Source: Raja brachyura (Eukaryota). Taken from it: DNA of 64,000 nucleotides. Both the position numbers and the translations under genes were made by a program. The DNA is taken from positions 5,952,001 to 6,016,000 of the forward strand of contig OY740783.1 in the NCBI GenBank assembly GCA_963514005.1, in the 5' to 3' direction. The notes under the pieces were generated by a model. That model searched no databases. It had not been told where the DNA came from and saw only the letters and a list, made by a program, of their open reading frames with translations. Shown piece by piece: positions 1 to 64,000 of the stretch; position 1 is the first letter of the stretch, and every line of letters begins with the position of its first letter.

Positions 1-1365
1 CTATATACCAACTTCCATCCGGCACTCAAATATACTTGGACCATTTCCAACTTCCATCCGGCACTCAAATATACTTGGACCATTTCCGACATTTCCCTAC
101 CATTCCTTGACCTCACCATCTCTATTGCAGGTGATACACTCCTGACTGACATCCACTACAAACCAACTGACTCCCACAGCTACCTGGACTACTCTTCCTC
201 CCACCCTGCTTCCTGTAAGGACTCCATCCCCTATTCCCAATTCCTCCGTCTACGCCGCATCTGCTCCCAGGATGACGTGTTCCACACCAGGTCATCGCAA
301 ATGTCCTCGTTCTTCAGAGAACGGGGTTTCCCCTCCCCCACTATAGATGAGGCTCGCACCAGGGTCTCCTCCATACCCCGCAACACTGCCCTCTCTCCCC
401 ATTCCCCCACTCACAACAAGGGCCGAGTCCCCCTGGTCCTCACCTTTCACCCCACCAGCCAGCGCATACAACAGATAGTCCTCCGCCAGTTTCGTCACCT
501 CCAACGTGACCCCTCCACTCGCCACATCTTCCCATCTCCCCCCCTGTCTGCCTTCCGCAAAGACCGCTCCCTCCGCAACTCCCTCGTCAATTCTTCCCTT
601 CCCTCCCGCTCCACTCCTTCCCCGGGCACTTTCCCTTGCAACCGCAAGAGATGCTACACTTGTCCCTTCACCTCCCCCATCCACTCCTTTCAGGGACCCA
701 AGCAGTCATTCCAAGTCCGACAGAGGTTCACCTGCACCTCCTCCAACCTCATCTACTGCATCCGTTGCTCCAGATGCCAGCTGATCTACATCGGTGAGAC
801 CAAGCGGAGGCTGGGCGATCGTTTCGCCGAACACCTCCGCTCGGTCCGCAATAACCAACCCGACCTCCCGGTGGCTCAGCACTTCAACTCCCCCTCCCAC
901 TGCGTATCCGACCTCTCGGTCCTGGGCCTCCTCCACGGCCAGAGTGATCAACACCGCAAGTTGGAGGAACAGCACCTCATATTCCGCTTGGGGAGTCTGC
1001 ATCCTCTGGGCTTAAACATTGAATTTTCTCAATTCTGTTAACCCAGACTGCCTCCCCCCCACCTCTCCCTCAGCCCTCTGGCCCTGACATTCCTTCTCCA
1101 TCTCCCCCCCCCCCCCCCCAGTCGCACTAGCTTCTCATTTTCACACCACAAACAGCTTACAATGGCCTGCTTCCTTTATCACCAATACTTTTTTGCATAT
1201 CTTTCACTCATTGTTCCTTATCTCTCCACATCACTGTTTATATCTCTCGTTTCCCTGATCCCTGACCAGTCTGAAGAAGGGTCTCGACCCGAAACGTCGC
1301 CTATCTCCTTCGCTCCTTAGATGCTGCTGCACCCGCTGAGTTTCTCCAGCTTTTTGTGTAACCCT
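1..1365 (+). mobile_element. Penelope-like retroelement 3' part (RT C-terminus, GIY-YIG endonuclease, 3' repeat)
   Basis: ORF 277-1041 has IYCIRCSRC..YIGET.R.L.DRF.EH....PVAQHF, a PLE GIY-YIG domain. Upstream DNA encodes LPFLD...YKPTDSHSYLDY-type RT thumb. The downstream repeat carries a hammerhead core. Confidence 0.88.
1268..1301 (+). ncRNA. Minimal hammerhead ribozyme-like motif (PLE type)
   Basis: CTGAAGA-a-GGGT(CTCG)ACCC-GAAAC-GTC; predicted cleavage after C1298. Confidence 0.6.
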
Positions 1366-1519
1366 AGATATACTATACATCTTGGATCTAACAGAATCAA
1401 GGGATATCGGGAGAAAGCAGGAACGGGGTAATGATTTTGGATGATCAGCCATGATCATATGGAATGGCGGTGCTGGCTCGAAAGGCCGAATGGCCCCTAT
1501 TTTCTATGTTTCTATATTT

Positions 1520-1935
1520 TACTCACGTGTTCTAATCTGCTTCTGCACTGATATCGATTAACCTGCGAAATTAAATCTTTGTAAATAATTTGCTGGCCTC
1601 TGTGATTTTATGTTAAAAAAAAATCTACATTTAGGAGACATAGAGCCTAAACTGACTTAAGTCTGGAGACTCTTTCTTCGTGGGAATGAAAATCCCCCCT
1701 GCCCTCCTCCAAACCCTTGGTATGACCTGCTTCTGCCAAACTATTCGCAAAAGCGTCTGCGAGAATCTAAGCACATCAGGTGCACGTTTATATGCTTGGT
1801 AAGAGACTCAACTCGGCCCTGGAGCTGAATAAGCCTTTTCACGCCATATTACTCCTTTAACTTCGGTGGCAAAACATCTAACATATGCTCTATCTCTCCT
1901 AAGGTTGGTAGATCTGGAGGGAACATGGGCCCGAC
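1520..1935 (-). pseudogene. Decayed non-LTR retrotransposon RT fragment (HERO/R2-like)
   Basis: Across frameshifts it reads PPDLP..EHMLDV / SAPGP...YKRAPDVLRF...VWQKQVIPRVWRRAGG / ..SQFR..CLLNV. Recognised from memory of HERO-type RT N-terminal motifs. Confidence 0.55.
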
Positions 1936-3594
1936 ACTGGGCCCTATGACGGCAGGCCCAGTCAGTAATCAAACAACCTAAGGTCCAGAAACACAAAGCA
2001 CACAGAGTTGGTCTTGCATTATGCCACGGAAAGTAGGCCCAATCTCTATTCAAATTACTCTGGGCCCAGTAACTATAGTTGCAGTTACCCTGATAGTGCG
2101 CTGAATGGGCCAAATGCAACCAAATGAGACTAGTCCATGATACCCAACTAGTGGGATGGGTAGATTGCATCGCTTTGTGTCTCCGTGTGGACTATTCTTA
2201 TTTGGGGGGCAATATTCCCTCACTCCTCGCTGTCAAAGGCCGCACCAACGTCCCAGTAAAAGTGTAACCACGATGGGTACGAGGCAAATCGATCTGAACT
2301 AATTTACTATCCGTTGGTGTAATGTGATCCCAGCTAATTCCAGATGCTGACGAATAATTCTTAATGTCTATCCTTGTATCTTGCCCGTTCTAGACTCCAT
2401 ACCCAGAATCATACCCATGTACGTTGCTGGTCTCTCTGACGGTGTTGGCTGCATCAGGTGCACACTCGTTGCTTTGAAACATTTCTTTGAATATTCGACA
2501 GACATATAAGAGGGTGTGTGATATTACTTAGTGCTTGGTGGAGCAGGCAGTTTGTCATCACAACCTATTTGTCGAAGATAGTTACTGTATAAGGGGAGTT
2601 TGCGAAAAGCTTCTCCTGGAACTTTGGCATAAAATGCACTCAAATATATATGACCTTAACTTCATCGTACACCCAAGCACGCAATGACCGCATAATCGAA
2701 GTGATTCCTATTCTACCAACCAGCGATTTGAGAGAAATTATCTTTAGGCGTATTTAGCAGCAGGTGCTGGTTCCTTCGAGAAACAAACTTAGCAAACCAG
2801 GTTCGGCTTTATGTAATTCCGCTTTTATTTATGATTTCACAGAAAGCATATTACAGAGAAGCTTTCAAAAGCATAACACGAAGTGGTCATAATAACTGAA
2901 TTCCACACGGCAACAGGTACACTCAACATTTAGCTCGAGAGTCGAAGATTAGCTCTGAATTATGGAGAGGACAATTGTGCAGAAAAAGGAGTAAAGAGAT
3001 ATTTGCTCATACGCGGAATGTGCGCGCGCGTTTGGATTTTCCTTCGAAGGAATAATGTGGAAGCTTTGGAGAAGATGCAGAAGAGGTTTACTAGAATGCT
3101 GCAGGGGTTTAGAGTTGTTAGCTACAAGAAGTGGTGAGCTAAACATGGATTGTTTTCTTTGGAGCTTCGGAGGGAGGTTGAAGGAGGACCCGATAGAAGT
3201 TTTTGGAATAATGACATTGACAGGCGTAGAGAGTGTGTCTGAATTTAACATGAAGTTTGTGATGTAACGCAATTCTATACAACGGCATTCAACACCGGAA
3301 TGACACGAATTTGGCCCATGTAAAGAAAAGAGAATGTAGAGAAAAAAATTTAAAAAACAACATGTATACCGTTTGAGAAAACCGACTCATTTTCACATGA
3401 TATTCAAATTACGATTACAATTTGATACATTAACGCTATACTAATGGCAACTAAACAATATACAACAAGTCCGATCGACAGAAAGAAGTATTGCTTATCA
3501 TATTGTCCGTTTCAGATTGGAACATTTCCCTTGGTTACAACGGATATTGTCCATAGGCCGGTCAGAAAAATACCCGGTTTTCAACATTCAATCG

Positions 3595-3603
3595 TCACTT
3601 GAC
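3595..3603 (-). CDS. IGHM: IgM TM2 exon (VK-stop), completing the KVK cytoplasmic tail
   Basis: Strong polypyrimidine acceptor ttctctccctctctttacag|GTC AAG TGA. Confidence 0.9.
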   Translation of the reverse strand, partial: VK

Positions 3604-3627
3604 CTGTAAAGAGAGGGAGAGAATATG

Positions 3628-4070
3628 GGACGTCAGGACTTTCATATGAAGAAAGACTGGATAGACTCGGCTTGTACTCGCTAGAATTTAGAAGATTGAG
3701 GGGGGATCTTATAGAAACTTACAAAATTCTTAAGGGGTTGGACTGGCGAGATGCAGGAAGATTGTTCCCGATGTTGGGGAGGTCCAGGACAAGGGGTCAC
3801 AATTTAAGGATAAGGGGGAAGTCTTTTAGGACCGAGATGAGAAAAACATTTTTCACACAGAGAGTGGTGGGTCTCTGGAATTCTCCGCCACAGAAGGTGG
3901 TTGAGGCCAGTTGAGGGAGTTAGATGTGGTCCTTGTGGCTAGAGGGATCAGGGGGTATGGAGAGAAGGCAGGTATAGGATACTGAGTTGGATGATCATAT
4001 TGAAAAGCGGTACAGGCTCGAAGGGCCGAATGGCCGACTCCTGCACCTATTTTCTATGTTTCTATGTTTG
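3628..4070 (+). mobile_element. CR1 LINE 3' fragment inside the TM1-TM2 intron
   Basis: YSLEFRRLRGDLIETYKILKG...RTRGH...WNS; (TTCTATGT)n tail. Confidence 0.9.
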
Positions 4071-4187
4071 TAATATGAAAGTGCATTAGCAGTCTGTGAC
4101 GAAGATGCCAGGGCCTTCAAAGAGTACGATAATCGATATTTTGCCCGACTCTTCAATCGGGTGGAAAAGTAAGTGGAATGAACTCGC

Positions 4188-4315
4188 CTTCACCAGAGTT
4201 ACGGCAGCGCCGTAGGAAATGCTCAGGAAGAACAGGATAATGAATGTGGAAGCGGTTGTCCAGATGTTGTCTCTGTCTTCCTCATAGTCCTCAATACGAA
4301 CGTCGTCGGCGTAAT
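4188..4315 (-). CDS. IGHM: IgM transmembrane exon TM1
   Basis: Acceptor ttgcgtag. DYADDVRIEDYEEDRDNIWTTASTFIILFFLSISYGAAVTLVK has the acidic spacer and antigen-receptor TM motif. Not in the ORF track. Ends at a non-canonical GCGAGT donor. Confidence 0.95.
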
Positions 4316-4959
4316 CTACGCAAAGCAGAACGCGAAGACATTCACAGTGTTTTCTTATATATTACATTGTATTTTATTTATTACTTACCAAAATAATACG
4401 AATATTAATATTGGGGATATTAATTTACTATGAACTGTTTTTACGCTGAGGTAATCACCCTCAATAAATATATACAAAATCATGACCATTTGTAGCCACA
4501 GCAGCTAATAAAGAACCGTTTATGAATAGTTTTAGAGAAAGCCATGTGTATGTATATTTCTGGGATTAATTGTTCATTTTATAAACGTCCGCTTCCCATT
4601 AATATAATTTTCTAACCGAGATGATATAAAAATGGAAACTGGTTATTGCTTACAATGTTATCAGATAAACCTTTATTTGGAGTTGGCGACCGGACCTCGG
4701 CGAAGGAACTCACTGAACGCAAACATTGCCATAATTCCCACATTAGAACCCTGTTGTCTGATGTATCCTGTTTTCGGATAGGTAATGGAGGAAGGCTTGT
4801 CTACAAAAATAGCTTTAAACTATTTAATAGGCAATACTTTTTCTGGTGTAAAATATGGAGCATGAATTAATCTACGGTTACACTTAGTCTTTTGGAACGC
4901 GTGGAAAACTACTGGTTAAATGATCTGAATTGCCCTTGCCTTTGCCTGTAACTGGGTAG

Positions 4960-7145
4960 ACGTGNNNNNNNNNNNNNNNNNNNNNNNNNNNNNNNNNNNN
5001 NNNNNNNNNNNNNNNNNNNNNNNNNNNNNNNNNNNNNNNNNNNNNNNNNNNNNNNNNNNNNNNNNNNNNNNNNNNNNNNNNNNNNNNNNNNNNNNNNNNN
5101 NNNNNNNNNNNNNNNNNNNNNNNNNNNNNNNNNNNNNNNNNNNNNNNNNNNNNNNNNNNNNNNNNNNCGTGTGAGTATGACTGTGATTGTGAGTGTGTGC
5201 CTGTGTATGTGAGTGTGATTGTGAGTGTGTGCCTGTGTGCGTGAGTGTGATTGTGAGTGTGTGTGCATGTGTGTGTGTGTGAGTATGTGAGTGTGCGCGT
5301 GCGCGTGTGAGTGTGATTGTGAGTGTGTGCCTGTGTATGTGTGTGTGTGTGTGAGTGGGTGCGTGTGTGTATNNNNNNNNNNNNNNNNNNNNNNNNNNNN
5401 NNNNNNNNNNNNNNNNNNNNNNNNNNNNNNNNNNNNNNNNNNNNNNNNNNNNNNNNNNNNNNNNNNNNNNNNNNNNNNNNNNNNNNNNNNNNNNNNNNNN
5501 NNNNNNNNNNNNNNNNNNNNNNNNNNNNNNNNNNNNNNNNNNNNNNNNNNNNNNNNNNNNNNNNNNNNNNNNNNNNNNNNNNNNNNNNNNNNNNNNNNCG
5601 TAGTTGTAGAAAATCTATTTCAACATCAATCAGGATTTGTGAAGAAGAAAAATATTATACGAGTCAATATATCTGCTACCGTGTATTGGCACGGGAAATT
5701 TGCTGTGAAGGTCCATTGGTATTAAAGTGAGCGTCTAAATGTATTTGTGTTGTATTCATGTGTTTTATTTTGTGTAAATATGCGCTTTTAGATAACCGTT
5801 CCTATTATTTTGCATTTCACAGAATGTTTGATTACTGGCCTGTTTAGGTGGATGTCCATGTGCTATGGTGTATATATGTCGTTAATTGTGTTTTATGTAT
5901 GTTTCTATGCGACCCATAAATTATTTTATTTTCGTGCGCTGGCTGATGTTTTGTGATTAGTGTGCTCCGTGTACTTCTGGGGGAGAGCTGGAAACGGAGT
6001 TGCCCTTGTCTAACGCTCGAGCCGGGTGCTATTAAATCCCTCGCCGCATCTGATATTGGGCTCGAAGTTCGTGTTCTCACCAGCCGCTCAGACCGGTGAT
6101 CCCATCAATCGCCTGCACACACTATCAGGGGCGATGACCGTTTATTAAGTGAGCGCCACAGTATTCTCGACCCGAAATTAAACAGCCCACTTCTTCATGG
6201 GAATAATCTATTCTGCTGACACTTTATTCCTGAGCTTTCAAGTTGCACTTAGTTGTACTTGGAATTACGTTGCTTTCATTTTTATCATTTAATGGAGGCC
6301 AAATCACTGGATGGATTTAAGAGAGTTGGATAGAGCTCTCGGGGCTAGTGGAGTCAAGGGATATGTGGAGAAGGCAGGCACGGGTTATTGATAGCGGACT
6401 ATCAGCCATGATCACAATGAATGGCGGTGCTGGCTCGAAGGGCCGAATGGCCTCCTCCTGCACCTATTTTCTATGTTTCTAAAAATAAATTGGATAGGTA
6501 TATGGACGGGAAAGGAATGGAGGGTTATGGTCTGACTGCAGGTAGATGGGACTAGGTGAGAGTAAGTGTTCGGCACGGACTAGAAGGGCCGAGATGGCCT
6601 GTTTCCGTGCTGTAATTGTTATATGGTTATTGCATTGATATCGGCTGTTTGGACTCTGCGTTCCAGAAGACTTTCAGCGATAACATTGTCTTTTCATTAA
6701 TATATGGAGGTTCCACTCTCATTCCTTATTTTTGGGCGTGTTTGTGTGTGTGTGTGTGTGCCTGCGTGTGTATGAGTGTGCTTGTGCATGTGCTTGTGTG
6801 TATGTGTGCCTGTGTGTGTGAGTGCGTGTGTGCGCGCGTGTGAGTTTGATTGTGAGTGTGTGCCTGTGTATGTNNNNNNNNNNNNNNNNNNNNNNNNNNN
6901 NNNNNNNNNNNNNNNNNNNNNNNNNNNNNNNNNNNNNNNNNNNNNNNNNNNNNNNNNNNNNNNNNNNNNNNNNNNNNNNNNNNNNNNNNNNNNNNNNNNN
7001 NNNNNNNNNNNNNNNNNNNNNNNNNNNNNNNCAGGCGTAGTTGTAGAAAATCTATTTCAACATCAATCAGCATTTGTGAAGAAGAAAAATAAGTGTGTGT
7101 GTGTTAGTATGTGTGTGTGTGTGTGTGTGTGTGAGTGTGTGTGTT
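4960..7145. repeat. (GT)n-rich microsatellite region with three N gaps and a CR1 3' fragment (~6292-6630)
   Basis: Visible directly in the sequence. A ~55-bp block (cgtagttgtagaaaatc...) occurs at both ~5599 and ~7036. Confidence 0.85.
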
Positions 7146-7660
7146 TATATTGTTAATCCTCGTGCAATTGTGCAAATATGTTGAGTACATGGCACTATGT
7201 AAACGTTTCACGTGATTATGCAGATGGGCGTTCACACAATGAGACATTGAATGTGGATTTCAATCCATATGTGGAAATAGAAATGTGTGCAGAAATATGC
7301 GTGACAGACGCATGGCAAATTACAAGTTCCCCTCATGCGGGCGGAAGAGGACGAGTTGCTACGACGTCTCACATCCTGCCTCGGATCTGAATGGATTGGA
7401 AACAGGAGAAGGAGAGAAATGGAGATCCACAGACATGGACCCATATCTGCCCAGCAAGAGCAATAATGTTGAAGTGAGTCCGCTATTCGTGCAGCTGTGA
7501 CTTATCTCCCAAACCCCGATGTTACTGTGTGTGCAGTCTGCATCCGTTTTCCGTGAATGGTCGGCAAGATTTTCAAGTATCAACGTCATCGTTTTGGCAA
7601 ATGTTCTGTATAATTAATTGGGTGGCCATGTGTTCAGCTCAAGATTGGAAGTTAAATGTA

Positions 7661-7676
7661 TTTATTAGTATTTATT
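7661..7676 (-). terminator. Polyadenylation signals for the secretory mu mRNA
   Basis: Two AATAAA on the minus strand (7671-7676 and 7661-7666), about 30-40 nt after the secretory stop. Confidence 0.75.
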
Positions 7677-7703
7677 TCAGAGAAAATTGAAACTAATTCA
7701 TTC

Positions 7704-8095
7704 TTATTGACAGGAATTGACAGTGTCCATCAATACAAGGGAAACGTTGACAAAACTGGGTTTACCGCTAGACTTATTGACCGTTCTGACGATGGTCTTC
7801 ATGGGGAGTGCTTCGTGCCCCACCAGACAGGAGAAGGAGGCTCCGCTAGCCCACTCCGCTGCCCCAACGGATAACAGGCTGTAGGTGAAGAATGTGTCAT
7901 TGCCGTTCTCCGCCACCACCTCGGTGTTCTTGTACTTGCTCCAATGCACCCGCTTGTCATCATGCATCCACGTTACGAAGACCCTGCGAGGGGAGAATCC
8001 TCTCACAAAGCAGGTGAGGGTGATAGTCTTGTGCGCGGAGATCTCTTCTGTCGGCGGCAGAAGGACTGAGACGGACGGTGTCAGCAGATGTTGAC
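7704..8095 (-). CDS. IGHM: IgM Cmu4 exon plus secretory tailpiece
   Basis: PSVSVLLPP...[11 protein letters not shown]...[11 protein letters not shown]...[24 protein letters not shown], with penultimate Cys and an N-glycosylation site in the tail. Internal donor AGCG|GTAAA after 7766 serves the membrane form. Confidence 0.97.
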
Positions 8096-8127
8096 CTACG
8101 GGACAATTCAAATGGCGTTTATTTATT

Positions 8128-9010
8128 TGGGAGGTTTCACGGCAGTCGGGTCACGACCCGTGACCCGTACCGTTGCCGCGCCACGCCAACTGGAGTACAC
8201 ACGATGAACTGCAGGTAAGCACTGGCCATTGTTTCCAGCGTAGCGGGCCCGTTAAAACCCACCAAAATGGTCCATTTCTGCGCTGTAAATAATTATGGAA
8301 ATTGGGATAAGCGCGAGAGACATTTAGCCTACTTCAGAATTCCAAAAGTGAGGAGAAATGACGGTAGATAGAAGCGAGAGCTGAAGGGACAACAACAGTC
8401 CGAGTGCTTGGCGAACATTGGCCGTTTGCTCACTGCATTTCATCAACTACGGTATTATTTGTGTTTTTTCTTGATTCCTTTGGCATCTAAAAAGTTTCCG
8501 AAGTGATAAATCTGGCTGTAAAATTTTAAAATCGCCCATGGTTCTCAAGTGGGTTTTTACATATGAAAAGAAAACGCCTCTGAAGTAAAATTTACAGCCA
8601 GGTTTATCACTTCTGAGACTTTTTAGATACCAAAGGAATCAAGAAAAACCACAAATAATGCCTTACTGTTGATGAAATGCAGTGAGCAAACGCGAGAATT
8701 CCCAATATTTTAAAATTCTGATATCTGCACGGCCAATGTTCGCCAAGCACTTTAGCTGTTGTTGTCCCTTCAGCTCTCGCTTCTCTTTACCTTCATTTCG
8801 CTTCACCTTTGGAATTCTGAAGTTGGGTACGTGTCCCTCACGCTTGCCCCGACTTCCACAATTTCTTGCAGCGCAAAATTCAACATTTTGGCGGTTTTTA
8901 ACAGGTAGGAAAGTGTGCATTAATAACATGTACCGGAAGCTGTGATGTCCTCCAGATGGATTGAGTGGCTCCGTGCGTCAAGCCCAGTGACCTTACGTGC
9001 AACCCCCCTA
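8128..9010. mobile_element. Long palindromic non-autonomous DNA transposon/MITE-like element
   Basis: Inverted arms ~8250-8526 and ~8586-8905. Imperfect terminal IRs GGGAGGTTTCACG / CGTGCAACCCCCC. Confidence 0.7.
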
Positions 9011-9104
9011 TTAACGGTATTACATTCCCCTTTTGTGACGTCTCTTTGTTCAGACATATACACCCGAATGTGTGTCTCCCCTTTGCACGGGAGAAGATTT
9101 GTAT

Positions 9105-10135
9105 GAAATGGGAAGTGTCAGTGATGCAGTTGAACAAAGGGGACTATGTAGGCAGGAGGGAGGAGCAGGCTAAGGTAGACTGGAAAGGGATCCCAGCAGG
9201 AATGACGGTGGAACACCAATGGCAGGAATTTCTGGGCAAAATCCGGAAGACACAGGATCACTTCATTCCAAAAAGAAAGAAAGATTCCAAGGAGAGTAGG
9301 AGGCAACTGTGGATGACAAGAGAAGTTAGGGATAGAATAAGACTAAAAGGAAAAAAATGTATAACACAGCAAAGAGTAGCCGGAAGCCAGAGGATTGTGA
9401 AAATTTCATAGGACAACAGAAGGAAACAAAATGGGCAATACGGGCTGAAAAGATGAAGTACGAGAGGAAGCTGGCCAGGAATATAAAGAAGAACAGTAAA
9501 AGCTTCTTTAGATATTTTAAGGGAAAAAGAGTAGCAAAGTCAAATGTGGGTCCCTTGAAGGCAGACACGGGTGAAATTATTATGGGGAACAAGGAAATGG
9601 CAGAAGAGTTGAACAGGATCTGTCTTCATTAAGGAAGACACAAACAAACTCCCAGATGTACTGGAGGACAGTGGATCTAAGGGGGTAGAGGAACTGAAAG
9701 AAATGTTCATTAGGTGAGAAATAGTATTGGGTAGGCTAATGGGACTGAAGGATGATAAATCCCCTGGGCCTGATGGTCTGCATCCCAGGGTCCTCAGGGA
9801 GGCGGCTCTCGAAATAGTGGAACCATTGGTGATCATTTTCCAATTTTCAATAGATTCAGGATCAGTTCCTGTGGATTGGAGGATAGCTAAGTTATCCCAC
9901 ATTTCAAGAAAGGAGCGAGATAGAAAATGAGGAATTACAGACCAGTTAGCCTGATTTCGGTGGTGGGGAAGATGCTGGAGTCAATTATTAAAGAGGTAAT
10001 AATGGGGCATTTGGATAGCAGTAAAAGTATTAGTCCAAGTCAACATGGATTTATGAAAGGGAAATCATGCTTGACTAATCTACTGGATTTTTTTGAGGAT
10101 GTGACAAGTAAAATTACCTTTGATAAGGTCCCGCA
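9105..10135 (+). mobile_element. CR1 ORF2 internal fragment (degenerate)
   Basis: KSPGPDGLHPRVL, NYRPVSL, QHGFMKGKSCLTNL motifs with frameshifts. Confidence 0.9.
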
Positions 10136-10255
10136 CTATTTCATTTTGCATAGATATTTCTTCTCCGACGGAGTGATCTCAATCATTAATTTTAGCTTTA
10201 TCTCAGAAAAAAGTGCACCAGTCACCTCTGGCCCACAGAACCTCCCTGCACTCAC

Positions 10256-10558
10256 CTTTCTTCCAGTTGATTTGTTTTGATTTTGGGTACGGCAGATCTA
10301 CATGGCTCACCACACATTCGAAATCATCCCCACTCAGCCAGTCACGAGTCGAAATGTTTACTTTGCTCTCTACGATTTCCCCATGTTCTGTGGACTGGAT
10401 CTCTAATGGCAAAGGCACCTTTATGCGGTTCCAAGATACTGTGATACCGTAAGGTGCATCGGATACCAGACAGATTAACGTCACGGTCATCTCCATTAAC
10501 TCTTGTTCAACAGGTGGTGGAAGGATTGTAATCTTCAGTTCGTCGCAGGGATCATCAT
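10256..10558 (-). CDS. IGHM: IgM Cmu3 exon
   Basis: 303 bp. DDDPCDELKITILPPPVEQ...TLICLVSDAPYGITVSW...NISTRDWLSGDDFECVVSHVDLP. Donor GTGAG. Confidence 0.95.
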
Positions 10559-11020
10559 CTATAGCACAATAATTAATGTGAATATAAGCATTTGCAGGGG
10601 TAATTAGGATGGAAGGTTTACACCAATCATTCGCCCCCAGAACTTTAATGTGTACACGATGGCTTCTGAGTTGTGATTATGGGAACTGTGGTCCTAAATC
10701 ATCTTGAACTGACTCTAGTCTCTGTGCAGAGAACAACACAATGAGTGAAATGAGAGATCGCACCATGGGCTATCGTTTTTTTGTAGACTCATACCTTTAG
10801 TGTCCCTCTCCACTAATACTAGAAGAGTCTCGACCCGAATCGTCACCTGTTCCTTTTTTCTAGAGATGCCTAACCCGCTGTTACTCCGGCATTTTGTGTC
10901 CACTTTCGGTGTAAACCAGCATCAGCACTTCCTTCCTATGTCAATGTCAGTGAAGTTCTACCACTGTGAGCACTAATGTTTACACTAATACCCGAGACAC
11001 ACCACGGATGTATTTCTTAC

Positions 11021-11329
11021 CTTGCCTACTGATATTTTGGCTTTTTATATATTTTCCATGGTTGACTTGGCAGGTATAGACGGCACGTCCGTTCCACTCT
11101 AGAGCTGGGATTGTCAACTGGCTGGTCGCTGAGAAGTTACCGTTAACGTTCACCTGGAAGGCGGGAGAGGTGATGCCAGAATCCACTTGATTTCCATTCT
11201 TCAGCCAGTTCACAGTAAATTTCGCTGGGGTGAAATCGTTGACCAAACACACAGCGATCGCTTTTTTGCTGCGCTTGATTTCATCAAGGGAAGTTACGGT
11301 AATGGTGACGGTTGGATGTACCACAGGTT
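11021..11329 (-). CDS. IGHM: IgM Cmu2 exon
   Basis: Acceptor tctttcag; 309 bp. HPTV...CLVNDFTPAKFTVNWLKNG...FSATSQLTIP...YTCQVNH. Donor GTAAG. Confidence 0.95.
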
Positions 11330-11531
11330 CTGAAAGAAAATAAACTTCATTGGAATTGCTCTAAAACAATCGTCGATTAATATTGACACATTATTTTGAC
11401 CAAAAAAAATAAATCACTTTTTCCGATTAAACGTAGCCACCCACTCACTTGGACTTGCAGAGATGCTGCTAAATTCTTTGTTTATCATGGTACATCGAGT
11501 GCTCGTAAATGGGGAAATTATAGTTCAGTAA

Positions 11532-11799
11532 TGCCCCTGTCCCACTTAGGAAACCTGAACGGAAACCTCTGGAGACTTTGCGCCCTACCCAAGGTTTCCG
11601 TGCGGTTCCCGGAGGTTTTTGTCAGGTTCCCGGAGGTTTTTTCAAATTTGTGAAATAATGGCCGGAATATAGAAGAAGCGGAAACCACTTTCGACCATTA
11701 GGGAGACTGACGAAAACCTCCGGGAACCGCACGGAAACATTGGGTGGGGCGCAAAGTCTTAGAGGCTTCCGTTCTGGTTTCCTAAGATGGACAGGGGCA
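11532..11799. mobile_element. PIF/Harbinger-type MITE
   Basis: ~90-bp TIRs (TGCCCCTGTCC...GGACAGGGGCA) flanked by a TAA target duplication (11529-11531 and 11800-11802). Confidence 0.85.
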
Positions 11800-12284
11800 T
11801 AAGTAGTTTTCACATGGATGTTATGGGCCAACTGTTCTGCTTCTGTCCTCTATGTCTGTGTCTGTGCTTTTAATACCCTTGATAATGTTCTCAACATGAT
11901 GCACTCAGCCGCTTCGATTGTTCGCGAGTTAAAATGTAACTTATCTACGGATAGATCAGTTCCTCGCGATTTATATGAACGTGCTCGTGATGATAATACA
12001 TTTATGAGCACTCTTTTCAAGCTCTCTTCCAAGTCATTTTGGTTTTTTATGATTTTGTAAATGGTGAATTGCCTCGATAATTGAAGCACCGCCTTCCGTT
12101 CCATGCCAAGAACGAACGACAGTGCTTCGGTATTATAAATATCGCTCTCGCCCCTCGGTGCCAGGAAACAAAACTCACCGTTTTATCCAATGAACAACAG
12201 CAGATCGTGTTCAATTTTTTTTTTTTTAAAGCAAAGAGCTGTAATAATTTAGCGGGCAAGGCATATTGCCACTTTCTGTTGAGA

Positions 12285-13310
12285 TAGAAACATAAAAAAT
12301 AGGTGCAGGAGGAGGCCATTTGCCCTTCGAGCCAGCACCGCCATTCATTGTGATCATGGCTGATCGTCCCCAATCAATAACCCGTGCCTGCCTTCTCCCC
12401 ATATCCCTTGACTCCACTAGCCCCTAGAGCTCTATCCACCTCTCTCTTAAATCCATCCAGTGACTTGGCCTCCACTGCCCTCTGTGGCAGTGAATTCCAT
12501 AAATTCACAATTCTCGGGGTGAAAACTTTTTTTCTCACCTCAGTCTTAAATGACCTCCCCTTTATTCTAAGACTGTGGCCCCTGGTTCTGGACTCGCCCA
12601 ACATTGGGAACATTTTTCCTGCATCTAGCTTGTCCAGTCCTTTTATAATTTTATATGTTTATATGTTTCTATAAGATTCCCCCTCACCAGCAGTGCTACC
12701 CCCCTCCTCTGCCCACCTGCCTGTCCTTTCTATAGGATGTCTAACCCTGAATATGAAGTTTCCAGGCCCGATCCTCCTGCAGCCACGTCTCAGTAATCCC
12801 CACAATGTCATATCTACCAACCTTCAACTGAGCCTCAAGCTCATCTACATTACTTCTTATACTTCACGCATTCATATACAATACTTTTAATTCCTTATGC
12901 ATCTCACCTTTCACATCGATCCCTATTACACTTGGCCATACTCTCCTATCCCTTTGTGAGCTTCCTTTCCCGTTAATTCTGGGGGTCATTAACCATCCCT
13001 TTACTGTCTTTCCCTTTAACTCCGTCCTCGACTATCCCATTTGACATCCCACCCCCTTATTCAGTTTAAAACCACCCGTGTAGCAGTGGCAAACCTGCCT
13101 GCCAGATTGCTGGTCCCCCACCTGTTAAGATGCAATCCCTCCCTTTTGTACAGTTCCCCCTTACTCCAAAACAGATCCCAGTGATCTAAGAATCTAAATC
13201 CCCGCCCCCTGCACCAGTTCCTCAGCTACACATTCAGGTCCCGTATCTGCCTGTTCCTGCTTTCGCCAGCACGAGGAACTGGAAGCAAACCGGAGATAAC
13301 AACCCTGGAG
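12285..13310 (-). mobile_element. CR1 LINE fragments (3' end plus ORF1/esterase-side piece)
   Basis: Tail CATAGAAA; FPMLGESRTRGHSLRIKG. The upstream piece resembles the CR1 ORF1-ORF2 junction. Confidence 0.8.
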
Positions 13311-13344
13311 TACTTATCTTGAATTGTCAAATCCCGCAAATTAT

Positions 13345-13813
13345 ATGCATTGCATCATGGACTGGTTCGGCAATGTGAAAGTCCAGGAACGGAAAAAGAC
13401 TGTAAAAAGTTGCAATCACTGCCCAGTCTATAACCGGCGCTGACCTCTACATCATCAAAGGGATGTATCGGAGTTGCTGCCTCAAAAAGGCAGCCAACAT
13501 CATCGGAGACTCACACCATGCGGGCACACACTCATCTCACCACTGCCATCGTGAAGAATGTACAAGAGCCTGAGAACTGTAACGTCCAGGCTATTAAACA
13601 GCACAACCTCATAAGCTCTGAACGACAATAGACTATTATTATTGCACTGTTATTGTTTGTTCTTTGAATATGTACACACACACACACACTGAACTTTTTT
13701 TTCTCACTCTCGTTTATCATATTATTTATGATGTTCACATATTCTGTTGTGCTGCAGCAAGCAAGAATGTAATTGTTCTATCTGGGACACATGACAATAA
13801 AACACACTTGACT
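13345..13813 (+). mobile_element. Degenerate Rex1/Babar-like LINE 3' fragment
   Basis: Resembles 52147-52986; ends gacaataaaacacacttgact. Confidence 0.55.
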
Positions 13814-13854
13814 CCAACTCCACCCTCAGCCTTGCATTGCACCCCAACACGAAC

Positions 13855-14151
13855 CTGGTAATGGCACTTTATACTCTTTTTGGTTGTGCCGAACCACACA
13901 GAAGATGTCGCTTCCCCCAGCCACTGCCTCGGTGATGGTTAACTTGCTGCTCCGGGTGTAAGTTCCCAACTTATTGAACACTGCCGGGTAGTTCTTCACT
14001 CCATCGACCAGGTCTGTATCATCTTTCTTCCAAGAGACACTGGCGCCCGCAGGGGAATAGCCCAACGCCAAACAACCGTAGGTGAACGAACCACTGGAGC
14101 CGTGATCCTCGCACGTGAAGAGAATGAAGGGGCTGGGGGGGGAATCAGCCG
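13855..14151 (-). CDS. IGHM: IgM Cmu1 exon
   Basis: Acceptor ttgcag; 297 bp, phase 1-1. AADSPPSPFILFTCEDHGSSGSFTYGCLALGYSPAGASVSWKKD...SSKLTITE...IFCVVRH. Donor is GTTCGT (weak). Confidence 0.92.
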
Positions 14152-14574
14152 CTGCAAGTCAAAGGTCACATGAATGTTAAACTCTCTCTCTTGCTTGTTT
14201 TGCAAAATATTCAGTGCGGAATCATTATACAGCAATTCGTTACGCAATATTCTATTTCATGAAACTTCACCCGAGTATCATAAACTATTAGTTCAACATA
14301 GAAAATGGAAACATAGAAAATAGGTGCAGGAGGAGGCCATTCGGCCCATTGAGCCAGCACCGCCATTCATTGTGATCATGGCTGATTCAACATTCCACCT
14401 TGATCCCACCTTGGAGCACATTGGCTGAAAACTTCTTAGGGTGCCAATATCTGGCAGTTACTGTCAAATGTATGCACAATTTTAAGTTGGAAATATATCA
14501 ATAGGCCTCCAGTATTAATTACTGTAAAATTCCCTGGGTTTCTCAGGAATGCTCAATGGCCATAACTAACGTTA

Positions 14575-15055
14575 CAATCTCACCAAACTCCTTGTTGTGA
14601 CTGGGGATGATGGAGTAAGGGCAGAACTAGGGGATACAGTGTGGACACGTGTGAGGGCCTCGTCTATGGTAAACGTGGGGAATACCCGCTCCCTAAAGAA
14701 TGAGGAGCGCGGATATTCTGGTATGGAACAACCCATCTTGGGAGCAGTTGCGCGGAGACGGTTGAATTTGGGAATAGGACATAGAGTCTTTGCAGGAGGC
14801 AAGGTTGGAAGAGCTGTAGTCCTGATAGCTGTGAGAGTCCGTAGATTTGCAATTTACGACAGTCGATATTCTATCTCCTGCGATGGAGACGGTGAGATAA
14901 ACAAAGTGGAGGCATTGTGTCGGGGATGGACCCGGTGAAATTGATCGTAGGGTCTCAGTTAGTAGCTAATGAAGTCCATGAGTTCTCCATGAGTATAGGA
15001 GGAAGAATACAGGGATAGGGGCAGTCTGTGTCAGGGGTTGTTCCATGTACCCAAC
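14575..15055 (-). mobile_element. Degenerate Penelope-like RT fragment
   Basis: SSFFRERVFPTFTIDEALTRV matches SSFFRERGFPSPTIDEARTRV in ORF 277-1041. Confidence 0.75.
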
Positions 15056-15060
15056 CAAAT

Positions 15061-16923
15061 GGAAATTGGTGAAATGATGTGGAATGTTGGAAACAAAATG
15101 TTCTGCTATTTTAATTATAGAACAGGGTATCCCACTAATACTTGAATAGAATGAGAATTGGAATCGATGGCTCAAAGGAGGATTTGACTGATGTTCAAAA
15201 TTACATTTGCATTAATTTAATTAAAATTAAATAATTAGGTAGGTTTCGCTTGGACCCATGAGAGTGCCCATGGCAAAACATTTGATTTGGAGAGAAGAGT
15301 TTGGGTTTTATAAATGGTTCAGAGACTATCCGATCAATTCACAGAAATTGGAAAGATGACTGGTTTACCATATCGGGCTCCCGAACATAAATTGAGAGAA
15401 GACAAAAAAAAAATCACAATCTTGCCATGAACTTGTCCCTAAAATGTGTCAATCGAACCAAACCAACTAAGGAGGTGGATGGGATTGAAATGGTAGCTCT
15501 ATTATTTAACAACAAATAACACACCTAAAATGTCACTTTGCACTGTATTTTGTGAAATATCACTCCTATCACTCACGAAAATATACTGATCATTTGTATG
15601 CCGACAGTAATTACAAGTAAATTCCGAAAAGCAATCCAGCCGACATTGGATAAGAACATTACATTCATACCAGATAAAAAATATGGAAGAGATTGCATTG
15701 GTAAAGATTTTAATTAACTCTCTCAATATAATGTCTACATTAATAAACGTTATGTATTCCAACATCTGGAAGCTAAATGTAGCATATAAATTGTAAGAAC
15801 ACTCCTGACTCAAAATTAATAATATTAGGAATATTAGAACACATCAATTAATAACAACGAATAAAATAATTTTTATCGATTACAGTTTAATAATTGGGAA
15901 AAAATTAATATTGAAATTTTGGAAAGGTCCTACATCCCCCACAATCAAAATGTGGATTACAGGAATATCGGAGACACTTCACCTGGAAAGATTAAGACTT
16001 GTCCTACTGGGCAAGTTGGATCAATTCAGAGGGATATGGTCTCCATTTATTGAATATTTAAAGGGTCAAAATGGCTCGGGCGAGAACCTGACTGAAGCCT
16101 GAATGAAGGAATAGATGAAGAATCACATATAATAATCCATGGATATATCTCCAATGATGTATAACCTGCTCAATACTTCATTCATCTTTTTGATTTTCTA
16201 TTTTTACTTTATTTTTCTCTATTATTTTCTACCTGTATTAAAAATTTAAAAAAATGCATAGAAGTACAAATAAGAAATAATTGTTAATATTAATGTGACA
16301 TGTATATTCTTCCTTTAATATGTACTTCTAATAAAAATATTTAACAAAAAGAAAAATAAATAAATAGTAAGAACATGTTAGTACTTCGCCATTGAATCAA
16401 TTGGCACAGGTTTCAAATGTTTGTCTGTGTGCACCATTGCAATGGACTGTCCCTTAATGGATTCAAAAATTAATCAAATGAATAATAATGTTTTTGCAAT
16501 GACGCTCAGTTCCGTTTCCAGCATCTTTAAAACGAGTTTACGTTTACAATATCATCGGCACTGGAGAACGAATGATTAGCGTTGTATCACTGTCTGATCA
16601 GAAACGAATTAAAAAGATACCCATCATAAATTACAACCTGCAATCTATTAAAAAAAAATTCGAAGTTTGCTTCGTGACTTTAACGGCAAAAGTCTTTAAT
16701 TCATATAGAGGAAGTCTACTTTTAATAGTGAAAATGCACAATGTTGGTAAATCAATGTTTTAATTAATTAAATGCAAATGTAATTTTGAACGTCGCTCAA
16801 ACCCTCCTATGAGCCATCGATTTAAATTCTGATTCTATTCAAGGATTAGTGGGATACCCTGTTCTATAATTAAAATAGCAGAAAATGTTGTTTCCAACAT
16901 TCCACTTCATTTCCCCAATTTCC
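15061..16923. repeat. ~165-bp inverted duplication in the JH-Cmu intron (arms ~15061-15225 and ~16761-16923), each arm with an octamer
   Basis: The arms align as reverse complements. ATTTGCAT at 15205-15212 and ATGCAAAT at 16772-16779. Confidence 0.85.
15810..16365 (+). mobile_element. L1-clade LINE 3' end
   Basis: KKLILKFWK..TSPTIKMW...LHLERL...FRGIWSPFIEYL resembles a fish L1 ORF2 C-terminus. Followed by an AT-rich UTR, AATAAA and an A-rich tail. Confidence 0.65.
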
Positions 16924-18293
16924 TTTTTTTTACCGTAAATTACATTTTGCAATTTAGTAAATAGAGGAACGTTATGTTTAAATGACATTGGGCGCCTTAG
17001 ACAAAATTTGATTTCAAATTGTCTTTCTAATAAATGCGTGGATTCAAAATTATTTAAATACTACAGCTGTTCCGAAATGTCCCCATTTGACATTCAACGT
17101 ATTTTCCAAATAGGTAATGTCGTGGTATTGAACAGGAAATTGAGACATGGGTCATCGGGTCGGGCAACACTTGTGGAAGGGGAAAACCAATACATTTCCA
17201 GGTCAACGATACTTGGATGACCAGTTCATGGCAAATTCAATTAAGATTAGAGATGGAACAAAGAAATAGATCTTTCTGCCAACCGAATCCACGGCGACAC
17301 ACACGTTCTACCCCAATACCGATGTCAGGCCAACTGCTCTGTCATTCCCTGCTTTCTCTCTCCCTCCTATCTTGAAAAGTGGGATCACATTATCTACCCT
17401 TAATCCACAGGAACTGATGCAGAATCTATAGGACATTGGAGACTGATTACCAATGCTTCCACGATATGGAGACACACCGCCTTCCCAACCCATTGTTCAA
17501 GCGATTTTGATTGCAACATGCGCCTTAATTGAGTTCAACAAAGAAACTGACAAGTTACTAAAGAACTATGCACTTCTGTGCTTTGCTGCAAGAAAATGAT
17601 ACATCTTCAATGCAAGTTTTGTTAGCCATTGGATCAAAGGTGGCAATGCGATTCCACCAATTAATACATGCACTTCTTAAATACAAAACTTGGACATTTT
17701 ACACCCAGGATTTATCCCTTTCTATCGTTTGTTTCATATAGAAACATAGAAAATAGGTGCAGGAGGAGGCCATTCGGCCCTTCGAGCCAGCACCGCCATT
17801 CATTGTGATCATGGCTGATCATCCCCAATCAATAACCCGTGCCTGCCTTCTCCCCATATACCTTGATTCCACTAGCCCCTAGAGCTCTATCTAACTCTCT
17901 CTTAAATCCATGCGTTGAGAAATATGCGTTGAGAACAAACAAACTGAGACAAAGCACCCGCTGTTGATCAGAAAACACAGTTAGATGCATCGCTGATCTA
18001 GGACCACAACAGTCTCAAACAATTTGAAAGCATGGTGAAGGCAAATTCAAGCACATTTTTCGACTAATTAGGAACTAAATCACACCCGTTTCATCGTCAA
18101 AGGATCGAAGTCATAGCATACAAGGCACGTTTAATTCGGGAATCTTACTGCAGCGAAATCACATAACATTCTAAAGCAACATCGATCCAACATTGCAATG
18201 AATTGGTAATTAATGCAGAAGACAATTATTGGAATTATATATTAAAATTACAACTGGATACATCTAGAGACTGAATAGGATGAAGTTTCTTAC

Positions 18294-18380
18294 CGTTGGT
18301 TACGGTCAACATGGTGCCTCCTCCCCAGTAGCCAAGATAGTCACGGTGTTACATTCTATGGGGTTCTTCACACAATAACA
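18294..18380 (-). CDS. IGHJ: JH segment (coding 18294-18341, YLGYWGGGTMLTVTN) with 23-RSS
   Basis: WGxG motif and donor GTAAG at 18293. CACGGTG-23-ACAATAACA at 18342-18380 (+). Confidence 0.95.
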
Positions 18381-18707
18381 TGATCTGCACCAGGCAGGCA
18401 AAAAAGAACACAATTCCTGTAAGTATTCGTATTTCACATCGAAGGCGAATGCCTTATTGCTCTTTGAAAACAATGAATGCGTTAAAAATATAATTTCCAA
18501 CAAGAATCAGGTGCCAAGGTGCCGTGTATTTTACAGGGCAGTGACATGTGATTAGAATAATTTACATGTAAAATATAAATTACCACAAGTTGCCAATACA
18601 ATAAAAGGTGCTAAAATAGTCCTGGACATGTTTATGCTCCTGTAGTATGAGATATTAAATTGAAAATAGCATATACTGACCCAGACCACGGTATTATGGG
18701 TTGTGGA

Positions 18708-18771
18708 TGTTTTTGTATTGGTAGGAACCGCTGTGCCAGTATACACAGTGAAACATGGCATGACAAATACT
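18708..18771 (-). other. IGHD: DH2 segment (coding 18736-18743, TATACTGG) with 12/12 RSS
   Basis: CACAGTG-12-ACAAATACT at 18744-18771 (+). CACAGCG-12-ACAAAAACA at 18735-18708 (-). Confidence 0.93.
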
Positions 18772-19021
18772 TCACTCTTCAAGAACTGATGCATGCACTG
18801 CTCACAGAGGATATGTCCCCGGGCACTATTCGCCGTCACTTTTAAAGCTAAACGGTGTTCTTCCAAAGCTCATATAACATAACGTTAACTGGTCGGAAGA
18901 TAGTTGGACATTTCTCAAAAACAATCCATATAACTTTAAGCAGTGAACTTCCATTTGAATTTGCTTCGCTCGGCTCTCCAGCTGTGCTCGTAGGTTGGAA
19001 CAGGAGAAAACTAGGTGTGGG

Positions 19022-19099
19022 GGTTTTTGTACGGGGAAGTCGCTGTATGCAGCACCGTGACCCACTGTATACACAGTGAGACATACCCGCACAAAAACC
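19022..19099 (-). other. IGHD: DH1 segment (coding 19060-19071, TATACAGTGGGT) with V-side 12-RSS and J-side 22-RSS
   Basis: CACAGTG-12-ACAAAAACC at 19072-19099 (+ strand). CACGGTG-22-ACAAAAACC at 19059-19022 (- strand). This is the typical elasmobranch D1 arrangement. Confidence 0.95.
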
Positions 19100-19651
19100 T
19101 CCCATACGGTTCACACTCAGGTTTCATTTGAAATGGCCTTCGACACGATTTTAAATGGCCCAGCAGTTCACAGAGAACATAGAAACATAGAAAATAGGTG
19201 CAAGAGTAGGCCATTCGGCCCTTCGATCATCCAACTCAGTATCCTGTACCTGCCTTCTCTCCATACCCTCTGATCCCCTTAGCCACAAGGGCCACATCCA
19301 ACTCCCTCTTAAATATAGCCAATGAACTGGAACATAGTAGACATAACACCAACAATCTCCCTGCATCTCAACTGCGTAATGGAATCAGCATATATTCGAG
19401 GTCTATGATTGTACACAACGCTGTCGGTATGAGTGAAGGAAAGAACAAACCAATCTCACTTGAATGCGCAGGTTACATTTTGAATAATTGCTAGGTTTAT
19501 TCTTTGAACCCTTTTTAAACAATGGAACAACATATCGTGTTAGATTTGCCAACGGTAGTTTGTGCTCCATTTTCCGACTGTTATTATAGCTGTTGAAAAA
19601 AAAATTCTCACCTCTGGTCTTTGATGGTGAAAGCTGGACATCCCAACGTGC

Positions 19652-19690
19652 CGCTCTTGTACGGGTCTGTCACTGAATCCTCACACTGTG
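19652..19690 (-). promoter_or_regulatory. VH recombination signal sequence (23-bp spacer)
   Basis: CACAGTG + 23 nt + ACAAGAGCG (degenerate nonamer). Confidence 0.9.
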
Positions 19691-19991
19691 TCTCTCGCAC
19701 AGTAATAGACAGCGGTGTCTTCGATCCTCAGGTCCCTGGCGGTCACGCTGAACATATTCGAATTGTCTTTGGACGGAGTAAATCGGCTCTCTATCCCCGG
19801 AGCGAAGTACTTGTCAGAAGGAGAGTTGTAGTAAAGCAGCCACTCCAGCCCCTGCCCGGGGACCTGACGGACCAAACTCATGTAGTAGCTGCTAAGAGTG
19901 AACCCGCTGGTTTTACATTCCAGTGTGATGGAGCCTCCAGGACGGGCCGTCGCTGTCTTGGACTGAGTTAGAACGACCTCGGAATGGACAC
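19691..19991 (-). CDS. IGHV: Immunoglobulin VH exon, germline and unrearranged
   Basis: Acceptor ttgcag. Translates EVVLTQSKTATARPGGSITLECKTSGFTLSSYYMSLVRQVPGQGLEWLLYYNSPSDKYFAPGIESRFTPSKDNSNMFSVTARDLRIEDTAVYYCAR with both Cys, RQxPGQGLEW and DTAVYYCAR motifs. Followed directly by an RSS. Confidence 0.96.
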
Positions 19992-20153
19992 CTGCAAGTT
20001 ATAAAAGGCATGAATGGTGAGGATAAAATACTGACAATTAATCCCCGACACTAATTATCAAGAGGAAAGACATTGGGAGGGTTGAAGAGTGGGTAGAAGG
20101 GGAATGGCGTTGGGGATCTACCACGTGAGGATTTTGTCCAACTCGTTACTCAC

Positions 20154-20199
20154 GGACTATTAATGCCAGGAACAGACTCAGTGAAACCGCCGACCTCAT
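20154..20199 (-). CDS. IGHV: IgM heavy chain leader exon (MRSAVSLSLFLALIV, phase 1)
   Basis: ATG at 20199, hydrophobic signal peptide, donor GTGAGT at 20153. Joins the V exon in frame to give ...LIV-R-VHS/EVVLTQ. Confidence 0.92.
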
Positions 20200-20284
20200 C
20201 CCGCTGGGAAGTGTGACCCGGTTTGTTTCTGTACAGAACCTCGCAACAAACCAACTGCAAGGAAGATGGATTTCGGACCCTCTT

Positions 20285-20365
20285 AGAGAGAATTAAATAC
20301 CCGGCAAAAGAGGGCGTGGCTGTGGGCGGGGCCTGTAAACCGAGTGGTGCAACGGGCGGAGCTGA
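20285..20365 (-). promoter_or_regulatory. Candidate VH promoter (TATA-like box plus GC boxes)
   Basis: TATTTAA at 20299-20293, about 95 bp upstream of the ATG. GGGCGTGG at 20312-20319, GGGCGGGG at 20324-20331, GGGCGG at 20354-20359. No octamer seen. Confidence 0.6.
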
Positions 20366-20376
20366 GACACGGCTCC

Positions 20377-21051
20377 CATAGAAACATAGAAACACAGGTG
20401 CAGGAGTAGGCCATTCGGCCCTTCGAGCCTGCACCGCCATTCAATATGATCATGGCTGATCATCCAACTCAGTATCCTGTACCTGCCTTCTCTCCATACC
20501 CCCTGATCCCTCTAGCCACAAGGGCCACATTTAACTCCCTCTTAAATATAGCCAATGAACTGGCCTCAACTACCTTCTGTGGCAGAGAATTCCACAGACT
20601 CACCACTCTCTGTGTGAAAAATGTTTTTCTCATCTCGGTCCTAAAAAATTTCCCCCTTATCCTTAAACTGTGACCCCTTGTTCTGGACTTCCCCAACATC
20701 GGGAACAATCTTCCTGCATCTAGCCTGCCCAACCCCTTGAGAATGTTGTAAGTTTCTATAAGATCCCCCCTCAATCTTCTAAATTCTATAGAAACTTACA
20801 AAAAAACATTTTTCACACAGAGAGTGGTGAGTCTCTGGAATTATCTGCCACAGAAGGTGGTTGAGGCCAGTTCATTGGCTATATTTAAGAGGGAGTTAGA
20901 TGTGGCCCTTGTGGCTAAAGGGATCAGAGGGTATGGAGAGAAGGCAGGTACAGGATACTGAGTTGGATGATCAGCCATGATCACATTGAATGGCGGTGCA
21001 GGCTCGAATGGCCGAATGGCCTACTCCTGCACCTAATTTCTATGTTTCTAT
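20377..21051. mobile_element. Fold-back pair of CR1 3' ends just upstream of the VH promoter
   Basis: Minus-strand 3' fragment ~20377-20790 and plus-strand 3' fragment ~20790-21051, each ending in the 8-bp tail. Confidence 0.85.
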
Positions 21052-21388
21052 GCAATGACATGGGCTCAAGAAACGACCATGCGTCGCAAGGCCTATATGG
21101 AGTCCACTGGGAAAAAATAAATGTTTCATCAGAGATAGCTACTTGAGGTAACGGAGGTTGAAACCTTCCCATGTGATTCAGCGCGGTCTAATTTAAAACA
21201 GACCGACAAGGCAGATTATTTTTCATTGCACCGCTGTATTCAGTGGTTTCGAAATGCCAGGATGCAAAAGCACAGCCTATGCATTGACAGTTGTCAACAT
21301 TAATTGAAGGATGAAAACCATAGATTCAGGCTGAACAAAATGGAAATGAAATGATAAGAGATGTGAGTGTGTGAGCAATATTTGAGGA

Positions 21389-21389
<1 letters not shown>

Positions 21390-21449
<60 letters not shown>

Positions 21450-21481
21450 GGCAGACAGACAGACAGACAGACAGACAGACA
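21390..21481. repeat. (GACA)n microsatellite
   Basis: Visible directly in the sequence. Confidence 0.95.
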
Positions 21482-23221
21482 GGCCTTCGTTGTTTTCAAA
21501 GGTAGACGCAGAATGCTGGTGACATAGAAACATCGAAAATAGGTGCAGCAGGAGGCCACTCGGCCCATCGAGCCAGCACCGCCATTCATTGTGATCATGG
21601 CTGATCGTCCCCTATCAATAACCCGTACCTGCCTTCTCCCCATATCCCTTGACTCCACTAGTCCCTAGAACTCTATCTAACACTCTCTTAAATCCATCCA
21701 GTGACTTGGCCTCCACTGCCCTCTGCGGCAGGGAATTCCATAAATTCACTACTCTCTGGGTGAAAACGTTTTTTTCTCCCCTTTATTCTAAGACATTTAT
21801 TCCCCTTTATTCTGGCGTTTCTGGTCGAGACCCTTCTTCAGACTTCTCCAGAGATACAGTCTGTCACCATTGAGTTACTCCAGCATTTTGTGTCTGCCTT
21901 CGATTTAAACCAGCACCTGCAGTTCCTTCCTACACATTCGTTGTCAATATCGAATCATATTGGGACTGTCTATTCTAATTTCGAGATTAGTTACAGAAAA
22001 GGCAGTAGGGAGAAATGATAATAATGCAAACACAACGTTATATTAAAATGCCATCAAGAGTTCCAAAGGAAATTAATGGATGTTATGGTGCAGGAGTGGA
22101 ATTGTAGATCTGTCGAGTGATTGGAGAAATTATTGGCATTAGGGACGATTCCTGTAGTGTTGATATTCCAAAGAGCAAAGTTGAATGAAGACAAGTTCCA
22201 AACAATGAATCAATTAACACATTTGTTGGACAGTGTTCCAATGATCCAGACTGCACTGGTTGGGCGAATGGTGTCTAATAGAGATATCTGAAGAAGAATC
22301 CACTAGTGTTATCAGAGGAGATAGATAGAAATAGTCATTAACCGATGTGTGAGGAAAACACGAGGAATGTCGAACATTTAAGGTGCAGACAGGCAAATCA
22401 ATGTTCCTGCGTTCCAACATACTATTCTTCCACGACTTTGAATTGGAATTAATTATTGTATTTTCTGTGCATCTGTGAATTTGTTACATGTGGCATTCAA
22501 ATGTATGCAGAGAATGCTATTGATCCCAGCCATTGTTGGAAAATATGATACATGTTCTTAGTTAACCTAGCTTTGTAGGGAATATTGTGTTAAAGAAGGA
22601 ACTGCAGATGCTGGAGAATCGAGGGTACACAAAAGAACGTTTCGGGCCGAAACGTCGCCTATCTCCTTCGCTCCTTAGATGCTGCTGCACCCGCTGAGTT
22701 TCTCCAGCCTTTTGTGCACCTTTGAAGGGAATATTATTGACTACCATCATCCATATGCACTTCAACTTTGTTTATTGTTTCTACGAGTGAACGTTGACAA
22801 CTTAAAATAAATGTCTCTGAAGTAGTCAGTTGGGACATTTGCATTTCTTTCTCACTTTATCAGTTTTGCGCCTCTCGGGAAACATTGACTCCGTTTCAGT
22901 CCTTCAGTAAACGAACTTAGGCCTGGGGCTGTTGAAATCAGCGTTTATTTAAATCAGCTCATCTCTGTTTCCAGCCACTTTTAGAGCAACACAAACAAGG
23001 CAATGAAGACACCATTCTCAACGGCGATGATATGTTTTAAGGATATTGGCAGTTGGCGCGAATCAACTGAATTCTCTGAAGGAGTCTATTTCTTCATTTC
23101 TCATTCAAATAAATTGATGGGATTTAAAATTATGGATTCACTTCAGAATATTATTTTGCTGTCCACTTGAATCTCCACTTGCAGGGATGTTTGAGCAAAC
23201 GAGGTCAATGGAGGAATCACA

Positions 23222-24915
23222 AAGCGGATGACACAAAGTTGGGTGGCAGTGTGAACTGTGAAGAGGATGTTAGGAGGTTACAGGGCGACCTGGACAGGTC
23301 GAGTGAGTGGGCAGATGCGTGGCAGATGCAGTACAATATAGATACATGTGAGGTTATTCACTTTGGCGGCAAAAACAAGGGGGCAGATTATTATCTCAAT
23401 GAAGTTAGGTTAGGTAAGGGGGAGGTACAGAGAGACCTATGTATCACTTGTACACCAGTCACTGGAAGTTGGCGTGCAGGTACAACAGGCAGTGAAGAAA
23501 GCTAATGGAATGTTGGCCTTCATAACAAGAGGATTTCAGTACAGGAGTAAAGAGGTTCTTCTGCAGTTGTATAGGGCTCTGATAAGATCACATCTGGAGT
23601 ATTGTGTACAGTTTTGGTCTCCTAATTTGAGGAAGGACTTCCTTGTGATTGAGGCAGTGCAGCGTAGGTTCACGAGATTGAAACGTTTTCACCCGGAGAG
23701 TTGTAGAATTTGTAGAATTCCCTGCCACAGAGGGCAGTGGAGGCCAAATCACTGGATGGATTTAAGAGAGAGTTAGATAGAGCTCTAGGGGCTAGTGGAG
23801 TCAAGGGATATGGGGAGAAGGCAGGCACGGGTTATTGATTGGGGACGATCAGCCATGATCACAATGAATGGCGGAGCTGGATCAAAGGGCCAAATGGCCG
23901 CCTCCTGCACCTCTTTTCCACATTTCTAACTTTCTATGTTTGTATGTATCAAGACACACACATGCAGAAGTAAGAATTTAATTGTACCGCTCTCGGCACT
24001 TATGAAAATTATACATTCTTGATACTTGAAGCGCCATATGTAAGAAACATATCCTGTTCCTGCTTTTTCCAATATCCCACGATTCCTTTAGTGCTAAGAT
24101 CTAAACCTAACTCTCTCTTGAAAATATCCAGTGAATTGGCCTCCGATGCCTTCAGTGGCAGAAAATTCCACAGATTCACAACTCTCTGGGTGAATTTTTT
24201 TATCCTTATCTCATCTTACATGGCCTATCCCTTATTCTTAAACTGTGACCCTGGTTCTGGTCTCCCCCAACGGCGGGAACATTTTCCCTGCATCCAGCCT
24301 CTCAGTCCCGCCATGCCGGGAATAAACCTTGTGAAATTAATGGATGTTATGGTCCACTGCACTACCTCAATAGCAATAATGTCCTTCCTCAAATTAGGAG
24401 ACCAAAATCAAAATAGGACGTACATGGTAAATGGTAGGGAATTGAGGAGTGCTGTGGAACAGAGGGATCTAGGAATAACTGTGCATAGTTCCCTGAAGGT
24501 GGAATCGCATGTACATAGGGTGGTAAAGAAAGCTTTTGGTGTGCTGGCCTTTATAAATCAGAGCATTGAATATAGGAGAAGGGAAGTAATGTTAAAATTG
24601 TACAAGGCATTGGTAAGACCAATTCTGGACTATGGAGTACAATTTTGGTCGCCTAATTCTAGGAAGGATGTCAACAAAATAGAGAGAGTACAGAGGAGAT
24701 TTTCTAGAATGTCGCCTGGGTTCCAGCAACTAAGTTACAGAGAAAGGTTGAACAAGTTAGGTCTTTATTCTTTGGAGCGCAGAACGTTAAGGGGGGACTT
24801 GATTGAGGTCTTTACAATGATCAAAGGGATCGACAGAGTTGACGTGGATAAGCTTTTCCCATTGAAGGTAGGGAAGATTCAAACAAGAGGGCATGACATG
24901 AGAATGAAGGTGAAA
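23222..24915 (+). mobile_element. Cluster of CR1 LINE fragments of mixed orientation and subfamily
   Basis: ADDTKLGG, KKANGMLAFI, LYRAL..HLEYCVQFWSP motifs. ORF 24019-25092 is a chance fusion of several fragments. Confidence 0.85.
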
Positions 24916-25832
24916 TCCACAACTGCACGGGCTAAACCACGGCTACTGAAATTAAAGGAATGTTTCGCGTGTCGCTGGGTGAAAAGCGTTTTCTTGGAAG
25001 TACAAGTAGCTGAGATGGAGAAATCGAGAGTAAGGGATGGCGTCCTTGCACGAGGGAGATTGGAAGGATGCAGTCAAAGTAACAAGTATTAATGGGCGTC
25101 TGTGCGTAGTCTATCTTTTGTGATGGAGACAGAGAGATCCTGAAAGCGGAGTTCCGTCACGGAGATTGTCCTCGTGAATTTCCGTTGTTCTATTTCATTT
25201 CTCCGTGTCAGTAACACTCTCTGTAGACGTGAAGCTTGTCAAGCCCTTAACGCAGGGTGAATTATATTCACATTTAAACTCCTTGACACCTCATTTTTAC
25301 CATGTTACATGGGACATGCTCCAGGGAAATATTTGTAACGTGATTTCACGAACAACAGTGTTGTACACTGAATAATATTTATAGTAATGGATCACCACTC
25401 GACAAGAACATTAAAGGTTGGAGCAGGGGAGGCCATTTGGCCCTTAAAACTGGTTCAACCTGATCATCATGTGCCCGATTATTCAAAATATTATTAGATC
25501 CCTCCAACGCCCAGAACTCTATCTAGCAAATTTGTGAATGGATGTAATGAACATCCATTCTATCTTTTAATCAATTGCACTTCTCACTTTCAGTCCAAAG
25601 TGACTTTCAGTCCAAACTATCAGAAGAGCACAATTTCATTTCGGAGTCACGTGAGTGACTTCGTGAAGAACCCGCCAGCACGCATGCGCGACATATCGTC
25701 GCTCGCATTGCAGTCGACGGCTGGAGAGGAGCGCGGCTCATCACCAGCCCTTCATAAGGGCCACTCAGGTAAGTACTAACAACCTTGAGTTGGTTGTTCT
25801 GTGTGAATAATTGTGTTTTCTTCCACAGAGAC

Positions 25833-27602
25833 ATGGACAGTAGAAAAAGTAAAGGCCGTAAAACTTCTGCAAGGAGTTGTCGGCAACCCAACCCGGAGCC
25901 CCCCTCCACGGCAGGAGGACGGGCCGGGAAAAAGGCGCGCAAGCCGGGGAGCCCTGTATTCACAGGATCCGGTTCACCGACGCAGCTATGCCCTAGCGGG
26001 GTACCTGCAGAACAATCAGTCGGTACAGCGCCGGAGCAGGTGCATCCTGACTCCATCTCTCTCTCACCCACTGGGTCGTTTGCAGAGACAAGTAAAAGGG
26101 ATTCGCGTGCTGATGCACGGCCCTTCTCCCTGAGCCCTCTTGAAGGAGGCAGGGATACAATTCCACTACCTAGCCCTTCGCGGGTTGAGGTCTCACCAGG
26201 AGCCACTAGGAAGTGGTCTGGTGAATCAGGCAGGCCCGAGTCCACTGGCAGACCAAGAAGGGCCAGTGTCGACTCACCACCCAGAGGGACCAGGAGGAGT
26301 CACAAGGGTGGAGCCTCGCCTAGGTCACCGCTTCCCCCGCTGGGGGCAGGTCGGGACCGTACGCCGTCTGGGTCCAGATTTAGGACAGTCGGCAAGCCCG
26401 TGCGGACGTCGGGTCACCACGCTGCGGCGTCAGGTGCCGACCTCTCCCCACCCATGCCCTTTGAGGCAGCCGGGTCCAGCTCAGCGAAGAGGAGGCGCTC
26501 GAGCAGGTCCGCGCGGGAATCGCTCAGCTTCGCCGAGGCGGCTGGTAGCGACACATCATCACAGTACCGATATTACCTCGACGAGGTACGGACTGATGAT
26601 CGAAGCCTCAGGAGTTCCTTCGGGCACGAGGCCTCTTACCTCCCACACCCGCCCGATGAAGGGCGCTTGGATCGTATGGAGAGGATATTGGAGCAAGTTC
26701 TACTCAATCAGAAACAGGACACACACAGCTCCAGGGGACTCATGGATATATCCCCGTCCCCATCTATGGACAACATAAGACCAGATGAGGAGGATATCCT
26801 GGTACATGCCCCAGCAGCACCTGAGGTCCCTCAGGAAGATCTGCTGGATGTGGCAGCCAAATTCGGGTTACCCGTATCATCAGGACAACCCCTCAACATC
26901 AAACTGGCCGCAACCATAGATTATCTTACCAACCATCAATTGCAGGAGGAGGTCCTTGCGAAGGCCATGGAGAGACACAAGGCTCCAGGGAACTGCAATT
27001 CACTCCACGTGCCGATTGTGAACATGCCAATCTGGGGTAATATCAGCCCGGGCATCAGAGCGCAGGAAGTGAAACTGCAGAGGATTTTAAAACTGCTTAC
27101 GTCTGGGATCACCGCTTTTGCAAAGTCGGTAGATGGGGTTGATCTAAGCACCGAACAGGAGGATGCTCTAGCTCTGCTCTGCAATACGCAGTACGAGATC
27201 AACGCTTTCCGGAAGAGCATTATCAAACCTTCCTTGAATCCCAAATTTGCGGGACTATGCAGAGCACCTCCTACCCCCCCCCCACCTAGACAGCTGTTCG
27301 GGGAAGACCTCCCAAAGCAGGTCAAAGAGCTCGATGACCATGCGAAAACCATAGGTCTGATGAGACCACATTTTGTGGCCAGACCTTCGGCCAAGAAGAC
27401 ACCTTACTTCAGGCCACGAGGTCAGACCGATAGGCCAACAAGGACCTACGTTCCGGCACCTCCTCAATATCAACAGCCTCATCAGCCCAGGCCTTTTTTA
27501 GGACTAGGCCCTCAGCGGCCAGCATGGAAGATGCGGATTCCGCACCAACCACGAAACCCAGCGCCTCCACGTCCCACCAAAAATCCCAGGGACCGCCGAT
27601 AA
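25833..27602 (+). CDS. DIRS Gag-like ORF1 (copy 1)
   Basis: Low-complexity N-terminus, then P.NC..L.VP.VN..IW and LFG.DL motifs. Collinear with ORF 37579-39324. Confidence 0.85.
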   Translation: MDSRKSKGRKTSARSCRQPNPEPPSTAGGRAGKKARKPGSPVFTGSGSPTQLCPSGVPAEQSVGTAPEQVHPDSISLSPTGSFAETSKRDSRADARPFSLSPLEGGRDTIPLPSPSRVEVSPGATRKWSGESGRPESTGRPRRASVDSPPRGTRRSHKGGASPRSPLPPLGAGRDRTPSGSRFRTVGKPVRTSGHHAAASGADLSPPMPFEAAGSSSAKRRRSSRSARESLSFAEAAGSDTSSQYRYYLDEVRTDDRSLRSSFGHEASYLPHPPDEGRLDRMERILEQVLLNQKQDTHSSRGLMDISPSPSMDNIRPDEEDILVHAPAAPEVPQEDLLDVAAKFGLPVSSGQPLNIKLAATIDYLTNHQLQEEVLAKAMERHKAPGNCNSLHVPIVNMPIWGNISPGIRAQEVKLQRILKLLTSGITAFAKSVDGVDLSTEQEDALALLCNTQYEINAFRKSIIKPSLNPKFAGLCRAPPTPPPPRQLFGEDLPKQVKELDDHAKTIGLMRPHFVARPSAKKTPYFRPRGQTDRPTRTYVPAPPQYQQPHQPRPFLGLGPQRPAWKMRIPHQPRNPAPPRPTKNPRDRR

Positions 27603-27604
27603 CC

Positions 27605-29534
27605 ATGAAGGTAAGGGGGTCTGGGTTCCATGCACTTGCATGTCTAACCTCACGAATTGGGGGCAGATTACGGGGATTTAAGGAGGCTTGGGAAACCATC
27701 ACTTCAGATGAGTTTATCTTGCAAAGTATTCAGGGTTATGAAATTGAGTTTATTCATGGCCAATTGCCTCCACCCCAGCATATGCCGAATCGCAAATTTG
27801 CACTTTCCAAAAAAGAATTGGCAGAAGGCTATGCTGAAATCTTGAGTTTACAAGACAAAGGTGTGATAGAACGAACCACACATGAACCAGTTGAATTTGT
27901 GTCTAATATATTTACTAAAACTAAAAAAGACGGTGGATGCCGGGTCATTATAGATTTAACTCACTTGAATACCTTTGTAAAATACACCCATTTCAAAATG
28001 GACACATTTGAAACAGCCAAATCTTTGATTTCGGAGGGCTGCTTCATGGCATGCATTGATTTAAAAGATGCATACTATTCAGTATCCATTCGGAAACATC
28101 ATAGGAAGTTCTTGAAGTTTACCTGGATGGATCAGCTTTGGGCAATACAAAGCATTGCCCAATGGGCTTACTACAGCCCCCAGACTGTTCACCAAACTAC
28201 TCAAGCCAGTGTTATCTACACTGCGGAGACAAAATCATACGGTCATGGCTTATTTGGATGACATTCTGATAATTGGGCACACTCTGGAATCCGCAGAGTT
28301 GGCGGTTTCAGCCACAGTGGAAATTTTTCAACAAATGGGGTTTATAATCCATCCAGACAAATCAAAGTTCCTCCCCGCACAGATCATGGACTACTTGGGG
28401 TTCACAATAGACTCCAATCGCATGATCACCACCATCCCAACTAACAAAGTTGGTGATGTGTTTCAAGCATGCAAGAACCTGGTCTGCGCCAGTATACCGT
28501 CTATCAGATTAACTGCCAGGGTAATTGGCAAAATTGTAGCAGTATTTCCAGCTGCTCAATATGGACCTTTACACTATCAGAATTTACAAAGGTCAAAAAT
28601 AACAGCATTAAAATTAAATGCTGGACATTATGATAGACCCATGCAGTTGCCGGTTAAGGCAAAACTTGAGTTACTATGGTGGATTGGCAATATCCATAAC
28701 TCATTTAAACCCATCATTGTGCCTCGTCCAAAGGTATACTTGCAAACAGATGCAAGCTCCCATGGCTGGGGAGCTACAGACAACAATAACAGTTGTGGAG
28801 GTAGATGGGATTCACTTGAAGCTACTTTGTTGTTAGCACAAGGGATAAACTATTTGGAGATGCTAGGAGCATTCCACGGACTTAGAGCCTATTGTTCAAA
28901 CATGACTAACACTCATGTCCGTCTCCAAATAGACAATACCACTGCGGTGGCTTATCTGAATCATATGGGCGGTACCAGGTCAATTTCATGCAATGAATTG
29001 GCAAACACAATTTGGCTCTGGTGTATTCAACGGAATATTTGGATCTCAGCTACCTACTTGCCAGGTGAGCTCAATACAGTGGCGGACACCAGGTCACGGA
29101 AGTTCAATGACAATATCGAGTGGATGTTGAACCCCCAAATATTCACCAAAATTACAGCCAAATTTGGTAAACCGGATATTGACCTTTTTGCGTCACGGTT
29201 GAACCATCAGGTACCAACATACGTATCATGGGAGCCAGATCCTGGGGCAATGGCGATGGACGCATTCTCGCTAGACTGGGGGAAATGGTTCTTCTATGCC
29301 TTTCCTCCATTCTGCCTCATCAGTCGGGTATTGCGGAAAATCCAGCTCGATGCTGCCAAGGGCATCCTCATTATACCCGACTGGCCTACGCAATCATGGT
29401 ATCCGGTGGTCCTTGGAATGATAAGTCAACCATGGGTCCTCTTGGAGGGTTGCCCACAATTGGTGACGAACCCTGCCACAGGGGAACCACACCCCTGCCA
29501 TAGTCATTTGAATCTATTGGCTTGCAGGATCTGA
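27605..29534 (+). pseudogene. DIRS Pol (RT, RNase H, Dam-like methyltransferase), frameshifted near 28140
   Basis: DLKDAYY, YLDD, TDAS..GWG, DNTTA, DLFAS, YAFPPF. One extra G (ctttgggcaatac versus ctctggcaatat in copy 2) splits it into ORFs 27524-28261 and 28155-29534. Confidence 0.9.
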
Positions 29535-30511
29535 ACAGGCCACTACTTCAGTATGGTCTATCTTCAAGGACAATGGATACCATGGGAGCATCATGCAGGG
29601 AGTCCTCAAGACGGCAGTACTTATCGTACATCAGGAAATGGGAATCCTATTGTGGCCGCATGGACGTTGCATATGACTCCGTCTCCATCACAGATGTGCT
29701 GGAATTTCTTGCGGGGCTACATCATGATCAACATCTCAGCTATAGTGCCATCAATAGCGCCAGGAGTGCGCTCTCGTCCTACCTCAATATTGAGGTAGGA
29801 TCCAATAAATTGGTCTCCAAACTTATGCGGGGGATATTTAATTCCAACCCGCCGAGGCCCCGTTACAACGTCACATGGGATATTGGCAAAGTGCTGACCC
29901 TGCTGAGAACATGGTCACCCATGACGGGGCTCGAATTGGACAAACTCACCCTGAAGGTGGTGATGTTGATGGCACTTACTTCAGCACAAAGGGTGCAAAC
30001 GCTTCACAAGGCCAAGATCGACAGAATGATCTCCACCCCTGAACGGGTCACTTTCTTCATTGATGAATTGCTCAAGCAGCATAGACCTGGATTTACAGGG
30101 CTGCAGCTGGAGTTTCCAGCATACCCCGCTGATGCTAGGCTATGCATAGCCACCCATATCCGCCACTATATCAAAGTGACGAGGAAAATATGGGGAATGG
30201 AGCAATACCTGTTCATCAGTCACAAAAAACCTCACCATAGAGTGACGGTGCAGACGATATCCCGATGGCTCAGGATCGTCTTAAACAAGGCAGGTATTGA
30301 CACTAATGTTTTTAAATCCCATTCCACCAGGGCAGCATCAACATCGGCGGCAAAGGCCATGGAGGTGCCCATGGACCAGATACTTGCCACAGCGGGATGG
30401 GCCAGTGAAGCCACTTTTCAACGGTTTTACAATAAACCCGTCACCGTACCTGGAATGTTCGCAGGAGCCGTGCTGGATGCAGGCCGAGAACATACAGTTC
30501 CCCCTCAGTGA
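29528..30511 (+). CDS. DIRS tyrosine recombinase (copy 1)
   Basis: SAQRV (R), LKQ (K), HSTR, AGW, F.RFY catalytic pattern. Confidence 0.92.
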   Translation, partial: DLNRPLLQYGLSSRTMDTMGASCRESSRRQYLSYIRKWESYCGRMDVAYDSVSITDVLEFLAGLHHDQHLSYSAINSARSALSSYLNIEVGSNKLVSKLMRGIFNSNPPRPRYNVTWDIGKVLTLLRTWSPMTGLELDKLTLKVVMLMALTSAQRVQTLHKAKIDRMISTPERVTFFIDELLKQHRPGFTGLQLEFPAYPADARLCIATHIRHYIKVTRKIWGMEQYLFISHKKPHHRVTVQTISRWLRIVLNKAGIDTNVFKSHSTRAASTSAAKAMEVPMDQILATAGWASEATFQRFYNKPVTVPGMFAGAVLDAGREHTVPPQ

Positions 30512-31349
30512 GGGGTCCTTTCTTGTTGTTATTAATAAATATTATTATTTTTTCAGAGAAACAGTGACGGAAATTGATTACTGCTGTCCACCTTTTCAGT
30601 AGCGTGTGTGATAGCATGGACGTTGTCCAGGGCGTGAAATCACAGAAGCTTTGAAGTCTTCACGAAGTCACTCACGTGACTCCGAAATGAAATAGTAAGA
30701 TTAAACGAGAACTTACCAGTTTGAAGTTTGATCTTTATTTTATGAGGAGTTGCGATGAGGGATTTCGTGCCCTCCGCTCCCAACCCTCGATCATAAAGTC
30801 AACTGGTAACTAGAGTCTCTTTAATCTTACTATAACAAGTCATTTCTTGGCTTGGTTTTTCTGTGATTCCACACCGCGGCTTTGAAGTATGTCGCGCATG
30901 CGTGCTGGCGGGTTCTTCACGAAATCCCTCATCGCAACTCCTCATAAAATAAAGATCAAACTTCAAACTGGTAAGTTCTCGTTTAATCTTACTATTAAAT
31001 TATGAATCCTAATGACCCATTTGTTATTCAATAGCGTCGCCAGTTGAGGGTTTGAGACACGTGTTGCTGGGCAGATCTTGGAGTTGTTAGTTCGCAGTCA
31101 GCAGCTCTGTGCTTTGGGCTGGAATCAGTACATTCATTTCTCTAAATAATCCACAGGTGCTTCCGTTCAGGTATTCCTGCTCTTTGCTAACGGTGGAGTG
31201 TTGGACTTCACCCACATAATGTGCAGGGGAAAGGTGAAATCAATTGGAATCAGAAAAAATATGAATAAATATGAAATGCCATGCATTTAAAAATGAAGCT
31301 TTAAAGGCGAGTTCTGAGGCTAATAAAATTAAGTGAGACACAGTTGCGG

Positions 31350-34300
31350 CATAGAAACATAGAAACATAGAAAATAGGTGCAGGAGGAGGGCATTTGGCC
31401 CTTCGAGCCAGCACCGCCATTCATTGCGATCATGGCTGATCGTCCCGAATCAATAACCAGTGCCAGCATTCTCCCCATATCCTTTGATTCGACTAGCCCC
31501 TAGAGCTCTATCTAACTCTCTCTTAAATCCATCCAGTGATTTGGCCTCCACTGCCCTCTGTGGCAGGGAATTCCACAAATTCACAACTCTCTGGGTGAAA
31601 ATGTTTTTTCTCACCTCAGTCTTAAATGGCCTCCCCTTTATTCTAAGACTGTGCCCCCTGGTTCTGGACTCGCCAAACATTGGGAACATTTTTCCTCTAT
31701 CTAGCTTATCCAGTCCTTTTATAATTTTATATGTTTCTATAAGATACCCCCTCATCCTTCTAAACTCCAGTGAACACAAGCCTAGTCTTTTCAATCTTTC
31801 CTCATATGACAGTCCCGCCATCCCAGGGATTAATCTCGTGACCTATGCGGCACTACCTCAATCACAAGGATGTCCTTCCTCAAATTAGGAGACCAAAACT
31901 GTATGCAATACTCCAGATGTGGTCTTACCAGAGCCCTATACAACTGCAGAAGAACCTCTCTACTCCTATACTGAAATCCTCTTGTTATGAAGGCCAACAT
32001 TCCATTAGCTTTCCTCACTGCCTGCTGCACCTGCACGCCAACATTCAGTGACTGGTGTACAAGGACACCCAGGTCTCGCTGCACCTCCCCCTCACCTAAC
32101 CTAACCCCATTCAGATGATAATCTGCCCCCTTGTTTTTGCCACCAAAGTGGATAACCTCACATTTATATATATTATACTGCATCTGCCACGCATCTGCCC
32201 ACTCACTCAACCTGTCCAGGTCACCCTGCAGCCTCCTAACATCCTCTTCACAGTTCACGCTGCCACCCAGCTTTGTGTCATCCACAAACTTGCTAGTGTT
32301 GCTCCTAATTCCCACTAACAAATCATTAATATAAATGGTAAACAGTTGTGGCCCCAACACCGAGCCTTGCGGCACTTAACTCGTTACTGCCTGCCATTCT
32401 GAAAAGGACCCGTTCACTCCTACTCTTTGCTTCCTGTCTGCCAACCAATTTTCTATTCACATCAACACCCTACCCCCAATACCATGTGCTCTAATTTTAG
32501 TCACCAGTCTCCCGTGCAGGACCTTATCAAAGGCTTTCTGAAAGTCTAGATACACTATATCCACTGGCTCCCCTTCATCCATTTTACTTCAGTCATATCC
32601 TCAAGAAATTCCAGAAGATTAGTGAAGTATGATTCTCCTTTCATAAATCCATGCTGACTTGGACTAATTCTTTTACTGCTCTCCAAATGCCCCACTATTA
32701 CCTCTTTAATAATTGACTCCAGCATCTTTCCCACCACCGAAGCCAGGCTCACTGGTCTGTAATTCCCCTTTTTCTCTCTCGCTCCTTTCTTGAAAAGTGG
32801 GATAACATTAGCTATCCTCCAATCCACAGGAACTGATCCTGAATCTATTGAAATTTGGAAAAAGATCACCAATGCGTCCACTATTTGATTGCCCGATAGG
32901 GGGCGCCGTCCTGTATGGTATGGCTGCCCAGCCTGCAGCTGTTTGTCTTTCACTCTTTTCTTTATCTTTAGTGAGTTAAAGTGCTTTGTTTGGAGTCTAT
33001 TCTTTTTTATGTGGGGGGTGGGGTGGGGGGGAAGATGGAAACTACTTTTCCTGGTCCCTACCTGGTCGGAGAGGCAGCTTTTCTCCGGGCTGCACCTTCC
33101 ACCCATCCTCGCGACCTACCACCGGGCCTGGAGCGACGTTTCCTGAGGAGACCGCCCAGAGGTGGGCGATACCTTGCCTGGGTCGCCGCGCTGGAACTCC
33201 GGTGCGCTGAAGACCGCCGACAAAAACATCGCGGAGCTGCGGGTCTCTGGAGCGGCCAGCTGTGGGAGGCGGCGCTGAACTTTACATCGGGAGCCAGTGG
33301 GGGAGCTCCATTCAGCGCGGCCTTGTTGGCTTCGGAAGCCGCGGACTCCGGTAAGGAAGCGGCCGTTCCAGGTGTCCCAAGCTGCTGAGGATTCTCCCGA
33401 CGCCGGAGAACTATCCCCCGGTGAGAACGGCCTGGAACGTCGGGCCTCCGTGAAGGCGACTGCGGAGGCCTCAATAGGCCTGACTATGGGTGGACATGGG
33501 GATAGGGACTGGACATTGTGCCTTCCCTCATAATGGGAACCATTGAGGGGGAATTTTTTAAATGTTTAAAATCTCTTTATTAGTGTTATGTCTGTATTTT
33601 TTTTATGTGCTGCATTGGCTAGAAACATTTCACTACACCAATTGGTGTACGTGACCAATAAAATAACCTTTGAACCTTTGAACTATTTCCAGAGCCACCT
33701 CCCTGAGGACCCTGGGATGCAGACCATCAGGCCCAGGGGATTTATCATCCTTCAGTCCCATTAGCCTACCCTATACTATTTCTCGTCTAATGAAAATTTC
33801 TTTCAGCTCCTCGACCCCCTTAGCTCCTCTCTCCTCCACTACATCTGGGAGATTGTTTGTGTCTTCTTTAGTGAAGACAGATCCAAAGTACCTGTTCAAC
33901 TCTTCTCCCATTTCCTTGTTACCCATAATAATTTCACCCGTGTCTGCCTTCAAGGGACCCACATTTGACTCTGCTACTCTTTTTCCCTTAACATATCTAA
34001 AGAAGCTTTTACTGTCCTTCTTTATATTCCTCGTACTTCATCTTTTCAGCCTGTATTGCCCGTTTTGTTTCCTTCTGTTGTCCTATGAAAGATTCCCAAT
34101 CATCTGGCTTCCGGCTACTCTTTGCTGTGTTATACATCTTTTCTTTTTGTTTTATTCTATCCCTAATTTCTCTTGTCAGCCACGGTTGCCTTCTACTCCC
34201 CTTAGAATCTTTCTTCCTTTTTGGAATGAAATGATCCTGTGTCTTCCGGATTATGCCCAGAAATTCCTGCCATTTCTGTTCCACCGTCATTCCTGCTAGG

Positions 34301-34562
34301 ATCCCTTTCCAGTCTATCTTGGCAAGCTCCTCTCTCATGCCTTCGTAATCTCCTTTGTTCAGCTGCATCACTGCCACTTCCGATTTAACCTTCTCCTTCT
34401 CAAATTGCAGACTAAAACTAATCATATTATGATCACTACCTCCAAGCGGTTCCTTTACCTCGAGTTCACTTATCGAATTTGGTTCATTGGCCAGCACTAA
34501 ATCCAGAATTGCCTTTTCTCTGGACAGCTCCAGTACAAGCTGCTCTAAGAATCCATCTCGAA
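31350..34562 (-). mobile_element. Long CR1 ORF2 copy, degenerate, interrupted by an insert at 32887-33681
   Basis: PQGSVLGP, F.DDTKL, RTRGH motifs and 3' tail at 31350. Confidence 0.9.
32887..33681 (+). mobile_element. Non-autonomous SINE-like retro-insert with a Rex1-like 3' end
   Basis: ACTATTT target duplication (32880-32886 and 33682-33688). 3' end catttcact...gtgaccaataaa...(cctttgaa)2 resembles the Rex1 tail at 52933-52986. Confidence 0.7.
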
Positions 34563-37500
34563 GGCAGTAGGCAATAGACAATCGACAATAGGTGCAGGTA
34601 TAGGTCATTCGGCCCTTCAAGCCAGGACCGCCATTCAATGTGATCATGGCTGATCATCCCCAATCAGTACCCCTTCTCCCCATATCCTGCCTTCTCCCCA
34701 TATCACCCGACTCTGCTATTTTCAAGATTGCTATTGCCCTATCTAGCTCTGCCTTGAAAGCATCCAGAGAACCTGCCTCCACCGCCCTCTGAGGCAGAGA
34801 ATTGCACAGACTCACCACTCTCTGTGAGAAAAAGTGTTTCCTCGTCACCGAGCTAAATGGTCCTACTCCTTATTCTTAAACTGTGGCCCCTGGTTCTGGA
34901 TTCCGCCAACATCGGGAACATGTTTGGTGCCTCTAGGGTGTCCAAACCCTTAACAATCTTATATGTTTCAATGAGAATCCCTCTCATCCTTCTAAACTCC
35001 AGAGTGTACAAGCCCAGCTGCTCCATTCTCTCAACATATGACAGTCCCGCCATCCCGGGAATTAACCTTGTAAACCTACGCTGCACTCCCTCAATAGCAA
35101 GAATGTCCTACCTCAAATTAGGGGACCAAAACTGTATACAATACTCCAGGTGTGGTCTCACTAGGGCTCTGTGCAACTGCAGAAGCACCTCTTTGCTCCT
35201 ATATTCGATTCCTCTTGTTATAAAGGCCAACATGCCATTCACTTTCTTCACTGCCTGCTGTACCTGCATGCTTACTTTCATAGACTGATGTACAAGGACC
35301 CCCAGATCCCGTTGTACTTCCCCTTTTCCAAACTTGACGCCATTTCGATAGTAATCTGCCTTGCTGTTTTTGCTACCAAAGTGGATAACCTCACATTTAT
35401 CCGCATTAAACTTCATCTGCCATGCATCTGCCCTCTACCCAACCTGTCCAAGTCACCCTGCATTCTCATAGCATCCTCCTCACAGTTCACACTGCCACCC
35501 AGCTTTGTGTCATCTGCAAATTTGCTAATGTTAGTTTGAATCCCTTCAACCAAATCATTGATGTAAATTCTAAATAACTGCGGTCCCAGCACTGAGTCTT
35601 GTGATACACCACAGTCACTGCCTGCCATTCTGAAAGGGACCCGTTAATCCCTACTCTTTGTTTCCTGTCTGCCAACCACTTCTCTATCCATGTCAGCACT
35701 ATACCCCCTATACCATGTGCCCTCAATTTGCCCACTAATCTCCTATGTGGGACCTTATTAAATGCTTTCTGAAAGTCCAGATACACTACATCCACTGGCT
35801 CTCCCTTGTCCATTTTCCTAGTTACATCTTCAAAAAATTCCAGAAGATTAGTCAAGCATGATTTCCCCTTCTGAAATCCATGCTGACTCGCACCGATCCT
35901 GTTACTGCTATCCAAATGTGCGGCTATCTCATCTTTTATAATTGACTCCAGCATCTTCCCCACCACCGATGTCAGGCTAACCAGTTCCCTGTATTCTCTC
36001 TCCTGCCTTTCTTAAAAAGTGGGATAACATTAGCTACCCTCCAATCCACAGGAACTGATCCCGAGTCTATAGAACATTGGAAAATTATCAGCAATGCATC
36101 CACGATTTCTATAGCCACCTCCATAAGTACCCTGGGATGCAGACCATCAGGCCCTGGGGATTTATCAGCCTTCAGTCCCATCAATCTATCCAACACCATT
36201 TCCTGCCTAATGTGGATTTCCTTCAGTTCCTCCGTCACCCCAGATCCTTTGGCCACTTCTATATCAGGAAGATTGTTTGTGTCCCCCTTAGTGAAGACGG
36301 ATCCAAAGTACCTGTTCAACTCATCTGCCATTTCCTTGTTCCCCATAATAAATTCCCCTTTTTTCCCTTCAAGGGTCCAACTTTGGTTTTAAATAATTTT
36401 TTCCTCTTCACTTACCTAAAGAAGCTTTTACTATCCTGCTTGACTAGCTTACCTTCGTACCTCATCTTTTCTCCCTGTATTGCCTTTTTGGTTATCTTCT
36501 GTTGCCCTTTAAACATTACCTAATCCTCTTGTTTCCGGCTCATCTTTGCTAAGTTGGACTTCTTTGCTTTAATTTTTATACTGTCCCTGACATCCCTTGT
36601 CACCCATGGTCGTCCCTTTCTCCCCTTGGAATCTTTCTTCCTCCTAGGAACAAACTGATCCTGCACCTTCTGTATTATTGCTAGAAATACCTGCCATTTC
36701 TGTTCCAATGTCATCCCTGCTGGTGTATCTTTCCAGTCAACTTTGTCCAGCTCCTCCCTCATGGCCCCATAGTCCCCTTTATTCAACTGTAACACTGACA
36801 CCTCCGATCTACCCTTCTCCCTCCCCAATTGTAGATTAAATCCGACCATGTTATGGTCACTGCCTCCTAATGGCTCATTAACCTTGAGGTCCTTTATGCA
36901 ATCCGGTTCATTACATAACACTAAATCCAGAATTGCCTTCTCCCTGATAGGCTCCAATAGAAGCTGTTCTAAGAATCCATCACAAAGGCACTCTGCAAAG
37001 TCCCTTTCTTGGGGTCCAGTACCAACCTGATTTTCCCAGTCTACCTGCATGTTGAAATCTCCCATAACACCCACAGCATTAATTTTACTACATGCCAATT
37101 TTAACTCCTCATTCAACTTGCGCCCTATGTCCAGGCTACTGTTTAGGGGCCTGTAGATTAGTCCCATTAGGGTCTTTTTACCCTTATAATTCCTTAGTTC
37201 TATCCATACTGACTCCACGTCTCCTGTTTCAATCACACCCCTTGCAAGGGACTGAATTTCATTCCTCACCAACAGGGCAACCCCACCCCCTCTGCCCACC
37301 TGTCTGTCTTTTCGATAGGAGGTATACCCTTGGATATTCAGTTCCCAGCCCTGGCCCTCTTGCAGCCGTGTCTCAGTAATTTCATTTCGGAGTCACGTGA
37401 GTGACTTCGTGAACAGCCCGCTGGCGCGCATGCTCGACATATCGTCGTATCGCGTTGCTGCGACGGCTGGCGGTGGAGCGCGCTCCTCGCCAGCCCTTCA

Positions 37501-37578
37501 TAAGGGAACCACTGAGGTAAGTATCCTACCTTAAGTTGGTGGTCCTTGTTGTGTTACTTTGTTTTTTGCAGCAAGGAC

Positions 37579-39324
37579 ATGGATGGGAGTTCTAAGGGCC
37601 GGAAAACGTCTGGACGAGGTCGCCGGTCAGCAGTCCCGGAGCCATTGATATCGGCGGTACCTGCAGCGCAGGCCGGGACACGGGCGGGAATGTCGGTAAG
37701 CCCTGTGTTTACAGGTCCGGATCCGCCAGCACACCACAGTTTGGAGGAGTTCGACGAGGAGGAGTGTGGTGTGCCGCCAGAGCAGGAGGACCCTGCCATG
37801 GCAGTCAGGTCGTCAGCAGGCTTGCTGGCGACCTCGAGCAGAAGGGTGCGTGCAGCGGCACGGCCCTTTTCACTCAGCCCTCCGAGTAGGGGAAGGGCAG
37901 GAGCCCAGAAGTCTAACCCTGTCGGGGCTAAGGCTTTGCCTGCCGCCGGGGAGCGGTCAGGTTCCAGGGCGGGACCCGGGGCGGCTGTGAGGTCCAGTCG
38001 ACGCCCCCCAACTCTCGACGCCGGGACGGGTCGGTTGGGTCGGGTCTCGTCACGGTCGCCGAGCCCCCCATGGATGGGTGGGCGAGACCATGCGTCGGCG
38101 AGGTCCACGACGTGGGCTGCCGGCAAGCCTGTGCGGGCTTCGGGTATCCATGCTGCGGCTGGTGCCGACACCACGCCGCAAGTGCCCTTAGTGGCAGCGG
38201 CTTCAGCTCCCGCTAAACGGAGGCGGTTGAACACGCCCGTGTGGGAATCGCGCAGTTTCGCTTCGGCGGCTGTTAGCGACGACTACTGGCACCGGGTGGG
38301 CCTCGATGAGGTGCGGGCCGATGATAGGGGCCCCAGCAATTTTTCAGAGCCGGAGGACTCCAACCACCTGAGTGTTCAGGGTGAAGGGCGTATTGACCGT
38401 ATGGAGCGGCTGCTGGAGCTCCTGCTTCACGGTCAACAGCAGCAAGCGTCCAGCAGCGACAGGCACAGGGCTGTTTCACCAACTTCCACCTTCAGCCTGG
38501 AGCAGCAGGATGAGGAGGTTTTGGTCGATCCCATACCACCTCCATCAGATTTACCAGCGGAGGAACTTCTCGATGTGGCCGCTAAGTTCGCGGCCCCACA
38601 CTCGTCTGGGCTTCCCCTGAACTCGAAATTGGCAGCCACAGTGGACTTCCTCAACAACCATCAGCTCCAGGAAGAAGTTCTCATTCAGGCCATGAGCCGT
38701 CACAAGGCTCCATCCAACTGCAACTCCCTCAATGTGCCTGTGGTCAATACGCCGATATGGGGCAACATCAGTGCGGCTATCCGTCAACAGGAGCTAAAAA
38801 TTCAGCGGATTCTGAAGCTCCTCACGGCCGGTATTACCGCCTTTGTGCGGTCGGTTGATGGGGATGAATTAAATTTGGACCAGGAGGATGCTCTCGCTCT
38901 ATTGTGCGCAACTCAACATGAGATCAATGGGTTCCGCAAAAGCAGCATCCGCCCGGCGCTCAACCCTACGTTTGCAGGGTTGTGCAAACCACCGCCGCCG
39001 CCGCCGCCCCGTCAGCTCTTTGGAGAAGATCTCTCGAAGAGGGTCAAAGAGCTTGACGAACAAGCCAAAACGGTGGGACTCATGCGCTCTCACAGTGCCC
39101 CCAGGCCGTTGGGCTCGAAAGCTCCGCTTGTTCATCCACGAGGGTCTGCCAGCACCTCTACAAGGACCTACCCTCCAGCTCCACTCCGTTACCAACAGCC
39201 CCAGCAGCAGGGGGCTTTTTTAGGACAAGGTCGGCAGAAACCCTGGTGGAAGATGAGGACGCCGCGCCCTCAAGCCAACCCAGCACCTCCACGTCCACCC
39301 ACACGTGTCAAGGACCGCCGGTAA
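37579..39324 (+). CDS. DIRS Gag-like ORF1 (copy 2)
   Basis: Homologous to 25833-27602. Confidence 0.85.
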   Translation: MDGSSKGRKTSGRGRRSAVPEPLISAVPAAQAGTRAGMSVSPVFTGPDPPAHHSLEEFDEEECGVPPEQEDPAMAVRSSAGLLATSSRRVRAAARPFSLSPPSRGRAGAQKSNPVGAKALPAAGERSGSRAGPGAAVRSSRRPPTLDAGTGRLGRVSSRSPSPPWMGGRDHASARSTTWAAGKPVRASGIHAAAGADTTPQVPLVAAASAPAKRRRLNTPVWESRSFASAAVSDDYWHRVGLDEVRADDRGPSNFSEPEDSNHLSVQGEGRIDRMERLLELLLHGQQQQASSSDRHRAVSPTSTFSLEQQDEEVLVDPIPPPSDLPAEELLDVAAKFAAPHSSGLPLNSKLAATVDFLNNHQLQEEVLIQAMSRHKAPSNCNSLNVPVVNTPIWGNISAAIRQQELKIQRILKLLTAGITAFVRSVDGDELNLDQEDALALLCATQHEINGFRKSSIRPALNPTFAGLCKPPPPPPPRQLFGEDLSKRVKELDEQAKTVGLMRSHSAPRPLGSKAPLVHPRGSASTSTRTYPPAPLRYQQPQQQGAFLGQGRQKPWWKMRTPRPQANPAPPRPPTRVKDRR

Positions 39325-39326
39325 CC

Positions 39327-41255
39327 ATGGAGGTGAGGCGGTCTGGTTCTCTCTTTTCTCTTTGTCTAACCTCACATGTTGGTGGGTGCCTTCGGTTCTT
39401 TTTGGGTGCATGGGGTGATATTACTGGTGATGAGTATGTGTTACAAAATATTCAGGGTCATAAAATTGAGTTTCTTAATGGGGACATTCCTCCATCCCAG
39501 CACAGGCCTGGTCGAACATTTAAATTGTCTGCTGCAGAACAGGCAGCAGGCTATAAGGAAATTTTGAGGCTAGCACAGAAGGGAGTGATAGAGAAAACGG
39601 TTCATGAGCCAGTTGAATTTGTTTCTAATATATTCACTCGACCCAAGAAGGATGGAGGCTGTCGAGTCATCATTGACCTGACTCGTTTAAATACTTTTGT
39701 AACATATACTCATTTCAAAATGGACACTTTTGAAACAGCCAAATCATTGATTTCACATGGTTGCTTTATGGCATGCATTGATTTACGAGATGCGTACTAT
39801 ACTGTATCCATTCAAAAATGTTATAGGAGGTTTCTGAAATTTATCTGGATGGGTCAACTCTGGCAATATAGGGCTTTGCCAAACGGGCTTACCACAGCCC
39901 CTAGATTATTCACTAAATTGGTGAAGCCAATTATGACTTATTTACGACAACGACATCATATAGTAATGGCCTATTTAGATGATATCTTAATTGTCGGCCA
40001 CACCCTGGAATTGGCTCAACAGGGTGTTGCAGCTGCTGTCAATATATTTCAGCAGCTGGGGTTCATTGTCCATCCAGCCAAATCAAAGTTCTGCCCCTCC
40101 CAGGTAATTCATTATCTGGGGTTTACGGTGGACTCTATTCACATGAGGGTCACCATACCAACTAATAAGGTTGAGGAGGTCACCCAGGTGTGTCAAGGTT
40201 TAATCAGCGCTAGTATACCATCGATTCGACATAAAGCTACAGTAATTGGCAAGCTTGTAGCATTGTTTCCGGCAGCCCGATATGGGCCTTTGCATTATCA
40301 GAATTTGCAAAGGGCCAAGATCGCTGCGTTAAGACAGCACGCTGGTCATTATAATCGACCAATGCAGCTGCCGCCCGAAGCGAAGGATGAGTTACGATGG
40401 TGGGTGCGTCACATTAGTAACTCATTTAAGCCTATTATTGGGGCTAATCCGGTGGTATACTTGCAAACTGATGCGAGCTCTTATGGCTGGGGAGCTACGG
40501 ATCATTACTCTAGTTGCGGGGGCAGATGGGATACCCTTGAGGCTACTATGTTGTTGTCTCAAGGGATAAACTATTTGGAGCTACTTGCAGCATTCCACGG
40601 ACTTCGTGCTTATTGTTCCAAGGTTTTTGGAGCACATGTCCGTCTCCAAATAGGCAACACCACAGCGGTGGCTTATTTAAACCATATGGGCGGTACCAGG
40701 TCAGTTTCATGTGATAAATTGGCTAACTCAATTTGGCTCTGGTGTGTTCAAAGAGACATTTGGATTTCAGCTACCTATTTGCCAGGTGAGCTTAATACTG
40801 TGGCGGACACCAGGTCACGCAAGTTTAATGACAATATTGAATGGATGTTGCATCCTGAAATTTTTGCCAAAGTTACAGCCAAATTTGAGAAACCGGATAT
40901 TGACCTTTTTGCGTCATGGTTGAACCATCAGGTACCAACATACGTCTCATGGGAACCAGATCCTGGGGCTATGGCGCTAGATGCATTCTCGCTGGACTGG
41001 GGGAATTGGTTTTTCTATGCATTCCCCCCGTTTTGCCTCATCAGTCGGGTATTACGAAAGATTCAGATGGATGCAGCCAAGGGCATCCTTATTATACCCG
41101 ACTGGCCTACACAGCCGTGGTATCCGGTGGTCTTTGACATGCTCAGTGAGCCTTGGGTCCTTTTGAAGGGTTGCCCAGAATTGGTTACTCACCCTGTCTC
41201 AGGGGAGCCACATCCCTGCCATGGCTATTTAAATTTGTTGGCTTGCAGGTTTTGA
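39327..41255 (+). CDS. DIRS Pol (RT, RNase H, methyltransferase), copy 2
   Basis: Open frame with DLRDAYY, YLDD, TDAS, DLFAS and YAFPPF. The RNase H motif reads GNTTA instead of DNTTA. Confidence 0.92.
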   Translation: MEVRRSGSLFSLCLTSHVGGCLRFFLGAWGDITGDEYVLQNIQGHKIEFLNGDIPPSQHRPGRTFKLSAAEQAAGYKEILRLAQKGVIEKTVHEPVEFVSNIFTRPKKDGGCRVIIDLTRLNTFVTYTHFKMDTFETAKSLISHGCFMACIDLRDAYYTVSIQKCYRRFLKFIWMGQLWQYRALPNGLTTAPRLFTKLVKPIMTYLRQRHHIVMAYLDDILIVGHTLELAQQGVAAAVNIFQQLGFIVHPAKSKFCPSQVIHYLGFTVDSIHMRVTIPTNKVEEVTQVCQGLISASIPSIRHKATVIGKLVALFPAARYGPLHYQNLQRAKIAALRQHAGHYNRPMQLPPEAKDELRWWVRHISNSFKPIIGANPVVYLQTDASSYGWGATDHYSSCGGRWDTLEATMLLSQGINYLELLAAFHGLRAYCSKVFGAHVRLQIGNTTAVAYLNHMGGTRSVSCDKLANSIWLWCVQRDIWISATYLPGELNTVADTRSRKFNDNIEWMLHPEIFAKVTAKFEKPDIDLFASWLNHQVPTYVSWEPDPGAMALDAFSLDWGNWFFYAFPPFCLISRVLRKIQMDAAKGILIIPDWPTQPWYPVVFDMLSEPWVLLKGCPELVTHPVSGEPHPCHGYLNLLACRF

Positions 41256-42232
41256 ACAGGCCGTTAGTCCAATACGGCCTCTCAACTCGGACCATGGATA
41301 CCATTGGGGCGTCGTGTCGAGAGTCCACAAGGCGAAGATACCGCTCACATATCAAGAAGTGGGAAGCCTACTGCAGCCGCTCTCGCATCACGTACGATGA
41401 CGTGACTATAACCGACGTCCTGGAATTCCTCGCGGGGTTGCACCATGATGAACACTTAAGTTACAGTGCCATCAACAGCGCCAGGAGCGCGCTGTCATTC
41501 TACCTCAAGATTGAGGTGGGATCCAACAGGCTAGTGTCCAGACTCATGCGGGGTATATTCAATATGAATCCGCCTACACCACGCTACAATATCACCTGGG
41601 ATGTCAGGGACGTATTAACCCTGCTCAGGACGTGGTCTCCCATGGAAGGGCTCCAGCTGGACAAACTCACCATGAAGCTGGTGATGTTACTAGCGCTGAA
41701 TTCAGCACAGAGGGTACAGACACTGCATAAACTACGTGTCGACAGAATGATGTCTACCCCTACAGAAGTAGTCTTCTTTGTTGTTGAGCTACTAAAGCAG
41801 CATAGACCTGGGTGCACAGGGCTGCAGCCGAAGTTCCCGGCATACCCTGCAGACGCTAGGCTGTGTTTAGCCTCACATATCCGTCACTATGTCAAGGTGA
41901 CGGCATGCATCAGAGGAATGGAGAGATACCTGCTTGTCACTCATAAGAGACCTCATCATCGAGTGACAGTCCAGACGATATCCAGGTGGCTCCGGGCCGT
42001 CTTGGGTAAGTCAGGTATCGACACTAATGTGTTCAAGTCTCATTCCACCAGGGCTGCATCGACGTCAGCGGCAAGGATTATGGAGGTGCCTATGGACCAT
42101 ATTCTCGCCACAGCAGGATGGGCTAATGAAGCTGTGTTTCAGCGATTTTATAACAAGCCTGTTGCTGCTCCTCTACAGTTCGCGGAAGCCGTGCTGAATG
42201 CAGGTCAAGAACGTGGAGGTGTCCCCGCATGA
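41249..42232 (+). CDS. DIRS tyrosine recombinase (copy 2)
   Basis: SAQRV, LKQ, HSTR, AGW, FQRFY. Confidence 0.92.
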   Translation, partial: VLNRPLVQYGLSTRTMDTIGASCRESTRRRYRSHIKKWEAYCSRSRITYDDVTITDVLEFLAGLHHDEHLSYSAINSARSALSFYLKIEVGSNRLVSRLMRGIFNMNPPTPRYNITWDVRDVLTLLRTWSPMEGLQLDKLTMKLVMLLALNSAQRVQTLHKLRVDRMMSTPTEVVFFVVELLKQHRPGCTGLQPKFPAYPADARLCLASHIRHYVKVTACIRGMERYLLVTHKRPHHRVTVQTISRWLRAVLGKSGIDTNVFKSHSTRAASTSAARIMEVPMDHILATAGWANEAVFQRFYNKPVAAPLQFAEAVLNAGQERGGVPA

Positions 42233-43339
42233 GGGGTTTTTGATTTGTTGTTAATAAATATGCTCTTGTTCTGCAGTATGAACTATTTGAGCAAGTTTGT
42301 TCCTCCCATCCATCCCTGCTAGTGGTGTGTCAGCATGGACGTGGTCCAGGGCGTGTAATCACAGAAGCTTTGAAGTCTTCACGAAGTCACTCACGTGACT
42401 CCGAAATGAAATAGTAAGATTGAACGAGAACTTACCAGTTCGAAGGTTGATCGTTATTTCATGAGGAGTCGCGGTGAGGGATTTCGTGCCCTCCACGCCC
42501 AGCCCTCAGTCACCTTCACCTGGTAATTTGAGTCTCTTTCATCTTACTATGCCAAGTCATTTCTGTTACTGGTTTCTGTGATTCCACACCGCTACTTTGA
42601 AGAATGTCGAGCATGCGCGCCGGCGGGCTCTTCACGAAATCCCTCACCGCGACTCCTCATGAAATAACGATCAACCTTCGAACTGGTAAGTTCTCGTTCA
42701 ATCTTACTATTCCCACATACTTGTCAATTTCTAACTGAGCCTCAAGCTCGTCCCCTTTATTCCTTATACTTCGCGCATTCATATACAACACTTTGACCTC
42801 CGCATTTACTTCCCAGCTCGCACCGCTCGTAATTGGCCCTGACCTTACTCTGTTGTCCATTCTCGAACTTTCCTTCCCATTAATTCGAGAATCTTTTGTA
42901 ATTTTTCATGTAGTCACTTCCCATTCAAATCCATCTTTACACTCCCAATTTGTCAATCCCTCCCCCCCACTATTTAGTTTAAACCCTCACGTGTAGCCCT
43001 CGCAAACCTGCCTGCCAGAATGTCGGTCCCCCTCCAGTTAAGGTGTAACCCGTCCCTTTTGTACAGGTCACCCCTACCCCAGAAGAGATCCCAGTGGTCT
43101 ATAAATCTAAATCCTTGCTCCTTAGGATCTTTGCTGCTGTTTCTTCAAAATCCACGGGAGATCTGAGTTAAGTCTGCCTGAGCATAGCCTCTCATTTTTA
43201 ATTGTTTTCACCCTCTGACTCACTTCTAACTCTCCTCCCACTCGGGCTAGAGCCAACCACTGATTTTTCCTGCTTCTCTTTGCTGCTGTTTCTTCAAAAT
43301 CCACGGGAATCTGAGTTAAGTCTGCCTGTGCTTTGCCTA

Positions 43340-46300
43340 TACCTACAGATTGGGCTAACTAATTTGGTAACAGTGCTGATGGTGAGGATTTCCAGGAATG
43401 TATACGGGATGGATTTTTAAACCAATATGTAGAGGAACCAACTTGAGGGCCGGCCATCCTAGACTGGGTACTGTGTAACGAGGAAGGATTCATTAGCAAT
43501 CTTGTTGTGCAAGGCCCCTTGGGCAACCGTGACCATAATATGGTGGAATTCCACTTTACAATGGAGAGGGACACTGTTAGTTCAGAGGCGAGGGACCTGA
43601 AATTGAATAAAGGAGACTTTGAAGGTATGAGACGGGAACTGGCTAGGATACACTGGCAAATTATAGTTAAAGGGTTGACAGTGGAGATGCAATGGCGAAG
43701 ATTTAAAGAACGCTTGGATAAACTCCATAAATTGTTAGAGTCACAGTCATAGATTGATACAGAGTGGAAAATGGGCCTTTTGGCCCAACTCGCCCATATT
43801 GGCCAACAATGTCCCAGCTACACTAGTCCCACTTGCCTGTGCTTGGTCAATATCCGTCCAATCCTGTCCAAATATATACCAGTCTAACTGTCTCTTAAAC
43901 GATGGGATAGTCCCAGCCTCAACTACCCTCTCTGTCAGCTTATTCCATACACCCACCACCCTTTGTGTGAAAACGTCACCCCTCAGATTTCTGATAAATC
44001 ATTTCCAATTCACCTTGAACCTATGTCCTCTGGTCCTCGATTCCTCCACTCTGGGCAAAAGACTCGGTGCATCTTCCCGATCTATTCCTCTCATGATTTT
44101 GTACACCTCTAAAAGATCTCTATTAAATTCTTAAGGGGTTGGACAGGCTAGATGCAAGAAGGTTGTTCCCGATGTTGGGGAAGTCCAGAACAAGGGGTCA
44201 CAGTTTAAGGATAAGGGGGAAGTTTTTTAGGACCGTGATGAGAAAAACATTTTTCACACAGAGAATGGTGAATCTGTGGAATTCTCTGCCACAGAAGGTA
44301 GTTGAGGCCAGTTCATTGGCTATATTTAAGAGGGAGTTAGATGTGGCCCTTGTGGCTAAGGGGATCAGGGGGTATGGAGAGAAGGCAGTTACGGGATACT
44401 GAGTGGGATGATCAGCCATGGTCATATTGAATGGCGGTGCAGGCTCGAAGGGCCGAATGGCTTACTCCTGCACCTATTATCTATGTTTCTATTTCCCCTC
44501 ATCATCCTCCTGTGCTCTTTGGTGAAAAAATAAAACTGCAGAGGCGGCTCAACTGTGGCTGAGGGTGGAAGACAAGAATAGTGTTAAATCCAAGGAAGAG
44601 GCTTATAAATTGGCCAGAAGAAGCGTCAAACCAGGGGAAAAAATTGGAATTCAACAGAGGAGGACAAAGGGATTAATTAAGAGGGGGAGAGCATGAAAGA
44701 AAGCTTTGTGGGGAATATGAAAATTGACTGTAAAAGTTTATTTAGGTATGTAAAAATAAAAAGATTAGCAAAGACATATGTAGGTCCTTCACAGTCAGAG
44801 ATCGGTGAATTTATAATGGGGAAACAAGGAAATCACAGGACATTTAAACGAGTACTTTGATTCTGTCCTCAAAAAGGAAGACACAAACAATCTCCCATAA
44901 AGACTAGAGGACCGAGGATCTAGTGGGAGGGAGGAACAGAAGGGAATCCACATTAGTCAGAAAATGATGTTAGGTAAACTGTTGGGACTGAAGGCAGATA
45001 AATCCATAGAGCTTGATGGTCTGCATCCCAGGGTCCACAAGGAGGTGGCCCTTGAAAGGTTGGATGCAATAGTGATCATTTTTCACAGTTCTCTCGACTC
45101 TGGATCTGTGGACTGGAGAGAAGACAATTGCACTTTTTAAGAAAGGAGGGAGAGAGAAAACGGGGAATTATAGACCAGTTAGCCTTACATCGGTGGTGGG
45201 GAAGATGCTTGAGTCGATTATGAAAGATGTAAAGCAGCGCATTTGGAAAGCAGTGACGGTATCTGTCAAAGTCAGCATGGATTTAAGAAGGGGAAATCAT
45301 GCTTGACTAATCTTTTTGGAATTTTTTGAGGATGTAACAAGTTGACTGGATAAGGGAGAGCCAGTTGATGGGGTGTATCAGGACTTGCAGAAAGCCTTTG
45401 ACAAGATCCCACACAAGAGATTAGTGTGCAAAATTAGAGCTCTTGGTGTTGGAGGTAGGGTTTTGACATGGTCAGAGAACTGGTTGGCAAACAGGAAGCA
45501 GAGAGTAGCAATTAACGGGTCGTTTTCAGGCAGTGACCCATGGGGTGTCGAAAGGCTCGGTGCTGGGCCCCCTGTTGTTTACAATATATATTAACAATTT
45601 AGATGAGGGAATTAAATAAATTAAACATCTCTAAGTTTACAGGTGATACAAAGATGGTTGGAAGTGTGGGCTGTGAAGAAGATGCTATGAGGCTGCAGGG
45701 CTCATAGCATCTTGTATAGGTTGGGTGAGTAGGCAGAAGCATGGCATATGCAGTATAATGTGGATAAATGTGAGGTTATCCACTTTGGTGGCAAGAACAG
45801 GAAGGTAGATTTTTATCTGAATGGTGTCAGATTAGGAGAAGGGGAGGTGCCGACTGCAGCTGTACAGAGCAATGGTGAGAACACACCTGGAGTATTGTGT
45901 GCGATTTTTGTCTCCTAATTTGAGGAAGGACATTATTGCTATTGAGGGGTGCACCATAGGTTCGGCATGTTAATTGCCGGGATGGCAGATAGGTCAATAT
46001 GTTTAAAGAATCCGTCTACTGGGCTTGTATTCACTGTAATTTAGGATAAGAGGGGATCATGTAGACACATATAAAATTCTTAGTTGATTGGACAGGGTAG
46101 ATGCAAGCAAAATGGTCCCGATGTTGGGGGAGTCCAGAAGCAGGAGTCACAGTTTAAGATTAAGGGATTTTGGACTGAGATGAGGCAAAACCTTTTCACC
46201 CAGAGAGATGTGAATCTGTGGAATTCTGTGCCACAGAAGGCAGTGGAGACCAGTTCACTGGATGTTTTCAAGAGTGAGTTAGATTTACCTCTTAGGGCTA

Positions 46301-46420
46301 AAGGAATCAATGGTTATGGGGAATAGGTCCTCTAGGAGGGTAGTGATTTTGGATAATCAGCAATGATCATATTGAATGGCGGTGTAGGCTCCAAGGGCTG
46401 AATGGCCTACTCCTGCACCT
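43340..46420 (+). mobile_element. Nested CR1 fragments, including an older degenerate copy at ~44520-46420
   Basis: CR1 APE/RT/3' motifs with many stops. A minus-strand piece lies at ~43745-44120. Confidence 0.8.
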
Positions 46421-46423
46421 GTT

Positions 46424-46466
<43 letters not shown>

Positions 46467-47002
46467 CTTTATTGATCCCCTCAGAGAAATTCAGAAATAT
46501 TTTCCTGTGGAATATTTTCTATATTTCTACCTTTCTATGTTTCAAAACAAAAAACTGAGATCGAACGGCCCACTCATGCGATTTGTCGGTTACCGTTTGT
46601 CTACCTATGTTATAGCAAATTCATTTTAATTCGCTGACATATCGAGCAGGTTCCCCTTGTCTTCTACACGTCTACTGTTGTACATTAAATCAAAGTGGGG
46701 AAAACTAAATTAACTTTATTAACGCCTCATACTTCCCTCTAATTGTTTGTGTTTATGTGGCTCTGCACAGATGGTCCTTATTATCATAAGAGTGCGCATG
46801 GAATAAATGATAAAATGACTAATAGCATAAGGAAGGAATGCATTAAGATTCTGCTGAACCAGATTAACCCCCCTCTTCTATATTTTCTGTGGCGATATTG
46901 TGATCGATGGGCAAGAGCTCACCATGTAACTGAAAGGAAACACCTGTGTCGGCCGTGCTGCTAAATTAATCAGACGCTTTCAGTCTGCTGTACAAACACT
47001 GG

Positions 47003-47790
47003 AAACATAGAAAATAGGTGCAGGAGTAGGCCATTCGGCCCTTCAAGCCTGCACCGCCATTCAATATGATCATGGCTGATCATCCAACTCAGTATTCCGT
47101 ACCTGCCTTCTCTCCATACCCTCTGATCCCCTTAGCTACAAGGGCCACATCTAACCCCCTCTTAAATATAGCCAATGAACTGGCCTTAACTACCCTCTGT
47201 GGCAGAGAGTTCCAGAGACCCACCACTCTCTATGTGAAAAAAGTATTTCTCATCTCGGTCTCAAAGGATTTCCCCCTTATCCTTAAGCTGTGACCCCTTG
47301 TCCTGGACTTCCCCAACATCGGGAACAATCTTCCTGCATCTAGCCTGTCCAACCCCTTAAGAATTTTGTAAGTTTCTATAAGATCTCCTCTCAATCCTCT
47401 CTCCTCTCAAAGGTAGTTGAGGCCAGTTCATTGGCTATATTTAAGAGGGCGTTAGATGTGGCACTTGTGGCTAAAGGGATCAGGGGGTATGGAGAGAAGG
47501 CAGGTACGGGATACTGAGTTGGATGATCAGCCATGATCACATTGAATGGCGGTGCAGGCTCGAAGGGCCGAATGGCCTACTCCTGCACCTATTTTCTATG
47601 TTTCTATGTTTCTATGTAATCTCCTAAATTCTTAACATTTAAAAGTAAAGTGGATAGGTATATGGACGGGAAGGGAATGGAGGGGTATGGTCTGAGTGCA
47701 GGTAGATGGGACTAGGGGAAAATAAATGGTCGGCACGGACTGGAAGGGCCGAGAAGGCCTGTTTCCGTGCTGTAATTGTTATATGGTTAT
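47003..47790. mobile_element. Second fold-back pair of CR1 3' ends plus an adjacent CR1 tail
   Basis: Minus fragment 47003-~47400 and plus fragment ~47408-47617. Confidence 0.8.
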
Positions 47791-48889
47791 AAGTAATGCA
47801 CAAAGAGCCGCCATGATTCTGGCACCGAAAATTATCTATTGAACTGACATCGATGACAGTTCAGTCAAAAGTCAATTTCTTTGCACCAATAGAACCCGTC
47901 CTTGATTTAACCATTTAATCACAGCTAAGTATTATCGGTATATCCGCTGGAGTCACTTTGGGGGCAATGACACCACTGGTAAATACATGGTTATCTCCGT
48001 CAACATTGTTCGTTCAAATTCTACAAGAGCAGAGGAATGTACTGCTCATATACTGAGCAGAGCCCCCACAATTGTTTTTCAAACAAATATTATAGGGGAG
48101 GGTAACCCTTGACGAAGCCCAGTGCTAATGTGGATCTTGGACAAGCAGCAATCAAAGAGAAGCAGGGAGAAGAGCTTATTGGCTGAAACCCATGGGAAAG
48201 GTGAGTAAGTCACAGGGGAAAAACAGTTTAAAACTGAGGAATTTGGTTTGTACATTGGTAAATTAGGCAATTTATCAGTCAATATGAGTAAGCTGCTCTC
48301 GGGGAGCGGCAGTGAGGAAAGTCTGAATATTTGGCTCAATAGTCTTTGGAGAGGAGGCTACGCAAAAAGCTGGAGTGGACGAGACGCGGTAAGATGAAAC
48401 ATAGAATATAGGTGCAGGAGGAGGCCATTTGGCCCTTCGAGCCAGCATCGTCATTCATTGTGATCATGGCTGATCGTCCCATATCAATAACCCGTGCCTG
48501 CCTTCTCCCCATAGTCCTTGACTCCACTAGCCCCTAGAGCTCTATCCAACTATCTCTTAAATCAATCCAGTGATTTGGCCTCCACTGCCCTCTGTGGTAG
48601 GGAAATCCATAAATTCACAACTCTCTGGATGAAAAAGTTTTTTCTCACGTAACTCTTAATTGACCTCCCCTTTATTCTAAGACTGTGGCCCCTGGTTCTG
48701 GACTCACCCAACATTGGGAAATGTTTTCCTGCTTCTTGCTTGTTCAGTCCTTTTATGATTTTATATGTTTCTACAAGATCCTCCCTCATCCTTCTAAACT
48801 CCAGTGAATACAAGCCTAGTCTTTTCAATCTTTCCTCATATGACAGTCCCGCCATCCCAGGGATCAATCTCGTGAACCTACGCTGCACT

Positions 48890-51800
48890 GAACCTATGAG
48901 GCAGTGTGATGTTTGCAGGATGTGGGAGCCCAGGGACACGGATGGAGCCTCTGGCTGCTAAAACTGTGGCAAGTGCATCCAGGTTCAGCTCCTGAAGGAT
49001 CATATTGGGGTACTGGAGAAGCGGCTGGATGACCTCAGGGCCATCTGGGAAATTGAGAGTTTCCTGGAAAGGAGCTACAGTGAGGTTGTCACGCCGAGGA
49101 TACGGGAAGAACCAAGGTGTGTGACTGAGAGAGAGGATGGTAACCGTGGAGTGCAGGAGACCCAGGTGGCTGTGCCTAATGAAAACAGGTACGCCCTCTT
49201 GGGAACTGTCAGGGGAGACACTGCTTCCAGTCCGAGCGGCGGATACGTCGGTGGCTCCAATCCTAGAGATGGGACTCAACCAGCGACGGGCAGAGCCCTA
49301 GTGGTGTGGGACTCCATTGTCCGAGGAGCAGACAGGAGATTCTGTGGCGGCAGACGAGACACGAGGATGGTCTGTTGCCTGGGTTCAAGATGTGACAAGC
49401 CGAATTCAGAACATCCTCGAGAGAGAAGGTGAACAGCCGGCAGTAGTTGTGCACGTAGGCACAAACGACATCGGGAAAAAGAGGAAGGAGGCTGGGAAGA
49501 AGACTGAAATGCTGGACTTCTCGGGTGGTTATCTCTGGATTGCTTCCAGTACCTCGTGCTAGTGAGGACAGGAACAGGGAGATAGGGGATCTGAATAGGT
49601 GGCTGAGGGGCTGGAGCAGGGAGCAAGGATTTAGATTTATAGACCACTGGGAACTCTTCTGGGGTAGGGGTGACCTGTACAAAAGGTACGGGTTACACCT
49701 TAACTGGAGGGGGTGCGACATTCTGGCAGGCAGGTTTGCTAGGGCTACACGTGTGGGTTTAAACTAAATAGTGGGGGGGAAGGATTGACAAATTGGGAGT
49801 GTAAAAATGGAACTGAAGGGGAAGTGAGTGCAGGAAAAAATACAAAAGAGACTTGGATTAATGGGAAGGAAAGTTCGAGAAGGGATAAAAGAGCATCGTT
49901 AGGGCCAATTACGAGCGGTGCGAGGGGGAACATGTATACGGAGGTCAAAGTGTTGTATATGAATGCATGAAGATTTGAAATAAAGTGGATGAGCTTGAGG
50001 CTCAGTTAGAAACTGGCAAGTATGATGTTGTGGGAATTACAGAGACATGGCTGCAAGAGGGCCAGGGCTGGGAACTGAATATTCAAGGGTATACCTCCTA
50101 TCAAAAAGACAGGCAGGTGGGCAGAGGTAGTGGGGTTGCCCTGCTGGTGAGGAATGAAATTCAGTCCCTTGCAAGGGGTGACATTGAAACAGGAGTTGTG
50201 GAGTCGGTATGGATAGAACTAAGGAATTGTAAGGGTAAAAATACCCTAATGGGACTAATGTACAGGCCCCCCAAACAGTAGCCAGGACATAGGGTGCAAG
50301 TTGAATGAGGAGTTAACACTGGCATGTAGTAAAAGTAATGTTGTGGTTGTTATGGGAGATTTTAACATGCAGGTAGACTGGGAAAATCAGGTTGGTACTG
50401 GACCCCAAGAAAGGGACTTTGTAGAGTGCCTTTGTGATGGATTCTTAGAACAGCTTGTATTGGAGCCTACCAGGGCAATTCTGGATTTTGTGTTATGTAA
50501 TGAACCGGATTTCATAAAGGACCTCGAGGTTAATGAGCCATTAGGAGGCAGTGACCATAATATGGCCAGGTTTAATCTACAATTGGAGAGGGAGAAGGGT
50601 AGATCGGAGGTGTCAGTGTTACAGTTGAATAAAGGGGGCTATGGGGTCATGAGGGAGGAGCTGGCCAAGGTTGACTGGAAAGATACACTAGCAGGGATGA
50701 CAGTGGAACAATAATGGCAGGTATATCTAGGAATAATACAGAAGGTGCAGGATCAGTTCATTCTTATGAGGAAGAAAGATTCCAAGGGACAGTATCAGGG
50801 ACAGTATAAAAATAAAAGAGAAGAAGTACAACATAGCAAACTTGAGCGGGAAGTAAGAGGATTGGGGAATGTTTAAAGAGCAACAAGATGCTATAAAGAC
50901 AATTCAGGGAGAAAAGATGAGGTACGAAGGTAAGCTAGCCAAGAATATAAAGGAGGATACTAAAAGCTTATTTAAGTATGTGAAGAGGAAAAAATTAGTT
51001 AAGACCAAAGTTGGACCCTTGAAGACTGAAAAAGGTGAATTTATTATGGGGAACAAGGAAATGGCAGATGAGTTGAACAGGTACTTTGGATCCGTCTTCG
51101 CTAAGGAGGACACAAACAATCTTCCTGATCTAGTAGTGGCCAGAGGATCTGGGGTGACGGAGGAACTGAAGGGAATCCACATTGGTCAGGAAATAGTGTC
51201 AGGTAAACTGCAGGGACTGAAGGCAGATGATCTGATGATCTGCATCCCAGAGTACTCAAGGAGGTGCCCGGAGAAATCGTGGATGCTTTGGTGATCATTT
51301 TTCACTGTTCGCTCAACTATGGATCCGTTCCTGTGGACAGGAGAGTCGCCTTTTTAAGAAAGGAGTGAGAGAGAAAACAGGGATTTATCGACCAGTTAGC
51401 CTTACATCGGTAGTGGAGTAGATGCTGGAGTCCATTATTATAGAAATTATAGCAGCGCATTTGGAAAGCAGTGACAGGATCGGTCAAAGTCATCATGGAT
51501 TTATGAGGAGGAAATCATGTTTGATTAATCTTTTGGGATTTTTTTTGAGGATGTAACAAGTAGAATGGATAAGGGGGATCCAGTGGATGTGGTTTATCTG
51601 AACTTGCAAAAAGCCTTTGACAAGGTTCCACAAAAGAGATTAGTGTGCAGAATTAGAGCACATGGTTTTGGGGGAAGGGTATTGACATGGAAAGAGAGCA
51701 CGGCTCGGTGCTGGGATCCCCGTTGTTTACAATATATGTTAACGATTTAGACGAGGGAATTAAATGTAACAACTCTAAGTTTGCGGGTGACACAATGCTG

Positions 51801-52146
51801 GGTGACAATGTGGGCTGCGAGGAGGATGCTATGAGGCTGCAGGGTGACTTGTATATGTTGGGTGAGTGGGACGATGCATGGCAGATGCAGTATAATGTGG
51901 ATAAATGTGAGGTTATCCACTTTGCTGGCAAAATCAAGAAGGCAGAATATTACCTGAATGGTGTCAGATTAGGAGAAGGGGAGGTGCAACAAGACCTGGC
52001 TGCGCTTGTACATCAGTTACTGAAAGTAAGCATGCAGGTACAGCAGGCAGTGAAGAAGGCAATTGGCATATTGGCATTCACAGCGAGAGGATTTGAGTTT
52101 AGGAGCAAGGAGGTCCTACTGGAGTTGTATGGAGCCCTGGTGACTG
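48890..52146 (+). mobile_element. CR1 element with ORF1 (zinc finger plus SGNH/GDSL esterase) and ORF2, degenerate
   Basis: C..C.MW...C.KC, LVVWDSIVR, VHVGTND and GLHLN esterase blocks, then APE and RT motifs. Confidence 0.85.
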
Positions 52147-52986
52147 TATGGCCAGGTTCAGCTCCAACTCCATCATTAGGTTTGCTGATGACACTGTGGT
52201 GGTGGACCTGATCTCCGATAACGATGAGAAGATCCGGGAGGAGGTGGCTGATCTGGCACTCTGGTGTCAGGACAACAACCTCCTCTTGAATGTCACAAAA
52301 ACTAAGGAGCTGATCGTGGACTTTAGAAGGGCACAACATCTACTGTGGGACTACTGTGGATAGGGTGAGCTGCTTTAAATACCTGGGAGTCCACATCACA
52401 GAGGATCTGACATGGACATCACACGCTGCTGCACTGGTGAGTAAGGCAAGGCAGCGCCTTTACCACCTCAGGCAGCTGAGGAAATTCAGAGTCTCTCTGA
52501 GGAACCTTCAGTGCTTCTACTCTGGGGCTGTAGAAAGCATCTTGTCCGGCAACATTACAATCTGGTTTGGGAACAGTTCTGCCCAGGACAGGAAGACTCT
52601 GCAGAGAGTCGTGCATTCGGCCGAATGCACCATGGGAACAACACTCCCCCCCCCCCCCCCTGTAGGACCAATACACCAGGAGGTGCAGATCCAAAGCCAG
52701 TAACATTACGGGGGACCCCTTCCACCCCAGCAACGGACTGTTCCAGCTGCTACGGTCAGGCAAACGCCTCCGCCGTCACGCTGTGAAAACAAAGAGGATG
52801 AGACGGAGTTTCTTCCCACAGGCCATCAGGTCAGTAAACACTTATCTCACCTGGAACTAATTTACTGTTGTGTTGTGTGCTGATTCTGTTCTGTTCTGTT
52901 GTTTTTGCACAATCCGCCGGCATTGCCACTTTCATTTCACTGCACATCTTGTGTATGTGACAAATAACATTGACTTGACTTGACTT
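52147..52986 (+). mobile_element. Rex1/Babar LINE 3' fragment inserted in CR1
   Basis: SNSIIRFADDTVVV.LI, WCQDNNLLLNVTKTKELIVDFRR, FKYLGVHI, KARQRLYHLRQL; (TTGAC)n tail. Confidence 0.85.
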
Positions 52987-53269
52987 TGATCTCCTAATTT
53001 GAAGAAGGACATTATTGTTATTGAGTGAGTGCAGCATTGGTTCATAGAAAATAGGTGCAGGAGGAGGCCATTCGGCCCTTCCAGCCAGCACCGCCATTCA
53101 TTGTGATCATGGCTGATTGTCCCCAATCAATAACCCGTGCCTGCCTTCTCCCCGTATCCCTTGATTCCACTAGCCCCAAGAGCTCTATCAAACTATCACT
53201 TAAATCCATCCAGTGATTTGGCCTCCACTGCAAACTGTGGCAGGGAATTCCACAAATTTTGCCACAAGC

Positions 53270-56200
53270 AGGTTTGCCACTGCTACACGGATGGTTTTAA
53301 ACTGAATAAGGGGGGTGGGGTGTCAAATGGGATAATCGAGAACGGAGTTAAAGGGAAAGAGAGTAAAGGGATGGTTAATGACCCCAGAATTAACGGGAAG
53401 GAAAGCTCACAAAGGGATAGGAGAGTATGGCCAAGTGAATTAGGGATCCATGTGAAAGGGGCCACTTGTCAACATAATTGTATAAGGAGTAAGAGTGTTG
53501 TAAAAACAAGCCTGAAGGCTTTGTGTCTCAATGCGAGGAGCATTCGTAATAAGGTGGATGAGTTGAAGGTGCAGATAGCGATTAATGACTATGCTATAGT
53601 TGGGATCACGGAGACATGGCTCCAGGATGACCAAGGCTGGGAGCTGAACATCCAGGGGTATTCAATATTCAGGAGGGATAGACAAAAAGGAAAAGGAGGT
53701 GGGGTAGCGTTGCTGGTGAGAGAGGAGATTAATGCAATAGAAAGGAAGGACATTAGCGTGGAGGATGTGGAATCGATATGGGTAGAGCTGCAAAACTCTA
53801 AGGAGCAGAAAACGCTAGTGGGAGCTGTGTACAGGCCACCTGACAGTAGTATTTGAGTTGGGGATGGCATCAAACAGGAAATTAGAAATGCGTGCAACAA
53901 GGGTAACACTGTTATAATGGGTGACTTCAATCTGCATGTAGATTGGGTGAATCAAATTGGCAGGGGTGCTGAGGAAGAGGATTTCCTGGAATGTATGCGG
54001 GATAGTTTTCTCAACCAACATGTAGAGGAACCAACGAGAGAGCAGGCTATTCTAGACTGGGTATTGAGTAATGAGGAAGGGTTAGTTAGCAGTCTTGTTG
54101 TGCGTGGCCCCTTGGGCAAGAGCGACCATAATATGGTAGAGTTCTTCATTAGGATGGAGAGTGACAAAATTAAGTCAGAAACAAGGGTTCTGAACTTGAA
54201 CAAAGGTAACTTTGAAGGTATGAGATGTGAATTGGCCAAGATAGACTGGCAGGTGATTCTTAACGGGTTGACAGTGGATGTGCAATGGAAGGTATTTAAA
54301 GACTGCATGGATGAAGTACAAAAGTTGTTCATACCAGTTTGGCAAAAGAATAAATCGGGGAAGGTGGTGCATCCATGGATAACAAGGGAAATCAGGGATA
54401 GTATAAAAACAAAAGATGAGGCATACAAATTTGCCAGAAAAAGCAGCCTACCGGAGGACTGGGAGAAATTCAGAATCCAGCAAAGGGCTTAATTAGGAAA
54501 GGGAAAATAGATTATGAAAGGAAACTGGCATGGAACATAAAAACTGACTGCAAAAGTTTTTATAGATATGTGAAGAGAAAGAGACTAGTTAAAACAAATG
54601 TTGGTCCCTTGCAGTCAGAAACAGGTGAATTGATCATGGGGAACAAGGACATGGCAGACCAATTGAATAACTACTTTGGTTCTGTCTTCACTAAGGAAGA
54701 CATAAATAATTCAATGCAACATCTCCAAATTTGCAGATGATACCAAGCTGGGGGGTATAGTTAGGTGTGAGGAGGATGCTTGGAGGCTGCAGGGTGATTT
54801 GGATAGGCTGAGTGAATGGGCAGATGCATGGCAGATGCAGTATAATGTGGATAAATGTGAGGTTATCCACTTTGGTGGCAAAAACATGAGGGTAGACTAT
54901 TATCTGAATGGTGGCAGATTAGGTAAGGGGGAGATGCAACGAGACCTGGGTGTCATGGTACACCAGTCATTGAAAGTAGGCATGCAGGTGCAGCAGGCAG
55001 TGAAGAAAGCAAATGGTATGTTAGCATTCATAGCGAAAGGATTTGAGTATAGGAGCAGGGAGGTTCTACTGCAGTTGTACAGGGTTTTGGTGAGGCCACA
55101 CCTGGAGTACTGCGTACAGTTTTGGTCTCCAAATCTGAGGAAAGACATCCTTGCCATAGAGGGGGTACAGAGAAGATTCACCAGACTGATTCCTGGGATG
55201 TCAGGACTTTCATATGAGGAAAGATTGGATAGACTCGGTTTGTACTCGATGGAATTTAGAAGATTGAGGGGGGATCTTATAGAAACCTACAAAATTCTTA
55301 AGGGGTTGGACAAGCTAGATGCTGGAAGATTGTTCCCGATGTTGGGGGAGTCCAGAACAAGGGGTCACAGTCTAAGGATAAGGGGGAATTCCTTTAGGAC
55401 CGAAATGAGGAAAACATTCTTTACACAGAGAGTGGTGAGTCTCTGGAATTCTCTGCCACAGAAGGTAGTTGAGGCCAGTTCATTGGCTATATTTAAGAGG
55501 GCGTTAGATGTGGCACTTGTGGCTAAAGGGATCAGGGGGTATGGAGAGAAGGCAGGTACGGGATACTGAGTTGGATGATCAGCCATGATCACATTGAATG
55601 GCGGTGCAGGCTCGAAGGGCCGAATGGCCTACTCCTGCACCTATTTTCTATGTTTCTATGTTTCTATGTTTCCCCCTTATCCTTAAGCTATGACCCCTTG
55701 TCCTGGACCTCCCCAACATCGGGAACAATCTTCCTGCATCTAGCCTGTCCAACCCCTTAAGAATTTTGTAAGTTTCTATAAGATCCCCTCTCAATCTCCT
55801 AAATTCTAGAGAGTATAAACCAAGTCTATCCAGTCTTTCTTCATAAGACAGTCCTGACATCCCAGGAATCAGTCTGGTGAACCTTCTCTGCACTCCCTCT
55901 ATGGCTATAATGCCCTTCCTCAGATTTGGAGACCAAAACTGTACGCAATACTCCAGGTGTGGTCTCACCATGACCCTGTACAACTGAAGTAGAACCTCCC
56001 TGCTCCTATACTCAAATCCTTTTGCTATGAAAGCTAACATACCATTCGCTTTCTTCACTGCCTGCTGCACCTGCATGCCTACTTTCAATGACTGGTGTAC
56101 CATGACACCCAAGTCTCGCTGCATCTCCCCTTTTCCTAATCTGCCACCATTTAGATAATAGTCTGCTTTCCTGTTTTTGCCACCAAAGTGGATAACCTCA

Positions 56201-57425
56201 CATTTATCCACATTATACTGCATCTGCCAAACATTTGCCCACTCACCCAGCCTATCCAAGTCACCTTCAGTCCCATTAGCTTACCCAATACTATTTCTCG
56301 CCTAATGAAAATTCATTTCAGTTCCTCTACCCCCTTAGATCCTCTGTCCTCCAGTGCTTCTGGGAGATTGTTTGTGTCTTCCTAAGTGAAGACAGATCCA
56401 AAGTACCACTTCAACTCTTCTGCCATTTCCTTGTTCCCCATAATAATTTCACATGTCTGTCTTCAAGGGACCCACATTTGACTTTTTCCTTTAACATATC
56501 TAAAGAAGCTGTTACTGTCCTTTATATTCCTGGCCAGCTTCCCTTCGTACTTCATCTTTTCAGCCTGTATTGCCCGTTTTGTTTCCTTCTGTTGTCCTAT
56601 GAAAGTTTCCCAATCCTCTGGCTTCCGGCTACTCTTTGCTGTGTTATACATATTTTCTTTTAGTTTTATTCTATTCCTAACTTGCCTTGTCAGCCTCCTA
56701 CTCCCCTTAGAATCTTTCATCCTTTTTGGAATGAAATTATACTGCGACTTATGCCCAGAAATTCCTGCCATTGCTGTTCCACCATCATTCCTGCTGGGAT
56801 CCTTTTCCAGTCTACCTTGGCCAGCTCCTCTCTCATGCCTTCATAGTTCCCTTTGTTCGACTGCATAACTGACACTTCCGATTTAACCTTCTCCTTCTCA
56901 AATTGTAGATTAAAACTAATCATATTATATTCAGCATGTTAATTCCCAGGATGGCGGGACTGACGTATGATGAAAGAATGCGTCGACTGGGCTGGAATTT
57001 AGTAGGATGAGAGGGGATCTTATGGAAACATATAAAATTCTTGGAGGATTGGACAGGACAAATGCAGGCATAATGGTCCCGATGTTGGGGGAGTCCAGAA
57101 CCAGGGGTCATAGTTTAAGATTAAGGGATAGGCCATTTAGGACTGAGGTGAGGAAAAACCTTTTCACCTAGAAAGGTGTGAAACTGTGGAATTCTCTGCC
57201 AGAGGAGGCAGTGGAGGCCAAGTCATTGGGTGTTTTCAAGAGAGTTAGATTTAGCTTTAGATTTAGGGGAAAAAGCTGGAACGGGGTACAGATTTTGGAT
57301 GGTCAGCAATGATCATATTCAGGCATTGGAACCAGTTCTGGGGGAGGATATTGAATGGCGGTGCAGGCTCGAAGGGCCGAATGGCCTACTCCTGCACCTA
57401 TTTTCTATGATTCTATGATTCTATG
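53270..57425. mobile_element. Young CR1 copies in both orientations
   Basis: ORFs 53137-54492 (APE), 54799-55569 and 55648-56259 (C-terminal ORF2). Confidence 0.88.
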
Positions 57426-58145
57426 AATGGTGGTGCTGGCCTACGCCTGCACCTAATTTCTATGTTTCTATCCTGTAATCTTAGATCGAACGGCACACAC
57501 ATGCAATTTATCTGTTACCTTTTGTCTGCCTATGTCATTTTTAATTCGGTAACATATCGATCATCTTCCCCATTTCCTCCACAAGACTACAGTAGTCCAT
57601 TACATCATAGTGGGGAAAACTAAATTAACTTTATTAACGCCTCATACTTCTCTCTAATTGTTTGTGTTTATGTGGGTCTGCACAAATTGTCATTATTATC
57701 ATGAATGGAATAAATGATAAAATGACAAATAGCATAAGGAATGAATGCATTGAAGTTTCTGCCGAATCAGATTAACCCCCCTCTTCTACATTTTCTGTGG
57801 CCGAAGAAAAACATTTCATTGTGAACAGTGGGTAAGAGCTTCCTATGTAACTGAACGGAAACACCTGTGTCGACCGTGTTGCTAAATCAGGCGTTTTCTT
57901 TCTGCTGCTCAAGCACTGAAAACTCTGGTGGTGAATAACAACTAACAAAATAAAAAACTACCTAGCAACAGATCTCGCAAACTTCCAGCTACCAATCTTA
58001 TTGGTTACATGCTGCATCATTTTGGTTACATTGTCAAGAATTTCAATTCTGATCCTGTATATCCCGGTAACTGTGTTTGAGTGGGATTCGTTTACACGTG
58101 TACAGTGGGCATCAATGTCTCTGAGATTCTGTATGGAATCTGTTT

Positions 58146-61100
58146 AGACAATAGAAAATAGACAAAACACAATAGACAATAGGTGCAGGAGTAGGCCATT
58201 CGGCCCTTTGAGCCAGCACTGCCATTCAATGTGATCATGGCTGATCACCCCCAATCAGTACCCCGTTCCTGCATTCTCCCCATGTCGCCTGACTTTGCTA
58301 TCTTTAAGAGACCTATCTAGATCTCTCTTGAAAGTATCCACAGAACCGGCCTCTGAGGCAGAGAATTCCACAGACCCAACTCTGTGAGAAAAAGTGTTTC
58401 CTCATCTCTGTTCTAAATGGCTTACCCCTTATTCTTAAGCTGTTGCCCCTGGTTCCGGAGTCCCCCAACATCGGGAACATGTTTCTTGCCCCTAGCGTGT
58501 CTAAACCCTTAATAATCGTATATGTTTCAATAAGATCCACTCTCATCCTTCCAAGCTCCAGAGCATGCAAGCCCAGCCGCTCCATTCTCTCAGCATATGA
58601 CAGTCCCGCCATCCCGGGAATTAACCTTGTAAACCTACGCTGCACTCTCTCTTGAGGGTCTCTTTGCTCCTCTACTCAACTCCACTTGTTATAAAGGCCA
58701 ACATGCCATTCGCTTTCTTCTCTGCCTGCTGTACCTGCACGCTTACTTTCATAGACTGATGAATAAAGATCCCCAGATCCCGTTGTACTTCCCCTTTTCC
58801 CAACTTGACGCCATTTAGATAATAATCTGCCTTGCTGTTATTGCTAAAGTGGATAACCTCACATTAAACTGCAACTGCCATGCATCTGCCAACTAAACCA
58901 ACCTGTCCAAGTCTCCATGGCATTCTCATAGCACCCCCTTCACAGTTCACACTGCCACCCAGTTTTGTGTCATCCGCAAATTTGCTGAAGTTACTTATTT
59001 TGCTAAAATTTGCTGAATCCCTTCATTGATGTATATTGTAAATAGCTGCGGTCCCAGCTCCGAGCCATGCGGTACCCCACTAGTCAAACCTGCCATTCTG
59101 AAAGGGACCCGTTAATCCCTACTCTTTGTTTCCTGTCTGCCAACCAATTTTCTATCCATGTCAGCACTCTACCACCAATACCATGTGCTCTAATGTTGTC
59201 CACTAATCTCCTATGTGGGACCTTATCAAATGCTTTCTGAAAGTTCAGGTACACTACATCCACTGGCCCTCCCTTGTCAATTTTCCTAGTTACATCCTCA
59301 AAAGATTCCAGAAGATTAGTCAAGCATGATTTCCCCTTCGTAAACCCATGCTGACTCGGACCAATCCTGTTACTGCTATCCAAATGTGCCGCTATATCAT
59401 CTTTTATAATTGACTCCAGCATCTTCCCCACCACCGATGTCAGGCTAACTGGTCTATAATTCACTGTTTTCTCTCTCCCGCCTTTCTTAAAAAGTGGGAT
59501 AACATTAGTTACCATCCAATCCACTGGAACTGATCCTGAATCTATAAAACAATAGACAATAGACAATAGGTGCAGGAGTAGGCCATTTGGCCCTTTGAGC
59601 CAGCACCGCCATTCAATCTGATCATGGCTAATCACCCCAATCAGCACCCAGTTCCTGCCTTCTCCCCTTATCCCCTGACTCCCCTATCTTTAAGAGCCCT
59701 ATCTAGCTCTCTCTTGAAAGCATCCAGAGAACCGGCCTCCACCACCCTCTGACTCCACAGACTCACCACCCTCCTCGTCTCCGTTCTAAATGGCTTACCC
59801 CTTATTCTTAAACTGTGGCCCCCGGTTCTGGACTCCCCCAACATCGGGAACAATCTTATATGTTTCAATAAGATTCCTCTCATCCTTCTAAACTCCAGCG
59901 TGTACAAGCCCAGCCGCTCCATTCTCTCAGCATATCACAGTCCTGCCATCCCGGGAATTAACCTTGTAAACCTATGCTGCACACCCTCAATAGCAAGAAT
60001 GTCCTTCCTCAAATTAGGGGACCAAAACTGCACACAATACTCCAGGTGTGGTCTCACTAGGGCTATGTACAACTGCAGAAGGACCTCTTTGCTCCTATAC
60101 TCGACTCCTCTTGTTATAAAGGCCAACATCCATTCGCTTTCTTCACTGCCTGCTGTTCCTGCATGCTTACTTTCAATAAAAAAGATGAACAAGGACCCCC
60201 AGGTCCCGTTGCATTTCCCCTTTTCCCAACTTGACACCATTTAGATAGTAATCTGCCTTCCTGTTATTGCTACCAAAGTGGATAACCTCACATTTATCCA
60301 CATTAAACTTCATCTGCCATGCATCTGCCCACTCACCCAACCTGTTCAAGTCACCCTGCATTCTCATAGCATCCTCCTCACAGTCCACTCTGGCACCCAG
60401 CTTTATGTCATCTGCAAATGTGCTAATGTTACTTTGACTCCCTTCATCAAAATCATTGATGTACAGTGGCTTGCAAATGTTTTCATACCCCTTGCACTTT
60501 TCAACATTTTGTCACTACAACCACAAACGTAAATCTATTTTATTGGGATTTTATGTGATAGACCAACACAAAGTGGTGCATAATTATGAAGTGGAAGGAA
60601 GATGATACATGGTTTCCAAATGTTATTACAAATAAAAAACTGAAAACTGTGGCGTGCAAAAGTATTCAGCCCCCCTGAGTCAATAATACTTTGTAGAACC
60701 ACCTTTTGCTGCAATTACAGCTGCAAGTCTTTTGGGGTACGTCTCTACCAGCTTTGCACATCCCGAGACTAAAATTTTTGCCCATTCTTCTTTGCAAAAT
60801 AGCTCAAGCTCAGTCAGATTGGATGGATAGCATCTGTGAACAGCAATTTTCAAGTCTTGCCAGTGATTCTCAATTGGATTTAGGTCTGGACTTTGACTGG
60901 GCCATTCGCTTTACCAGATAAAACTGCGTGCGGAACACATTCAGACACCTGAATGTGCTTTGATCTAAACCATTCCATTGTAGCTCTGGCTGTATATTTA
61001 GGGTCGTTGTCCTGCTGGAAGGTGAACCTCTGCCCCAGTCTCAAGTCTTTTGCAGACTCTAACAGGTTTTGTTCCAAGATTGCCCTGTATTTGGCTCCAT

Positions 61101-63215
61101 CCATCTTCCCATCAACTCTGACCAGCTTCCCTGTCCCTGCTGAAGAAAAGCATCCCCACAGCATGATGCTACCACCACCATGTTTCACAGTGGGGATGGT
61201 GTGTTCAGGGTGATGTGCAGTGTTAGTTTTCCACCACACATAGCGTTTTGCATTTAGGCCAAAAACTTCAATTTTGGTCTAATTAGACCAGAGCACCTTT
61301 CTCCACATGCTTGCTGTGTCCCCCACATGGCTTGTGGCAAACTGCAAACAGGACTTCTTATGGCTTTGTTTCACCAATGGCTTTCTTCTTGCCGCTCTTC
61401 CATAAAGGCCCGATTTGTGGAGTACACGACTAATAGTTGGCCTGTGGACAGATTCTCCCAACTGAGCTGTGGATCTCTGCAGTTCCTCCAGAGTTACCAT
61501 GGGCCTCTTGGCTGCTTCTCTGATCAATGCTCTCCTTGCCCAGCCTGTCAGTTTAGGTGGACGGCCATGTCTTGGTAGGTTTGCAGTTGTGCCATGCTCT
61601 TTCCATTTTCGGATGATGGATTGAAGAGTGCTCCGTGAGATGTTCAAAGCTTGGGATATTTATTTATAACCTAACCCTGCTTTAAACTTCTCCACAACTT
61701 TATCCCTGACCTGTCTGGTGTGTTCCTTGGGCTTCATGATGCTGTTTGTTCACTAATGTTCTCTAACAAACCTCTGAGGCCTTCACAGAACAGCTGCATT
61801 TATACTAAGATTAGATTACACACAAGTGGACTTTATTTACTAATTTGGTGACTTCTGAAGGCAATTGGTTGCACTGGATTTTATTTAGGGGTATCAGAGT
61901 AAAGGGGGCTGAATACTTTTGCACCCCACACTTTTCAGTTTTTTATTTGTAAAAAAAATTTAAAACCATGTATCATTTTCCTTCTGCTTCATAATTATGT
62001 GCCACTTTGTGTTGGTCTATCACATAAATTCCCAATAAAATACATTTACGTTTATGGTTGTAACGTGACAAAATGTGGAAAAGTTCAAGGGGTATGAAAA
62101 CTTTTGCAAGCCACTGTATATTGTAAATAGCTTCTGTCCCAGCACTGAGCCTTGCGGTACACCACTAGTCACTGCCTGCCATTCTGAAAGGGACTCGTTA
62201 ATCCCTACTCTTTGTTTCCTGTCTGCCAACCAATTTTCTATCCATGTTAGCACTCTACCCCCAATACCATGTGCCCTAATTTTGCCCTCTAATCTCCTAT
62301 GTGGGATCTTATCAAATGCTTTCTGAAAGTCCAGGTACACTACATCCACTGTCTCTCCCTTGTCCATTTTCCTAGTTACATCTTCAAAAAATTCCAGAAG
62401 ATTAGTCAAGCATGATTTCCCCTTCATAAATCCATGCTGACTCGGACCGATCCTGTTACTGCTATCCAAACGTGCGGCTATTTCATCTTTTATAATTGAC
62501 TCCAGCATCTTCCCCACCACCGATGTCAGGCTAACAGGTCTATACTTCCTTTTTTTTTTCTCTCCTGCCTTTCTTAAAAAGTGGGATAACATTAGCTACC
62601 CTCCAATCCACAGGAACTGATCCTGAGTCTATAGAACATTGGAAAATTATCACCAATGCATCCATTATTTCTAGAGCCACTTCCTTAAGTACCCTGGAAT
62701 GCAGGCCATCAGGCCCTGGGGATTTATCAGCCTTCAGTCCCATCAGTCTACCTAACACCATTTCCTGCCTCATGTGGATTTCCTTCAGTTCCTCCGTCAC
62801 CCCAGATCCTATGGGCACTACTATATCTGGAAGATTGTTTGTGTCCTCCTTAGTGAAGACAGATCCAAAGTACCTGTTCAACTCATCTGCCATTTCCTTG
62901 TTCCCCATAATAATTTCACCTTTTTAGGTCTTCAAGGGTCCAACTTTGGTCTTAACTAATTTTTTCCTCTTCACATACCTAAAGAAGCTTTTAGAAACAT
63001 AGAAACATAGACAATAACATTTTACTATCCTCCTTTATATTTTTGGCTAGCTTACCTTCGTACTTATCTTTTCACCCTGTATTGTCTTTTTAGTTATCTT
63101 CTGTTGCTCTTTAAACATTACCCAATTCTCTTGCTTCCCGCTCATCTTTGCTACGTTGTACTTCTTCTCTTTTATTTTTATACTGTCCCTGACGTCCCTT
63201 GTCAGCCACGGGTGA
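58146..63215 (-). mobile_element. CR1 copies with a (CAATAGA)n tail, one interrupted by the Tc1 element
   Basis: RT motifs in ORFs 59084-59647 and 62020-62908. Confidence 0.85.
60464..62116 (-). mobile_element. Tc1 DNA transposon, Passport-like, with a defective transposase (~61737-60680)
   Basis: TA duplication and ~210-bp TIRs CAGTGGCTTGCAAA with inner repeats. [66 protein letters not shown]. Contains stops and a frameshift. Confidence 0.93.
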
Positions 63216-64000
63216 CGTTTCGGGTCGAGACCCTTCTTCACACTGCATCTGACTGCATTCAATCCAGCATCTGTAGTTCCTTCTTAAACAGTTCCTTGGG
63301 ATGATCAGTGGGAGTCTGGATTCCATGTTCCTTGGCCAGAGCACACACACGTTTTTCAAATTGACCAATGCTGCGATCAATGTGTACACCCAAGTATTGT
63401 ATATTTTGTTTGGTTTTAGCAAATGAATGCACCGCAATGCAACAAAATCAGTGACGCAATTATTCAATACATTATTGCCACATGCACCTAGGTACAGTGA
63501 TATTCTTTATTTTTGCATACAATCTAGTAAAATCGCACAGCAGACCTCACCTAGGCAGTGCACAGTGGGTCCCCATGTTTCTGCCGCAGTGAAAGTTACA
63601 AAATGTCTATCGAACAAACATCGATGACAGTTCAGTCAAAAGTCTATTTCTTTGCACCTATAGAATCCGTCCTTGAATTTACCATTTAACCATTTAACCA
63701 TAGCTGTGATTAACCATTTAATCACAGCTATGCATTATCGATATATCTGCTGGTCACTTCGCGGCCAATGACACCACATGGGTATCTCCATAAACATTGT
63801 TCTTTCATATTCTACAAGGGCAGAGGAATGTACTGCTCATATACGGATCAAAGCCCCCACAACTGTTATAAACAAATATTATAGGGGTGGGTGACCATTG
63901 ACGAGACCCAATGACAAAGCCCATTTGACTCTTTCGTATGAAATACACTGGGACAGACTAAACTTCTGGACTTTTTTAAGGATGTAACAAGTAGAATGGA

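Follow-up and report, generated by a model that had tools for sequence, protein, structure and literature searches.

The window, a 64,000-nucleotide stretch of Raja brachyura DNA (contig OY740783.1, positions 5,952,001 to 6,016,000), carries two DIRS1-like retrotransposons on the forward strand (Table 1). Each encodes a tyrosine recombinase (PF00589 and PF13495) and not a DDE integrase, and each has inverted terminal repeats together with an internal region that is complementary to both ends. Both elements have ATT at their ends, consistent with the NTT trinucleotides given as a DIRS1-like feature in excerpts of PMC3266345. The Pfam reverse transcriptase (RT) domain RVT_1 was matched in both elements, and this was counted as a pol of the RT and methyltransferase type, with a Dam methyltransferase match that was weak and sub-threshold in element 1 (E 4.5e-4) and an RNase H without a Pfam match. 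The pol frame of element 1, which is interrupted in the window copy, is open for 699 codons in nine sister copies. Both are complete, ordinary members of the DIRS1-like group.

Table 1. Features of the two DIRS1-like elements, in window coordinates. A slash marks a predicted exon-intron boundary.
Feature	Element	Coordinates	Strand	Details
DIRS1-like retrotransposon	1	25633..30996	+	ATT at both ends (25633/30994); pol frame broken near 28140 in the window copy
Candidate leader mini-intron	1	25769..25828	+	60 nt, GT..AG
gag ORF	1	25833..27602	+	589 aa; no Pfam match; relatives have a homologous ORF at the same place
U_UUU_UUA heptamer	1	27494..27500	+	gag phase; -1 frame open from 27434; predicted -1 frameshift site
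Predicted pol intron	1	27611..29527	+	AAG/GTAAGG ... TTGCAG/GAT, both phase 0; includes the coding regions for RT, RNase H and methyltransferase
Tyrosine recombinase, predicted exon	1	29528..30511	+	Pfam PF00589, PF13495
Internal complementary region	1	30657..30769	+	complementarity to element ends
Right inverted terminal repeat and extension	1	30888..30996	+	inverted-repeat comparison
DIRS1-like retrotransposon	2	37379..42711	+	three open frames; ATT at both ends (37379/42709)
Candidate leader mini-intron	2	37517..37571	+	55 nt
gag ORF	2	37579..39324	+	581 aa
U_UUU_UUA heptamer	2	39216..39222	+	gag phase; -1 frame open from 39057; predicted -1 frameshift site
Predicted pol intron	2	39333..41248	+	1916 nt; GAG/GTGAGG ... 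TTGCAG/GTT, both phase 0
Tyrosine recombinase, predicted exon	2	41249..42232	+	Pfam PF00589, PF13495
Internal complementary region	2	42376..42488	+	complementarity to element ends
Right inverted terminal repeat and extension	2	42604..42711	+	inverted-repeat comparison

The two elements belong to young families: a first look returned 3746 candidates for element 1 and 4118 for element 2, and the best 40 were 98-100% identical. The genome searched for copies and junctions comprises 2.7 Gb; ten copies each of element 1, element 2, and a third family were compared, together with 13 unspliced copies from further subfamilies. Related families were taken from 79 metagenome loci, 51 of which held gag and the start of pol and resolved into 25 families; once the broken copies L159 and L161 had been left out, 23 families with an intact -1 overlap remained. 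Splice sites were scored with approximate weight matrices. Stretches of both elements recur as a pair, with 100% identity, at two further sites on this contig (C3:5870539-5882937 and C3:5270037-5280288), which suggests segmental duplication.

Several further motifs were observed in these elements. The left terminal repeat contains a GCGCATGCGC-type palindrome (25680-25690) that is kept in many relatives, including distant families; we take it to resemble an NRF1 site, and it may be the promoter. In all three families, the interval from the recombinase stop to the internal complementary region contains AATAAA and, after it, a T-rich stretch that ends in CAG (30535-30556, 42254-42276, and about 5895-5925 in L025). 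This motif may serve for internal polyadenylation, which would yield uncopyable mRNAs, or as another acceptor. Donor-like sites are found in the RNase H region of both elements (CAG/GTGAGC, 11.0 bits; 29065 and 40786), where they may merely reflect coding, and approximately 25 nt before the 3' end (CTG/GTAAGT; 30971 and 42686), with a mirrored counterpart in the internal complementary region.

Close to the end of gag, the original prediction from the sequence of the window had placed a conserved splice acceptor, TTTTTTAG/GAC, ending at 27501 and 39223. Both coordinates were confirmed. The same letters include TTTTTTA, which is parsed as T TTT TTA in the gag frame, and pol occupies the -1 frame, which is open from upstream of the heptamer; a heptamer in the 0 frame inside an open -1 overlap is the arrangement of a -1 frameshift signal. 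An in-phase heptamer was present in the -1 gag/pol overlap of all 23 intact related families (U_UUU_UUA in 14, A_AAA_AAC in seven, and A_AAA_AAG and U_UUU_UUG in one each), compared with three and zero families for the other two phases, 6/139 control gag windows, and an expectation of 3.7 families from codon shuffles. Shifting at heptamers of these types is well established according to excerpts of PMC5009743: HIV shifts at U_UUU_UUA, and A_AAA_AAC ranks with the most shift-prone sequences in mammals. The codon TTA is rare among the Leu codons of these gag genes (3/43, 4/48, and 6/36), yet it is kept at the heptamer. No methionine is found between the heptamer and the RT start in 17 of the 23 families. 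Folding revealed no unusual hairpin downstream of the heptamer (z -0.4 to +0.8 versus shuffles, with pseudoknots outside the scope of the folding tool). As an acceptor, TTTTTTAG scored 6.7 bits in element 1 (rank 12) and 2.6 bits in element 2 (below the 12 sites listed) with the approximate matrix. These data indicate that the site is probably an in-phase -1 frameshift heptamer rather than a splice acceptor. The T run at this position is two letters shorter in L077-L081 and in a group of 84 copies that lack pol (L031-L070), all of which are decayed; the shorter run would place gag in frame with the downstream sequence without a shift.

A second candidate intron, which did not feature in the original prediction, spans pol. 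Its donor lies 9 nt past the gag stop in both elements, and its acceptor is at the recombinase start (Table 1). The GT-AG ends, consensus context, conservation, and compatible phases are those of a U2-type intron. In 20 of the 23 families, the top-ranked donor ahead of the RT start falls in pol phase 0, and in 19 it scores above every background window. The phase-0 donor is kept across the 20 families despite varying codons. For the acceptor, a first scan with a 90-nt window gave phase 0 in 13/28, which was not significant (p 0.10). In a wider scan, the window for which was chosen after partial output had been seen, the best acceptor before the recombinase was in phase 0 in 19/23 families versus 28/115 for the control. 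The position of the acceptor (0, -81, -201, or -216) tracks the extent of the open recombinase frame, and the upstream acceptor overlaps a pyrimidine-rich protein motif.

Exact loss of this stretch was observed in genomic copies. A pattern search aimed at the predicted sites produced 86 exact pol junction matches in this genome and none in the control. A broader pattern identified L195, a complete copy that is 96-99% identical to element 2 and lacks exactly 39333-41248. The exact junction is therefore present at 87 genomic places (86 plus L195) in at least three lineages, a figure that comes from a search targeted at the predicted sites and counts only deletions that end there. Most of the pol-less copies form one amplified group (84 copies); trees built from each flank require at least two origins among those examined, with L195 as a third, and recombination between copies blurs this count. 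Gag is retained up to the junction in 31 of the 32 copies examined from the 86, the exception being L044, which has a further deletion. Copies from sister subfamilies lack exactly the stretch homologous to the pol intron of element 1; the junction search of this genome found no pol-less copy for element 1's own family or for the third family. The intron ends share AGGT, and in the unspliced relatives of the 84-copy group they share seven letters, so template switching or DNA deletion could give the same junction. Among 44 proteins checked, four that come from NCBI gene models of sea urchin, brittle star, and abalone are predicted to have gag, an FF-containing linker, and a recombinase in that order, without an RT; the linker resembles the -1 frame. 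DIRS reverse transcriptase can work in trans, as described in a passage of PMC7192593, so a spliced RNA could be copied back. Among the listed matches of contigs from sequencing runs of unspecified type (X1, X2, X3, and X7 for element 2; X1, X2, X4, and X7 for L083), none carried a predicted joint, a result that counts neither for nor against splicing. Taken at sequence level, the copies that lack exactly pol suggest that the recombinase is made by splicing pol out.

It is also conceivable that the frameshift is as predicted but that the recombinase is expressed without splicing, from its own or a near-cognate start codon or through a second frameshift, and that deletions between short shared letters produced the pol-less copies. 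The four to seven letters shared at the junction would allow such deletions, several relatives (invertebrate families) have their own methionine just before the recombinase, and Poulter and Butler 2015, as quoted in an excerpt of PMC13003380, proposed that Ngaro elements reach the tyrosine recombinase (YR) by a frameshift. We consider this explanation improbable, because the identical exact junction occurs in separate lineages, the phase-0 donor is kept where the codons vary, and the acceptor position covaries with the open frame. Moreover, some families have no recombinase methionine for 249 nt or more, and in the third family there is none until 312 nt in. Removal of pol by splicing is the reading that we prefer.

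The shorter candidate intron lies in the leader. The original prediction had proposed a perfect AG/GTAAGT donor in each leader and an acceptor just before the gag ATG; both GT positions, both acceptor ends, and the resulting intron lengths were confirmed (Table 1). These sites are the top-scoring donor and acceptor within each 5.3-kb element (12.8 and 11.6 bits in element 1, 11.8 and 12.0 bits in element 2, by the approximate matrix). The intron sits outside any ORF, and its length varies little, from 54 to 63 nt, across 13 subfamily leaders. It had been proposed that the signals persist while the interior has diverged: the signals do persist, but divergence of the interior is only partial, with a mean column identity of 75% across the 13 subfamily introns. 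The concern that such introns are near or below the vertebrate minimum can be set aside, since a human intron of 56 nt undergoes splicing (excerpt of PMC8363638) and length is thus no objection. A single genomic copy, L176, lacks exactly the leader intron and has kept pol. The parent form is readable in 7 of its 13 sisters, six of which have an intact donor. The intron ends at the L176 locus overlap by three letters, so a deletion could mimic the exact loss. With GT-AG ends in consensus context, a conserved length, and this one exact loss in a copied element, the stretch between the leader donor and the pre-gag acceptor behaves like a real small intron.

The leader intron is retained in all nine pol-less copies with a readable 5' end (one further copy was unreadable), from which it follows that the copied RNA usually keeps it. 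Its presence is patchy among relatives and not universal: of the 16 related families for which the left end was located, L159 and L146 alone show it clearly on visual inspection. Single folds place a hairpin just after the leader donor (e.g., 25778-25798, L083:1719-1779, and L085:1621-1680), and in several subfamilies a second predicted hairpin in the intron hides the acceptor, which could favor retention. A consensus fold contained two pairs only and did not support a conserved hairpin in the intron. On balance, we regard the leader stretch as probably a genuine 5' UTR intron that often stays in the RNA. Some pol-less copies have an expanded 5' part that contains a second leader-like donor/acceptor pair followed by an ATG (L051:1-60 and L055:1-62).

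The leader donor had also been proposed to splice past gag to TTTTTTAG, possibly as its real partner, with Pol then translated from its own ATG on a subgenomic RNA. This is very unlikely. Both window elements and 11 of the 23 related families do have the AG, a short pyrimidine run precedes it, and the window copies have an ATG approximately 100 nt downstream. However, the AG is missing from the other 12 families and from 75 copies in this genome that have the T run without it, so it appears dispensable; the site scores weakly as an acceptor, and the letters fit a heptamer. The Pol ATG reads ACG in 10/10 close sisters of element 2 (39327) and TTG in nine of the ten third-family copies (no match was obtained in the remaining one), and a further ATG intervenes between the TTTTTTAG site and the Pol ATG. 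A conserved distal acceptor followed by a conserved start codon was not found. Junction pattern searches of this genome produced zero copies in which the leader is joined to TTTTTTAG, although such RNAs might simply escape copying, and no match for the leader joined to the recombinase acceptor. A scheme in which a shared Pol ATG is spliced to the recombinase was rejected for the same variation at the ATG. The wider proposal that the element is alternatively spliced is probably correct in spirit, with the genomic copies supporting removal of pol and not removal of gag. It is scarcely credible that the motifs merely follow from the encoded proteins (FLG in Gag, ACR in the methyltransferase), with Pol reached by reinitiation after the gag stop: the gag stop and Pol ATG are indeed coupled as TAA CC ATG in the window copies, and the recombinase acceptor overlaps a conserved pol motif, but a rare Leu codon is kept at the heptamer, A_AAA_AAC in other families alters the protein, the Pol ATG varies, and the leader intron is non-coding.

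We propose, with good confidence, that three proteins are produced from one transcript: Gag, Gag-Pol by a -1 shift, and Gag-recombinase by the same shift on pol-spliced RNA, with a leader intron that is likely real and often retained. Gag would result from normal reading of the transcript. The unspliced RNA would be the template for copying and would yield Gag and, where ribosomes shift at U_UUU_UUA, Gag-Pol. If the spliceosome removes the 1.9-kb pol region, the spliced RNA would yield Gag and, by the same shift, a Gag-recombinase that consists of Gag, about 37 residues, and the recombinase. By arithmetic from the coordinates, the predicted fusion proteins of element 2 would be ~1225 aa (Gag-Pol) and ~912 aa (Gag-recombinase). 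The 55-60-nt leader intron would be an optional 5' UTR intron. We find it reasonably likely, with somewhat less assurance, that this plan applies to animal DIRS1-like elements in general. A -1 shift at the end of gag would feed a cassette that is spliced to present either Pol or the recombinase, and both would enter the particle as Gag fusions. Spliced RNAs would sometimes be copied back and give rise to non-autonomous families without pol, and retention of the leader mini-intron would mark the RNA that was copied.

Retroviruses have a strong major splice donor in the leader upstream of gag, which is used to make subgenomic env RNA, and the unspliced RNA is usually the one copied. The elements described here resemble them in having a strong leader donor upstream of gag and, it appears, in usually copying the unspliced RNA; in contrast to env RNA, the evidence favors a local 55-60-nt intron and not a leader joined to a distant acceptor. 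Retroviral integrase ends the same polyprotein as Pol, whereas in these elements splicing would put the integrating enzyme in the place of Pol behind the shift. The heptamer U_UUU_UUA, its phase, its location at the end of gag, and pol in the -1 frame are all shared with HIV-1 Gag-Pol as presented in excerpts of PMC5009743, but no strong hairpin was found downstream of the heptamer. In Ngaro-like elements, as quoted in an excerpt of PMC13003380, the pol and YR frames likewise overlap without an obvious YR start; there the shift is proposed at the pol/YR overlap, whereas here it is at gag/pol and the YR is likely to be reached by splicing.

DIRS1-like elements in excerpts of PMC3266345 share the gag, RT/RNase H/methyltransferase, and recombinase ORFs, the inverted terminal repeats, the internal complementary region, and the ATT ends with those described here; the excerpts differ in describing ORF overlaps with no frameshift signal or splicing. 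In a term look-up of the searchable text, "splic" and "intron" occurred zero times in PMC3266345 and PMC9210276. Term look-ups of parts of PMC7192593, PMC5633606, PMC9210276, PMC3266345, PMC4157794, PMC3950715, bioRxiv 10.64898/2026.05.21.726589, and PMC5009743 returned no relevant passage. Our literature searches found no account of DIRS frameshifting or splicing; other papers by Goodwin and Poulter or Repbase entries may already describe the plan.

Many animals carry DIRS elements in abundance, and in many families neither pol nor the recombinase has a start codon; how the overlapping pol and recombinase frames are translated was left unexplained in the papers that we found. The proposed plan gives exact coordinates for the frameshift and splicing steps, and it would account for families without pol, which would likely be copies of spliced RNA. 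The plan would also make these heptamers a widespread group of -1 frameshift sites in eukaryotes. Retroviruses are known to use frameshifting and also splicing; what is unusual is the combination of both to swap the enzyme behind Gag.
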